Both the position numbers and the translations under genes were made by a program. Positions 1 through 64,000 of a stretch of 64,000 bases of DNA are shown piece by piece. Where the stretch lies: the NCBI GenBank assembly GCA_963801605.1, contig CAWDFP010000006.1:352001-416000 (forward strand). The letters are read 5' to 3'. The stretch comes from an uncultured candidate division Zixibacteria bacterium (lineage in GTDB: Bacteria > Zixibacteria > MSB-5A5 > UBA10806). The first letter of the stretch is position 1, and the number at the start of each line of letters is the position of its first letter. Below the pieces are notes generated by a model, which searched no databases, was not told where the DNA came from, and was given only the letters and a program-made list of their open reading frames with translations.

Positions 1-109
1 GGCATTCGATCCCGATCTGCTCGATGTCACCAAGCTCCCTCCCGGGACACCGATGGTAAATATAGTCCAGCGAACGGCATGGAATCAGCAAATAAACAGC
101 TCCTTATGA
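1..109 (+). CDS. 3' end of a gene running in from the left edge (possibly PilX/DUF4900-like C-terminus)
   Basis: Frame 2 reads AFDPDLLDVTKLPPGTPMVNIVQRTAWNQQINSSL* and is followed by a terminator. The family guess rests on the FDP..LPPGTP motif only. Confidence 0.4.
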   Translation, partial: AFDPDLLDVTKLPPGTPMVNIVQRTAWNQQINSSL

Positions 110-130
110 AGCTTACCTAAAATCAGGTAC

Positions 131-170
131 CAAAGGCTCCGGCTATGACGGCCGGGGCCTTTGTTTTTTT
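131..170 (+). terminator. Intrinsic terminator
   Basis: CAAAGGCTCCGGC/GCCGGGGCCTTTG stem followed by a T-run. Confidence 0.8.
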
Positions 171-248
171 AACCATTTCTACCGGATTTTCGTATTTACC
201 GGAAGGCATTTTGATGCTATTATTTCGCCTAAACGAAAAGGAGATTTT

Positions 249-452
249 ATGTGGGTTGGCTTTTTCCTAATCTGTGCCGGTATCTTGATCCTCTTGAGCA
301 ACATGGATATTATCAGAGGCGATGCCTGGAATTATATCTGGCCGCTTATTCTGGTTTTCCTGGGGGTATCCATGATACTCAAGCGCCGGGGACATAAAGT
401 TGAAATACATGTCGGGCGATCAGATGATCGGCAGGCTCCTCCGACAAAATAA
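249..452 (+). CDS. Small two-TM membrane protein, LiaF/LiaI-like (DUF5668)
   Basis: GGAG RBS; GxxLIxxGxLxLLxN...WPLILVxLG pattern. Confidence 0.65.
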   Translation: MWVGFFLICAGILILLSNMDIIRGDAWNYIWPLILVFLGVSMILKRRGHKVEIHVGRSDDRQAPPTK

Positions 453-488
453 AAGTATTCTGCTTAATTAATATTACTCCAGGCGCTC

Positions 489-954
489 TTATTTTACTGC
501 TCCGCCGCGTATCAGCCTTTTTAATAGCTGAATCTGGCCGGCATGATAGAGGTCATGCGAGGCAATCCCGTAGATCATATCCAATCGCTTAAGTTTCGAC
601 GGCGATAAACCAGCAATGGTTTTTCGTAAGAGCCGGTGCTGATCCTCTAATAATGCCATATCCTTTTTCCACTGGATTGCAGTATTTCCAGCCTTAAGCC
701 AATTGCTTCCTTCTTTGGGAAATGTCCCGCGCGGCCCACCGAGTAACTTGTTTCTGACCGTATATTTCCAGTATGCGGCGTGCAAGGCGATCTCCCAAAT
801 ATTATGATGTTTAGGCGTCGGCCTCCAAAGGGCTTCCCGAACGGTCAGCCCGCGAAGAGCGCCGCGAAGGGTTGGACCATGCCAGGCTTTTTTATCATAG
901 GCGTGATCGATGAATATCAACAGAAGGTCAATTTCACGGAATTTTTGATGCCAT
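489..954 (-). CDS. DinB/YfiT-family protein (1-bp indel near the 5' end)
   Basis: AWHGP, IWEIALHAAYW and HDLYHAGQI His-triad motifs. RBS GAGGTG and ATG at 954 give MASKIREIDLL after removing one base. Confidence 0.8.
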
Positions 955-963
955 CTTATCACC

Positions 964-1960
964 TCACTTCGGTTTGATTTTATTTATGATGTTCGCTATA
1001 GTCTCCTCTAGCGGCTTGGGATTATAGGCCAAATCGCGGCTGGCTTTTTGGTGCGAATAGATAAAGCGATATCGTCCCAAACGGGCCATATCAGGATAAA
1101 GCCGGGGACGTTTGTGCTGTAGTCTGGACTACCAATTCTGCAATGAAAGAAATCGGAATCAGAGTTGAGGCCGGAATTTTGAGAAGCGGCTTTTTAATTC
1201 CAAAATATTTCGCTCCCAATGCAAATAAGCTTTGAGGGTTGATATTATCTCCCGTTAGCAGATATCTTTCCCCCGGATGCCCAAGCTCAAGAGCGGAGAT
1301 AATTCCATTAACGACATCGTCTGTTTCTACTAAATTTAATCCAAATTCAAAATATGCCGGTAGGAATTTGGGGATTTTTCGCAAGTCGTTTGATGTGACT
1401 TCCCTATCTGGCGGCGAGATCATTATCGAAGGGTTTACGGAAATAACCTCAAGGTTTGGTCCGTTGGCTGCCAGGGCCAACTCTTCCGCTTCGCGTTTGG
1501 TTTGAATATAGGGAATATCGAATTTCCCAAGATTGAAGACGTGAGTTTCATCAATTGGATTATCATCGGATGATGCTCCGACCGAAACGATACTGGATAT
1601 GTTGAGCAGCCTTTCTACGCCTCCGCTTATGCAGGCCGCTATGACCGCTTTGGTGCCCTCAACATTGACATTGTATTGCTCATCAAAATTCCCTTTACGA
1701 AGACTAACTCTGGCGGCTCCATGAATCACGCCTCGACAGCCCTTAACAGCGTTATAGAGCCAATCAGGTTTTAGCAGATCGCCTATAATGGATTCGGCTT
1801 CCCGAGGGCAATATTTGGCAGCTTTTTGAGGTGAGCGATAGTGGGCTTTGACTTGATACCCGGCCTCCAGCAGGCGAGGTACCAACCGTCTACCGAGTTG
1901 CCCGCTGGCCCCGGTTACGAGCACGGGAGAAAAGGTAACTTTGTTTGCTGAATTATTCAT
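964..1960 (-). CDS. NAD-dependent epimerase/dehydratase (extended SDR, HpnA-like); frameshift near 1130
   Basis: TGASGQLG Rossmann motif and YxxTK. The C-terminus (ARLGRYRFIYSHQKASRDLAYNPKPLEETI) continues in another frame to TGA at 964. Confidence 0.85.
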
Positions 1961-2092
1961 ATTAATTTGATTTCAGATAATCATCCAAGATAAATCCTAT
2001 CCATGTTTTACACAATTATCAATATTGCCAGATAATTCGGTTTTATGCAAATTATAAATCGTTTTACGGCCTGTTTGTGTTACAAACGAAAA

Positions 2093-2524
2093 GCGCGAAG
2101 GTATATTCCTTCGCGCCTACGGATTTCCTTGAAACAGAGAGAATTATCTTAGGTTTCATCGGCAGGATTCTATCGCCCATACCTGCCTGCATTTTCCCCC
2201 AACTACTTCCCCTTCACTTGCTATAACCATTTAGCCCTGGTATCGAGTTCCTTGATTATTAGTAAATATATCCGGGCAGGGAGCCTTAGCTCCCCCTAAA
2301 TAAAAATGCCCCGCTTTTCTAAGTTGGGGACCAGCAATAATTAAGGCCGGAGTTCGGGAATTTGAAAGTGCACACTGTTTTTAGCTACGATAAAGGATTT
2401 TAATGCCACCGGTCGCTTTTTGCGTTCGCTCTCCCCGGAACCCGGGGGTCATGGCGTAAGCTCATCGCCGGGTGCTCCTTCATTGGTTAGGTGTAAGCCT
2501 TTCAAATTTGCCTACGTCCGGCCT
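2093..2524 (-). ncRNA. Candidate large structured non-coding RNA (6S-sized rod plus further domains)
   Basis: No ORF of 60 aa or more; many nested inverted repeats, several with G-U pairs that favour the minus strand; upstream sigma70 promoter; 3' hairpin GCGCGAAGG/CCTTCGCGC followed by TTTT. Confidence 0.55.
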
Positions 2525-2530
2525 GACTTT

Positions 2531-2558
2531 AAACTATCAAATGCTATCAAAAAAGCAA
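2531..2558 (-). promoter_or_regulatory. Putative sigma70 promoter for the candidate ncRNA
   Basis: TTGCTT-16nt-TAGTTT with extended TGn. The predicted +1 (~2524) coincides with the first base of the closing helix. Confidence 0.5.
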
Positions 2559-2633
2559 GTTAAATGTTCGTCTATTAATTTATCGGCGATATCGAAGGCG
2601 GCTTAAGGGGGAATATTCTATTGAGCAAAGAAA

Positions 2634-3339
2634 TTAATAGTACACTGCTAAATTGTCGGTAATTTCCAAAAGGTGCTTCAAATGTGAGTATTCGATTAGC
2701 AGAACAATCACTATTGATACTGACAAGATAACCGTCACAGCCATATATATTCCGGTTTTATATCTTTGTCTGATCGAGGATATAAAGACAGCAAGATACA
2801 GAGCATAAAGGGCGCTTATCGCGGAAAGTTTTGTTAACATTGCTTTTTGAATATCTAACAAGGTTTGTGGAGATAAATTTAGAATTCCTTCGGCGGTTTT
2901 CCAAAAGTATATATTCATGACAACAAATACAAAATAAAAAAAAGAAGCAATTGCCAATTGGATATAAAATCCCTTCCAGTTTTCAAATTCGGGCGGTCTA
3001 ATCTGGCCGGGTTCAATAATATCTGCCTGAACCTCATTTCGAGTAAAGCTTCTGTCGTACTCGGTTTTGCCACAGGCTGGGCATCTTACCAATCTGGAAT
3101 CAATGGCGTTGATGGCCATGATATTTGGAATTGTAGAAAGAGCGAAATATCTATCGCATTGAGCGCATTGATAAACAATTTGACGAGAGAGCCGCCAGAA
3201 AAAACCATAAAGCAGCTACACCGAATTCCAGGATAGCTATTCCTGTTAAGAACGGGCTTTTGGGAATCAACAATGAAGTAACACTTACCACGCCAACTAC
3301 CAGCCCAGCGAAGAGAAACAACATTAGTAATGATTTCAT
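2634..3339 (-). CDS. Membrane protein with internal CxxC...CxxC zinc ribbon (frameshift ~3180 joins two track ORFs)
   Basis: Rejoined sequence is two TMs + YQCAQCDRYF...VRCPACGK + three TMs; the start codon abuts the thiC stop. Confidence 0.65.
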
Positions 3340-4618
3340 CTATTTAGGTTTCCCATCCAGCACCTCAAAGACACAGAACGGGCCGCACATCGAGCAGTAG
3401 TGGCTGTTATTTATCCGGGGATCTCGCAAGCATTCCTCGCGACGAATTTCGGTAAATTTGGTTTTGTCGATAGAATATTTATGCATTCCTTCCCAGTCCA
3501 CGGCGGCGCGGGCCAGGGCCATCTGATGATCCTGTTCCTTGGCCTTTTTATTTCCGTTGGCTATATCGGCGATATGAGCGGCAATCTTGGAGACTACCAC
3601 ACCCTCACGAACATCGGCGATATCCGGCAAGCCGATATGCTCTTTGGGTGTTACATAGCAAAGGAAATCGGCCCCATGCATACCCGCTAATGCGCCGCCA
3701 ATGGCGCAGGCGATATGATCATAACCTACAGCGATATCCGTAGGCAGCGGACCCAAAACATAGAATGGGGCGTTGGCGCAATACTTTTTCTGAAGCTTCA
3801 CATTCTTCTCGATCTCGTGAAGCGGGATATGTCCCGGCCCCTCAATAATTACCTGGACACCCTTATCGCGGGCAATCTGAGCCAGTTTGCCAATTGTCTT
3901 AAGCTCTCCAATCTGGGCTTTATCGGTGGCATCGTCGATACATCCCGGCCGCAAGACCGTCACCCAGGCTGATCGTAATATCATATTCTTTGGCGATATC
4001 GAGAACTTTATCGAAATGCTCGAAGAGGAAGTTTTCTTTCTTGTTATGCTTCATCCAGGCCAGAAGCAGCGCCCCGCCGCGGCTGACACATTTCATCACG
4101 CGCTTTTCAACCAAAGGAAAGGCCTTGCGAGTGACTCCGGCATGAATGGTAATATAGTCAACACCGTCCTCAGCATGCTTATGCAGCACTTTCAAATAAG
4201 TATCGATAGTCATGTCCTCGAATCTTCCCGATTCGAGAGCGCACTGGTAGATTGGTACTGTACCGAGGGGCACCTCGCACTTTTCCAGAATGCTCTTTCT
4301 GGTACCATCGATATCTTTGCCGGTACTTAAGTCCATCACGGTATCGGCTCCGGCCTGGACTGCGGTCGAGAGCTTAACAAGCTCGGTTTCGAGTGTCGAT
4401 TTTATAGCCGAGGTTCCGATATTGGCATTTACCTTGACCTGCAGGCCCTTGCCGATACCGATAGGTTTGAGGTTTTTGTGATTTTTATTGGCGGGGATAA
4501 CGATAGTCCCATCGCATATCCCTTTTTTCAACCATTCGATATCTACACCCTCAATTTGAGCAACATATCTCATCTCTTCAGTGGTCTGGCCTTGCCTGGC
4601 TTTTTCGAGTTGCGTCAT
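3340..4618 (-). CDS. thiC: Phosphomethylpyrimidine synthase, short form (frameshift ~3953)
   Basis: KVNANIGTS, ADTVMDLSTG, SRGG, SLGDGLRPG, EGPGH, CYVTPKEH and C-terminal CSMCGxxC. Confidence 0.88.
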
Positions 4619-4760
4619 ATTTTTAAGCCTCTATTACTAATCCAAAATTACAAATTGATTCCCGGCATTTTTCAAACCCGGCGGATTTTTAAGCTATCAT
4701 AAAGGGTAAGCAATTAAATTTAATAGGACAAGAATAATTATGCCTTGGGGGATTTCGTTT

Positions 4761-6059
4761 TCAGCGCGTATAGCGCAAAATATGGAGCCCGGCATGATCC
4801 ACAAAATAGATATTGCCATTCAGGACTTCGATGGCATCGATCCCCTCGCGGTCAAAATAAAATGAGGCATAGGTAAGTGACGGCGCGACGGTGATATCAA
4901 TGATCTTAAGCCCGTCGTAATAGCCAATATAGGCCAGGTTATCCTGGATCTGAATACAGCGAGTATGCTCGCCTATCGCAAAAGTACCGGCCAGTATCGG
5001 ATTGTTGCGGTCGGCGATATTAATGATATATAGATCGGAAGTTGTATTTAATACATAAGCATAATTAGTGTAAGTCGTGGAGCTGCTCAAGTGAACTTTC
5101 CTGGCGCCCCCGGGGATATCCACCCGTCCCATGGGAGTTGGCCACATATTACTGGCAATATCGATTATCTGAAGACCGGAATCGCCGCAGGCCAGGTAGG
5201 CATAGCCGGGATCGGTGGCGATATCGAGGATGGTTGGCGCGGATGCCATCCAAAAATGCCCGTCGATATGCATCTCTGATGGATACAGGATGTCGATTAT
5301 TTGTAAGCTGTCACCGTCGACAACATAAAGATAGTACCGGTCGGGAGGAAATCCCAGCCAACTGAACGCCGAGGCATTTCCGGGAGTATCGCATTCACCC
5401 AACAGCGCTGGATGAGCAGGATCATCGTAATTTACCGCTTGAACTCCTCTATTGCCAAGTGCCAGATAGAGATTATCGTGAAACAAAATGGATTTAATCT
5501 CACCGGGCGCTGTGTAGGTACTGGCAAGTTGCGGAGTCGCCGGGCTGGCGATATTTATTCCATATACTCTGGCATCGCTGGTTGCGATATAAGCGTAATT
5601 GCCGTCAAACACCATCGAGGAGTTAAACGCCAAAAGCGGATATTCGCCAACGAGAGACATCCCGCGCACTAAGGTTTGGGCGGTCGCTACATTGGATGGA
5701 GTCGATTTTGCGTTGCCTTTCTCGGCGAGGACATAATATGAATAGCTGGTACTGTCGAGAAGATCGATATCGATACACGAGGTAGTATTATAAAACAGCC
5801 GTTGGCAGACGACGAAGGAATCAGCGTCTCCTTCTCGTCGGTAGATAACGAAATAATGTTCATCGTTGGAGTTATCGGCCCAGGCAAGCTGAATGGAATT
5901 TGACGATATCACCTCGGCAGTAAGCCCTGATGGCGCCTCCGGCGGGATGAGATCTACAGGTGGATTGTTGCTGTTATCATCGGGATTGACGGAGTGTTTG
6001 ACACCACAGCCAGGGAAGCTTAAAAGCATCAAGATTATTATTAACGCAACTTTCTTCAT
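4761..6059 (-). CDS. Lipoprotein with fibronectin type III domain and LVIVD repeats
   Basis: Lipobox FPGC; PEAPSGLTA...LAWADNS FN3; repeated YAYxA...GLQIIDI..P units. Confidence 0.8.
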   Translation of the reverse strand: MKKVALIIILMLLSFPGCGVKHSVNPDDNSNNPPVDLIPPEAPSGLTAEVISSNSIQLAWADNSNDEHYFVIYRREGDADSFVVCQRLFYNTTSCIDIDLLDSTSYSYYVLAEKGNAKSTPSNVATAQTLVRGMSLVGEYPLLAFNSSMVFDGNYAYIATSDARVYGINIASPATPQLASTYTAPGEIKSILFHDNLYLALGNRGVQAVNYDDPAHPALLGECDTPGNASAFSWLGFPPDRYYLYVVDGDSLQIIDILYPSEMHIDGHFWMASAPTILDIATDPGYAYLACGDSGLQIIDIASNMWPTPMGRVDIPGGARKVHLSSSTTYTNYAYVLNTTSDLYIINIADRNNPILAGTFAIGEHTRCIQIQDNLAYIGYYDGLKIIDITVAPSLTYASFYFDREGIDAIEVLNGNIYFVDHAGLHILRYTR

Positions 6060-6174
6060 TTCATCCTCACGAGGAACGGTGCAGCTATCGCCTGAGCGGG
6101 CGACGGGTAATGGATAATTTGGTTTAATATAGAAAATGAGACACTAATTTGTCAAACATACCGACCCTCCCACC

Positions 6175-6203
6175 TTGCATCCCCAAATCAAATCTATTAT
6201 ATT
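6175..6203 (+). promoter_or_regulatory. Putative sigma70 promoter upstream of the uvrA leader
   Basis: TTGCAT-17nt-TATATT. Confidence 0.55.
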
Positions 6204-6388
6204 GCCAGATTATCCACGCGACGGCGATAAAATTGGCTAAAGCGTGGGTAATATATGGGAGTAAAATGAATAAAATGGACGGGCTAAAATCTATCGCTTG
6301 ACAAGGAGGTGTTACTGCTCATTATATTAATGCACTTATGAGCAGTTTTTATGAAACGAGACATTAAGACGTTACAGGATATAGCATT

Positions 6389-9218
6389 ATGACACCTTCC
6401 AATCTGGTTATTCAGGGAGCCAGAGAGCACAATCTTAAAGAATATCGATATCACCATCCCGCGCGGGAAGTTGGTGGTAATTACAGGCTTATCCGGGTCC
6501 GGTAAATCATCTTTGGCGTTTGATACCATCTACGCCGAGGGTCAACGGCGATATGTCGAATCGCTGTCGGCATACGCACGGCAGTTTCTGGGCCTCATGG
6601 AAAAGCCGGATGTTGACTTTATCGATGGCCTCTCGCCTGCAATCTCGATTGAGCAACGTACCTCGGCCAAGAATCCCAGATCAACGGTAGGAACCGTAAC
6701 AGAAATTTACGATTACCTGCGTCTCCTTTACGCTCGTATCGGGACTCCGCACTGCTACAAATGCGGCCGTCCCATAACTCAACAGACCGTTCAGCAAATT
6801 TCCGATACCATCATGGAGCTTCCCGCTAACAGCAGAATTCAAATCATGGCGCCGTTGGTCAGGGGACGGAAAGGTGAATACCGCGAAATATTCGAGACGG
6901 TCAAACGCGAGGGGTATGTGCGGGTGCGCGTTGACGGCGAGGTGCATGATGTTGAAGAGCCGATTACGCTCGACAAGAAGAAAAAGCATTCTATCGAAGT
7001 GGTGGTTGACCGCCTGGTAATAAACAACGGTGTCCAAAAGCGTCTGACCGATTCGCTTGAGATCGCCTTGAAGCTTGGCCAGGGACTTCTGATTGTCGAT
7101 CAGGGGGGCAAAGGTGATACGGTTTACTCCGAGCAGTTCGCCTGCCAGTACTGCGGTATATCGTACGAAGAGCCGCAGCCTCGGATGTTCTCATTTAACT
7201 CTCCTTATGGCGCTTGCCCGGTTTGCCTGGGATTGGGATACAAGATGGAACTCGATGATGATCTTGTTATCCCCGATAGAAATTTGTCCATTGCTCAAGG
7301 CGCTATCGCCCCCTGGGGCATTCCTCGCGGTAACTATTATTTCGGAATGATACGCGCGGTAGCCGATCATTACGGAATAAATCTGCGTAAACCATTTAAG
7401 GATCTTTCGGAAAAGGCTCAAAAGACACTTCTTTATGGCTCCGGTCGCGAGGAGATCAAATTCTCCTGGGAGCGCACCGATGGCAAAGGGACCTGGGAAA
7501 ACTACAACCGTTTCGAGGGGATAGTAAATAATCTCAAACGGCGGTACCGTCAAACAGATAGCCAGAGTATCCGTGAGTGGATTGAACGCTTCATGTCGAT
7601 CAAGCCGTGCGAAGGATGCGGCGGAGCGCGTTTGAAAAAAGAGGCTCTGGCTGTAAAGATCGAGGAAAAATCAATTGCAGAGCTAACCGCCTTGCCTGTC
7701 AAACAAGCCAATGTCTTTTTCGAAAACCTGAAGTTATCAGCCAAACAAAAAGCAATAGCCCGTCAAATACTAAAAGAGGTCAAAGAGCGCCTGGGATTTC
7801 TTATAAATGTCGGGCTTGATTATCTGACGCTCGATCGCTCCGCCCAAACTTTATCGGGCGGCGAGGCCCAGCGTATCAGGTTGGCAACCCAGATCGGCTC
7901 GCGCTTGACGGGTGTGCTTTATATCCTGGATGAACCATCGATTGGGCTTCATCAGCGCGACAATCAGCGGCTGCTCGACACGCTTTTTTCGCTGCGAGAT
8001 ATCGGCAATACGGTCCTGGTGGTCGAGCATGACCGTCAGACAATGGAATCGGCCGATTATATTATCGATCTTGGTCCCGGAGCCGGCAAAAACGGCGGCA
8101 CCGTGGTAGCTCAGGGGACGCCGGACGAGATCAAGCGTTCTCCAAAATCTCTGACCGGCAAATATCTTTCGGGCAAGCTTGAAATTCCGGTCCCTGAAAA
8201 GCGCCGAAAGGGGACAGGCTCCAAAATCGTTCTTCGAGGGGCGCGCGGCAATAATCTTAAGAATATCGATATCGAATTCCCGCTGGGGAAGTTGATTTGT
8301 ATAACGGGCGTTTCCGGCTCGGGCAAATCAACACTTGATCAATGAGACCCTGTATCAGATTTTATCGAAAGAGTTTTACGGTTCTCGGACGGCGCCATTG
8401 CAGTACCGCGAAATAGTGGGCTTGAAAAATATCGACAAGGTAATTGCAATCGATCAATCACCCATCGGACGGACCCCGCGGTCCAATCCGGCAACATATA
8501 CCGGGCTGTTTACGCCGATCCGCGATCTGTATACTCAGATTCCGGAATCTAAGGTACGCGGTTATGGGCCGGGACGATTCTCTTTCAATGTGCGCGGCGG
8601 ACGATGCGAAACTTGCGAGGGTGATGGCATCATCAAGATTGAGATGCACTTTTTGCCCGATGTCTATGTCCCCTGCGAGGAGTGCAAGGGGGCGCGTTAC
8701 AACCGCGATACCCTGGAGATTAAGTTTAAGGGGAAATCGATCTCCAACGTGCTCGATATGACTGTCGATGAGGCGCTGGAGTTTTTCGACCGTATCCCGC
8801 GTATCAAACGCAAACTGGAAACGCTGGTTGGTGTCGGTCTTGGGTATATCCATCTCGGCCAGCAGGCTACCACGCTTTCGGGCGGCGAGGCCCAGCGCGT
8901 CAAGCTTTCGACTGAGCTGTCGAAAGTGGCCACCGGCAATACTTTTTATATTCTCGATGAGCCAACCACGGGCTTGCATTTCGAGGATATCAAGATGCTT
9001 CTAAATGTGCTCAATACGCTTGTCGAGCGCGGCAATACGGTGGTGGTGATCGAGCACAATCTCGATGTCATCAAGACTGCCGACTGGATTATCGATCTCG
9101 GTCCCGAGGGCGGCGATGAAGGCGGTAAGGTAATCGCCACCGGGACACCGGAGCAGGTGGCCAAAGTCGGCAAAGTTACACCGGGCAGTTTTTGAAGGAA
9201 GAGTTGAGTACAAAGTAA
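6389..9218 (+). CDS. uvrA: Excinuclease ABC subunit A (indels ~6440, ~8335, ~9170)
   Basis: GAREHNLK start, two Walker A motifs ([16 protein letters not shown]), two LSGGEAQR signatures, zinc fingers, C-terminal SYTGQFL. Confidence 0.97.
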
Positions 9219-9273
9219 GAATGAGTTGACTTTTAAGTTATGCTAAGTTAAATAACGATTAATAAGGATTCCT

Positions 9274-10472
9274 ATGGAAAACATTAATAAAGAAAGAAGC
9301 CCATTCTATCCTGGACAACCGGTTCCTGTGGATTTATTTACAGGAAGGCTTGAGCAGATTAATCGTATAGCAAGATCTGTAAGACAAGTGGAATTGGGCA
9401 AACCGCAGGCCATTTTCCTAACCGGCGAATATGGCATTGGGAAAAGCTCTCTCGCCGGATTTATGAGGATTCTTGCCGAGAAGGAAAACAAGCTAGTAAG
9501 TATTTATACGCTATTAGGAGGGATAAATAGTATTGAAAAATTAGTTTCCAAAATAGTGGAGGCAGCAATTCATGGGCAGGCTTACGAGCCCACCAACACG
9601 GAAAGAATGCGGAATTTTCTTTCGAAATATATTGGAAAACAAGAGTTATTTGGAGTAAGTATTAATTTTGATGCATTACGCGCAGATACCCCCAATATTT
9701 CAAGCGGATTTTTGCCTTTTTGAGAAGTCTTTTTGAGAGGCTTAAGGATAACGATGTAAAAGGTATAATAATAATATTAGATGAAATCAATGGTATTGCA
9801 TCCAATCCCGAATTTGCACATTTTATTAAAAGTCTGGTTGACGATAATGCGCTCAACAGGAATCCTATCCCATTAATGCTCTTAACTTGCGGAGTAAAAG
9901 AGCGATTAGGCGAAATGATTCAAAATCATCAACCGATCGAACGGATATTTGATATAATCGAAATATGCCCCATGACCAAAGAAGAAATGCGTGATTTCTT
10001 CCTAAAATCATTTAGCTCTGTCGATATTAAGGTAAATGATGATGCGTTAGATCTTCTCTGCCATTACTCGGCTGGGTTTCCAAAGATAATGCATATTATT
10101 GGTGATGCTACGTTTTGGATCGATAAAGATAATATTATTGACGCAAATGACGCTTCCACTGGAATATTACTGGCGGCCGATGAAGTTGGAAAGAAATTCT
10201 TCGATCAACAAGTTCTCAAAGCCCTGAGAAGCAAGGATTACCATATCATTCTTACAAAGCTGGGTAAGTCGCAATTTGATTTGTCTTTTATCAAAGCCGA
10301 TATAGAAAAAGGGCTTACTGAAAGCGAAAAAAAGAAATTTAATAATTTTTTACAAAGAATGAAAAAGTTGAAAGTGCTTAGTTCTGGCGAAGAGCGTGGC
10401 GAATATATTTTCAATAGCCGCCTCGTAAGGCTTTACGTTCTATTAAAATCACTTGAAAAACCAATCGAGTAA
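9274..10472 (+). CDS. AT-rich P-loop ATPase (AAA_16/archaeal-ATPase-like) with probable C-terminal winged helix; frameshift in T-run ~9717
   Basis: SPFxPG..FxGR N-terminus, Walker A GEYGIGKS, Walker B IIILDE, SAGFP (GxP) motif. Confidence 0.75.
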
Positions 10473-10616
10473 TAGCAATATTTTTAACTTCCATACTTGT
10501 CAATTTAGCAAATATTATTTACCGATCAAGTCTTAGACTGATAATGGCAATTTAATTATTCTCTTCAATAAAATAACAGGTTATCAAATTCTTGATATTA
10601 ACTATTATATTAGAAT

Positions 10617-11360
10617 ATGAGCAATTCCACCAAAATCTCCTGGACCCGCGCCTCCTGGAACCCCATTACCGGCTGCAGTCGCGTCAGCGCTGGCTGTGCT
10701 CATTGCTATGCTGAACGGATGGCAGGCAGGCTCCAGAAAATGGGCCAGGCCAAGTACATAAACGGATTCAAGGTAACGTTGCATGATGATGCTCTCGCCC
10801 TCCCTCTCACCTGGAAAAAGCCGCGTCTAATCTTCGTCAACTCTATGAGCGATATCTTCCATAAAGATGTGCCGTTATCTTTCATCCAGAAGATATTTAC
10901 GGTGATGCGCCAGGCAGACTGGCATATCTTCCAGCTTCTCACCAAGCGCTCGGAGCGGATGGCGTCCCTTGCGCCCAAGATCGATTGGCCGGAGAATGTC
11001 TGGGCCGGCGTGACGGTGGAATCAGCCGATTACTACAATCGTCTTGATGATCTCCGCCGCGTGCCAGCCGCGCTTCGCTATGTATCTGCGGAGCCGATGC
11101 TGGGTCCGATGCCTGATTTTCCGTTGAAAGGAATCGATTGGATAATCTTGGGCGGCGAATCCGGCCCCGGCGCCCGTCCGATGGAAAAGCGCTGGGTGAT
11201 CGATATGAGAAACCGCTGCAAGAAAAACGACGTGCCCTTCTTCTTCAAGCAGTGGGGCGGCACAAATCGTCAGGAGACCGGCTGCCTGCTTGACGGTAAA
11301 TACTACCACGAGATGCCAAGCCTCAATTCCCAATCAGCAGATTTGCTACTGGGTCTGTAA
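10617..11360 (+). CDS. DUF5131 / phage Gp37-Gp68 family protein (radical-SAM-like)
   Basis: ISWT..WNPITGCSRVSAGCAHCYA (Cx6Cx2C), FVNSMSDIFH, LTKR, GGESGPGARPM, FFFKQWGG. Confidence 0.9.
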   Translation: MSNSTKISWTRASWNPITGCSRVSAGCAHCYAERMAGRLQKMGQAKYINGFKVTLHDDALALPLTWKKPRLIFVNSMSDIFHKDVPLSFIQKIFTVMRQADWHIFQLLTKRSERMASLAPKIDWPENVWAGVTVESADYYNRLDDLRRVPAALRYVSAEPMLGPMPDFPLKGIDWIILGGESGPGARPMEKRWVIDMRNRCKKNDVPFFFKQWGGTNRQETGCLLDGKYYHEMPSLNSQSADLLLGL

Positions 11361-11564
11361 ATGCTATTAAGGGTAAACACATTTGTTTGCCCCCATGAAA
11401 TTTAAAAAAGCTATTCGTGCAATCCATATAAGCATTATCAAACAATCTGCATTTTACTGCATAATACCTATCTAATTCAATCTGTCTTAATTGGATATGC
11501 GAAATCCAAAACGCGTTCAAAGTGCATTTTGAATTCCAGAGGCTATATAAGTAGAAGGAGTATT

Positions 11565-12080
11565 ATGCACAGCTTAATGGAATTAAAACGCCCTGACAGC
11601 CTTGATGAAATCAACGCCCTCTTTGGAGATATTGAACGCTATATGATACCTTCACCGAGCGGAACATTAACTCTTGATCCCGCATTCGAGCAGAAATATA
11701 TCAAACGCGCCAAGCTCCCTTATCAACTTCGAGCCGCCTGGGATCATAGCAAGAAAATAGCGTCTATTCGGTGTCATTATCTGTTAGCTGACCGCTTTCA
11801 GGCTGTTTTTGAATCGATCTCCTCAAAGGATTTAGGGGCACAAACCTGCTTTTTGGGAGGATGCTACTGTTTCCGTCAAAAAAGAAATGGTCCCGGAATC
11901 TCAACCCACTCCTGGGGAATCGCCATCGATATCAATCCCGAAACTAATCAACATGGAAAGCCGGGCGATATGAATCCTGAGATTGTGGAAACATTCAAGA
12001 ATTTCGGTTTTATCTGGGGCGGCGATTGGAACGGAAAGGCGCGCGACCCGATGCATTTCCAATATTGCCGAGGATATTGA
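11565..12080 (+). CDS. M15-family metallopeptidase (peptidoglycan peptidase-like)
   Basis: AGGAG RBS; STHSWGIAIDIN, WGGDW and DPMHFQ motifs. Confidence 0.85.
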   Translation: MHSLMELKRPDSLDEINALFGDIERYMIPSPSGTLTLDPAFEQKYIKRAKLPYQLRAAWDHSKKIASIRCHYLLADRFQAVFESISSKDLGAQTCFLGGCYCFRQKRNGPGISTHSWGIAIDINPETNQHGKPGDMNPEIVETFKNFGFIWGGDWNGKARDPMHFQYCRGY

Positions 12081-12082
12081 AT

Positions 12083-12110
12083 AAAAAAAGGGCGAGATTA
12101 GTCTCGCCCT
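12083..12110 (-). terminator. Intrinsic terminator between convergent genes
   Basis: AGGGCGAGA/TCTCGCCCT stem with a T7 tail on the minus strand. Confidence 0.7.
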
Positions 12111-12133
12111 AATTCACTAATCGAAAAATCTAA

Positions 12134-13430
12134 TTAACGGTTAAAAGCTCGATCGCTGAACTTGGCTACTTCTTTTACCCTTTCGGAAATCATTGAGACA
12201 TGGTCAGCGGCATAAAAATCGTCAAACCCGCTGTATATCTGGAAAGTATGCGTTTTCCCCGCTCCGGTAACCAATTCGTCGAAAATCGCGGCCTGCTGGT
12301 TTAGTCCCAGATCGTCATGATCGCCGGCATCAAAGTATAGAGCCGTGGAATCGAATACGCCTGCGGCGCCCGATGCAAAAATTGCCGTTACATCATTGGT
12401 CATCCAATGATTCATCCAAACGGTGCTATCAATCTCTCCCAAAACATTGAACGGCAAATCGACATAGCCGGCAAACTGATTGGTAGTAAAACGATGGGCC
12501 ACTGATGTATCGGGATTAGCCGGATCATGCGGACTGAATGCCGAGGCCATAGCAAACATCATATCGGTTAGCCTCTTGCCCGGACCGGGAGTAATTCTAT
12601 AAAAAGCGGCAGTATCTCCGGGAGTAAAGCCGTTTTCGGCAAACACGACAGGTAACATCGGTAGAACGCCCTGCATCACCAGGACCCCGCTCATTGATGC
12701 CGCTGAGCCAAACAGATCATTTCTCAACATTGCCAACTTAACTGCGCCGTAACCTCCCATGGAGTGGCCGGCGAGGCCGCGATGCAAACGGTCGGTCTTT
12801 GTATTGAATACCGAGTCAACCACATGTACCACTTCATTGGTAATAAAATCCTGCATCCGTCCGGCATACGATTGCCCGTTAAATTCGGGGGAATTAGTGT
12901 AAAAGCTTCCACCGAGATTATTGGTGGCATTCGGAGTTGCCACGATCATAGGCTGAATCTGGCCGCTGGTGATAAGCTCATCCATAACTCCGGCAAGATC
13001 ATAAAGGCCCTTGAAATAATCCTGATCGCCATTATAACCATGTAACAGATACAGCACCGGGTAATAGGTTCCCCAGGATGTATCACCATACACAAAGAAA
13101 GTGTCTGGCGGGATGAGAATAATGGAATCCGCAGGCACTCCGCCGGTAGTATCGCCATAGACCAGCGTTTCTGGGCGGTGCAATACTGTCCCATCCAGTC
13201 GCTATCGGCTTCAGGGTATCGGCCGGATTGTATCCCGGAGGAGTATAAACCAGGATTTGGCGATTCCAGTAATCCTGCATTTTATCACCCCTTATCGACG
13301 GGGAATCAAAAAAGAGCGACCAATAACGACCGTGCTGCGTGGTCATATCAACTGGATTGGCCCGCTTGGAACATTGCGCCAGGATCAACGCACCAATTAG
13401 ACTAAGTAGAATTATTGCATATTTTTTCAT
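12134..13430 (-). CDS. Exported alpha/beta-hydrolase esterase, probable lipoprotein (frameshift ~13185)
   Basis: Signal/lipobox LAQC; VYTPPGY, YPVLYLLHG and GHSMGG nucleophile motifs. Confidence 0.8.
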
Positions 13431-13444
13431 CTTTTTCCTCCGCC

Positions 13445-14908
13445 CTAGAACCTGTAGCTCACAGAAACATGTGAGGCATACAATTTTTGTTTATAGATTC
13501 CGGGGAAATTATCGAAGATGTGATCACCGTTAACATCAGTTAAGGTTGTAATGGTGCGATTCTGGAAACTCAGGTATTCGAAATTATAGGATATTTCGGC
13601 TCCGCCAACTTTATAGGCCGCTCCGATGTTAAATGAATTCTTGTTGCCCATATCCGGGATGAGGGGTGTGAAAGTTTCATCGGGAATCGGGCTGGGATCG
13701 TGATAATATCCAAGTCTGATACCAAGAGGCTTAGACACCCAGTATTCTGCTCCCAAAGAGAACCTTACGGTGTTATCCCAATTAAGGATAATGGCAGAAT
13801 TAGTGGCAGGCTGTCCGGACGGGTCAGTACCGTTGAGCTTGATTAGAATTGAATCGAGGGACGACCATTTTGTGTAGGCAACATCGCCGGTAATGGTTAA
13901 TTTTTCAGATGGTTTGAAAGCCAATCCGAAACCGATATCCATAGGGGTCTTGAGTTCGGCTTTGGCCGACGGGCTGGCCGTATAATTCTGAGCTGCGAAA
14001 AGGAATCTAATCTGAGCCGAATCGGCGGCGTTGGTAACCTGCGATAAAAGGATGTTCTTGAGGGTCTCGTTATTGAATCCGTACAGCTCCTGTTTGGCGG
14101 TACCCGAAAGTTTCAACGTTGAACCGGTGCGGCCGGAGATGCCAAACTGGAGTTTCGACGAAAGCTTATAGAGGAGCCCGAAATTGGCTCCATAACCCCA
14201 ACCATCACCCTTCATCTCACTGCTGATAACGATATTTTCATGGGGGATCGGCAGGCCGCTCGGCTTGAGATATGTCCGGCCAAAAGTGATGCTTCCTCTT
14301 TGTATGGAAACGCCAACTCCCAGGCTCAATTTATCATTTAGGAAAGCCTTGGCTACCGTGGGGTGGATATCGATAATTTTTAAATCGGCCTTGTGATCAT
14401 ACCAGGGATATGGATAGGCCAGGTCCATTCCAACGGGATTATATAGATCCCATTCGCTGCCGAGGCCATAAGGAATATAAATGGCTAGGCCTGCAGTAAT
14501 GTTTTTAAGGGCTTTGAGCTTAAAAAAGCCCGAAACATCAGGAATGAAACTGGTTTTATCGTTCGGATAGAGAGTTTTGCCGTTGCGATAACCGACATTT
14601 AGGCCGTTGAATGTTATATCCGGCGTATACTCCGGTCGCGGGCTGATTGCCACCAACATGCCATTTAACTCTGAGTTTTCAACCTGAGTCAGGCCTGCCG
14701 GATTCCAATATGCAGCGCTCCAATCATCGGCCAGGCCGCGGAACGCGCCACCCATGCCGATCGCTTTCGAGCCAACTCCGGAAAGGGCAAATCCCCCGGC
14801 CAGAGCGCCCTGAGCGAACAAGACCACCAGGATCGCCGCGAACACCAGCTTAGCTTTTAAGCCAATTAAGACACCACGCGAACGGGCATCCGCGAATTTG
14901 TTCATCAT
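13445..14908 (-). CDS. FadL/OmpP1-family outer-membrane transporter
   Basis: GMGGAF..ADDWSAAYWNPAG hatch motif; beta-barrel pattern; C-terminal SYRF. Confidence 0.88.
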   Translation of the reverse strand: MMNKFADARSRGVLIGLKAKLVFAAILVVLFAQGALAGGFALSGVGSKAIGMGGAFRGLADDWSAAYWNPAGLTQVENSELNGMLVAISPRPEYTPDITFNGLNVGYRNGKTLYPNDKTSFIPDVSGFFKLKALKNITAGLAIYIPYGLGSEWDLYNPVGMDLAYPYPWYDHKADLKIIDIHPTVAKAFLNDKLSLGVGVSIQRGSITFGRTYLKPSGLPIPHENIVISSEMKGDGWGYGANFGLLYKLSSKLQFGISGRTGSTLKLSGTAKQELYGFNNETLKNILLSQVTNAADSAQIRFLFAAQNYTASPSAKAELKTPMDIGFGLAFKPSEKLTITGDVAYTKWSSLDSILIKLNGTDPSGQPATNSAIILNWDNTVRFSLGAEYWVSKPLGIRLGYYHDPSPIPDETFTPLIPDMGNKNSFNIGAAYKVGGAEISYNFEYLSFQNRTITTLTDVNGDHIFDNFPGIYKQKLYASHVSVSYRF

Positions 14909-14984
14909 CTGCGCATCTCCTGCTAAGAAGTTAATTTTCCTTAATAATTCGCGCCCCCGCAAAAAACCTAAGGGTACTAATTAA

Positions 14985-15728
14985 TCACTTTTTATCCATT
15001 CCTGCCAGATATTTTTTGGCTTCCTCCTTATATTTAATATCTACCGGCCCTTGGCCCGGAAGTGTGAGGCATTTGTCAAACTCCTCTCTGGCCTGAGGCA
15101 GCATATCATATTGCTGATAGGTTATTCCCATTTCAAGGTGATGATTAATCAAATTCGGATTCAAGGCGACCGCTTTTTGCATAAATGCGATTGCATCTTT
15201 TTTATTAGCGGATCCCAATCCTAAAGGCGCCCTAAAGAGTTTTGGTTTTTTGGCAATTTCGCGGTTCCATCTGCCCAGGATATGCCAGGCGCCGTCATGC
15301 AACGAATCAAGCTCAAGCGCCCTCGATGCTTCGGCTTTAACCTGCTTAGCAATCCCTATCGAATTAAAAATGCCTTTGAAAAGGGCTACTTTCCCCAGGG
15401 CCCGTGCCAACTGAAAGTGAGCGTCAGCCGAATTCTCCTGAAGCTTTACGGCTATCTTTTCAGACGAGGCAGCCTCCTCAAATATTACAAGCTGCGAATC
15501 TTTTGGCGTTAGTTCACCCAAAAAATTCAGGCTCCGTCCCAACTTCCATGAAGCATCGAAGCTTTGGCTATCGTTCGAGACCGCTTGACGGAATAACGCT
15601 GCCGAACCGGCGTAATCGTAGAGCGAGTACAGACTATCACCCCGGGCCAGAAGATCGGCCTCCGGCGCGGCATACAAATTTCCGCAAATGATAAATACAA
15701 AAAACGGGAAAAAGATCCAGTGTCGCAT
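14985..15728 (-). CDS. Exported TPR-repeat protein
   Basis: Signal peptide and helical TPR-like repeats (ALELD...AWHILGRW, KAVALNP). Confidence 0.7.
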   Translation of the reverse strand: MRHWIFFPFFVFIICGNLYAAPEADLLARGDSLYSLYDYAGSAALFRQAVSNDSQSFDASWKLGRSLNFLGELTPKDSQLVIFEEAASSEKIAVKLQENSADAHFQLARALGKVALFKGIFNSIGIAKQVKAEASRALELDSLHDGAWHILGRWNREIAKKPKLFRAPLGLGSANKKDAIAFMQKAVALNPNLINHHLEMGITYQQYDMLPQAREEFDKCLTLPGQGPVDIKYKEEAKKYLAGMDKK

Positions 15729-16304
15729 CTTGCTCCTAATTTGCGTTTAATCTTTTACAAAGATCCTTGAATCCCCCCGACCAAACCAGCATCGAAGTTA
15801 CTAAATTACCTCTTGCGTGTCAAGGGAGAGACGCAGTCAAATCACGATGCTCTCCCGGGACGACATAATCTATATTCATGATATTAATAACTCCTGATTA
15901 AAATAATTCAGCAGATAACAAAAATTGCGCCGAATTTTGAAACAGAATTTTTTCCAATCAATAGTGAGCTATGTTTGATTGACTTATGGGGATGACTTTA
16001 TGTTTCGTTTAACGATATCGAAACACTATTCACATGAAATTTTAAAAAACCTCGATTCCATTACAATCTCATCGCATCCTTCACTGTAAATGACGTCTTA
16101 ATAAACAAGTTACGGATTTAAGAAATTACTTTAGTTTTAATCTTGACATTCGATTCTATAAATCAATTCTTTGGCCGTGCAGATGATTATTATGAGGGAA
16201 ATATATAAACTGCTCTTATTGACTCTGCCTTGTAGTAAACCCAATTAGTAGAATTACATTCTAGTTCGCGTCGGAGGGGGGAAAGTTAAGCGAAACCTAT
16301 GGAG

Positions 16305-16334
16305 ATATCCACATCTGTAGATAACTTGTCAACA
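16305..16334. promoter_or_regulatory. Three imperfect DnaA boxes at the dnaA start codon
   Basis: ATATCCACA 16305-13, TGTAGATAA 16316-24, TTGTCAACA 16326-34 versus TTATCCACA (1, 1 and 2 mismatches). Confidence 0.55.
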
Positions 16335-17683
16335 TGTCAACGAACCTTTCTGCCGAACAGCTCTGGTGCGATTCACTCGAAATCGTAAAATCCCAGATCT
16401 CAACACAAAGCTTCAATACCTGGCTTAAGTCAACTAACGGAGTATCTCGAGACGAAAAGATACTTCGTGTTTCCGTACCTAACAAATTCGCGCTCAATTG
16501 GATTGCGGATAAATTCCACAATATTATCATCAACGCCGTGAGCGAAACCGCCGGGACTGCTCTTCAAGTCGAGTATATCAGCCGCGACGAAGTGGCAGCG
16601 GTTCCGCAATCATTACCGGAACAGCGGATTGAGGTTAAATCGCAAAACAATTATCTAAGTTTCGATACCCGTCTCAGTTCGCGTTATAATTTCGATAATT
16701 TCGTGGTAGGCGATTCCAATCAGTTTGCGCACGCTGCCGCGGTGGCTGTGGCCAAGGCCCCGATGCAAACCAAGTACAATCCTCTTTATATATATGGCGG
16801 CGTAGGGCTGGGCAAGACTCATCTAGCTCAGGCTATTGGAAATTATGTGCATGAGGGATTTACCAATCTTAAAATCCTTTATGTGACATCCGAGCGGTTT
16901 ACAACCGATTTTATCGACGCTATTGCTCATCAAAAAACCGCAGAATTTGCCAGGCTTTATCGAGGGGTAGACCTGTTGCTTTTGGATGATATTCAGTTTT
17001 TGACCGGCAAGGAGGCCACTCAGGAACAGTTTTTCCATACTTTCAATGCCTTGCATCAGGCCGGCAAGCAAATTATTCTCACCAGCGACCGTTCGCCTCG
17101 AGAGATCAAGGGCCTTGAGGATCGTCTTCTTTCGCGATTCCAATCAGGATTAGTGGCCGATATCCAACCACCCGATCTTGAAACCAGAATCGCCATTCTT
17201 CAGCAGATTGTACATTCGGAAAAACAAGCGGTTTCGTTCGATGTTTTAACCTATATTGCCAAAAATATCACTCGCAATATTCGCGAACTTGAAGGCTCGA
17301 TAGTGCGTCTTTTGGCTTACGGATCGATTACCGGCCGATCCCTTAATGTCGGCTTTGCGCAGGAGATATTAAAGGACGCCTTCAGTACCGGCTGCGTGAT
17401 AACCCTCGATTCGATCTCCAAGGCGGTTTGTGATTATTTTAAGATTTCGCCGGAACAACTCAGATCCAAACGCAAAACGGCCGATCTGGTCCGGGCGAGA
17501 CAGATAGCCATGTATCTGTGCCGTAAACATACCTCCTGTTCACTCAAGTTGATAGGAGAGGAGTTTGGGGGACGAGATCACTCCACAGTCATACATGCCA
17601 TCAACGTAATGGAGGAGGAATCAAAGATCGATATGGGACTCAGACGAGCCATCGACGAGATCGAGAACAGCCTCAAAGCCTGA
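16334..17683 (+). CDS. dnaA: Chromosomal replication initiator DnaA
   Basis: FDNFVVG.SN, YNPLYIYGGVGLGKTHL, LLDDIQF, RELEG and GGRDHSTVIHA; all four domains present. Confidence 0.97.
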   Translation: MSTNLSAEQLWCDSLEIVKSQISTQSFNTWLKSTNGVSRDEKILRVSVPNKFALNWIADKFHNIIINAVSETAGTALQVEYISRDEVAAVPQSLPEQRIEVKSQNNYLSFDTRLSSRYNFDNFVVGDSNQFAHAAAVAVAKAPMQTKYNPLYIYGGVGLGKTHLAQAIGNYVHEGFTNLKILYVTSERFTTDFIDAIAHQKTAEFARLYRGVDLLLLDDIQFLTGKEATQEQFFHTFNALHQAGKQIILTSDRSPREIKGLEDRLLSRFQSGLVADIQPPDLETRIAILQQIVHSEKQAVSFDVLTYIAKNITRNIRELEGSIVRLLAYGSITGRSLNVGFAQEILKDAFSTGCVITLDSISKAVCDYFKISPEQLRSKRKTADLVRARQIAMYLCRKHTSCSLKLIGEEFGGRDHSTVIHAINVMEEESKIDMGLRRAIDEIENSLKA

Positions 17684-17901
17684 TTCATAAGAAAAACGAT
17701 ATTAAAGGCGCCTGGAAAAAACATCCCGGCGCTTATTTTTTATAAGATAACTTTTGCATGACGCTATAATTCGTTTCCGGGATAATGAGAAGAACGGAAT
17801 TTTTCTCCTTGCAATCCCGATTAGGTTATCGCATTTTCAAAATAATATAATTTAATCCCCTTTGGTCGTTCGGGACTCAAAGCAACAAAAGGAGCTATTG
17901 C

Positions 17902-18405
17902 ATGTTCACCTCCATTGAAGATTTTAAGCAGAACTGGACTTATGAATCATCATGTACTCGCAAACTTATGGATCAATTAACAGACAAATCGCTGACCCAG
18001 CAGGTTACTAACGATCATCGAACGCTGGGACGGTTGGCCTGGCATATCACTCAGACAATCCCTGAAATGGGCGGACGAACTGGATTAAAAATAAGCGGTC
18101 CCGATCCAACAGTTGCGGTTCCCTCAAGCGCCGAAGATATTAAGAAAGCCTACGACGCTGCGGCTTCGTCGCTATTGGAGCAGGTTGTATCCTCATGGGA
18201 TGATAAAACTCTTCAGGTTGAGGACGATATGTATGGTGAGAAGTGGAAACGAGGCAACTCGTTGGCGATAATCATTGCGCACGAGATTCATCATCGCGGG
18301 CAAATGACAGTCTTGATGCGTCAGGCCGGCCTGCGAGTTCCCGGCGTATATGGTCCGTCGAAAGAGGAATGGGCTCAATACGGGGGAAATCCGCCGGAAA
18401 TTTAG
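17902..18405 (+). CDS. DinB-family protein
   Basis: RTLGRLAWH and HEIHHRGQMTVLMRQAG..VPGVYGP. Confidence 0.88.
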   Translation: MFTSIEDFKQNWTYESSCTRKLMDQLTDKSLTQQVTNDHRTLGRLAWHITQTIPEMGGRTGLKISGPDPTVAVPSSAEDIKKAYDAAASSLLEQVVSSWDDKTLQVEDDMYGEKWKRGNSLAIIIAHEIHHRGQMTVLMRQAGLRVPGVYGPSKEEWAQYGGNPPEI

Positions 18406-18454
18406 CTGATATTAAATGAACCGGTAACTGGATCGTAAAAACGCTTCAAATATT

Positions 18455-19570
18455 ATGTTAGCTTGTCCCAATTGCACAACGAGACTCAGCCGTCAATCGA
18501 TCGGCCACGGGGTCATTTATGCCTGCCCCACATGTGGCGGCCGCGCCTTGGGACTGGGGTTATTGCATAAAATGAATATTTCCGATACTTTCATGCGCGA
18601 TCTCTGGGCAAAAGCGGTCTCTCCTGGCACCCCTCGTTTGCGGGCCTGCCCTCATTGCGGGCAAAACATGGCGGAGGTAATAAGCGATGTTGGCGGAAAA
18701 CCTCTGACGCTCGATGTTTGTACCTCCTGTCAGAGCGTTTGGTTTGATCCGATTGAGCATGAAATATTACCCCACAAACCCCAGGTGTCTGAGGATCAAC
18801 TTTCTGACGCGGCCAAACAAGCTTTGCTTGAAATCGAGCTTGCCGAAATGCGTCGGACCCAGAAAGAGGAAGAGAATTCTGCCCCGCCCGAACAACTCTG
18901 GCAAAGAGCAGTTTCCATGCTCGGTTTACCGGTTTTAGAAAATGGCGATGAAATCAAGGTTCGGCCTTTCATGATTTGGGGGCTGGCATTGGCTTGCGTG
19001 CTAACCTATATTTTTGGTAGAAAAGATATCGACTCAGCCATGATGGCCTGGGGCTTCATTCCGGAATTGTGGTACCGGCATGGCGGCCTGACTTATTTTA
19101 CATCATTCTTTTTGCATGCCAATATTTTGCATCTGGTGATAAATTTATATTTTCTGCTGATATTTGGAGATCATCTCGAAGGGCTATTGGGGAGATGGAA
19201 GCTTTTGATGCTGATTTTCGGTTCGCATATCGCCGGATTGACGGTACATTATATGATTATGCCACACAGCGTTTTACCTCTTGTGGGGGCGAGCGCCGGA
19301 GTGGCGGGCATTCTGGCTTATTTTACGGTTTCATTCCCAAGAGCCAGGGTGGCGCTTATTTGGGGTTTCTTCGGGAGAGGAATAGGTTGGACCAGGCTGC
19401 CAGTGCTGTTTTTCCTGATGTTTTTTATAATCAGTGAAATGACACCGTCATTTATGAATACCGGGATGCCATCGGACAAGGTCAGCCTGGCATTTATGGG
19501 AGGCTTGATGGTTGGTGTTTGTGCGGCGATTTGGGTGAAGATAAATAGAGTGCCCCTTCCTCAACGATAA
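18455..19570 (+). CDS. Rhomboid intramembrane serine protease with two N-terminal zf-TFIIB-like zinc fingers
   Basis: CPNC..CPTCGG and CPHC..LDVCTSCQSVWFD; FLHANILHL..N; VGASAG serine motif. Confidence 0.8.
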   Translation: MLACPNCTTRLSRQSIGHGVIYACPTCGGRALGLGLLHKMNISDTFMRDLWAKAVSPGTPRLRACPHCGQNMAEVISDVGGKPLTLDVCTSCQSVWFDPIEHEILPHKPQVSEDQLSDAAKQALLEIELAEMRRTQKEEENSAPPEQLWQRAVSMLGLPVLENGDEIKVRPFMIWGLALACVLTYIFGRKDIDSAMMAWGFIPELWYRHGGLTYFTSFFLHANILHLVINLYFLLIFGDHLEGLLGRWKLLMLIFGSHIAGLTVHYMIMPHSVLPLVGASAGVAGILAYFTVSFPRARVALIWGFFGRGIGWTRLPVLFFLMFFIISEMTPSFMNTGMPSDKVSLAFMGGLMVGVCAAIWVKINRVPLPQR

Positions 19571-19904
19571 TATTTAAGCTGTTTTTAATGAAAGCTAATC
19601 GGTAAAGTTTTCATTTATTTTTGGTGTCGAAATCTACCTTATAGGTTACCCAAACGGAAATTAGTCTTCTGGACTGTATTAGCGACCCCTACATAGGTTG
19701 ATTGCGGGTAAATCCATATTATTTTGCCTTACAAATCCCCTTGACTCTAATATTTATAAGTTTATCATTATGGCTTGTTTTGGAACTTTATGGGCCGACT
19801 GGCCATTTATGGATAGGATTTGATAACAAGATACAGCTGGCATCAGATCACAGCCCGTGTGGTAATTGATCTGAACGAAGCATGGTAAAAAGTAGGAGTA
19901 AAAA

Positions 19905-21524
19905 ATGGGAATATTCAAGGTACCGGTTCCGAAAAATGAGCCAATATTAAATTACGCGCCGGGTTCGCCCGAAAGAGCCAAACTGGCAGAGGCGCTGAAT
20001 AAGTTAAAATCGCAACGGGTCGATATCCCGATGATTATCGGCGGAAAGGAAATCCGGACCGCTGATAAGGTTAAAATAACCGCGCCACATGACCACAGCC
20101 TGGTTTTGGGTAACTATTATAAGGGCGGCAAGGCCGAAGTTGAAGCCGCGGTCAAAGCCGCTCTCTCTGCCAAACACGCCTGGGAATGCATGACCTGGGA
20201 ATCCCGGGCATCGGTATTTCTCAAGGCTGCCGATCTTCTTTCCGGTAAGTATCGGGCTGAGATGAATGCGGCGACTATGTTAGCTCATGATAAAAATATA
20301 TTTCAGGCCGAGATTGATTCCGTTTGCGAACTGGCTGACTTTTTCCGATACAATGTTCATTTCTCGGAGCAGATATATCATTTTCAACCGGAAAATTCGC
20401 CAATGGTTTGGAATCGGATGGATTACCGCGCTCTGGAGGGTTTTGTTTTTGCGGTAACCCCGTTTAACTTTGTCTCGATTGCCGGGAATCTTCCGGCGGC
20501 TCCGGCCATAATGGGAAATACCGTTATCTGGAAACCAGCCTCAAGCGTAGTTTATACAGCCAATGTTATAATGAAAATCTTCCGCGAGGCAGGGCTGCCC
20601 GATGGCGTAATAAATATGATCACCGCGCGCGGGGCCGATGTTGGCGAAGTTATATTAAAAAATCGCGATCTGGCCGGGATTCATTTCACCGGTTCAACCG
20701 CAGTATTCCATCAGATGTGGAAAACAGTTGGTGATAATATTGCCAATTATAAGAACTATCCGCGCCTCGTGGGGGAAACCGGCGGTAAGGATTTCGTATT
20801 CGCGCATAAATCCGCCGATCCAGCCGAGGTGGTAACGGCCATTACTCGCGGGGCATTCGAATATCAGGGGCAGAAATGCTCGGCAGCTTCGCGCTCATAT
20901 CTTCCAAAATCGCTATGGCCGGCTATCTCCGAGGGGCTTCGTCGGGACGCGGCCTCAATTAAGATGGGCCCTCCCGATGATTTCACCAATTTCGTCAATG
21001 CTGTAATCGATGAGGAAGCATTCAAGTCGATCACCGCTTTTATCGATTATGCCAAAAAATCCAAGGACGCGCAGATTCTTTTCGGCGGAAATTATGATGG
21101 CTCTAAGGGATGGTTCATCGAGCCGACATTGGTCGTGACTACCGATCCGCATTTTAAGCTTATCGAAGAAGAGATCTTTGGCCCGGTGATGACTGTTTAT
21201 GTCTATGATGATGAAAAGTTTGAGGAGACGCTGCATCTCTGCGATCAATCCTCACCATACGCCTTGACCGGCGCCATCTTTGCGCGCGATAAGAATGCGA
21301 TCATTTTGGCGAACAATATTCTTCGTCATGCGGCCGGTAACTTCTATATCAATGATAAGCCGACTGGAGCGGTGGTAGGCCAGCAACCGTTTGGCGGCGC
21401 CAGAGCATCAGGCACCAACGATAAGGCCGGCAGCCTGCTCAACATGATTCGTTGGACATCACCGCGAACCATTAAGGAGAATTTCTCTCCGCCGACAGAT
21501 TACCGTTATCCGTTTTTGGGGTAA
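19905..21524 (+). CDS. pruA: 1-pyrroline-5-carboxylate (glutamate-semialdehyde) dehydrogenase
   Basis: NEPILNYAPGS, PFNF, FTGST, GETGGKDF, EYQGQKCSA, INDKPTGAVVGQQPFGG. Confidence 0.93.
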   Translation: MGIFKVPVPKNEPILNYAPGSPERAKLAEALNKLKSQRVDIPMIIGGKEIRTADKVKITAPHDHSLVLGNYYKGGKAEVEAAVKAALSAKHAWECMTWESRASVFLKAADLLSGKYRAEMNAATMLAHDKNIFQAEIDSVCELADFFRYNVHFSEQIYHFQPENSPMVWNRMDYRALEGFVFAVTPFNFVSIAGNLPAAPAIMGNTVIWKPASSVVYTANVIMKIFREAGLPDGVINMITARGADVGEVILKNRDLAGIHFTGSTAVFHQMWKTVGDNIANYKNYPRLVGETGGKDFVFAHKSADPAEVVTAITRGAFEYQGQKCSAASRSYLPKSLWPAISEGLRRDAASIKMGPPDDFTNFVNAVIDEEAFKSITAFIDYAKKSKDAQILFGGNYDGSKGWFIEPTLVVTTDPHFKLIEEEIFGPVMTVYVYDDEKFEETLHLCDQSSPYALTGAIFARDKNAIILANNILRHAAGNFYINDKPTGAVVGQQPFGGARASGTNDKAGSLLNMIRWTSPRTIKENFSPPTDYRYPFLG

Positions 21525-21561
21525 TTGAGTTATAGGCATGCCGCCAGTGCCAATAGAAATT

Positions 21562-21590
21562 AACCGGGGTCCCTGATGGACTCCGGTTTT
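21562..21590 (+). terminator. Intrinsic terminator
   Basis: AACCGGGGTCC/GGACTCCGGTT stem running into T's. Confidence 0.7.
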
Positions 21591-21617
21591 ATTATGGTGA
21601 TCCGATTATAAATATTT

Positions 21618-22037
21618 TTATCTAAAATATATTATACGCCAGGTTTTATCCGGCTGATGGCGAAGCTGCATTTTGGTATACAATTGTTGTCCGGCCTGCT
21701 GATCGACAAATGAAACTTCAACCTCCGCAAGACTGTCCTGCAGGACCTCTTTGTTGACGACAATCAGATCATGCATAAAACGGCCTCGCACCAGACCATC
21801 ACCCAAAAGCGACTGAATGGTCTTAACGCGGTAATCGCTCAGCACTTTCGCAGAATCCTCGGACGACATTGCCGACATCTGCGATTTAATGTAGGCATCG
21901 AGATCGAGAAGCTTGGCAACCCGCAGCGAATCCGAACTTTTGACAGCGTCGATAAACTCAAATACGGTGTCCTTGGGCGACGGCCCGCGTGAACAGGCGG
22001 CAAGAATCAAGCATGTTATGATAATGAATTTTTTCAT
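21618..22037 (-). CDS. Lipoprotein, NTF2/DUF4878-like
   Basis: Lipobox LAAC; SPKDTV.EF start and WRI terminal strand. Confidence 0.6.
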   Translation of the reverse strand: MKKFIIITCLILAACSRGPSPKDTVFEFIDAVKSSDSLRVAKLLDLDAYIKSQMSAMSSEDSAKVLSDYRVKTIQSLLGDGLVRGRFMHDLIVVNKEVLQDSLAEVEVSFVDQQAGQQLYTKMQLRHQPDKTWRIIYFR

Positions 22038-22164
22038 ATAGAAATGATAGCATCTATATTACAAATCATGCAAGTTCAAAATTAATCCCTATTTATTATA
22101 AGTATAAGAGGTGGTTATTAATTGCGGCTTGACAAGAAATCGGATTGGGGATAGTATAATCGTC

Positions 22165-23508
22165 ATGAAAATAACAGAACAAATCTTTAAGGCGTACGAT
22201 ATTCGGGGCATCTATCCCCTTGAATTAAACGAAGATACGGCCTATGCCATCGGGTTGGGAACAGCCAATGTTTTAAGCGCGAAAAATGCGGTCGTGGGCC
22301 GGGATATGCGGCTATCATCGCCCATGTTGTCGGAGGCTGTCATTAACGGCTTGCGAGACGGCGGCGCGGATGTTACGGATATCGGCCTCATTTCCACCGA
22401 TGGCCTTTATTTCGCAGTTGGTAAATACGATTTCGAATGCGGGATAATGATTACCGCCTCGCACAACCCGCCCAAGTACAACGGCATGAAAGTCTGCGAG
22501 AAAGATGCCATACCGCTCTCAGGTGATGGCAAACTTGCGGTTGTTAAGAAACTTATTGTGGAAGATAGGCTTGTCAAGGCGCCCAAACGCGGTGCGTTCA
22601 TCAAGAAGGATGTACTTCAAGATTATGTAAAGCACTCCTTGAGCTTTGTCGACATTTCCCAAATTAAGCCGTTCAAGATTGTAGTCGATGCCGGAAACGG
22701 GATGGCGGGCATGATTATCCCGGAGGTTTTCAAGCATCTCAATTGCCAATTGATTCCGCTATATTTTGAACTCGATGGTTCGTTCCCAAATCATCCGGCC
22801 AGCCCGATTGAGCCGGAGAACGTAGCCGATCTCAAGGCTAAGATAAAAGAAACGGGCGCTGATCTCGGTGCCGCTTTCGACGGCGATGCCGACCGTGTCT
22901 TTTTAATAGATGAGAAATGCCAGACGCTCGGCGGCGATATGGTGACAGGCCTGGTGGCCAAAGCGCTGCTCAAGAAGAATCCGGGATCGACTATTCTCTA
23001 TAATCTTATATGTTCGAAGGCGGTGCCGGAACTTATAGAATCGTTGGGCGGTAAAGCCATTCGAACGCGAGTGGGTCATGCCTTAATCAAACCGTTGATG
23101 CGAGAACATAACGCCATATTTGGCGGCGAGCATTCCGGGCATTTCTATTTCCGCGACAACTGGTTTGCCGATTCGGGTTTGATTGCATTCCTGGTTTGCC
23201 TGGAGCTAATATCCGAGGCAAATAGGCCGCTCTCGGCGCAGGTGGCATCATTCGATCATTATGTCCGGTCAGGCGAAATTAATAGCGAGGTTAAGGATAT
23301 TCCTGGCAAGCTTAATGAGATTGAAACCATATTTAAGGATGGCAAGATCGATAAGGAAGATGGCCTGACGATTGATTTTGGCAGTTGGTGGTTTAATGTC
23401 AGGCCGTCGAATACCGAGCCGCTGCTTCGCTTGAATGTCGAGGCCAATAATCGCGGGCTTTTGGAAACGATGACTAATAAAGTACTGAATGTGATAAGAG
23501 CCAAATGA
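22165..23508 (+). CDS. Phosphomannomutase/phosphoglucomutase
   Basis: FKAYDIRG, TASHNP, FDGDADR, GEHSGH, RPSNTEP. Confidence 0.93.
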   Translation: MKITEQIFKAYDIRGIYPLELNEDTAYAIGLGTANVLSAKNAVVGRDMRLSSPMLSEAVINGLRDGGADVTDIGLISTDGLYFAVGKYDFECGIMITASHNPPKYNGMKVCEKDAIPLSGDGKLAVVKKLIVEDRLVKAPKRGAFIKKDVLQDYVKHSLSFVDISQIKPFKIVVDAGNGMAGMIIPEVFKHLNCQLIPLYFELDGSFPNHPASPIEPENVADLKAKIKETGADLGAAFDGDADRVFLIDEKCQTLGGDMVTGLVAKALLKKNPGSTILYNLICSKAVPELIESLGGKAIRTRVGHALIKPLMREHNAIFGGEHSGHFYFRDNWFADSGLIAFLVCLELISEANRPLSAQVASFDHYVRSGEINSEVKDIPGKLNEIETIFKDGKIDKEDGLTIDFGSWWFNVRPSNTEPLLRLNVEANNRGLLETMTNKVLNVIRAK

Positions 23509-24302
23509 TCAACAGCGAATCTGATTTTTCAATCTCGATACTGGTTATCGACAGTGATGAATTAAGCCGTCGACTCCTGGGGGATACTTTGTCCGCCCTG
23601 GGGTTCAATATTTATCAAGCCGGCAATCCGGACGATGCCAGGAAGACGTTGGCCGAACGAAAGATCGATTTGGTTATGACCGATATTATTTTCCCGGAGG
23701 GAAACGGGGTCGAGTTCATGATAGGACTAAAAGCAGAGCGACCTCAGATACCAGTTATAGTATTATCATCGCAACTTGACAGCGCCACCAGGGACTCGAT
23801 TATGGAGGCTGGCGCGGATGGCGTACTCACCAAGCCGTTCAGAATTAATTTGGTGGAGGAGTTGATCACATCCACTTTGATGAAATATGACCGGGCGTCG
23901 CTTGGAACTCCGGTTTCGAAACGCCAGATACTGGTTGTGGATGATGACGAGAGCATGCTGTCATTTTTAGTGGAGGCGATAAAGATTCTGGGATTCGATA
24001 TCGTTGCCTGCAGGAGCGCGGCCAGCGCCAGAGAGATATTTCAAACCAATCATTTCGATCTGGCAATCTCCGATTATATGCTGCCTGATACAAATGGCAT
24101 TATTCTCCTTAAAGAGCTAAAAGGTTTAAATCCCAATATCCCGATTGTGATCGTAACGGGGTATCCATTGGCTTACACCCCGGCGATGGCCAGAGCCGAC
24201 GGAGTTGACGGCTATATCGGGAAACCGTTCCGCATCAATCAGCTCGAACAGGTGATCGCGAGCCTGCTTTATCCGGAAAAAGCGCCCAGGCATCATCAAT
24301 AG
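23505..24302 (+). CDS. Response regulator made of two tandem receiver domains
   Basis: Two ILV(I/V)D...D..(F/L)P..NG...KPF repeats and no output domain; ATGA overlap with the upstream gene. Confidence 0.85.
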   Translation: MINSESDFSISILVIDSDELSRRLLGDTLSALGFNIYQAGNPDDARKTLAERKIDLVMTDIIFPEGNGVEFMIGLKAERPQIPVIVLSSQLDSATRDSIMEAGADGVLTKPFRINLVEELITSTLMKYDRASLGTPVSKRQILVVDDDESMLSFLVEAIKILGFDIVACRSAASAREIFQTNHFDLAISDYMLPDTNGIILLKELKGLNPNIPIVIVTGYPLAYTPAMARADGVDGYIGKPFRINQLEQVIASLLYPEKAPRHHQ

Positions 24303-24378
24303 CCACTTGACAAAGCAGTCCAAATTATCATAAAGGGGAGGGTACGCAATAAACCCATTCATTCTTCTAGGAGACCTG

Positions 24379-24441
24379 ATGGCCTGCAAGCCAAAAGCGC
24401 CCGCTAAGAAAGCCGCCCCAAAAAAGAAAGTGAAAAAGTAG
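24379..24441 (+). CDS. 20-aa Lys/Ala/Pro-rich peptide MACKPKAPAKKAAPKKKVKK
   Basis: AGGAG RBS 5 nt upstream, TTGACA at 24307, downstream hairpin ~24496-24521, H1-like PAKK composition. Confidence 0.6.
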   Translation: MACKPKAPAKKAAPKKKVKK

Positions 24442-24558
24442 CTTTCAGGATTTCCGCGGGATTATATAATCCACTCGGTAAGGCATATTAATAGAAAGGC
24501 CGGTTCCAGGGAATCGGCCTTAGGTATTTTTAGAAAAAACATTATAGACCAATAAAAA

Positions 24559-24690
24559 ATGCCGCCAAGACGGAAGACCTGACGGCGTTAATAAAAATGC
24601 GGCCAGGATCGAAATCCTGACCGCAAATAGCAAACAATACTGCCTGCCAAGCAAACCTTGGTGGCGTCAGGTTCGGGGACCTGACGCCAC
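24559..24690. repeat. Cluster of three REP-like palindromes (TCAGG...CCTGA core)
   Basis: GCCGCCAAGAC/GACCTGACGGC, GCGGCCAGGAT/ATCCTGACCGC and GTGGCGTCAGGT/ACCTGACGCCAC; the first two are each preceded by AATAAAAA(A)TGC. Confidence 0.6.
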
Positions 24691-24700
24691 GAGGAAATTA

Positions 24701-26347
<1,647 letters not shown>

Positions 26348-26425
26348 TCAATCTTATGTTATGAATTAATTATCTTCCATTTAGCTCGTTTTTAAGTTTC
26401 GAGTCTCGCGACTCGCAACAATTAA

Positions 26426-26713
26426 TTACTTCTTTATAATGGCGAGAATGTCAGACTCGCGCATGATCAGATATTCGATACCGTCGATAGTGACTTCGGT
26501 GCCGGAATATTTGCCGTAAAGAACGCGGTCGCCCTTTTTGACTTCCATGGCAATCAGCTTACCGTCTTCGGTCTTGCCCGGACCAGCCTCGAGCACTTCG
26601 CCCTGCATGGGACGTTCTTTGGCTGTATCGGGAATAATGATGGAGCCCTTTTTAACTTCCAACTCCTCAAGCGGTTTCACGATTACTCTGTCTGCTAATG
26701 GCTTGATGTTCAT
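26426..26713 (-). CDS. groS: Co-chaperonin GroES
   Basis: [35 protein letters not shown]. Confidence 0.98.
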
Positions 26714-26863
26714 ACTCTATTCCTCCTTGGGATGTACTGAACTTTATTTGTTTACGTTAACTTAAATATCGTTAATTGAGAATAGCCTTTATCTTTGTCC
26801 CCCGATATTTCCTAAGCCTACCCAATTGCTACTTATTATCTTTCAATAAGTTACAATTTGATA

Positions 26864-26890
26864 TTAGCAGTCTATACAGACGAGTGCTAA
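26864..26890. promoter_or_regulatory. CIRCE element (HrcA operator)
   Basis: TTAGCAGTC-N9-GAGTGCTAA, one mismatch to the consensus, lying between the promoter and groES. Confidence 0.93.
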
Positions 26891-26905
26891 TAGGTAACGT
26901 GGCGG

Positions 26906-26934
26906 AAAATATACATAGGCGCTATGGCTGTCAA
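26906..26934 (-). promoter_or_regulatory. sigma70 promoter of groESL
   Basis: TTGACA-17nt-TATTTT just upstream of CIRCE. Confidence 0.7.
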
Positions 26935-27109
26935 GGGGATTTTGATGTCGTGAGGATGATTTTTTCAAGCGTTGAGAGTAACTGGGAATTTTCAAAAAAA
27001 GCTTTGATGGGCAATTAATATTATTATATTGAGATAGCTGTCTCTTGTCTACTTTAATGAGGCGTCCGTGGGCGCAAAATTTAAGGCTAAATTTTCACCG
27101 GGAGGATCC

Positions 27110-28366
27110 ATGTATTGCCGCATTTCTATTTTTTTGTGTATATTTTTTATATTAACCGGGCTGATACTAGTTGCTGGGCCGGTGGTGGCGCAAGCCGGAG
27201 TTTTAGAGCATGTCACCAGCGTCTATATGAATGAGGGTGAAGGGGCTATGGGAGTTACGATAGAAGGCAATATTGCTTTTATCGCTTGTGATTACGCCGG
27301 AATCAAGCTCTACGATATTACTGACCCATCGAACCCCGTTTATCTCGGGGGATGCGGCACACCCAGTTTCGCCAGAAATATTTTCGTGCGCGGCAACTAC
27401 GCCTATGTGGCCGATGGCGATGCCGGACTGCAAGTTGTTGATATCTCTAACACAGCGGCGCCAACCATCATCGGAAGCTATACGGTTAGCGGGACAGCAG
27501 TATCGGTTACCGTTTCTGGCGATTATGCCTATTTGGCCGATGGTTATTCCGGGCTCTTGATAATCAATATTGCCAATCCCGCCAGCCCCTCGCTTGTTGG
27601 CACCTATTTTGGAGCAGTCTATCCGATGGGAGTGACGTTGGTTGGCAATTACGCCTATGTGGCAGCCAATATGTTCGAGCCCGATCAGGGGCAACTTCAA
27701 GCGGTCGATATAACTGATCCCGCCAATCCGACTTTTGTCGGTGGAGCTAACTATGGCGGCGGGGCCTACAGTGTGTCTATTTCCGGCAATTATGCTTACA
27801 TGGGAGCATACGCTTACGGCCTGGGGATTTTTGACATTTCCAATCCGGGGAATCCCGCGCTAATTGGCTCTTACGATATCCCGACCACGGGGACCGCCAA
27901 GCGGACGTTTGCCGTAGACACGCTGGCCTTTGTGGCGGAGGGGTTGGCCGGATTCGGAATGCTCAATGTCAGCAACCCGACATCGCCGGTGATGATCGAC
28001 AGCGTTGACACTTTTGGCAATACCAGCGATGTGGTTAAATCGGGCGAATATGTTTATGTGGCCGACGAATCAACTCTTGAAATCTACAGAATAGGCGGAG
28101 CAACGCCTACGGGCTGAATATATTGTGGGCGATGTCAGCGGCCCCACACCTTCAACGGCCTCGATGTAACTTATTCGGTTTCTTTTTTCAAGGGCGGTCC
28201 GCCGCCGCCATATTCCTGCGAATGCACGCCAGGTCATACCTGGTACGTTTCGGGCGACGTTAACGGCTCTTGTTCTTTCAACGGGTTGGATGTAACCACG
28301 ATGGTATCGCACTTTAAGTTCGGTGCCGCGGTCTTTCCCTGCCCGGATTGCCTGCCAGCGAGGTAG
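27110..28366 (+). CDS. Secreted LVIVD-repeat protein with C-terminal dockerin-like domain (indels ~28115 and ~28143)
   Basis: GGAGG RBS, signal peptide, GNYAYVADG.GLQVVDIS repeats. Downstream frames read EYIVGDV..FNGLDVTYSVSFFKGGPPPPYSCEC..GDVNGSCSFNGLD..CPDCLPAR*. Confidence 0.8.
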
Positions 28367-28403
28367 TTGGAGCTTAATTAGAATATTGGAAATAAGCATC
28401 TAT

Positions 28404-28433
28404 AAACGGCCAGCAAGACTGGCCGTTTTTTTT
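28404..28433 (+). terminator. Intrinsic terminator
   Basis: AAACGGCCAG/CTGGCCGTTT plus a T-run. Confidence 0.8.
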
Positions 28434-28608
28434 ATTTAGCATGCAATTTTGACCGAAAAATTCGGAGAGAGGGGGGAAAGATCGTTTTGAAAGAGATGGA
28501 CAAATATTAAAAAGCAGTAGACCGAAACAAAATCCAGCCCTATATTCTTGGGCGTTACGTTCGGAATCGAGCGAGCATCTGTAAAAACGCGCAAAAAGGA
28601 TAATTCTC

Positions 28609-29211
28609 ATGCGAAAAATTGTAGTTCTACTGCTTGGCTTAATCGTTTTAACGGGCTGCTCATCGAAAATTCGCCGTATAAACGAGCAGGTTCCAACCAC
28701 CGACCAGGTTGTATTGTTCAGCTATTCCTATATCAATCATGCCTGGGGATATCAGAATCGCGGCTGGTTTATTAACAATCACGGGTTAATCAAAGCGTAT
28801 CGGGTGACAAATCAAAATCATTGGCATGAGGCGGAAAAAAGCGGTCCAGACAGCGGCTACATTTCGCAGCGCGATCTTTTAGCAGATTACGCCCTGGCCG
28901 ACAGAGGTATATTCGAGTATTCGCATTTTATTATTAACGGGAAAATTGGGCTTATCCCCAAAGCGGCCGAAGGCGAGAACTCTCCGCTCGAGCATTCCGC
29001 TTACGATGCCGGCCTGGGAAAATATTCCGCTTATTACTTCGATAAGGCAAAAGGTAAATATAAGGAAGTAGTTTTGAGTATTTCGGGCGACTGGACCCAA
29101 ACCAATCTCAGCCCGGCGGCTGATACGCTAAACGAGTGGCTTCAAAGCTTCCAGCTGATATATGAGGATAGCTTAAGAGCGTGGGATGAAGCACAGGGCG
29201 GCGGGAAATAG
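28609..29211 (+). CDS. Hypothetical lipoprotein
   Basis: Lipobox LTGC; YINHAWGYQNRGW and A.DAG motifs; function unknown. Confidence 0.65.
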   Translation: MRKIVVLLLGLIVLTGCSSKIRRINEQVPTTDQVVLFSYSYINHAWGYQNRGWFINNHGLIKAYRVTNQNHWHEAEKSGPDSGYISQRDLLADYALADRGIFEYSHFIINGKIGLIPKAAEGENSPLEHSAYDAGLGKYSAYYFDKAKGKYKEVVLSISGDWTQTNLSPAADTLNEWLQSFQLIYEDSLRAWDEAQGGGK

Positions 29212-29311
29212 GGGATGGCCGCTGGCATACAAGAACAGTATGCCAGCCACGAATAGCGAGCGGTTGGCGCACCTCCCGGTGTGCCAATAGATGTTAATAT
29301 TTTAAATCACA

Positions 29312-30526
29312 TTAAACCTTATTATTATATTCCTGCCCGCAGCGGGGGCAAACGATAGGTGCGGCGGTAAGTTCAGGCGGGAGTTTAATCGTCAGGCCGC
29401 AGGCGCAGTTGATAAAATGATAACCACCGATAGTCATCATCATATCGCCCAGGGCGCGGGCGGTAGTGCGCTTGTCGCTGGGAGCCGAGGGCGCGCTGTC
29501 GCCGGCACTCCTGATTGCCACAGATTTATCGTTTGCCAGAGCAGACCTGGGAATGAGGCGAGAGCCGCGTTCCACCGATGAAAATGCTTTCTGATACTCT
29601 GCAAAATTCGCGCCACCCGAAAGTTTTCTTAATATCTTGATCCGTTCCAGTATCGGCGGATGAGTGTTTCCCATTCCAAAAAGCGAAAAGCTATTACCGC
29701 TTGCCGGGGCCGAGATAAACATCGGCTCTGTGACTTGGTTGAATGACACCAAAGTTTCGGTGGAGTTGGCTATCTTTTCCAGCGCCGAGGCCAGGCCCTC
29801 CGGATAGCGGGTCAGACGCGCGGCGGAGGCGTCAGCGAGATACTCGCGTTTACGGCTGATGGAGAAATAAACTATCCGGGCCAATATACCGCCCACGACA
29901 CTGACTAATAACGCAATCAGCAGGAATGCTCCGCCGCCGCCTCTGCTACGCGATGATCTGTATCGTCCGCCGGAGCCGCCGGAGAATGCCATGCCTCTCC
30001 AAAACAGTTGCGAAAGAATGACGATTAACCCGACGGTCGTAGCTGTAAACATCAGAAAGAGCGAATCGCGGTTGAGAATGTGTGACATTTCATGAGCTAC
30101 AACCCCCTGAAGTTCGTCGCGGTTGAGTTTGGCCAATAACCCCGAGGTTACAACGATAGCGCTGTTTTGGGGATCCCGTCCAACGGCCATGGCATTGGGG
30201 GCCGCCTCATTCATAACATAGATTTTCGGCATAGCGGGAAGCGCCGAGGCGATCTTCATCTCCTCGACTACATCATAAAGCATGGGATTGACTTCTTTGG
30301 TCACCGGCGTGGCGTCACTGACGGCCAGGATGATATCATCGCCGGTGAAGTAAGCGATACCGGACATCATGAGCCAGAAGACAATCCCAAAGAAGATGAA
30401 GACCAGACCATCAGACTCCGGCATATAATATTTGCCGAAGGCGTAGAAGCTCATGGCAAGTATGACGCCTAACAGGATAAAAAGCCCGATAGACTTTCGC
30501 TTGTTGGACTGAATCAATTCCCACAT
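29312..30526 (-). CDS. M48/HtpX-like membrane zinc metalloprotease with C-terminal Cys cluster
   Basis: PNAMAVG, HEMSH, REYLAD, THPP; C-terminal CACG...CPRCG. Confidence 0.9.
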   Translation of the reverse strand: MWELIQSNKRKSIGLFILLGVILAMSFYAFGKYYMPESDGLVFIFFGIVFWLMMSGIAYFTGDDIILAVSDATPVTKEVNPMLYDVVEEMKIASALPAMPKIYVMNEAAPNAMAVGRDPQNSAIVVTSGLLAKLNRDELQGVVAHEMSHILNRDSLFLMFTATTVGLIVILSQLFWRGMAFSGGSGGRYRSSRSRGGGGAFLLIALLVSVVGGILARIVYFSISRKREYLADASAARLTRYPEGLASALEKIANSTETLVSFNQVTEPMFISAPASGNSFSLFGMGNTHPPILERIKILRKLSGGANFAEYQKAFSSVERGSRLIPRSALANDKSVAIRSAGDSAPSAPSDKRTTARALGDMMMTIGGYHFINCACGLTIKLPPELTAAPIVCPRCGQEYNNKV

Positions 30527-30550
30527 ATCGGATCGCCGTAATTATCGGGA

Positions 30551-31111
30551 TTACTTTGAAAAATCGACCTTTGGCACTTCGCGATCGGCCTTGTCCTCGA
30601 CCTCGAAAAAATGCTCCGCTGTGTAATTGAGCCATCCAGCAACCATATTCGAGGGAAACATCTGAATCTTATTATTGAAGAAAAGAACCTGGTCGTTGTA
30701 ACTTTGACGAGCGTAGGCGATACGATTTTCGGTCGAGGTCAACTCCTCCTGCAGCGCCAGGAAATTCTGGTTGGCTTTAAGATCGGGGTAGCCTTCGGCC
30801 ACGGCGTAGAATTTCCCCAAAGCCTGCCCGAGCAAACCCTCCGCCTTGGCTTTGTCGGGGATGCTTTCGGCGCTCATGGCTTTGCTTCTGGCCAGAGTGA
30901 TATTTTCCAGAGTTTGACGTTCATGCACCATATATCCCTTGACCGTTTCAATCAGGTTAGGGATAAGGTCATGGCGTCTTTTAAGTTGCACATCGATCTG
31001 CGCCCAGGCGTTCTTGATCTGATTTTTCAACTGCACCAGGGCGTTATAGGTCGCGATAAAATATCCCACGACCATGACTATTAACGCTAACAGCACAAAT
31101 AGTGCGATCAT
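30551..31111 (-). CDS. lemA: LemA-family protein
   Basis: NAWAQIDVQLKRRHDLIPNL, YPDLKANQNF, TENRIAYARQ.YN. Confidence 0.93.
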   Translation of the reverse strand: MIALFVLLALIVMVVGYFIATYNALVQLKNQIKNAWAQIDVQLKRRHDLIPNLIETVKGYMVHERQTLENITLARSKAMSAESIPDKAKAEGLLGQALGKFYAVAEGYPDLKANQNFLALQEELTSTENRIAYARQSYNDQVLFFNNKIQMFPSNMVAGWLNYTAEHFFEVEDKADREVPKVDFSK

Positions 31112-31515
31112 TTGGCATCTCCTGTATTCAAAGTTTTACTCTTTTTCATAAATATACCCCGAAGGTGTTCAAATATTCGATTGTTGGAATCGATTTTTTC
31201 GTTTTTGAGAATCCTCTCCAGCTCGCCGCCATCGAACCATAAACCATGTCCATTTTTACAGCTATCCAGAAGAACGGGCCTGTCTTTACCGCTGCGAATT
31301 TTATCCATCTTTTTATGGCATCGGGGACACTTCAGCGGGCGCTCACGGGCATCCGTATCAGGATGATATTCTATATTAGTCTGGCGGGACGATTCCAATA
31401 GCAGTTCAAGTTCGCCGGAATCGAGCCAGACTCCCTGGCAGGAAGCGCAATAATCGATCTCAACTCGGTCGAGTTCAAGGATGATCAATGGTTTTTTGCA
31501 TCGAGGACATTCCAT
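31108..31515 (-). CDS. Tandem zf-TFIIB-like zinc-finger protein
   Basis: CPRC..IDYCASCQGVWLDSGELE and CPRC..LDSCKNGHGLWFDGGELE. Confidence 0.85.
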   Translation of the reverse strand: MECPRCKKPLIILELDRVEIDYCASCQGVWLDSGELELLLESSRQTNIEYHPDTDARERPLKCPRCHKKMDKIRSGKDRPVLLDSCKNGHGLWFDGGELERILKNEKIDSNNRIFEHLRGIFMKKSKTLNTGDAK

Positions 31516-31614
31516 AGGAATATTATCGGATGAATTATGGATGATTTCAAGCGGAATGATAAGGGGAATTCGGATTGCTTCAAACTGTTAAGAGCAACCG
31601 AATCTACAAGCGGT

Positions 31615-32418
31615 TTATAAGGCTAAGATATTCTCAACCAGATTATTAAGTGCTGATGTCGGCAACTGACAATCCTTATCTGAAAGCGCGTTTTGGGGAT
31701 TGGGATGAGTTTCAACGAAGATGGCATCAACGCCTACCGCCACTGCCGCTCGCGCTAATGGCACGATGAAACGCGGATCGCCGCCCGACGAACCGCCTGA
31801 TGCCCCCGGTTTTTGCACAGAGTGAGTGCAGTCAAAGATAACCGGATATCCGAAGCCAGCCATTATAACCAGCCCGCGGAAATCAACGACGAGATCATGG
31901 TAACCGAAACTTGTGCCGCGTTCGGTTAGCATCACCTGGCTGTTGCCAGATGAAGTAACCTTTTCGATAATCGGCCCCATATCCTCCGGCGATAGGAATT
32001 GTCCCTTCTTAATGTTAATAGGCAACATAGTTTTTGCCGCTGCGATCACTAAATCAGTTTGACGGCATAAAAAGGCCGGTATCTGCAGACAATCGGCAAC
32101 ATCCACAGTAGCATCTATTTCGTCGATGTTATGAACATCGGTTAGGATCGGTAAACCGAATCGGCGTTTGACATCCTGCAAAATCGAAATCGCCTTGCCT
32201 ATTCCGATGGTAGAAAAGGATGTTCCCGAAAGGCGGTTGGCCTTTTTATATGATGATTTGAAAATGGTCGGGATTTTATATTTGTCGCGGGCACAAGCTA
32301 CAGCCTCTGCGGCTTTAAAGACGACATCCTCAGATTCAACCGCGCAGGGTCCGGCGACCAGAACAAGCTCTTTTGCGCCGACTGATACGCTGCCTACTTT
32401 GACTTGTTTTTGGGCCAA
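31615..32418 (-). CDS. kdsA: KDO 8-phosphate synthase
   Basis: AGPCAVE, KANR.S, QIPAFLCRQTD, KKGQF, ERG.SFGY, THSVQKPG. Confidence 0.95.
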   Translation of the reverse strand: MAQKQVKVGSVSVGAKELVLVAGPCAVESEDVVFKAAEAVACARDKYKIPTIFKSSYKKANRLSGTSFSTIGIGKAISILQDVKRRFGLPILTDVHNIDEIDATVDVADCLQIPAFLCRQTDLVIAAAKTMLPINIKKGQFLSPEDMGPIIEKVTSSGNSQVMLTERGTSFGYHDLVVDFRGLVIMAGFGYPVIFDCTHSVQKPGASGGSSGGDPRFIVPLARAAVAVGVDAIFVETHPNPQNALSDKDCQLPTSALNNLVENILAL

Positions 32419-32861
32419 TCCTTCTCCTCCATAGCAGTAACTTGCCAGATGGAATTTACACCGCGTTCCTTAAATGGCCGCTCCATGGTCAAGATGAGGA
32501 GCTTTTTATCGGGCAAACGCACTTCGACTTTACCTCGAAACAAACTTTCGCTTAAAATATTCATGTTGGCGGTGCTGATACCGTCTCCTTCGTGCGGAAT
32601 CTGATCGTTGCAAAACGCGGAAGCCGCGGCTTTGAGATCGGTAAACCAAATATACTGGGAAGAGTCAACCTGGCCTTGAAGGTACTTTGCAAACGCTGCA
32701 TCAGGATAAGGGATTTGCGGCGAAGCGATCTTATCTTTTTTTTCTACGCTACACGATGCGAATGTAACAATTACTGCAATTGGCAGCAGAACAAATGCCA
32801 TCAGCAAAAGACCGAGCGCATTATTTTTTTTATTCATCTGATACTTCATACTAAATACCAT
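32394..32861 (-). CDS. Hypothetical lipoprotein or membrane-anchored protein
   Basis: N-terminal hydrophobic stretch ending FASC; lies within the pyrG-kdsA operon. Confidence 0.55.
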   Translation of the reverse strand: MVFSMKYQMNKKNNALGLLLMAFVLLPIAVIVTFASCSVEKKDKIASPQIPYPDAAFAKYLQGQVDSSQYIWFTDLKAAASAFCNDQIPHEGDGISTANMNILSESLFRGKVEVRLPDKKLLILTMERPFKERGVNSIWQVTAMEEKDWPKNKSK

Positions 32862-32866
32862 GAAAA

Positions 32867-34527
<1,661 letters not shown>

Positions 34528-34535
<8 letters not shown>

Positions 34536-35271
34536 TTTTAATTCCCTGTCTGGATAAAATCTCCTCGGCCCTGACGAGATCCTCCGGTGAGTCGATTCCC
34601 ACAAACTCGGATTCAACGATTGTTACTCGAATATTATAGCCATGTTCCAGGGCACGTAGTTGCTCAAGGCTTTCACATTTTTCAAGCGGAGTGCGTTCCA
34701 TGGCCGCAAATTTCAATAAAAAATCCCGCCGGAAACCGTAAATGCCGATATGCCGATAAATCGGGGCTGCCTGTCCATCGGCGCGCAGATAAGGGATATG
34801 ACTGCGGGAAAAATAAAGGGCATCACCTTTTCTATCTAAAACCACTTTCACCACGTTAGGGTTATCGGCCTCGGAATGATCTTTTAGAAGCGAACAGGCC
34901 GATGACATAACCACATCGGGATTGTCCAGCGCTTCCACTACTTTATCGATAACATCGGATGCAATAAATGGCTCGTCACCCTGCAAATTTACGATACGCT
35001 CGCAATCGATTCGCTCGGCAAGCTCAGCCACTCGATCCGATCCGGTGGCATGAGGCTTTTTGCTCATGAAAACCTGCCCTCCGAAATGCTTTACAGCCGC
35101 GGCGATTCTTTCGTCATCGGTAACCACCATAACATCGTTAATGCGTTTAGCCTTTTGGGCTGCCTGCATGACCCGAACTATCAGGGGCACTCCTGCTATG
35201 GGGGCTAATGGCTTTCCGGGAAACCGCTTTGAACCGTAGCGGGCGGGAATAACGGCAATTGCGTTCGGCAC
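34528..35271 (-). CDS. kdsB: 3-deoxy-manno-octulosonate cytidylyltransferase
   Basis: [43 protein letters not shown]. Confidence 0.96.
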
Positions 35272-35326
35272 ATGCTATTTTACAAATCATCAACCGCTCT
35301 GTCAATAAAAACCTTGATTTCAAATT

Positions 35327-35680
35327 TTGGTGGTCATAGATTCCGGTGTATCGCGTCGAGATTTATTAATAATTGCCAGTATCTATTTGGCAGGATGTGC
35401 TCTTTATTTCGCCTGGTCGCTGTTTGTCACCGAGCCGGGCTATCCTCTTGATGATTCCTGGATTCACCAGGTCTTCGCGCGAAATATCGCCACCGGACAC
35501 GGCTTTTCTTTCAATCCGGACATACCAATTTCAGGCGCCACGGCTCCGTTGTGGACATTGGCTATGGCGCTACTCTGGCCCATTTTCGGACCGATTGCCG
35601 GGGGCATATTAATCGGTGTTATTCTGGAATTACTGGCGATTGTTGCTGTTTACAGGCTGACGATTATAATTACCTGCTGA
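35327..35680 (+). pseudogene. 5' fragment of a multi-TM GT-C-like glycosyltransferase, truncated
   Basis: PLDDSWIHQVFARNIA.GHGFSFN...GATAPLW is an N-terminal motif of much longer membrane proteins; no continuation found in any frame after ~35672. Confidence 0.6.
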
Positions 35681-35820
35681 GAACCGTCGCTTGTTTCTAG
35701 CTCTGAATCGGGTAGAGGTTCAGGCATTTTCAACTTCCCCTTTCGATTAGAGAAAAACAAGATGTTAGAAAACTAAAACCGCCGGAAATGGCGCTTGAGG
35801 CCGATTCACATTTATGGAAT

Positions 35821-36936
35821 TTAAATTGGAATATAATGCTCCCTCGAAATAATATTCCAAGAAACATATTCAAAACCATCTGGTAGCATACATTCTATTA
35901 TTTCCTTTTGACTAAATTCAAGTTGAAACATTTTAATTATTTGATTCCGTACTGTTTCTCCCAATTTATCCCACCAAATTGGTGAACAGTAAAAATTTTC
36001 AAAAAACGTTATTACAAATCTAAAAACGCTATCAGGAAGTTCTTCGTCTTTTAAATCATTTAGGGATTCAATAAATTTATTACATGGTTCGGAATTGCCG
36101 AACCAGGCAAATACGATTTTTCCCTTATCTCCAGATACAATAATTGAACATGTAATAAAATCCAAAACTTCATCACTTTCAATATCCTGAAGAAAATTAC
36201 CATAATAATCATGTGTTGGTACCATAATGCCACTGCACATAATCTCCGGGACGGAGTCTAGTGTTAAAATATAGTATCTTATTTGGGTGTAATCTTTATT
36301 TAATATGGCCTCATCATACAATATTTTCAAATATCGCAAATCTCTTGCCCCTAATTTGAAGCCGTGATTTTGAATTCCCGTGAAATTTTGATAAATATAT
36401 TGCAATTCTTCTGGCATTCCTTTATCAAATTCTTTTGCTTTTTCCGTTAATTCAGCTCCGCTTTCTTTTAGGAATAATTCCCTGCAGACAGCTCTATATC
36501 CCCAGAGCATAGAATGCTCAGCACAATCCCTAAAAGGCTGATCTTCTATAGGTGCAAATAATAACTTATCATGTGTTTCACAAAAGCCCGTAAAAACCGA
36601 TGCCTTTTTTATTCCTAATTTGTCCGGTAATGCAATTCCTCTGTCTTCAATTAGTTCATATATACTATTCTTGGCCATAAAAGAAATCACATGTCCATTC
36701 ACCGCGATTTTATTAAGCATACTTCTTGGGACGGTATGAGCTTGAACAATATCCTTGCTACAAACTGTTGCTCCGCCTTTAGGAAACATACAATATCTTT
36801 TTCCAAATGCATCTTTTCTGATTGCCTCTAATTTATAAGGTTTTTCAGGTTCCTCGATGTGCCTATTTAAATGGCAATATTTAAACTTTTTTTGAGATCC
36901 ACACCAGCAAGGATCATTTCTTCCAATTTTTTTCAT
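35821..36936 (-). CDS. AT-rich SEC-C motif protein
   Basis: KIGRNDPCWCGSQKKFKYCH N-terminus, then C..AHTVP...GFCETHD. Confidence 0.8.
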   Translation of the reverse strand: MKKIGRNDPCWCGSQKKFKYCHLNRHIEEPEKPYKLEAIRKDAFGKRYCMFPKGGATVCSKDIVQAHTVPRSMLNKIAVNGHVISFMAKNSIYELIEDRGIALPDKLGIKKASVFTGFCETHDKLLFAPIEDQPFRDCAEHSMLWGYRAVCRELFLKESGAELTEKAKEFDKGMPEELQYIYQNFTGIQNHGFKLGARDLRYLKILYDEAILNKDYTQIRYYILTLDSVPEIMCSGIMVPTHDYYGNFLQDIESDEVLDFITCSIIVSGDKGKIVFAWFGNSEPCNKFIESLNDLKDEELPDSVFRFVITFFENFYCSPIWWDKLGETVRNQIIKMFQLEFSQKEIIECMLPDGFEYVSWNIISREHYIPI

Positions 36937-37143
36937 TTAACAATCCCTATATTTAGCTGTATAATACTAGCATTAAGTCGGTTATTCAGCCATATTTTTT
37001 CAATATCACCCTTAATAAATATCTCAAAATCTATCTGGATTGCCGGGGCAATCCGTATTATATTGCCCGATAACTTTATGAAATTTAGTCGTTCTGGCTG
37101 TTTGCAGGATGTGTGACGTTTGGGAAGTGAGGAATGAGGATTT

Positions 37144-38238
37144 ATGATTAAGAAGACGCCGTTTTATGATATCCATCAAAAAGCCGGGGGGAAAATTGTA
37201 GAATTTGCCGGATACTATATGCCGGTTCAGTATCGCTCCATAACCGAGGAACATAAACGTGTCCGCAAAAGCGTTGGGCTGTTCGATCTCTCCCACATGG
37301 GCGAGTTTATCGTCTCCGGCCCTGGCGCTATAGAGTTCGTACAGGGCGCAGTCACCAACGATGTCAATTCCCTGGGGCTGGGGCAGGTCATGTACACCTG
37401 CATGTGCTACCCCAACGGCGGGATTGTCGACGATCTCCTGGTGTACAACCGCGGCGATATCATGTATCTGGTGGTGAACGCCTCCAATATCGATAAGGAT
37501 TTCGCGCACCTGCAATCGCTTGTTAAAGCCAACAATGTCAAGCTCGAGAACGTCTCCGACCAAACCGCCCTCCTGGCAATCCAGGGCCCGGTGGCCGAGA
37601 AAGTCATGGCCAAGTTGACCGATTACGATCTACCGTCACTGCCTTTCTACTGGTCTGCTAAGGCAAAGGTCGCCGAAGTGGAGATGTTATTCTCCCGCAC
37701 CGGATACACCGGTGAAGACGGTTTCGAACTGTATTTCGCTCCTCAATATGCGGAAAAGCTGTGGAACGCCGCCGCCGATGCCGCTAAAGAGTTCGATTGT
37801 GAGCCAATCGGCTTAGGCGCCCGCGATACTCTTCGCCTGGAAATGAAATATGCCCTTTATGGTAACGATATCGATGCCACCACCAACCCGATCGAAGCCG
37901 GCCTGGGATGGGTGGTTAAACTCGAAAAAGGCGATTTTGTGGGTAAAGATGTGATTTCCAAGGCCAAAACCGAGGGTCCCAAACGTAAAAACGTAGCTTT
38001 CGAGCTCAAAGAGAAGGCTTTCCCTCGTCAGCATTACCCAATCGTTATCGGCGGCCAGAAGGTCGGCGAAGTAACATCCGGGACCTTTTCGCCCATGCTG
38101 GAAAAGGGGATTGGCGCCGGGTATATATCGTCGGAGTACTCCAAGATAGGAACCGAAATCGGAATCGATATTCGGGGAAAAGTGGCTACGGCTGTCATCG
38201 TAAAACCGCCGTTCTATAAATCTGGAACGCATCGGTAA
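37144..38238 (+). CDS. gcvT: Glycine cleavage aminomethyltransferase T
   Basis: FAGYYMPVQY, FDLSHMG, IVDDL, SRTGYTGEDGFE, GLGARDTLRLE. Confidence 0.96.
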   Translation: MIKKTPFYDIHQKAGGKIVEFAGYYMPVQYRSITEEHKRVRKSVGLFDLSHMGEFIVSGPGAIEFVQGAVTNDVNSLGLGQVMYTCMCYPNGGIVDDLLVYNRGDIMYLVVNASNIDKDFAHLQSLVKANNVKLENVSDQTALLAIQGPVAEKVMAKLTDYDLPSLPFYWSAKAKVAEVEMLFSRTGYTGEDGFELYFAPQYAEKLWNAAADAAKEFDCEPIGLGARDTLRLEMKYALYGNDIDATTNPIEAGLGWVVKLEKGDFVGKDVISKAKTEGPKRKNVAFELKEKAFPRQHYPIVIGGQKVGEVTSGTFSPMLEKGIGAGYISSEYSKIGTEIGIDIRGKVATAVIVKPPFYKSGTHR

Positions 38239-38270
38239 TGTAACAGTTTAAATTACCGATAAAGGTAATA

Positions 38271-39143
38271 ATGAGCGGTGATGAAAACATAACCGAGGTT
38301 ATAACTCTCTTTACACCCTCGGAATTGGTTGGAATAGATTTGAGGGGCAGCGTAGCCATCGTAATCGATGCCTTACGCGGCTCCTCAACCATTATCCAGG
38401 CGCTTAAAAATGGCGCCGCTCGAATTATCCCCACAGCCGAAATCGAGGAAGCCCGTGCTCTGGCCGACGAATGGCCAACCGGTGAATATCTTCTCTGCGC
38501 CGAGCGTAACGCTATCAGGGTTGAGGGATTCAATCTCGGAAACTCACCTTACGAGTACGATCCGGAAACGGTCAGCGGCAAGGATCTGATTTACTCATCC
38601 ACTAACTGCTCTAAAGCGTTGTTGGCATCATACGCGGCCGATCGCATTCTGGTGGGTACCTTCAATAACATATCCGCCGTTATGGAATCGGTGGGGCCTG
38701 CGGGTCGGATCTTTTTAGTGTGCGCCGGCAAAATGGGACGATTCGCTATCGAGGATGCTGTTTGCGCCGGGATGTTCATCAACGAATTCCTGCGAGATTC
38801 CAGCCGCGAGGTAGCACTTAACGATGCCTCGCGCACATCCAAGCTTCTCTACGATTATTATCATCGCGATATCTTAAAGCTCCTACGCGAATCATCGCAT
38901 GGCAACTATCTTCTGCAGCTTGGACTTGATAAGGACCTCGAGCTTGTGGCGCAAATTGATTCCGAGAGGATCGTTCCGGAATTATCACTCGATAAGACTT
39001 ACTTTTTCGCGACCTTTATTCCCAAATCCGCCGACAACGAGCCTCAAAACGCCACCAAAGATCCGGTGCAGCGAACGGCCACAATCGCTATCGAACCTAA
39101 TTTCGATGATTTCGAAATACGGGAAGTCAGCAGCAGCGATTAA
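38271..39143 (+). CDS. comB: 2-phosphosulfolactate phosphatase (ComB family)
   Basis: VIDALRGSSTI, ER..GFNLGNSP, STN, EDAVCAG. Confidence 0.85.
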   Translation: MSGDENITEVITLFTPSELVGIDLRGSVAIVIDALRGSSTIIQALKNGAARIIPTAEIEEARALADEWPTGEYLLCAERNAIRVEGFNLGNSPYEYDPETVSGKDLIYSSTNCSKALLASYAADRILVGTFNNISAVMESVGPAGRIFLVCAGKMGRFAIEDAVCAGMFINEFLRDSSREVALNDASRTSKLLYDYYHRDILKLLRESSHGNYLLQLGLDKDLELVAQIDSERIVPELSLDKTYFFATFIPKSADNEPQNATKDPVQRTATIAIEPNFDDFEIREVSSSD

Positions 39144-39322
39144 CTCCAGTATATTTTACAGCTACTCCATGTAACATCATTAATATCGATTTTTGTTACA
39201 TTGATAAACCTTACGGGGATATCAGGAGTTTAAATAATTGAAAATCGAATCGGATAATGAGGGTTTATAAATAAGTTTCGTTTAACAGGCATTGGGTTTT
39301 AGCATAATAAAAGGAGGGGTTT

Positions 39323-39709
39323 ATGCGATTCACAACATTAACCATAGGGGGCGCTATACTGGCTGCGATTATTATTGCAGGCTGCGGCAGCGATAAGGCC
39401 ACAACCCCAATGAATAATTCTGCACCGAATCTCAGCAAAGCGGAAGTGTACTCAATAACCGGTACATTTGAGAAAAACGATAACGATTGCTTTTTTGTAA
39501 CCGACAACAATCATGTTCAGTACGAACTGGTTTTTACCAATGTCAAACCGCCGGAATTTAAGAATGAGACGGTGATTACTGTCAATGGCCAATTTTTGAG
39601 CGGCCCGGATCTTCGATGCGGCTTTAAGGGCACCAGAATTTTAGTGCAATCGATTTTCTCAGAAATATCGCCCAGCACAAATGCCGGAACGTTGACGCCG
39701 TCATTTTAA
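39323..39709 (+). CDS. Small hypothetical lipoprotein
   Basis: GGAGG RBS; lipobox IAGC; two further Cys. Confidence 0.65.
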   Translation: MRFTTLTIGGAILAAIIIAGCGSDKATTPMNNSAPNLSKAEVYSITGTFEKNDNDCFFVTDNNHVQYELVFTNVKPPEFKNETVITVNGQFLSGPDLRCGFKGTRILVQSIFSEISPSTNAGTLTPSF

Positions 39710-39726
39710 AGACACTAATTGGTTTC

Positions 39727-39760
39727 AGGCCGCCTTTAAATGCAAAAGGCGGCCTTTGTT
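39727..39760. terminator. Terminator hairpin between convergent genes
   Basis: AGGCCGCCTTT/AAAGGCGGCCT stem. Confidence 0.7.
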
Positions 39761-39779
39761 ATTTTTATCGGAAATTATT

Positions 39780-40418
39780 CTATCTGGCAGATCGTTGGCT
39801 TGCCCATTCATTTAAAAGGGTAAGCGAGAGCCTGGCGCTTTCGGCGCCATAAACAAATGCCCCGTTGGTCATGAGTCGGCTCAGTTTTTCCGGTTGATAT
39901 TGTTGCGCCCAGGGTATCAGAGAGCTCATTGTATCGTTAATAATACGCAGGCTCGAATCGGACATTTCCGCGCGTAATGCCGTTATCTTTCCTTTCTTGA
40001 TGACAAAAGCCATTGAAAGGGTTGCTCCGTGGGTCAATCCGGCCTGTGAAAGCCAAAGATTTTTTTCGTTAGCAATAGCATAGGCAGTATCGCGTTTAAT
40101 GCGGTTTATGGTAAGCGTAATCTGATCGTTAAGAGTTGAATCGTAGCGCGCTTTGCCGGCAAGCGATTCTTTTCCCACAAAAGCAGGGCTCATTCCGACA
40201 AATTCTATTTGGGCATTATCGGAAAATAGCGCGACAAGGGAGTCTATTTGGTGCGCGTTGGAGGCTTTTTCATATTCCTTTACGATTTCTTTGCGGGACG
40301 GCCCAAGTGAACATGCGAGAAGAGAGAGGAACAGCAGAAAAATCACAATAGTTCGAGGAAGGTACGATTGGATTGAAATCTTCTTTATATTGAATTTTAT
40401 GATATAGCCTCCCGGCAT
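39780..40418 (-). CDS. SnoaL/NTF2-like lipoprotein
   Basis: Lipobox LLAC; Y..A.N.H.ID.L.ALFSDNA pattern and GKIT strand. Confidence 0.65.
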   Translation of the reverse strand: MPGGYIIKFNIKKISIQSYLPRTIVIFLLFLSLLACSLGPSRKEIVKEYEKASNAHQIDSLVALFSDNAQIEFVGMSPAFVGKESLAGKARYDSTLNDQITLTINRIKRDTAYAIANEKNLWLSQAGLTHGATLSMAFVIKKGKITALRAEMSDSSLRIINDTMSSLIPWAQQYQPEKLSRLMTNGAFVYGAESARLSLTLLNEWASQRSAR

Positions 40419-40469
40419 TATCAGGTAAATGACGGCTGACGCCGGTACATTCAGCTTAGCATATATAAT

Positions 40470-41486
40470 TTACGGATTTAAGATCACGCGGCCTATCGGT
40501 TCGCCTTCTTGAAGAGCATCAATACCATTCTGAAAATCCTCAAGTTTGATAACGCGGTCGATTACGGTTTTAATTTTGCCATCAGCTACCAACTGAACTG
40601 CTTCCTGCAATTCCGATAAAGTATTTCCCACCGAGCCCGAAATTCGTGCCTCGGTGATTACAAGTGATATCGGATGGACCACCAGCGAATCCGGCGAGTA
40701 GCCGACGAATATGAGATCGCCGCGTTTGGCGATCATCTTTATCGAATTATCCATTGTCTCGCGTGTGCCGACCAACTCGAATATGATATTGGCGCCCTTT
40801 CCGCCAGTGATTTCGCGCAGTCGTTCCGGAACGTTTTCGTCGAGAGCGTTAATGATATGCCCTGCCCCTAGTTCCTTAGCCTTATCAAGCTTAGCCTGTG
40901 TTCTGCCAATAGCGATAACGTTAGCGCCGGAAAGACGCGCCAATTGTATTATTCCAAAGCCGACACCGCCCACCCCATAAACTACTACGTTATCTCCTCT
41001 ATGGATATTTACCAAATGGCTGGCATGAACAGCCGTCGTCACCGAGCAACCTATGGGAGCAGCCATTTCAAATGTAATTTGATCCGGGAGCGGCACCACA
41101 TTTCGCGCCGGGACTTTGATGTACTCGGCAAAGCCGCCATCCGTGATAAAGCCCTGTTCGGCGACCAATTTTTCGCAGAGGTTTTCCTCTCCAACCAGGC
41201 AAAACCGGCATTTCCCGCATCCCTGATAGTAATAGACGATCACCCTGGCGCCCAGTATCGCCTTATCGACATCGATACCAACGCTCTCTACAACTCCCGC
41301 AACCTCATGGCCCAGCGTCATCGGGTTGACGCCAAGGTTGAGTAGGCCGGAGAGAAAATGCAGATCGGTATGGCAGATCCCCGCAGCCTTTACTCGGACC
41401 AACACCTCGCCTGGACCTGGTGATGGTTGAGGAATATCCTCAAGCCTGAGCGGCTGGCCAGGCCCATGGTAACGAATTGCTTTCAT
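40470..41486 (-). CDS. Zinc-dependent alcohol dehydrogenase (MDR)
   Basis: GICHTD, GHEVAG, CGKCRFC..C structural zinc, GVGGVG. Confidence 0.92.
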   Translation of the reverse strand: MKAIRYHGPGQPLRLEDIPQPSPGPGEVLVRVKAAGICHTDLHFLSGLLNLGVNPMTLGHEVAGVVESVGIDVDKAILGARVIVYYYQGCGKCRFCLVGEENLCEKLVAEQGFITDGGFAEYIKVPARNVVPLPDQITFEMAAPIGCSVTTAVHASHLVNIHRGDNVVVYGVGGVGFGIIQLARLSGANVIAIGRTQAKLDKAKELGAGHIINALDENVPERLREITGGKGANIIFELVGTRETMDNSIKMIAKRGDLIFVGYSPDSLVVHPISLVITEARISGSVGNTLSELQEAVQLVADGKIKTVIDRVIKLEDFQNGIDALQEGEPIGRVILNP

Positions 41487-41615
41487 GGCACATTCCTTTC
41501 CAGCGCAAGCGGGTGATTGCTTTGCTCATCCCCGATATTATCGGGGGATGTGTTCGCAATGACCTGTTTCCCCGGAGTTTCAATAACGAGCGAATCTCCA
41601 AAGAAAGCAAACAAA

Positions 41616-42026
41616 CTAAGGCTTGCTTTGTTCGGCCGTCTTACCGCCTTCTTTTGAGTCTTTCTTCTTATCGCTTTTGAACTCTTGAATTCGGGTTATC
41701 AAATCGGGAATGGCCGCGATTATACCCTCGTATTTGGTTCGCCCGGTTGGCAGGAATGAAACTCTATCTTCCTCAATAATGATAAATCCCATAGGCTCCA
41801 CTCTGACACCGCCGCCGGCGCCACCACCGAATCCACTTCCCTTTTCGCCGCTTTCACCTTCGCCGCCGCCAACGCCGAATCCAACCGTTACTCTGGTAAC
41901 CGGCACGACGCTTTTATTTCCCATGATGACCTGTTTGCCGACCACCGTATCGGAGGCTGCGATTTCCTTGATCTGGGTGATGACTGATGAGGCCAGTTCC
42001 TGTAGCTTGTTTGGCATATTATCCAT
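41616..42026 (-). CDS. GerW/YtfJ-family protein
   Basis: TVVG..VVPVTRVTVGFGVGGG..GGGAGGGVRVEP.GF. Confidence 0.88.
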   Translation of the reverse strand: MDNMPNKLQELASSVITQIKEIAASDTVVGKQVIMGNKSVVPVTRVTVGFGVGGGEGESGEKGSGFGGGAGGGVRVEPMGFIIIEEDRVSFLPTGRTKYEGIIAAIPDLITRIQEFKSDKKKDSKEGGKTAEQSKP

Positions 42027-42642
42027 CCTTTCTGAGCTTTCGATAGAGTCTTATTAGCTTTATAATTGGTAAACGAATAATAAAGATCAAAGTTTCCTTG
42101 AGAAGGCTAGAGATTCTAACAATAAAACCGGCTTCGATTCTGCCATTAAACTTTTCGGCCGCAAAATCCGGATTGTAGTTAATCGATACTGCATTCGGCA
42201 TAATAGGACGGATCGCATGGTAGGCGCCATACAGCTCGCCGGTGATATCCGGTTCTGACGCTCCTCCGGCGATATTGGCCCGTAGAAAATATTTCGGCGA
42301 CCCAATTATTCCTCCAAAAAATCTCAGGATTTCGGAAATAACTTTTATACAAATCCCAATATCCGAACGACTCAGCCTGGATAGCCTCAATTTTTTGCCG
42401 GTCTTTTTTTTAAGTTCTTCTTTAGCTTTCCTGGTAGCCATCTCCGGTTCGGGCCTTTTTATTTTTTCAGCCTTTTTGGGTTTTCCACTAATAAATTTAT
42501 ACTCAAATGGAAAAAACCTCAGCGCCGAAACCATCAAGACTTTTTCACCGAAATTAATTTCGAGACTGACATTAATCGGTACGAAAAGCAGATAGGCCAG
42601 GGCTAAGACGAAAAAAACACAAATAATCAGGAAAATCATCAT
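42019..42642 (-). CDS. DUF2953 (YtfI-like) protein
   Basis: N-terminal TM, basic linker, PDITGELYG...PDF motif; directly upstream of the YtfJ-family gene. Confidence 0.7.
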   Translation of the reverse strand: MMIFLIICVFFVLALAYLLFVPINVSLEINFGEKVLMVSALRFFPFEYKFISGKPKKAEKIKRPEPEMATRKAKEELKKKTGKKLRLSRLSRSDIGICIKVISEILRFFGGIIGSPKYFLRANIAGGASEPDITGELYGAYHAIRPIMPNAVSINYNPDFAAEKFNGRIEAGFIVRISSLLKETLIFIIRLPIIKLIRLYRKLRKDG

Positions 42643-42776
42643 ATCAAGGCCGAATTCTCGTATTTTTAAGAATATCTATTACGCAAAATAGAAAGATGTC
42701 GCCCCCAAAGGACATTTCGCTCAAGACCCCAAAGTGTTCAACTTAGGATAAATAAGCCCTGAGGCCGTTTTTATCG

Positions 42777-43334
42777 TTAGTGATTTAAATATATTCCTTT
42801 GAGCTGTTCTATCATCTTATGAAACTGCTCATGCTTGCCGGCGCCAATCTCCTCTATCTCAAGCCGATCAAATTCATGAACAAGCTCTTCCTGTTTATGA
42901 TCTGAGAGACGGGTGTCCGCAATGGGATACAGTACATTATCCTCAATATCGATATGCTGAGTAAGAAGAGTCATATACCGCCGGGCGTTTTGAACTATCT
43001 GCTTAGCCGCATCGGGATCGCCCTTTTTGTAGAGAGCCGAAGCTTTGGAGAGATCATTAATATAGTTTCTTCCCGAAACATGGTCTTTTATAAGCGCTCC
43101 TATACGATCGCCATCGCTGGGGTCCATAGTTTTTTGCATGGCAATAAAGAGCATGTTTTCTTCCTTGGCGTGATGGCATCTATCAACAAATACGCCGAAG
43201 AATTCGATAATACTATCAAGATGATCGATATTTATCTTTTCGCCCGCCTCAAGTTTTTTGCAAAGCATATCCAAAACCCGAAGCATGATCTTTACGGCTT
43301 TGTGTTCTTTTTTAAGCTGCTCAGTAGCCTTCAC
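42777..43334 (-). CDS. Hemerythrin-domain protein
   Basis: EH, D.CHHAKEE.LF, DH..GR and HI..ED..LYP motifs. Confidence 0.88.
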   Translation of the reverse strand: MKATEQLKKEHKAVKIMLRVLDMLCKKLEAGEKINIDHLDSIIEFFGVFVDRCHHAKEENMLFIAMQKTMDPSDGDRIGALIKDHVSGRNYINDLSKASALYKKGDPDAAKQIVQNARRYMTLLTQHIDIEDNVLYPIADTRLSDHKQEELVHEFDRLEIEEIGAGKHEQFHKMIEQLKGIYLNH

Positions 43335-43770
43335 TTATATACCTCCTGAATTTTCGGACACCCGCTGCCCGAAAGAACGCTTGTAACGAATTAACATTTT
43401 GAAAAACGCGCCGCGATAAATCCAAATTAATTATTATCCCGATGGCTGTCAAGTAATGAACTTGGGTGTATTTCCAGAGGGTTCGTCCAAACCCTCTTTA
43501 AATTTTTCATTCAGACTTAAAATAAAAACCTTCGTAAAAAGTCATTGTTTTTGCTAAGTTAGTGATATTATTGCATATATTTGGTTTCCAGGGAACTTGA
43601 ATAGGCTGATCCTAAATGCTGATAATTATTCAATTGGTGCCAAACAAAACGTTATCAATGTCGTTCTTAGTTGTTATCAATTAACGTATTAACTTCGACT
43701 TTATGACAGAAAACTCCGGTTCGTCGAATCTCTATAAATTATCTGTGCAAATACTCATTAGTCCACTATC

Positions 43771-43788
43771 TTGTGCTTTTTTTCACTT
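43771..43788. promoter_or_regulatory. Candidate Rex/CRP-type palindrome upstream of malic enzyme
   Basis: TTGTGCTTTTTTTCACTT, 5 nt upstream of TTGACA (43794). Confidence 0.4.
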
Positions 43789-43894
43789 TCTTGTTGACAA
43801 TTACAGAGAGCGGCTATATCTTAAGCTCCATAATGAATAGCATTAGATTTAGTTCAACATCAACAAGGTTTGCTTTTTTTAAGGAGCTATAAAT

Positions 43895-45616
43895 ATGAAA
43901 CGTTTCGAAATGCGCGTCGATCCCCTCACGAACGAGATTTATTATGACGTTCATCTGACCGGACGCGCTCTTTTACAGGACCCCTTGCTTAATAAAGGTC
44001 ACGCCTTCCCGCATGATGAGCGCATGGAGTTCAATCTAATCGGCCTATTACCCGATTCGGTAGGATCATTTGAGGATCAAATCACTCGCGACTATGACAT
44101 CTTCAAATCAAATGCTACTGATTTGGATCGCTATGTCAACCTGGCCGCCTTGCGCGATCGCAATGAGACCATTTATTTCGCACTTCTTGCCCGTCATATC
44201 GAAGAAATGCTTCCCATAGTATATACTCCCACCGTTGGCCTGGCATGTTTGAAGCTTTCCCATATTCTTCGCCGCTATCGAGGAGTATACATCTCACCTA
44301 ATACGGTCAATTTCACCGAGCAGATGCTTCAAAATATCGGGTTGCCGAATATCTCGCTAATTGTAGTTACCGATGGCGAGCGTATCCTGGGATATGGCGA
44401 TCTCGGAGCTGACGGAATGGGAATTCCAATTGGGAAAATTGCACTATATATTGCGGCTGCCGGTATTCATCCGGCCTCAACTCTGCCGGTTTGCATCGAT
44501 GTTGGGACTAACAATGAACAACTCTTAAACGATCCGCTATATTTGGGTATTAAGAAGCGCAGACTACGCGGCGATGCTTACCATGAAGTTATCGAGCGCT
44601 TCATTCAAGGAGTTAAGCGCGTATTCCCCAGAGCTCTTTTACAATGGGAAGATTTCGGAAAAGAGCAAGCCTTTACACTCTTGGAACGCTATAAAAATCG
44701 CTTACCAAGTTTCAATGACGATATTCAGGGAACAGGCGCCGTGGCCGCTTCGGCACTACGGACAACATCCCGAATAAATGGCCGTCCCCTTTCACAAGAG
44801 CAAATCGTGATATACGGTTTCGGTCAGGCCGGAAGCGGAGTGGCCAATGCTATCGCTAATCAGATTTCCTCTGAAGAGGGGATTTCGATTGAGGAAGCCA
44901 GAAAACATATTTGGCCGGTCGATAAGGACGGGCTACTAATTGAGGGTATGAAACTGGAACCGTACCAGGTAAATTTCGCAAAGCCGCCAGATGCCATATG
45001 CGATTGGCCGGTTGATAAAACCGACTCTCCCGATTTGGCGGAAACAGTAAAATATTCCAAAGCTACGATCCTGATCGGTCTATCAGCCCAGGCGGGAGCA
45101 TTCAATAAAACACTCCTGGCAGAACTGGCCAGTCATTGTGCTCGCCCAGTGGTGTTAACACTTTCCAATCCAACATCGCGCTCTGAGGCCACTGCTGAAA
45201 CGGTAATGGAAGCCACGGGAGGAAAAGCCCTTATCGCCAGCGGCAGTCCGTTTCCGCCGGTTACTCGTCCCGATGGCAGCAAGATGCAGGTTTCCCAATG
45301 CAATAATCTTTATGTATTCCCGGGAATGGGACTGGGAGCCATTGTTTGTCAGGCAAGCCGAGTAACTCCTACTATGTTTGCCGCTGCCAGTCGGGCTATT
45401 TCGGAAATGGTTACTCAGTCGCAGATGAATGACGGTTATCTACTGCCACCTCTCACCGATGTACGCGATGTATCATATCATGTGGCGCTGGCAGTAGCCA
45501 AACAGGCTCGCGATGAAGGACTCGGCTTGATTGCATCCGATGAGAAACTTTCCGAGCTGGTTAAAAATGCCATGTGGATTCCTCGATACTATCCATATCG
45601 GAAAAGCAGAACGTAA
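43895..45616 (+). CDS. maeA: NAD-dependent malic enzyme (SfcA/MaeA type)
   Basis: PIVYTPTVG, VTDGERILG.GDLG, QWEDF, FNDDIQGTG, LSNPT, QCNN.YVFPG. Confidence 0.92.
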   Translation: MKRFEMRVDPLTNEIYYDVHLTGRALLQDPLLNKGHAFPHDERMEFNLIGLLPDSVGSFEDQITRDYDIFKSNATDLDRYVNLAALRDRNETIYFALLARHIEEMLPIVYTPTVGLACLKLSHILRRYRGVYISPNTVNFTEQMLQNIGLPNISLIVVTDGERILGYGDLGADGMGIPIGKIALYIAAAGIHPASTLPVCIDVGTNNEQLLNDPLYLGIKKRRLRGDAYHEVIERFIQGVKRVFPRALLQWEDFGKEQAFTLLERYKNRLPSFNDDIQGTGAVAASALRTTSRINGRPLSQEQIVIYGFGQAGSGVANAIANQISSEEGISIEEARKHIWPVDKDGLLIEGMKLEPYQVNFAKPPDAICDWPVDKTDSPDLAETVKYSKATILIGLSAQAGAFNKTLLAELASHCARPVVLTLSNPTSRSEATAETVMEATGGKALIASGSPFPPVTRPDGSKMQVSQCNNLYVFPGMGLGAIVCQASRVTPTMFAAASRAISEMVTQSQMNDGYLLPPLTDVRDVSYHVALAVAKQARDEGLGLIASDEKLSELVKNAMWIPRYYPYRKSRT

Positions 45617-45638
45617 AGGCTTTTCGTTAGTTAAATTT

Positions 45639-45677
45639 AATGGCGCCGACTCTTCTGTAAGTCGGCGCCATTTTTTT
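45639..45677 (+). terminator. Intrinsic terminator
   Basis: AATGGCGCCGAC/GTCGGCGCCATT plus a T-run. Confidence 0.85.
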
Positions 45678-45724
45678 AAGGTCGAGATAATTCCGGAATT
45701 ACCCCGACCTCAGATAATCGGATT

Positions 45725-46109
45725 CTAACGAAGATTTGGCTGGCAGTCCGGGCAGGAATTAAGCAATGCTCCGCCCGCATAGAATGGAGCGGGTTCGGGG
45801 CACGTAGCACAACGGACAGCGGAGCGCCGCCCTTCCAATAGTTTACAAGAAATACAAGATCAATTCCATTGAAACTGCAATTGCCGTTAACATCACATGC
45901 GGGATTAACTCCGCATGAGCACCCCGGGATCGTCGGGATAGCAGATCCACCCTTAAAATAGTTTATGGCGTAAACCAGGTCAGCGAATGGGCTGGCATCG
46001 CCATTATAATTGATGTCCCCCGAAATGTAGACGCAATCCTGTGCTAATGCACCCGTGGTCAGGCCTAACAAACGCCCAGAATAATCAAACCGATACCGAT
46101 CGCCTTCAT
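45725..46109 (-). CDS. Small secreted dockerin-like-domain-only protein (indels ~46070 and ~45815)
   Basis: AGGAGG RBS, MKAIGIGLIILG signal, CVYISGDINYNG..DLVYAINYFKGG..CSC..DVNGNCSFNGIDLV..YWKGG; rejoined tail RCATCPE..CPDCQPNLR*. Confidence 0.7.
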
Positions 46110-46419
46110 TCTTGCCTCCTGAAAAAGAGGATTAAACTGACAACTAAGATTATTACTGCGTTACAAATGCGATTAAGATGCAATCTTAATAATGTATTAA
46201 GAGTCTCTGTTTGCCAAGATAAATTCCCAATATTAATTAACACACGCCCCGGAACCCGGCCTCATTAATAGTTGTTATAATTATTACTATTAGAGACAGA
46301 GAGGTCAACAACGGCCATAAACAAATATCGTTCTTTAAGATAACACAATTCTATGATCTAAACTCAAGCGCGGCTTTCATGACGGCGCGCTATCAATCTG
46401 AAGGGATGGTGAACCATCA

Positions 46420-48390
46420 ATGTTAGAGGATTTAAAGATAGATACGGCTCTGGAAACTGTTCTTAACGAGGCACGCGAATTCCGTCCGCCGGAGGATTTC
46501 CAGAAAGATGCCCTGATCGGATCGAAAGAGGAATATTTATCGCTTTATCATGAAAGTCTTAATCAACCGGAGAAATTTTGGGCCAGGATGGCGGAGGAGC
46601 TATTCTGGTTTAAGAAATGGGATAAGGTTTTAAACGAGGATGAAGCTCCCTTTTATAAATGGTTCGAGAACGGGAAAACTAATATTAGCTATAACTGCCT
46701 CGACCGTCATCTTACATCGGATAAACGCAACAAGGCCGCTATTATATGGGAAGGCGAACCCGGAGACCAACGCGTCTTAACCTATTGGGATCTGGCCCGC
46801 GAAGTCAAAAAGTTTGCTCGCGCCTTAATATCGCTTGGTGTAAAAAAGGGCGATCGGGTGGCAATTTATCTTCCAATGATTCCTGAGCTTGTTATAAGTA
46901 TGCTGGCTTGCGCCAGGATCGGCGCGATCCATACGGTGATTTTTGCAGGATTCAGTGCCGAATCGATCCGCGACCGAGTCATTGATAGCCAGGCCAGATT
47001 AGTTATCACTGCCGACGGGTCATGGCGGCGCGGCAATGTCCTACCGTTAAAAAGTATGGTCGATGAGGCGATTGAAGGCCTGGAATTTGTAAAGGATGTT
47101 ATCATTGTCCAACGTAATATCGGAACAAGCTTTCCTCTTCATATACACGAGGGTCGTGACAGATGGTATCATCGTCTCATGGAAAACGCTTCGGCCGATT
47201 GCCCGGCGGCGGAACTGGATGCCGAGGACATGTTATTCCTCCTTTATACCAGCGGAACCACGGGCAAACCCAAAGGGATAATTCATACCACGGGCGGCTA
47301 CATGGTTTATACTTATGTGACATCAAAATACGTCTTCAATCTTAAGCCCGAAGATGTTTTCTGGTGCACCGCCGATATCGGCTGGGTAACCGGGCACAGC
47401 TATGTAGTCTATGGACCCCTGGCTAATGGCGCCACAGTGCTTATGTACGAAGGCGCTCCCGATTGGCCGGATCGAGGCCGGATGTGGGAGATGATCGAAC
47501 GTTACGGAGTTACTAAATTTTACACGGCGCCAACCGCTATCAGGGCATTCATGAGATGGCGCAGCAAGTGGCCGAAAAAGTATGATCTCTCATCGTTAAA
47601 ACTTCTGGGCACTGTCGGCGAGCCGATCAATCCTGAAGCCTGGATTTGGTACCATAAGACTATCGGAGGGGAACGTTGCCCTATAGTCGATACCTGGTGG
47701 CAGACCGAAACCGGTGGTATCATGATAACGCCTTTGCCGGGAGTTACCACTACCAAACCCGGCAGCGCTACTTTGCCGTTTTTCGGAGTTGACGCCGCGG
47801 TATTAACCGAAGATGGTCATGAAACCGATGCGGGCTATCTTGCGATTAAACGTCCCTGGCCCGGAATGCTTCGTGGAATTTATGGCGATCCCGAACGTTA
47901 TAAAAACACCTACTGGTCAAAATGGCCCGGCATTTATTTCCCGGGCGATGGAGCCAAAAAAGATAAGGACGGTTATTTCTGGATTCTTGGGCGTGTCGAT
48001 GATGTGGTCAATGTTGCGGGACATCGGATAGGAACAGCCGAGCTGGAGAGCGTCTTCGTAGAGCATCCCGCAGTAGCAGAATCGGCGGTAATCGGGGTTA
48101 GCCATAGTCTTAAAGGACAGGCGATGGTAGCGTTCATTAATTTAAGAGACGGTTACGCGGCCGACCGCGAACTTGAGGATGAGCTTACCAAGTGGATTGG
48201 TAAAAAAATCGGCAAGTTCGCCCAACCGGAGCGAATTATCTTTTCAGCAGATTTACCCAAAACCCGAAGCGGCAAAATCATGCGTCGACTGCTGCGCGAT
48301 ATTGCCGAGGGTAATGTACTTGGCAATGTAACAACCTTAGCCGACCCAACTGTAGTAGAGGCGTTGAAAGATAAGTACGACGAAAGCTGA
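46420..48390 (+). CDS. acs: Acetyl-CoA synthetase
   Basis: [51 protein letters not shown]. Confidence 0.96.
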
Positions 48391-48442
48391 GGAGTTAAAA
48401 TCAAAATGGCGCCGGTTTGAAATCCATGCGCCATTTTTATTT

Positions 48443-51004
48443 TTACGGGCAATCGGGACAAACTTGCGGCGGTGAGCCGAAACCTTTGAAAAAGATAACG
48501 CCGTAGGTGATATCGAGGCCGTTGAAAACGCAATCCCCGTTAGCATCCGCAGCCGCACGAACCCAACCGCGTGTCCCGCAGTCACAGGAATCAGGTGGAA
48601 TCTCTCCGATCCCCTTGAGATAGTTTACTCCAAAAACGATATCGACTCCATTATATTGACGGGAGCCATTGGCATCACCGGGAGTGATGTTACACGGCGG
48701 GCCTTCAAGCTGATTGAGATCGTAAGTGTACATAGAACGCCCATGTGTTCCCGAAACCAGTTTCCTGGTGCCATTGTGCAAATCGATATCGAAGACCGGG
48801 CAAATAGGATGATTATCTCCCAGAACACGCCAGAGCTCACCGCCATTCTGAGTATAATATACTCCGAAATCGGTGCCGACATATAGCCGTCCGGGATGCG
48901 CCGGATCGGGGAGTACATCGTTAATGGGAATTCCCGCCAGGTTTCCGCTGATATCGCTCCAGTTTACACCTCGGTTTGTGGTTTTAAATATATGAGGCAT
49001 GAGATCGCCTTCGTGGTAACCGGAAAATGTTACATAAGCGGTTGACGAATCAAAAACATCGGCGGTCACCCGCGTGCACCAGCGATCAGGCAAAGCGCTG
49101 GAGACATTGGACCAGTTAGCGCCGCCATTTCTGGTAATCCAAACTCTGGAATCATCAGTACCAACCCATATAATATTAGGCGAAAGCGGCGATTGACTGA
49201 TAGTGGTTATTGTCCCGAAGACGAGATTTCCTCCACCGGGCCCACCAGTTAAATCGAGGCTGACATGATTCCACATCCCGCCGCCGTTCACAGTTTTATA
49301 TAACCGTTGTGCCCCGTAAAAAAGAATCTGGCTATTGAATGGGCTCATCACAACGGGCGTACACCAGTTGACTCGCTCAGTGCCATCGATACCATCGAGG
49401 ATTATATTCCAGGAGCCGCCCAGATTTGTCGATTTAGCCAGATAGCCGTACTGCGATTCGGAATAAACGATATTGGAATTGGTAAAATCGATTGCCGCGT
49501 AGAAACCATCGCCGCCAAATATTACATCCCAATTATCGGGAGCGCCGGTTAGGGTGCGGGGCGTACTGTTATCCTGAGTACCCCCGTATAGACGCTGAGG
49601 GGTATGTGAATCTATGGTTATTGCATAAAACTGGGTTATAGGCAGATCGTAGCATTTAGTCCAAAGCGAACCGCCATCGAGCGATTTGAAGATACCGCCA
49701 TCGTTTCCGCAAAAAACCAGGTTAGGGTTTGCAGGGTCTTGCACCCAGGCGTGTTGATCGACATGCATTATACCGGTAATGTCGCTCCAATGCGCCGCGC
49801 CATCAGTACTCTTCCACATATATACGTCACCGAAATAAACCTGATCGGCATTTGTTGGATTAACCCAGATTCGTCCAAAATACCAACCGAATCCGGAAAA
49901 GGATCCTGCCGATGGCGAGACCAGCCTCGATGTCCAGGTTGTACCGCCATTCGTCGTTCGCCAGAAGCCGATCAAATTGCCGGGATTATCACTATAGCTG
50001 GCGTAAACAATGTTGGGATTACCCGGAGCAATTGCCAACCCGATACGACCGATATCTGGCGCCGATCCGGGCAAGCCGCTGGTCAGCTGATTCCAGGTAT
50101 CACCGCCATCGGTTGATTTCCAGATGCCGCTGGTTAGGCCGCCGACTCTGCGGTAGATCGGGCTCCTGATTCGCTCCCACATTGCGGCATAAACTATGTT
50201 TGGATTAGTGGGATTAATAGCTACATCGATTCCCGATGTTGAATCGCTGACAAACAAGACTCGTTCCCAGGTAGCGCCGGCATCAGTTGTGCGGTAGATA
50301 CCGCGCTCCGGGTTTGTTCCGAAAAGGGTACCTGTAGCCGCTACGAATATCCGGTTGGAGTTAGTGCGGTCGATAGCAATTCGGCCGATATGACGCGATT
50401 CAGGCAGGCCCAGGAACTCCCAGGTAGTTCCGGCATCCGTGGTGCGGTAAACACCGGTCCCCTCATATGAATCGCCGCTGGAATTAGCTTCGCCCGTTCC
50501 GAAATAGAGTTTGTTGGGATCGTTGGGATCGAGCGCTATATCTCCCACAGAAAGGCTGGGGACAGCGTCAGAGATTGGCAGCCAGGTGAGGCCGCTATTG
50601 GTTGATTTGAAAACTCCGCCCAGCGCGGCGCCTCCATAAACGATATCCGGGTTAGTTGGATCTAACGCCATCGCTGTAACTCGTCCGCCGACGTTCGTTG
50701 GCCCGGACATGGTCCAGGTGCCAACAGCCAGGCTGGCGGTTTGGTTGTGCAATTCTTTGGCTTTGGCAACTGCGCTTTTATAAGCCTCAAAGGGGATATT
50801 GCTATATGGGTAGGCGCGTGAGATGGTGAACCATTCTGATGGTTTGAAACTGGTGTCGCGTTTGTGACCGCTCTCTTTGGAGCGTTCAAACCTTTCTTCT
50901 TCTCCTCCGGCTCGTTCGAGTTTTTCCGGACGAGGAATCCAGAGATAGGCGAAAAGCGCTAAAGTCGCCAGGACGACTGCACCAATGACAATTCTTGTTT
51001 TCAT
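48443..51004 (-). CDS. Secreted BNR/VPS10-like beta-propeller protein with C-terminal dockerin-like domain
   Basis: Many S/T-x-D/N-G-G-x-x-W Asp-boxes, HVDQH, GGTQDN, GGDGF; terminal GDANG..NGVDI..CDC..DANGDCVFNGLD..CPDCP. Confidence 0.85.
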   Translation of the reverse strand: MKTRIVIGAVVLATLALFAYLWIPRPEKLERAGGEEERFERSKESGHKRDTSFKPSEWFTISRAYPYSNIPFEAYKSAVAKAKELHNQTASLAVGTWTMSGPTNVGGRVTAMALDPTNPDIVYGGAALGGVFKSTNSGLTWLPISDAVPSLSVGDIALDPNDPNKLYFGTGEANSSGDSYEGTGVYRTTDAGTTWEFLGLPESRHIGRIAIDRTNSNRIFVAATGTLFGTNPERGIYRTTDAGATWERVLFVSDSTSGIDVAINPTNPNIVYAAMWERIRSPIYRRVGGLTSGIWKSTDGGDTWNQLTSGLPGSAPDIGRIGLAIAPGNPNIVYASYSDNPGNLIGFWRTTNGGTTWTSRLVSPSAGSFSGFGWYFGRIWVNPTNADQVYFGDVYMWKSTDGAAHWSDITGIMHVDQHAWVQDPANPNLVFCGNDGGIFKSLDGGSLWTKCYDLPITQFYAITIDSHTPQRLYGGTQDNSTPRTLTGAPDNWDVIFGGDGFYAAIDFTNSNIVYSESQYGYLAKSTNLGGSWNIILDGIDGTERVNWCTPVVMSPFNSQILFYGAQRLYKTVNGGGMWNHVSLDLTGGPGGGNLVFGTITTISQSPLSPNIIWVGTDDSRVWITRNGGANWSNVSSALPDRWCTRVTADVFDSSTAYVTFSGYHEGDLMPHIFKTTNRGVNWSDISGNLAGIPINDVLPDPAHPGRLYVGTDFGVYYTQNGGELWRVLGDNHPICPVFDIDLHNGTRKLVSGTHGRSMYTYDLNQLEGPPCNITPGDANGSRQYNGVDIVFGVNYLKGIGEIPPDSCDCGTRGWVRAAADANGDCVFNGLDITYGVIFFKGFGSPPQVCPDCP

Positions 51005-51158
51005 CTTTGAATCTCCCGTAAAGGTCAGCCCACCATCAAGAATAGATAGCACCTGATTAGTAAATATATATCAAAAAAAGGGATGAACAAAGGAGATTCG
51101 TCAGTGCTGAGCGATGAGCGAAGAGGACCGGGTAGTTTTTCTTTCTTTTGCCCAGTCT

Positions 51159-51939
51159 TTAGTCCAGCGTTAGGTTTTCTTTGAGATTTCGAAGTACATA
51201 CGCCCAGGCTTTATCGAAATAGTCATAGAGGCTGTCCCACTCGGGGCCGATTCCCCAACCGAGTTGAGAAAGCGTCACGCGGACTTCGCGCTCATTTATT
51301 TCTGCAAATTGAATGATAACAATCGTGCGCTTATCTCGAAGTTCGCCGAATTCGGCGGGGCATTCCATTCGAAAGAAAGCATAGTCATGGGAAGGAAACT
51401 CAGAATACGGCAATCCTCGCTGCCCTGCTCGCCGTAAGGGCGGTCCATCAGAAATAGCACCTCGAATTTGCCGCCCAGCTTCGAAGTTCGATATTGGCAT
51501 GATCGGAAAAGAAGGATTTGATACCGTCGGTTGTGGTCCAGGCGTTCCAGACATCGAATAGTGCGGCGGTTACAACGGTTTCGGTACGGAGGATGCGATC
51601 TGACGGCTCTTTGACATAGCGCTCCGGATCGGGGATTTCGGCGATGAACGACGCGCGCATGGGCTGGAGTTCATAAGTCATCAGGCCGGACGTGACGGAG
51701 GGATCATTATTCATAATCTCTTCGGCATCCTCTTTTTTCTCGACGTTGAGAATGGCCAGCCCGAATACGGGATCGAAACATGGCCCCGCGACGAGGACCT
51801 TTTTCTGACGAACCAGCCTTTTCAGATACTCGGCATGTTCCGACATGAGCTTTTCCTCATCTGGAGTCATATCGTACGGCCACGTAGGCCGCGGGCCGAT
51901 TAGGCGGGCGAGGAAGTGGGGGAGGGACGGGGTGGGCAT
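51159..51939 (-). CDS. YciI domain fused to SRPBCC/AHSA1 domain (indels ~51480 and ~51355)
   Basis: H..YL...AGP...NDP.V YciI, then VWNAWTT..G..FF, GGKFEVLF, QGSEDCRILSF, SFEWNAP, LSQLGWG..W. Confidence 0.75.
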
Positions 51940-52612
51940 GGGTGTCTCCTTGTGTTGATGTTCCATACAAACAGCCATAATTTATATTTGGTTCTTTTGA
52001 AATGCTATACTATAATAAATTTAGATATGAAAGATGATATTTTGACTTATAGAGAACTTTGCGATAAAGAAAATGTTCAAACAATTCAGCGAGGTATGAA
52101 TTTTCGTATAAATAATAAATATTCAGTAATTTTAATGTCTCAAAGGGGAAACGCCCCGTATAAGGACAGGATTCTTGATGATGGATTTACGGTTGAATAT
52201 GAAGGACATGATACTCCAAAGACGGAATTAACTCCTGAACCTAAAACAATTGATCAACCCGAAAAGACGAAATCCGGTACCCTTACACAAAATGGGTTGT
52301 TTATCAAAGCCGCTCGGGAGCATAAATTAACAGGGAAATTTGAACTCGTTAGAATTTACGAAAAGATATTTAGCGGCGTATGGTCAGATAAAGGATTCTT
52401 TAAGTTGATTGACTATAAAATTATTAATGATGGAAAAAGAAACTTATATAGATTTTTGCTTGTAAGTATAAATCCAGAGGAAATTCCCAATTCAAATGAA
52501 CAAATATCTAAATACAATAGATCCAGAATAATACCCACCGAAATAAAAAAGGAAGTATGGGACAGGGATAAGGGCCGATGTGTAATATGTGGCGCAAAAG
52601 ACGAATTGCATT

Positions 52613-52627
52613 TTGATCACGACCTCC
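52613..52627 (+). repeat. 15-bp direct repeat, copy 1 (TTGATCACGACCTCC)
   Basis: Identical to 53169-53183. Confidence 0.95.
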
Positions 52628-53168
52628 ATATGCAAAACCGCCTATAATAAGTATATCAGCTAATAGTTCCCAATCAACGCCAACCTGCCCAATTAAAATT
52701 GGGGATGATGGCTGTGAAATATCAACTACTTGAAAGTAGCTGTGTAACCAATTTGTGCCGGTATAATAACTTGTAAGATAAGCGTAGTTGCCGCTTACAG
52801 TAACTCCTATGCACTTATGCGAATCTATTCTAGGAAAATTGCTTTCAAAATGCGGATTTGAAGAATCAGAAATATCAATTATTCTCAGCCCATAATCACC
52901 ATTAGCAAAATAAGCATAATTCCCCTGTATACAAAGAGATTTATTGCCGTATCCAAATCCATAAGAATTGGGTATCGGCAATAATGAAAGGCGGGAAGGA
53001 TTCAACGGATCGCTTAAGTTAAGAATTTGTAATCCTGAATCTGGGTCAATTGTATAAGCAAGATGACCAGAAATAATAATTTGCCTTACTCGCGTATCAT
53101 AGTGTCCCACTATGGCAGGATTCAGGGGAAGCCATTATGAGATAGAGCAAGAACTATTGGGGATTCAA
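52628..53168 (-). other. Inserted internal fragment of an LVIVD-repeat gene plus ~40 bp of unassigned sequence
   Basis: Minus strand reads PLNPAIVGHYD..GNYAYFANG.GLRIIDIS..IIGGFAY with no native start or stop. Confidence 0.8.
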
Positions 53169-53183
53169 TTGATCACGACCTCC
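53169..53183 (+). repeat. 15-bp direct repeat, copy 2
   Basis: Identical to 52613-52627. Confidence 0.95.
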
Positions 53184-53278
53184 CATACTCAAAAGGTGGA
53201 ACAAGTATATCTCCCGCCAATGTGCGAATACTATGCGCACGGCATAATTTGCAAAAATCCGATAAAATAGAATAAAAA

Positions 53279-53362
53279 CCGGGGTCCGCAGGGGACCCCG
53301 GCTACAAATCTGCAAGCCTCTTCGAGGCTTGATGTCAGGTACCCTGAGGCGTCTTGACCTAC
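53279..53362 (-). repeat. Two GTAG-type REP-like palindromes
   Basis: Minus strand GTAG-GTCAAGAC...GTACCTGAC (53362-53334) and GTAG-CCGGGGTCC...GGACCCCGG (53305-53279). Confidence 0.6.
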
Positions 53363-53373
53363 GAAAAACAAAT

Positions 53374-54798
53374 CTACGCATCATAATACAGTCGGAATTC
53401 CCAGGGGTGGGGGCGGACACGGATTTGATCGAGCTCGTTTTCCTTGATCGCCAGCCAGGTGTCAATCAATGCCTGCGGGAAGACATTATCCTTTTGCAAA
53501 AATGCGTAATCGGCCTTGAGGGCTTCGAGGGTCAGGGCCAGCGATTCCGGCAACAGCGGACGCTCATCGGCGTCGCTCCCGACAATCTTGGAAACATCCT
53601 GATTGTACGGTTCGCCGGGATCGATCTTGTTTTCGATACCATCGAGGCCGGCCATAAGCATGGCGGCAAAAGCGAAATAGATATTGGCGGTCCCGTCCGG
53701 CGGACGGAACTCCATGCGCATCACCGACGGGTCTTTGATATATCCGGGGATACGCACCGCGGCAGTGCGGTTGCCCACCGAATAGCTGATCCGCACCGGG
53801 GCCTCGAAACCGGGCACCAGGCGCTTGAAGGAGTTGGTCGACGGGTTGGTAAAGCCCAATAAAGCAGGCGCGTGTTTGAGCAGACCGCCGAGGTAATACC
53901 GTCCGATCTCGGAGAGGTTCAGCGGCTTGTTAGCATCGTAGAATATTGATTTGCCGTCGCGCGCCAGGAATTGATGCACGTGCAATCCCGAACCCGGCTC
54001 CATAAAGAGCGGCTTGGGCATGAAGCTGGCCGATTTGCCATACTGCCGGGCGCCATTCTTTATGAGATACTTGGCAAGCTGCGATTTGTCGGCCATAGCA
54101 AGCATCGGGCCGAGCGAGGTCTCGATCTCCTGCTGCGAAGCGCCGCCTACCTCATGGTGATGGTATTTGACATCGAGGCCGGCCTCTTTGAAGAGCTTGC
54201 AGATATAAGCGCGAATCTCGTAGGTTTTATCAAGCGGCGGAGCAGCGTGGTACCCCTCTTTATAACGGATATGATGGCCAAGATTCGACTCGTCGGTGTT
54301 GCCGGAACTCCACTCGGCCTCCTCGGAATTCAGGAAATAGAAACCGTGGCTGGGAGTTTGATCGTAGCGCACCTCGTCGAATAGATAGAATTCGAACTCC
54401 GGCCCCATGATGATATCGGTGCCGGGCAGAAGTTTCTGGAGACGTTTCATCGCCTTGGCGGCGGTGAAGCGCGGATCGCGGGGATGCGGCTCGGTGGGAT
54501 TAACCTCATTGATATTACCGATGACCGAAAGTACCGGCATCTCCCAAAAGGGATCGACGAAGCTAAAGGATGGATCGGGAAGAAGAATCATATCGCCGGC
54601 CTTGACCGAGAGGAAGCCGAGCGAGGAGCCGTCTAAGCCAATGCCATCTGTAAATGTTTTCTCGGTAAATCTTTCAGCGGGAAGAGTAATATGTCTCCAG
54701 GCGCCTTTGATATCGGTAAACTTGATATCGACAAACTCGAAGCCACCGTCTTTTACCTTTTTAAGCAACGCATCGATCATCGAAACACCATCCTTCAT
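53374..54798 (-). CDS. glnA: Glutamine synthetase type I
   Basis: DGSS, GPEFEF, HHHEV, FMPKP..GSGLHVH, KRLVPGFEAP, NRTAAVRIP, EFRPPD. Confidence 0.95.
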   Translation of the reverse strand: MKDGVSMIDALLKKVKDGGFEFVDIKFTDIKGAWRHITLPAERFTEKTFTDGIGLDGSSLGFLSVKAGDMILLPDPSFSFVDPFWEMPVLSVIGNINEVNPTEPHPRDPRFTAAKAMKRLQKLLPGTDIIMGPEFEFYLFDEVRYDQTPSHGFYFLNSEEAEWSSGNTDESNLGHHIRYKEGYHAAPPLDKTYEIRAYICKLFKEAGLDVKYHHHEVGGASQQEIETSLGPMLAMADKSQLAKYLIKNGARQYGKSASFMPKPLFMEPGSGLHVHQFLARDGKSIFYDANKPLNLSEIGRYYLGGLLKHAPALLGFTNPSTNSFKRLVPGFEAPVRISYSVGNRTAAVRIPGYIKDPSVMRMEFRPPDGTANIYFAFAAMLMAGLDGIENKIDPGEPYNQDVSKIVGSDADERPLLPESLALTLEALKADYAFLQKDNVFPQALIDTWLAIKENELDQIRVRPHPWEFRLYYDA

Positions 54799-54885
54799 AA
54801 TTTCACCGTGCCCCATAAGAAGATAAGCGGCTTGATGAGATTGGTCAATGTAAATTGGATAAGAGCTTTGGCAAATAACGGCTTA

Positions 54886-55455
54886 TTAATAAATCCCGGG
54901 TATCAATCGTTTGGTGCGCGCTGAATATTGTAAATATTTTTCGCCGAAAGCCCCAATCAACGCTGCTTCCTCTATTCGAATCCGATACGAAAAAGCGAAA
55001 AACGTTGATAGCGCTATAATTAGAGTGCTTAGCCAGTTGGATAATGATAGCCCTAATCCCAGAAATGAAAGCAGACTTCCCGTGTAAGCCGGATGCCTGA
55101 TATAACGGTAGAGACCGGTTTCAATCAATTTTTGCTCCGAAGAAATCGAAACATCAACTGTAAAATACTTGCGAAGCGTGAGAATTGCCGTCCATCTGAG
55201 CATTAGCCCCAGAACAATCGAGATAAGTCCACAACTTGATATGATCTTATATCCGGGATGTATAAATCCAACTCCTCGCGTCGACAAGTAAACTCCCAGG
55301 GCTATTGAAATCACTATTGTAATCCATAAAATACGAAGCGAAGCCTTATCGAGCGCCTTGTTCTCATTTTCCCCGGATCGTTTAACAATAGCCAGAATAA
55401 TCTCTGATATAATCCAGATAGTTGAGATTGGAAAGATTAACTGAAATGAACTCAT
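54886..55455 (-). CDS. Isoprenylcysteine carboxylmethyltransferase-family membrane protein
   Basis: LI.TGLYRYIRHPAY and RI..EEA.L...FG..Y..Y motifs. Confidence 0.88.
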   Translation of the reverse strand: MSSFQLIFPISTIWIISEIILAIVKRSGENENKALDKASLRILWITIVISIALGVYLSTRGVGFIHPGYKIISSCGLISIVLGLMLRWTAILTLRKYFTVDVSISSEQKLIETGLYRYIRHPAYTGSLLSFLGLGLSLSNWLSTLIIALSTFFAFSYRIRIEEAALIGAFGEKYLQYSARTKRLIPGIY

Positions 55456-55630
55456 TTCACCGGCTTTCAGGGGACCACATCTATGATTTTAATAATTTAT
55501 ATAACAAATTTCGTCTCGATGAAAGAGTAAATTGGGAAGCTACCGGTTTTGCTTGAAAGATTATTTAAAACACAAAGAGGCAGAATGGCTTCTGCCCCCT
55601 GTGTAGCGAGATGCGGGTGATGGGAAAATT

Positions 55631-56137
55631 TTAGTTCTTACGCCTCGCTATTGCCGCCTGCACGGCATTAAAATCATCAATTTTTTCGGCATTATAGCGC
55701 GAATTTATATATTCAATTCTACCGTCCTTACCAATCAAGAAAACGGAACGGGTATCAAAACCGGTTATCTCATCGTAAATCCCGAAAGCCTTACCCATAT
55801 CATGCTTATGATCTGCCAGCAATTTGAACGGAAGATTAAGACTCTTGGCCCATTCGTGACGGCTGAAAACATAGTCTCCAGAAACCAAAAGCACCTCGAC
55901 ACCGAAATCCTTAAAGCCTTTAAGATTGTCTCGCAATCCCTGCGCCTGTCTGGTGCAAACATCAGACCAGTCCGCCGGGTGAAATACGATGAGATATCCT
56001 TGATTTTTTAGATCATCGGAATTTATACGATTCTGCATTCCCTGTTTTTCCCGAGTGGCATAGGATAATTCAAAATACGGAACCACATCTCCGACTTTTA
56101 ATTGTGTCTGTACTATCGGCGCTATTGCTGATGCCAT
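55631..56137 (-). CDS. Peroxiredoxin-like AhpC/TSA-family protein
   Basis: FHPADWSDVCT, F.LLAD, RSVFLIGKDG. Confidence 0.8.
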   Translation of the reverse strand: MASAIAPIVQTQLKVGDVVPYFELSYATREKQGMQNRINSDDLKNQGYLIVFHPADWSDVCTRQAQGLRDNLKGFKDFGVEVLLVSGDYVFSRHEWAKSLNLPFKLLADHKHDMGKAFGIYDEITGFDTRSVFLIGKDGRIEYINSRYNAEKIDDFNAVQAAIARRKN

Positions 56138-56371
56138 AATCGATTCCTTTGTTTACTCATATCGTAATACGATTCCTGACCTATTGTGAATATTAAACGG
56201 CCCTAAATCTCGTCAGGTTCCCAAAGTGAATGAAGTAATATTAAATATCTACAATCTTTCCGATTATAGTGATTTTGCCATATAAAAGTATGCCAGTGGG
56301 CCCCTTATAACGTTTGTTGGCGTGCATTGTATGCTGTTGCATTTGAATGTCTCTTTCAATATACTTGAGTC

Positions 56372-57154
56372 ATGGTCGATATTCAATCCTCATGGAACAA
56401 GATTGCCCGTAACTATGTCAGGCAGTATGATATATCGTCTACAATTATCCATTATGGTCCGCTCTGCCCGGGCGAGGATAAGCTCCGGCTGCTCGGGAAT
56501 CTTTCGCGAAAGAAAGTTTTAGATTTGGGATGTGGAGCCGGTCAAAATGCCGTAGCATTCGCCAGAAAAGGAGCCAGGGTTACGGCGGTTGATTTCTCCC
56601 AACGCCAAATTGGACAGGCAAGGGAACTGGCCAGGCAGAAAAAGACGGATATTGAATTTATCGTATCGGATATTACCAGACTATCAAAAATCCCCAATTC
56701 TCAATTCGATATAATCATATCAGCATGCGCTATTGCATTTGTGGCGAAATTTGAAAAAGTATTTCGCGAGGCATTTCGAATCCTTAAACCGGGCGGGAGA
56801 TTCGTTCTTTCCGATATGCATCCCCTGCAGTACATCCTCGATGAAAACGGTACCGGGGTAAAATTCAATCATCCCTTTCCCCATCAACCGATTCTTATTA
56901 AGTGGCGATGGGATTTTAGGGCCAGTGGAAATCTGACTACTTCCTCGACATCATTTCAACATTATGTTAGATCGCTTTCGACCTACCATAACGCTCTTGT
57001 CGAGGAAGGATTTATCGTTGAAAAAATGCTGGAGCCGAAAGCGACTCTGAATTCTCCTCATGAGGGCTTTTCGCGGGAAATATGGAAGGATTATAAATAT
57101 ATTGCCTCCCATCTACCCATAACATATATCTTTGTGTGTAAGAAACCGAGATAG
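56372..57154 (+). CDS. Class I SAM-dependent methyltransferase
   Basis: VLDLGCGAG, VDFS, RILKPGG. Confidence 0.88.
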   Translation: MVDIQSSWNKIARNYVRQYDISSTIIHYGPLCPGEDKLRLLGNLSRKKVLDLGCGAGQNAVAFARKGARVTAVDFSQRQIGQARELARQKKTDIEFIVSDITRLSKIPNSQFDIIISACAIAFVAKFEKVFREAFRILKPGGRFVLSDMHPLQYILDENGTGVKFNHPFPHQPILIKWRWDFRASGNLTTSSTSFQHYVRSLSTYHNALVEEGFIVEKMLEPKATLNSPHEGFSREIWKDYKYIASHLPITYIFVCKKPR

Positions 57155-57155
57155 T

Positions 57156-57632
57156 ATGGAAAAGCATTCAATTATCAAATATTGGGATAACGTCAGGGCT
57201 CTAACTATACAAATGCTGGAGCTTTTCCCGTCCGAGCAGATGGATTTTCGACCCACGCCCAAAGTGAGAAATGTAGCTGAGCAAATTAATCATATCCTTG
57301 CGGTTGAACTTCATGCCCGAAATGGATTTACATCAGGCAACTGGGAACCGCCTGGTGAACCGGCCCTGAAAAAATCCACTAAGAATCTCTTGGCTGACAT
57401 GCTCCGCTCGGAGCACGAAAAGACAGATCGTGTGCTCCGCATGCTCCCGCCTGAAGCGTTTACGAGAATATATGAAACCAGCTATGGAAAAATTTCCGGC
57501 GAGGGGTTTATATATTTGACAATTGATGAGGAGATTCATCACCGGGGCAATTTATATGTCTATTTAAGGCTTTTAGATATTGTACCACCTGAGATGGTTC
57601 AAAACTATGGCGAACTCTTTATGGAGGATTGA
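57156..57632 (+). CDS. DinB-family protein
   Basis: FRPTP..R.VAEQINHI and EIHHRGNLYVYLRL...PP. Confidence 0.85.
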   Translation: MEKHSIIKYWDNVRALTIQMLELFPSEQMDFRPTPKVRNVAEQINHILAVELHARNGFTSGNWEPPGEPALKKSTKNLLADMLRSEHEKTDRVLRMLPPEAFTRIYETSYGKISGEGFIYLTIDEEIHHRGNLYVYLRLLDIVPPEMVQNYGELFMED

Positions 57633-57637
57633 ATATC

Positions 57638-58870
57638 ATGGCAGACGATTTTGTAAAGCTCGAACAAACGATTGATAAATATCGGACTGAAGCAATTGAG
57701 CTTGAAAGGCTTCTTTCCTCTATTCCGGCATTAGGGCCGGAAAATGGCGGCGATGGCGAAATGAAAAAAGCAATCGCTCTGAAAGATTATCTCAAAAGGG
57801 CGGGATTCCCGAACCCGCAGGAGTACAACGCTCCCGATAAACGGGTAACCGACGGTGTTCGGCCCAACCTGGTTTATTTTATCGAGGGGCTGGATAAATC
57901 TAAAACCGTTTGGGTGATGGCGCATACCGATATCGTTCCGCCAGGCGATCTGGCCAAATGGACAGGCGATCCTTATACATTAAGAATTGATGGCGATAGG
58001 ATTTATGCCCGCGGAGTCGAGGATAATCAGCACGGACTGGTAGCCGGAGTTTTTGCGGCCAAAGCATTCATCGATACGGGGATAAAACCAAAGTTCAATA
58101 TCGGACTGCTCTTCGTCGCCGATGAGGAAGTTGGGTCTAATTACGGTATTGGATATGTCCTGGAAAAACATGATATCTTCAAAAAGACCGACCTGATCCT
58201 GGTTCCCGATTCGGGGGACCCATCCGGAAGGCCGATTGAAATCGCCGAAAAATCGATCTGCTGGCTTAAGGTCGAAACTACCGGGCGGCAATGTCATGCC
58301 TCCCGTCCCGATCTTGGTCACAATGCTTTCGCTGCTGCATCGAAACTTGCCGCCAAGGTGCACGCCCTTTATAACATCTTTGACTATAAAGATACTCTTT
58401 TTGATCCGGCCACTTCAACATTCGAACCGACCAAAAAAGAAGCTAATGTGCCTAACGTCAATACTATCCCGGGCGATGATGTTTTTTATATCGATTGCCG
58501 GGTTCTTCCCAAATATAAATTAGATGAAGTTGAGGCCATGATTCGCAAATGGGCGGATGAGATTGAATCGTCGGAAAATGTTAAGATCAAGATATCCTCG
58601 CTTCAAAGGGCAGAGGCAGCTCCGCCTACTGCAGCGGATGCCCCCGTTGTCGACGCGCTCAAAAGAGGGATTCGACGAGTTTATAAGGCCGAGGCAACAG
58701 TTTGTGGTATCGGCGGCGGGACAGTGGCGGCTCTATTTAGACGCAAAGGTTTCCCGGCCGCGGTCTGGAGCAGGATTTACGAAACTGCCCATTCTCCCGA
58801 TGAATATACAGATATCCCTTTCCTTCTTGGTGACGCTAAGGTATTTGCTCATATATTCCTGGGAGCATAA
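57638..58870 (+). CDS. M20-family metallohydrolase (DapE/ArgE-like)
   Basis: AHTDIVPPG, RGVEDN, DEEVGS, HASRP, GGGT, AHSPDE. Confidence 0.9.
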   Translation: MADDFVKLEQTIDKYRTEAIELERLLSSIPALGPENGGDGEMKKAIALKDYLKRAGFPNPQEYNAPDKRVTDGVRPNLVYFIEGLDKSKTVWVMAHTDIVPPGDLAKWTGDPYTLRIDGDRIYARGVEDNQHGLVAGVFAAKAFIDTGIKPKFNIGLLFVADEEVGSNYGIGYVLEKHDIFKKTDLILVPDSGDPSGRPIEIAEKSICWLKVETTGRQCHASRPDLGHNAFAAASKLAAKVHALYNIFDYKDTLFDPATSTFEPTKKEANVPNVNTIPGDDVFYIDCRVLPKYKLDEVEAMIRKWADEIESSENVKIKISSLQRAEAAPPTAADAPVVDALKRGIRRVYKAEATVCGIGGGTVAALFRRKGFPAAVWSRIYETAHSPDEYTDIPFLLGDAKVFAHIFLGA

Positions 58871-58950
58871 GGAACCGGCTATCTCGAAATAACCTCAATT
58901 TTAATGGCGTCAGGCTTGCACCTGGCGCCATCTTTTATTATCTGCAAAAT

Positions 58951-58968
58951 TTGTGAACTAATTCACTT
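58951..58968. promoter_or_regulatory. Candidate Rex/CRP-type palindrome
   Basis: TTGTGAACTAATTCACTT (two mismatches to TTGTGAA-N4-TTCACAA), overlapping the -35 of TTGCTA-17nt-TATTCT. Confidence 0.55.
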
Positions 58969-59040
58969 GCTAAGTAACCCGCAGTCGTATATTCTTGATA
59001 ATGTTGACGAGCTTCTTAAATGTCACGCTTGGAGGTTTTT

Positions 59041-60508
59041 ATGGCACTGCGAAACTATCAGGAATATATCGAATCGCTCAAGAAGATGCGGCCGAATATT
59101 TATAAATTCGACCAACTCATCGAGGACGTAACCACTCATCCGGCCACCCGCTACACAGTCGAGGGACACAGCAAATCGTTTCGCCTCTATGACGATCCCA
59201 AAGAGCGCGATACGCTGGTGACAACCTCGCACCTCACCGGCGAGCCGATCAGCCGTTATCTCTCAATCGTGCGAAGCCCTGAGGATATGTACGCCAATAG
59301 CCGGATGAAACGTCGCCTCTTCCAGCTTACCGGCACCTGCACCGGCGGACGATGTGTCGGCTGGACCGCCATCAATGCGTTATTTGTTACAACATTCGAT
59401 ATGGATCAGAAGCTTGGCACCAATTATCATCAGCGTCTACTCGCCTGGCTGCGCGATGCTCAGGCGCGCGATATAACAATCTCCGGAGCGCTGACCGATC
59501 CCAAAGGAGATCGCACCAAGACACCGTCGATGCAGGACGATCCCGATATGTCGCTTCGTATTGTCGAGCGACGGCCCGATGGTATCGTAGTTCGCGGGGC
59601 CAAGGTGATGATTTGCGGCGTAGCGGCCTCGAATGAAATTTTCATTCTCCCCGGCAGCGGTTATAAGGAGCCCGATAAGGATTACGCGGTTTCATTTGTA
59701 ATTCCGCGCGATATCGAAGGTTTGACTATCGTTGAAGCTCGTCATCCCAGCGATATGCGCGAGTGGGAAGAAGGTTTCGATTCGCCGAATAAAGAGGGCG
59801 GAATTACCCAGGCATATCTGCTTTTTGAGGATGTTTTCGTGCCTAACGAACGGGTTTTCATGGCGGGCGAATTTCAGTTTGCGCTTGCGACAGTGCTCAA
59901 TTTTATCGCGCCATATCGAGCGGCAATCGGCGGTTGTGTGGCCGGTCAGGGCGATGTCAAGATCGGAGCAGCGGTGCTGACGGCGCGGGCCAACGGCTTG
60001 CAATCGAAAGTATTCAATGACAAGATTACGCAGATGCATATCAATAACGAAACCACCTATGCAGTGGGGATTGCGTCAGCGGCGCTGGGCAAGAAGCACC
60101 CATCGGGCGCCTGGATGTGCGATATGCTGCTGTCCAATGTCAACAAAGTACACGTGGCCACGTTGCCGTACGATACCAATCGTCTGGCGCAGGATATCGC
60201 CGGCGGTATCGCCGAGACCGGATGTATGCCATCGTATAAGGATTTCAATTCCAAAAAGTACGGCGATCTGCTTCAGAAATATATGAAAGCCAAATCGCCG
60301 GCCGAGGCTCGTGCCCGTGCCGCGCGTTTGGTGGAATGGGCGACTATCGGAGCGGGCGTGCCGGGCTGTATGCATGGCGGCGGCTCTCCCGATGGCGCCA
60401 AGTTGGTTATTCGCGGCAACGAGAATCTCGAGGAGAAAGGTCGAGTTCGCTCGCAAGTTAGCCGGTATCAGCGAGCCGATTCCGGAGCCGGAGGGAAAGA
60501 AGCCTTAG
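59041..60508 (+). CDS. 4-hydroxybutyryl-CoA dehydratase / HpaB-superfamily flavoprotein, divergent (extra A ~60437)
   Basis: YIESLK, GALTDPKGDR, DGIVVRGAK, KDYAVSF.IP, F.DVFVP.ERVFM, MHGGGSP; true C-terminus ..VEFARKLAGISEPIPEPEGKKP*. Confidence 0.85.
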
Positions 60509-60680
60509 GGGTAGACCGCAATACTATTCCAAAAGTTTGCGTCAGGGCGGAGCATATTAATGCTCCATCCTGACGCTGCTTATTTTATGGCGAAATGACC
60601 TGATTTTATAGCAGGTCCTTCGTGATTAAGAAAGACAATTGATAAATGACGAGTTAAAGGGAATTAAAGTTAATAAATAA

Positions 60681-61834
60681 TTATATGTTTTTTATCCATT
60701 CGTTTGGGTGATCCCTATACCAAATAAATTTCTTCAAAATTTCATCAGAATTAGAGGGGGGCTTAATGGTTAAGATAAAAACATGCTGCCCTTTCGGATC
60801 GGATGAATTAAGTGGGGCAATAATCTTTTCAGGAAAGCAAAATAGTTCATCAAAGACTTCGAAGGTGAATCCATGCAGCAGTTTTTTTAATTCTACTAAA
60901 CCATTAGGTGGCGTAATTGAATTAAGGTCAATTTCCCATTCTAATAAGGCCGCACATGCGGCGATCAGCCAATCAACAGTTCTTTTTATTTCGATTGCAT
61001 TTCCGGACTCTCCCGGTTTTCCCCATGACTCATTTATTTTTTCATTAAATATTACCATAATAGACTGGGTTATCTTTATAAGATCTTCAATTTTTTCCAT
61101 GCAATAACTTAAAAATTCTTGGCCCTGTAATATTTTTGTTTTTTTAAAAATAAGCCCTCTTTTAAAAGCATCAAGGTTGCTTTTAATAATTTCCAATTTT
61201 GATCTTAATAATTCTTCGGTTAAAAAATATTCCCAAAATGCTGGCCGTTCCAAGGCTAATTGTTGTGCGCGTGTAGTTTCTCCTATAAGCTCCTTTATTG
61301 GAAATAATCGGCCCTCCCTTTTTTATCAATTAAATATTTTAAAAATACCGATAATTGTATTGATAGAATATCTGAAATTTCGGAAGCTCGCGTCAAAAGG
61401 GTATCTCCACTTTTGATCTGCGCTAATTTCCTTAATAAATGAAAAACATCTGGCGAATCTACTTCAGAAGAAAAATCGGCAGTAGGATTTTTCTCCCAAA
61501 TTGGTAATAATGATAAGACTGATCTTTTAACAAATATAAAAGTATCTATGCCGCTTTGTTTTGCAGTTTCATATTCAATATTAGTAATTGTCCTTTTCGT
61601 GGTGTTATCGATAGAGCCCTTTCTACCCCCAACAATTAAAATAAATACATCCGCATTATTGCGTACATTTCGTCTACAATTTTCGATAATGCTTAATTCG
61701 GGTAAAACGGGAAATGACGGGAATTCGCTTAAAACCGGTTCATGGCCCAAGCCAATTATTGATCTTCTAATATCGTCACGCACTTGGGATAAATCAAAAA
61801 AGGTGGAGCTTATAAAAACGCGCGTTTTGTCCAT
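60681..61834 (-). CDS. AT-rich DUF4062-domain protein (several indels ~61320-61440)
   Basis: RVFISSTFFDL..R, D.FILIVG.R.GS and IT..EY. Alternative frames bridge the two track ORFs (..KKREGRLFPIKELIGETTRAQQLALERPAFWEY). Confidence 0.75.
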
Positions 61835-61959
61835 AATATTGCCTCGAAAATCCATTAATGGTGTTATGCCAAATTTGGGTTATAATAATCGGGTTAATCC
61901 CAAAAATGCTATTCCCCCTCTAAAGATATCGCGCCAAAACCACAATCCTTGCGATACAA

Positions 61960-62121
61960 CTACTCGTGGTGATATAGGCGGCACTCAATAGCTTGTTTGG
62001 TGCGACCGAGAATCTCGGCAATTTGCCTAATTGGCTTTCCTTCTCGCCTAAGTTTCTTCAATTTATTTTCATCTTGAATCGACCATTTTTGGCGATGATT
62101 TCTTGGCTCTTTGCTGGCCAT
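61960..62121 (-). CDS. 53-aa Myb/SANT-like HTH protein
   Basis: AGGA RBS; KWS..DE.KL...G..I.QIAE.LGRT..AI..RL. Confidence 0.7.
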   Translation of the reverse strand: MASKEPRNHRQKWSIQDENKLKKLRREGKPIRQIAEILGRTKQAIECRLYHHE

Positions 62122-62230
62122 TTTTATCCTTTCGATTGAGTATGTAAGCACGCATCTCAATAACCCTATGATGGTAACAATTATGCCAACTCGTCAAACG
62201 ATAGCATTTGCCGCCCAACGTCTCAATCGC

Positions 62231-63775
62231 TTACCCTATCCCCTCTATTTCCATCAGGGCATCAGGCAGCAGGCGCAGAATATCGCCGGCGATCATGCCG
62301 CGGGAGCCGTACTCGTCGCGGGCCATGTCGCCCGCCAGGCCGTGCACATAGCAGCCCAGCACGGCGGCATCGATATCGATCATCCCCTGCGCCAAAAAGC
62401 CGCCGATAATGCCGGTCAGGACATCGCCCGATCCGGCGGTGGCCATACCCTCGTTGCCGGTGGGGTTGATCCAGGCCTGCCCCGATGGCGCGGCAATGAC
62501 GCTCGGCGCACCTTTCAGGATGCAAACCAGATTATATTCCTGCGCAAAGGAGAGCGCGATATTGATTCTGTCTTTCTGAATCTCGGCGATGGTTTTGCCG
62601 GTCAGGCGCGCCATCTCGCCCGGGTGAGGCGAGATCACCAATGGCGCCGGGTGCCCTTTAAGCTGGCTGACATCTTTGGAGAGATTGTTAAGCGCGTCGG
62701 CGTCGAAAACGGCCGGCTTATCAAGCTTTGATATCAGGCGGAAAATGAGATCGCGGGTTTCGTGGTAGGTGCCGATACCCGGCCCGACTGCCAGCGCATC
62801 AGCCCACTTCACCTGTTCGCGAACTTCACCCAAACCGCGCAACGCCAGGCATCGTCGATTGCGAACCTCCGGGAGGGGATGGGTGATCACCTCGGTTGAT
62901 ATAGTCTCGAAGATATCATTCAGACTTTCGGCACATCCCAGAACCACCAGCCCCGATCCGGTTCGCAAACCGGCTTCGGCTGTCATGGCGGCAGCACCGG
63001 TAAATCCCACCGAACCTGCCAGAACGAAGAGCTTGCCGAAATCACCCTTATTGCCTGTGGGAGCACGGAACGGGAGCATGCGAGCGGCCTCGTCAGCCAT
63101 CAGGATATTAAGGCTGATTCGTTCCTCGCTGATGGCTTTATCGGGAAATCCAATATCGGCTACAACCAATTGCCCGCAATAGGATTTACCAGGGTAGACC
63201 GCCTGCCCGAGTTTGGGCAGCCCGAACGTGACAGTGATATTGGCCTGGATAGCAGAATCGGAAACAGCTCCCGATGCTCCATCAAGACCGCTGGGAGCAT
63301 CAACCGATACCACGGGAGCACCAGAGGCGTTGATCTTGCGAATTATTTCATCATAGGGGGATTTGAGAGGGCCTGAAAAGCCGGTCCCGAAGATGGCATC
63401 AACAATTAGCTTAGAATCGGACGATATGGCAAATGCCGACGAATCTGCGACCTCATGAATCGTCAGGCCAGCCTTTTCGGCGCGTTCGAGATTGGTCCGG
63501 GCATCGCCCGAAACTGCCTCGCGTCCGCCAATCAGGAAAAGCTCGATATTTATACCCTGTTCGTGCAGGAGACGAGCCACCACAAAGCCGTCACCGCCAT
63601 TGTTTCCTTTACCGCAAACAACGGTAGCCTGTTTGCCCGTAAGTTCAAAATGTTCTAGGATCGTCTCGGCAACCCGTTTGCCGGCGTTTTCCATAAGCTC
63701 CAGGCCGGGGATTTTCATACCGTCGATGGCCCGGCGATCAATATTCTGCATTTGAGATGGTGTGCATAGTTTCAT
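62231..63775 (-). CDS. nnr: Bifunctional NAD(P)H-hydrate epimerase/dehydratase
   Basis: LMENAG, CGKGNNGGDG, VDAIFGTG, D.PSG, NKGDFG, PHPGE, ATAGSGDVLTG. Confidence 0.95.
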   Translation of the reverse strand: MKLCTPSQMQNIDRRAIDGMKIPGLELMENAGKRVAETILEHFELTGKQATVVCGKGNNGGDGFVVARLLHEQGINIELFLIGGREAVSGDARTNLERAEKAGLTIHEVADSSAFAISSDSKLIVDAIFGTGFSGPLKSPYDEIIRKINASGAPVVSVDAPSGLDGASGAVSDSAIQANITVTFGLPKLGQAVYPGKSYCGQLVVADIGFPDKAISEERISLNILMADEAARMLPFRAPTGNKGDFGKLFVLAGSVGFTGAAAMTAEAGLRTGSGLVVLGCAESLNDIFETISTEVITHPLPEVRNRRCLALRGLGEVREQVKWADALAVGPGIGTYHETRDLIFRLISKLDKPAVFDADALNNLSKDVSQLKGHPAPLVISPHPGEMARLTGKTIAEIQKDRINIALSFAQEYNLVCILKGAPSVIAAPSGQAWINPTGNEGMATAGSGDVLTGIIGGFLAQGMIDIDAAVLGCYVHGLAGDMARDEYGSRGMIAGDILRLLPDALMEIEGIG

Positions 63776-63938
63776 GGGAAACATTTTATCGGAAAACTTG
63801 AGTCAAGTCAATGAATATGAACTCCCAAAAAAAGTCGCTTATTATATGTTTTACTTGACATCAATCGGCGAAATTTTTATAGATTCGTAAATATCGGGAC
63901 CAAAATTTGAAACCGCTCATTTAGAAAGGAGATTTGCC

Positions 63939-64000
63939 ATGCACAAGATTTTGTTTTTTTTCATCTTTGCTATCCTCTTTCTGGCTGTATGGGGTTATGC
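63939..64000 (+). CDS. 5' end of a secreted protein (runs off the window)
   Basis: AAGGAG RBS, MHKILFFFIFAILFLAVWGY signal-like start, TTGACA at 63856. Confidence 0.55.
   Translation, partial: MHKILFFFIFAILFLAVWGY

Follow-up and report, generated by a model that had tools for sequence, protein, structure and literature searches.

A 64,000-nucleotide stretch of an uncultured Zixibacteria bacterium (hereafter the window, from genome G000) encodes on its minus strand a rod-shaped RNA of 181 nt, which probably represents a new, unmodelled subfamily of 6S RNA and is likely the missing 6S RNA of the Zixibacteria. The gene is real, its rod covaries, its distribution can be followed from genome to genome, and the same genomes lack a 6S RNA that Rfam detects. 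A preliminary description had put forward a multi-domain RNA of about 430 nt at this place: its 181-nt rod stands, whereas the remaining ~250 nt neither fold above shuffles nor are conserved. The reading of the rod as a divergent 6S RNA, also proposed there, is the best one, although sequence-only homology to known 6S RNAs was negative.

The rod (2524-2344) folds as it had been drawn, at -63.1 kcal/mol with a z-score of -3.5, a stability that none of 200 shuffles equalled. The rod covaries over 62 homologues. When these were aligned to R1, a covariance model built from 20 close homologues, 92.8% of cells paired, against 31-48% for slid partners, 34 of 46 pairs changed on both sides, and none of 500 shuffles reached any covariation measure; this alignment leans toward R1, and the homologues, being related, are not independent. 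In helices 1 and 2, which form the closing arm, 13 of 16 pairs vary on both sides and 90-95% of cells are paired. The apical arm combines covarying helices 8 and 10 with an invariant helix 9, and the UGAAGG/CCUUUA helix is paired in 99% of cells, with four of its six pairs never varying. Of all helices in the family, ACAC/GUGU within the bubble pairs least (75%), and it is missing from the 62-sequence consensus, so the family bubble probably measures about 16 x 22 nt, exceeding the ~7x14 nt drawn earlier. In the window's own copy this helix is predicted to be paired and the bubble to be partly closed, C32 included. A hairpin in the 3' bubble strand did not rise above shuffles in the Zixibacteria homologues (31 of 62). 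The rod also carries two one-base deletions relative to the family, which we take to be real because they are common to the congener G001.

The strand was assigned from the homologues, in which G-U and U-G cells (218) exceed A-C and C-A cells (45), and from the orientation of promoter and terminator. The minus strand, claimed earlier with support from G-U pairs, is therefore right, but folding alone favours the opposite one: over 2090-2530 the plus strand folds better than the minus strand (z -4.67 versus -2.02). The parts of the locus are listed in Table 1.

Table 1. Features of the locus in window coordinates, with the evidence for each.
Feature	Position	Strand	Basis
-35 hexamer TTGCTT, sigma70-type promoter of the rod	2553..2558	-	Sequence and relatives
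Extended -10 element, TG-n-TAGTTT	2531..2539	-	Sequence; +1 predicted at 2524
Rod-shaped non-coding RNA, 181 nt, probable 6S RNA	2344..2524	-	Fold, distribution, covariation, RNA-library contigs
Closing arm, 5' strand (partner 2344-2368)	2499..2524	-	Covariation
Central bubble, 5' template-like strand, 16 nt, conserved C(U)AACA	2483..2498	-	Alignment
UGAAGG, 5' strand of the bubble-flanking helix (partner CCUUUA, 2391-2396)	2477..2482	-	Alignment
Apical arm, UGAGC-nnn-CGCC and AGCGAA-GC-AAA conserved around a variable hairpin (2433-2447)	2417..2464	-	Alignment of 62
Putative -10 mimic UAUCGU, start of the 3' bubble strand	2387..2392	-	Alignment
Weak terminator-like hairpin and U tract, at the family's usual terminator site	2301..2330	-	Aligned with the strong terminators of relatives
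Lineage-specific spacer (second domain of the preliminary description), outside the conserved RNA	2119..2300	-	No folding signal; G001 alone shares part
Strong intrinsic terminator (hairpin and U tract 2118-2091), possible end of a read-through precursor	2083..2118	-	87% over 55 nt with G001

Rod and promoter region are intergenic, lying between a small ORF for a membrane-protein-like product (2634-3119) and an NAD-dependent epimerase/SDR gene (1091-1960). The promoter proposed for the rod, with its extended TG, a 16-nt spacer between the two elements and a +1 at about 2524 on the minus strand, is present in the sequence; a consensus promoter scanner did not include the site (2558-2531) in its list. 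All 18 relatives that were aligned keep the CTTG of the -35 region unchanged. More broadly, TTG[AC] occurs 22-42 nt upstream of the rod in 52 of 62 Zixibacteria homologues versus 8 of 62 control stretches, and at the same distance in 15 of 15 and 15 of 15 members of two further homologue sets versus 6 of 14 and 3 of 15 controls. Many relatives have a GCCGATA motif immediately before the -35 box, some 55 nt from the start of the rod (L005, L007-L009, L013-L021; window 2586-2580); it is possibly a regulator site or a piece of a divergent promoter. Scanning the window with Rfam 15 gave no match at the gathering score and chance-level matches only at E<=10.

In Zixibacteria the gene is near-universal and single-copy, as expected of a housekeeping 6S RNA, and no other 6S RNA scores above cut-off beside it. 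R1 finds one copy in G000 and one match each in 143 of 151 genomes of the class and in 148 of 151 genomes of the phylum Zixibacteria, two samples that overlap. A pattern scan of a named genome collection returned at least 119 loci; of the first 80, 59 were confirmed by R1, as were 31 of the other 39. Two of the R1-confirmed records led to the phyla of genomes G204 and G205, neither of which has a genome in common with the first sample. R2, a later covariance model, matched 24 of 26 genomes in the G204 phylum and 16 of 41 in the G205 phylum. In 150 genomes from the phylum to which G278 belongs, R2 gave no true match, its one hit being the end of a cold-shock gene; among viral contigs, eight pattern matches were found, none of which R2 confirmed, and the neighbour protein was not found there. 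A MITE or other repeat was considered and rejected, given the one copy in G000 and the single match per genome hit. Neighbouring genes vary: according to gene names read from translations, the RNA is often divergent from acpS in Zixibacteria, whereas in the other two phyla it faces recA convergently or lies divergent from proS. In members from the phylum of G205 (L250-L259), which are divergent from proS, the apical arm is partly shortened or lost and AUGAAGG/CCUUUA is kept.

The genomes that carry this RNA show an apparent 6S gap. RF00013 scored above cut-off in 0 of 151 genomes of the class sample, 0 of 26 of the G204 phylum and 0 of 41 of the G205 phylum, and a search for the canonical 6S gene elsewhere in G000 returned no credible RF00013 locus. 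The model reached its cut-off in 4 of 14 controls and therefore misses many lineages. RF01685 was above cut-off in 0 of 40 genomes, RF01693 gave nothing credible in G000, and neither revealed a rival locus; the gap between zapA and rny in G000, about 35 nt, is too small for a 6S RNA. G000 has its RNase P, tmRNA and SRP RNA genes at other loci, all scoring above cut-off. The one sub-threshold RF00013 hit among the 151 class genomes, in G116, scored 45.6 bits (cut-off 46.4; L065 2540-2756, G116:C18). This hit and the family member of G116 sit on different contigs, the genes beside the hit look planctomycete-like, and the hit is probably contamination.

As described in PMC8876501 and PMC9670815, 6S RNAs are rods of about 200 nt, opened by a central bubble whose 3' strand is -10-like and topped by an apical arm that is -35-like. 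The family agrees in length and shape, with model matches of 177-214 nt around the 181 nt of the rod and covariation in both arms. At the junction of helix and bubble, in a register picked after inspecting the alignment, the U, A and last U of the -10-like element are present in 62, 62 and 61 of 62 Zixibacteria homologues, and in 57 of 62 the template side has a C at a distance of 11 nt from the U of the helix. This distance from C to U equals the -11 to +1 spacing of a DNA promoter. The fit of the -10 element and start site is weaker in the other two phyla, the -7 U being present in just 9 of 15 members of one and shifted by one in the third. Within the 5' bubble strand, the pRNA start is predicted at C32 (2493), with U29 (2496) as the alternative. 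By analogy with the 6S literature, the apical arm is a candidate -35 mimic. In E. coli 6S RNA, changes at 131-136 barely alter binding (PMC8876501).

The RNA was then compared with the known classes. Shared with RF00013 (E. coli SsrS, B. subtilis 6S-1) are the length, a closing arm, an internal bubble and an interrupted apical arm, a 5' bubble strand of 16 nt as in the Rfam consensus, an apical arm with A-rich loops on either side of a G-C island of 2 bp, and the one copy per genome. By contrast, there is no model or sequence match in either direction, the start is predicted at a C near nt 32 (GTP-initiated), and the link to ygfA is lacking, PF01812 not having been found in the 87% complete G000. 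The closing arm of the family, 26 nt, is also shorter than that of the E. coli and B. subtilis RNAs, in which pRNA starts at U44 of 6S and at C40 of 6S-1, respectively (PMC8876501, PMC9670815). 6S-Flavo is itself a 6S class that earlier models had overlooked (PMC2864571), and the Bacteroides 6S RNA and its pRNAs were validated later (PMC7366714). With 6S-Flavo (RF01685) and Bacteroidales-1, or 6S-Bacteroidales (RF01693), the family shares a rod of about 170-200 nt and, by eye, a colinear series of motifs: UUUGA-AAACU(C)AACA opens the bubble, CC(C/U)U-AAC-GU follows the upstream helix, and GGAGUUU precedes the closing arm. The apical arm differs from theirs, and, whereas 6S-Flavo sits between zapA and rny, the family gene is free-standing, often divergent from acpS; no zapA, ygfA or rny synteny was seen at the homologue loci inspected. 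In the phylum of G278, about two thirds of 30 zapA loci (L287-L316) have zapA closely followed by a phosphoesterase-like gene with no space for a 6S RNA, so that these lineages, too, keep their 6S RNA elsewhere or lack one.

Homology to the known classes was searched for at the level of sequence and of covariance models. R1 and R2 recognise neither E. coli 6S nor any of six further RF00013 hits, an Rfam scan of the window together with 16 and 20 homologue loci gave nothing credible, and the family does not reach the Rfam cut-offs of RF00013 (46.4 bits), RF01685 (85) or RF01693 (60). Four comparisons on sequence alone, with 6S RNAs of the RF00013 and Flavo types, were negative or at control level. 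Three of these, an HMM, a two-motif scan and a profile alignment, did not exceed controls with known 6S RNAs, the profile alignment allowing end overlaps and being insensitive; in the fourth, HMMs against 6S-Flavo gave no signal either, scoring 17 of 62 sequences in sense versus 14 of 62 in antisense at <=5 of 100 shuffles.

Weak reciprocal hits in the sense orientation were obtained between models of the family and of the Flavo/Bacteroidales RNAs. With filters off, R2 gave 23 weak hits on the 30 zapA loci, two of them full length and in sense on Rfam-called 6S-Flavo RNAs (13.8 and 10.1 bits), nine of the 30 loci having been scanned with Rfam for 6S-Flavo. For the reverse direction, R3 was built from nine 6S-Flavo RNAs only. 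All of its 12 hits of at least 180 nt fell on family members, at 9 of 30 test loci that had been chosen partly for resemblance, and sense was best in eight; the top hit reached 23.6 bits (E 0.004), scores were weak, and antisense also scored. R3 also hit 7 of 20 pre-chosen members, sense being best in 7 of 7, with three genomes overlapping the 30-locus test. It does not hit the window's own copy, missed six RF00013-type 6S RNAs, and missed three other housekeeping RNAs at full length. The recognition of the sense strand by R3 is suggestive of remote homology to 6S-Flavo but no proof of it, the sequence-only profiles having been negative.

The extent of the gene could be delimited downstream of the rod. 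Searching 2080-2560 by BLAST against 40 relatives gave 21 strong matches, 20 of them confined to promoter and rod (query 1-221), which speaks against the co-transcribed second RNA, or new ~430-nt class, of the preliminary description; the lone match beyond the rod, in G001, reaches the far terminator. In 23 other genomes of the order, the downstream 259 nt had one credible match, again in G001, over the last 55 nt in the terminator region, and six further matches spanned just 21-35 nt (E 0.01-0.04). The downstream stretch is single-copy in G000 and absent from the third congener and every other relative searched. The second domain (2330-2196) and the hairpins 2187-2161 and 2157-2131 can be drawn in predicted folds, but are no more stable than shuffles (z -0.52 for 2340-2190, -1.22 for 2330-2196 and -0.78 for 2190-2120) and are not conserved, and these claims were dropped; the last hairpin with its U tract was recovered at 2118-2091. 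Relatives carry a hairpin and U tract about 10 nt behind the rod, and a terminator stands within 75 nt behind it in 48 of 62 homologues versus 13 of 62 control stretches. The corresponding hairpin of the window (2330-2301), overlooked earlier, has a z-score of -0.18 and fails the terminator scan. From BLAST reach, terminators and downstream searches we conclude that the conserved gene is the rod and that the spacer is local. The terminator usually found behind the rod seems to have decayed in G000 and G001, both of which have a new, strong one about 230 nt further on (window 2330-2083; L003 1480-1745); since the first looks decayed, a long read-through precursor to 2091 may be made in both. 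This pair of terminators, the second being strong and common to both genomes, is what would favour a functional molecule of ~430 nt with two domains, ending at 2091 in G000. Such a molecule is highly improbable, because the downstream stretch shows no folding signal in G000 (z +0.21 for 2343-2120) or G001 (-0.96), its predicted folds differ between the two genomes, and it is missing from their relatives. Two other roles were considered for this region and rejected: a small ORF in the spacer, where the short frames of G000 and G001 differ in length and sequence, and a leader of the downstream SDR gene, given that neighbours vary across the phylum, that terminators trail the rod and that a promoter-like site of its own precedes the SDR gene.

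The rod might also be something other than a 6S RNA. That it belongs to a new, non-6S class of housekeeping RNA, single-copy in at least three uncultured phyla that would then be without any 6S RNA, and that its apical loops and invariant helix serve core polymerase or some unknown partner, is unlikely. A housekeeping RNA functionally unrelated to 6S, such as a protein scaffold or a sponge, that forms a rod of about 185 nt by coincidence would agree with the lack of an Rfam match in the window and 36 homologue loci, with the negative sequence-only tests and missing 6S-type synteny, and with apical loops that are unusually strongly conserved. This is quite unlikely, as the rod fills the 6S gap in three phyla, its -10-like motif and template pyrimidine stand at promoter spacing, and the 6S-Flavo model recognises its sense strand. 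An RNA holding core polymerase without sigma70 has a precedent in the Ms1 RNA of Actinobacteria, which is likewise structured, free-standing and 6S-resembling, and was first predicted as a 6S candidate by structure before it proved to be a core binder (PMC9130861). However, Ms1 is longer, about 300 nt in M. smegmatis, and is known from another phylum, the Actinobacteria (PMC9130861); no Rfam Ms1 match was found, and both the length and the -10 mimic of the rod fit 6S RNA, making an Ms1-like role very unlikely.

If the rod is a 6S RNA, as we favour, a sigma70 transcript would start at 2524 and terminate close to 2301, or else continue by read-through as far as 2091 and then be trimmed. The rod is predicted to fold as an open-promoter mimic that holds the sigma70 holoenzyme idle, in which sigma region 4 would recognise the apical arm and UAnCGU (2392-2387) would be read as the -10 element. 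A pRNA templated from C2493 (plus-strand sequence from 2493 upward, G first) would open the closing-arm helix and free the polymerase. Such a 6S RNA would end the apparent lack of 6S RNA in Zixibacteria and in two further phyla, and hundreds of unannotated genes would supply the seed for a new Rfam family. It would also be a natural variant with a near-perfect -10 box and exact promoter spacing to the start site, and hence a probe for the features that polymerase reads; a known regulator would be extended, with no new mechanism. The family may link RF00013 with the Flavo/Bacteroidales classes. In the literature, we found no paper on 6S RNA in Zixibacteria or in MAGs of candidate phyla, and nothing related on noncoding RNA of Zixibacteria; members of the family might be listed in supplements or subscription papers.

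A small share of the stretch is represented in seven metatranscriptome runs, of which four were examined. In 4 of 4, there were matching contigs, five short ones in all, from close relatives and lying within 2346-2514. The contigs of three runs end at 2511-2514, and most of the loose ends are adapters. These contigs, which were retrieved through the window sequence and give neither strand nor level, hint weakly at a discrete short RNA. Since the runs contain relatives, missing contigs over 2090-2340 are uninformative.

Finally, thiC, uvrA, an AAA ATPase gene and zapA are each spread over two frames (window 3340-4618, 6471-9195 and 9274-10472; L027 1360-1650), and the SDR gene beside the rod is about 40 aa shorter than in relatives; the split frames and the short SDR gene suggest indel errors in the assembly.
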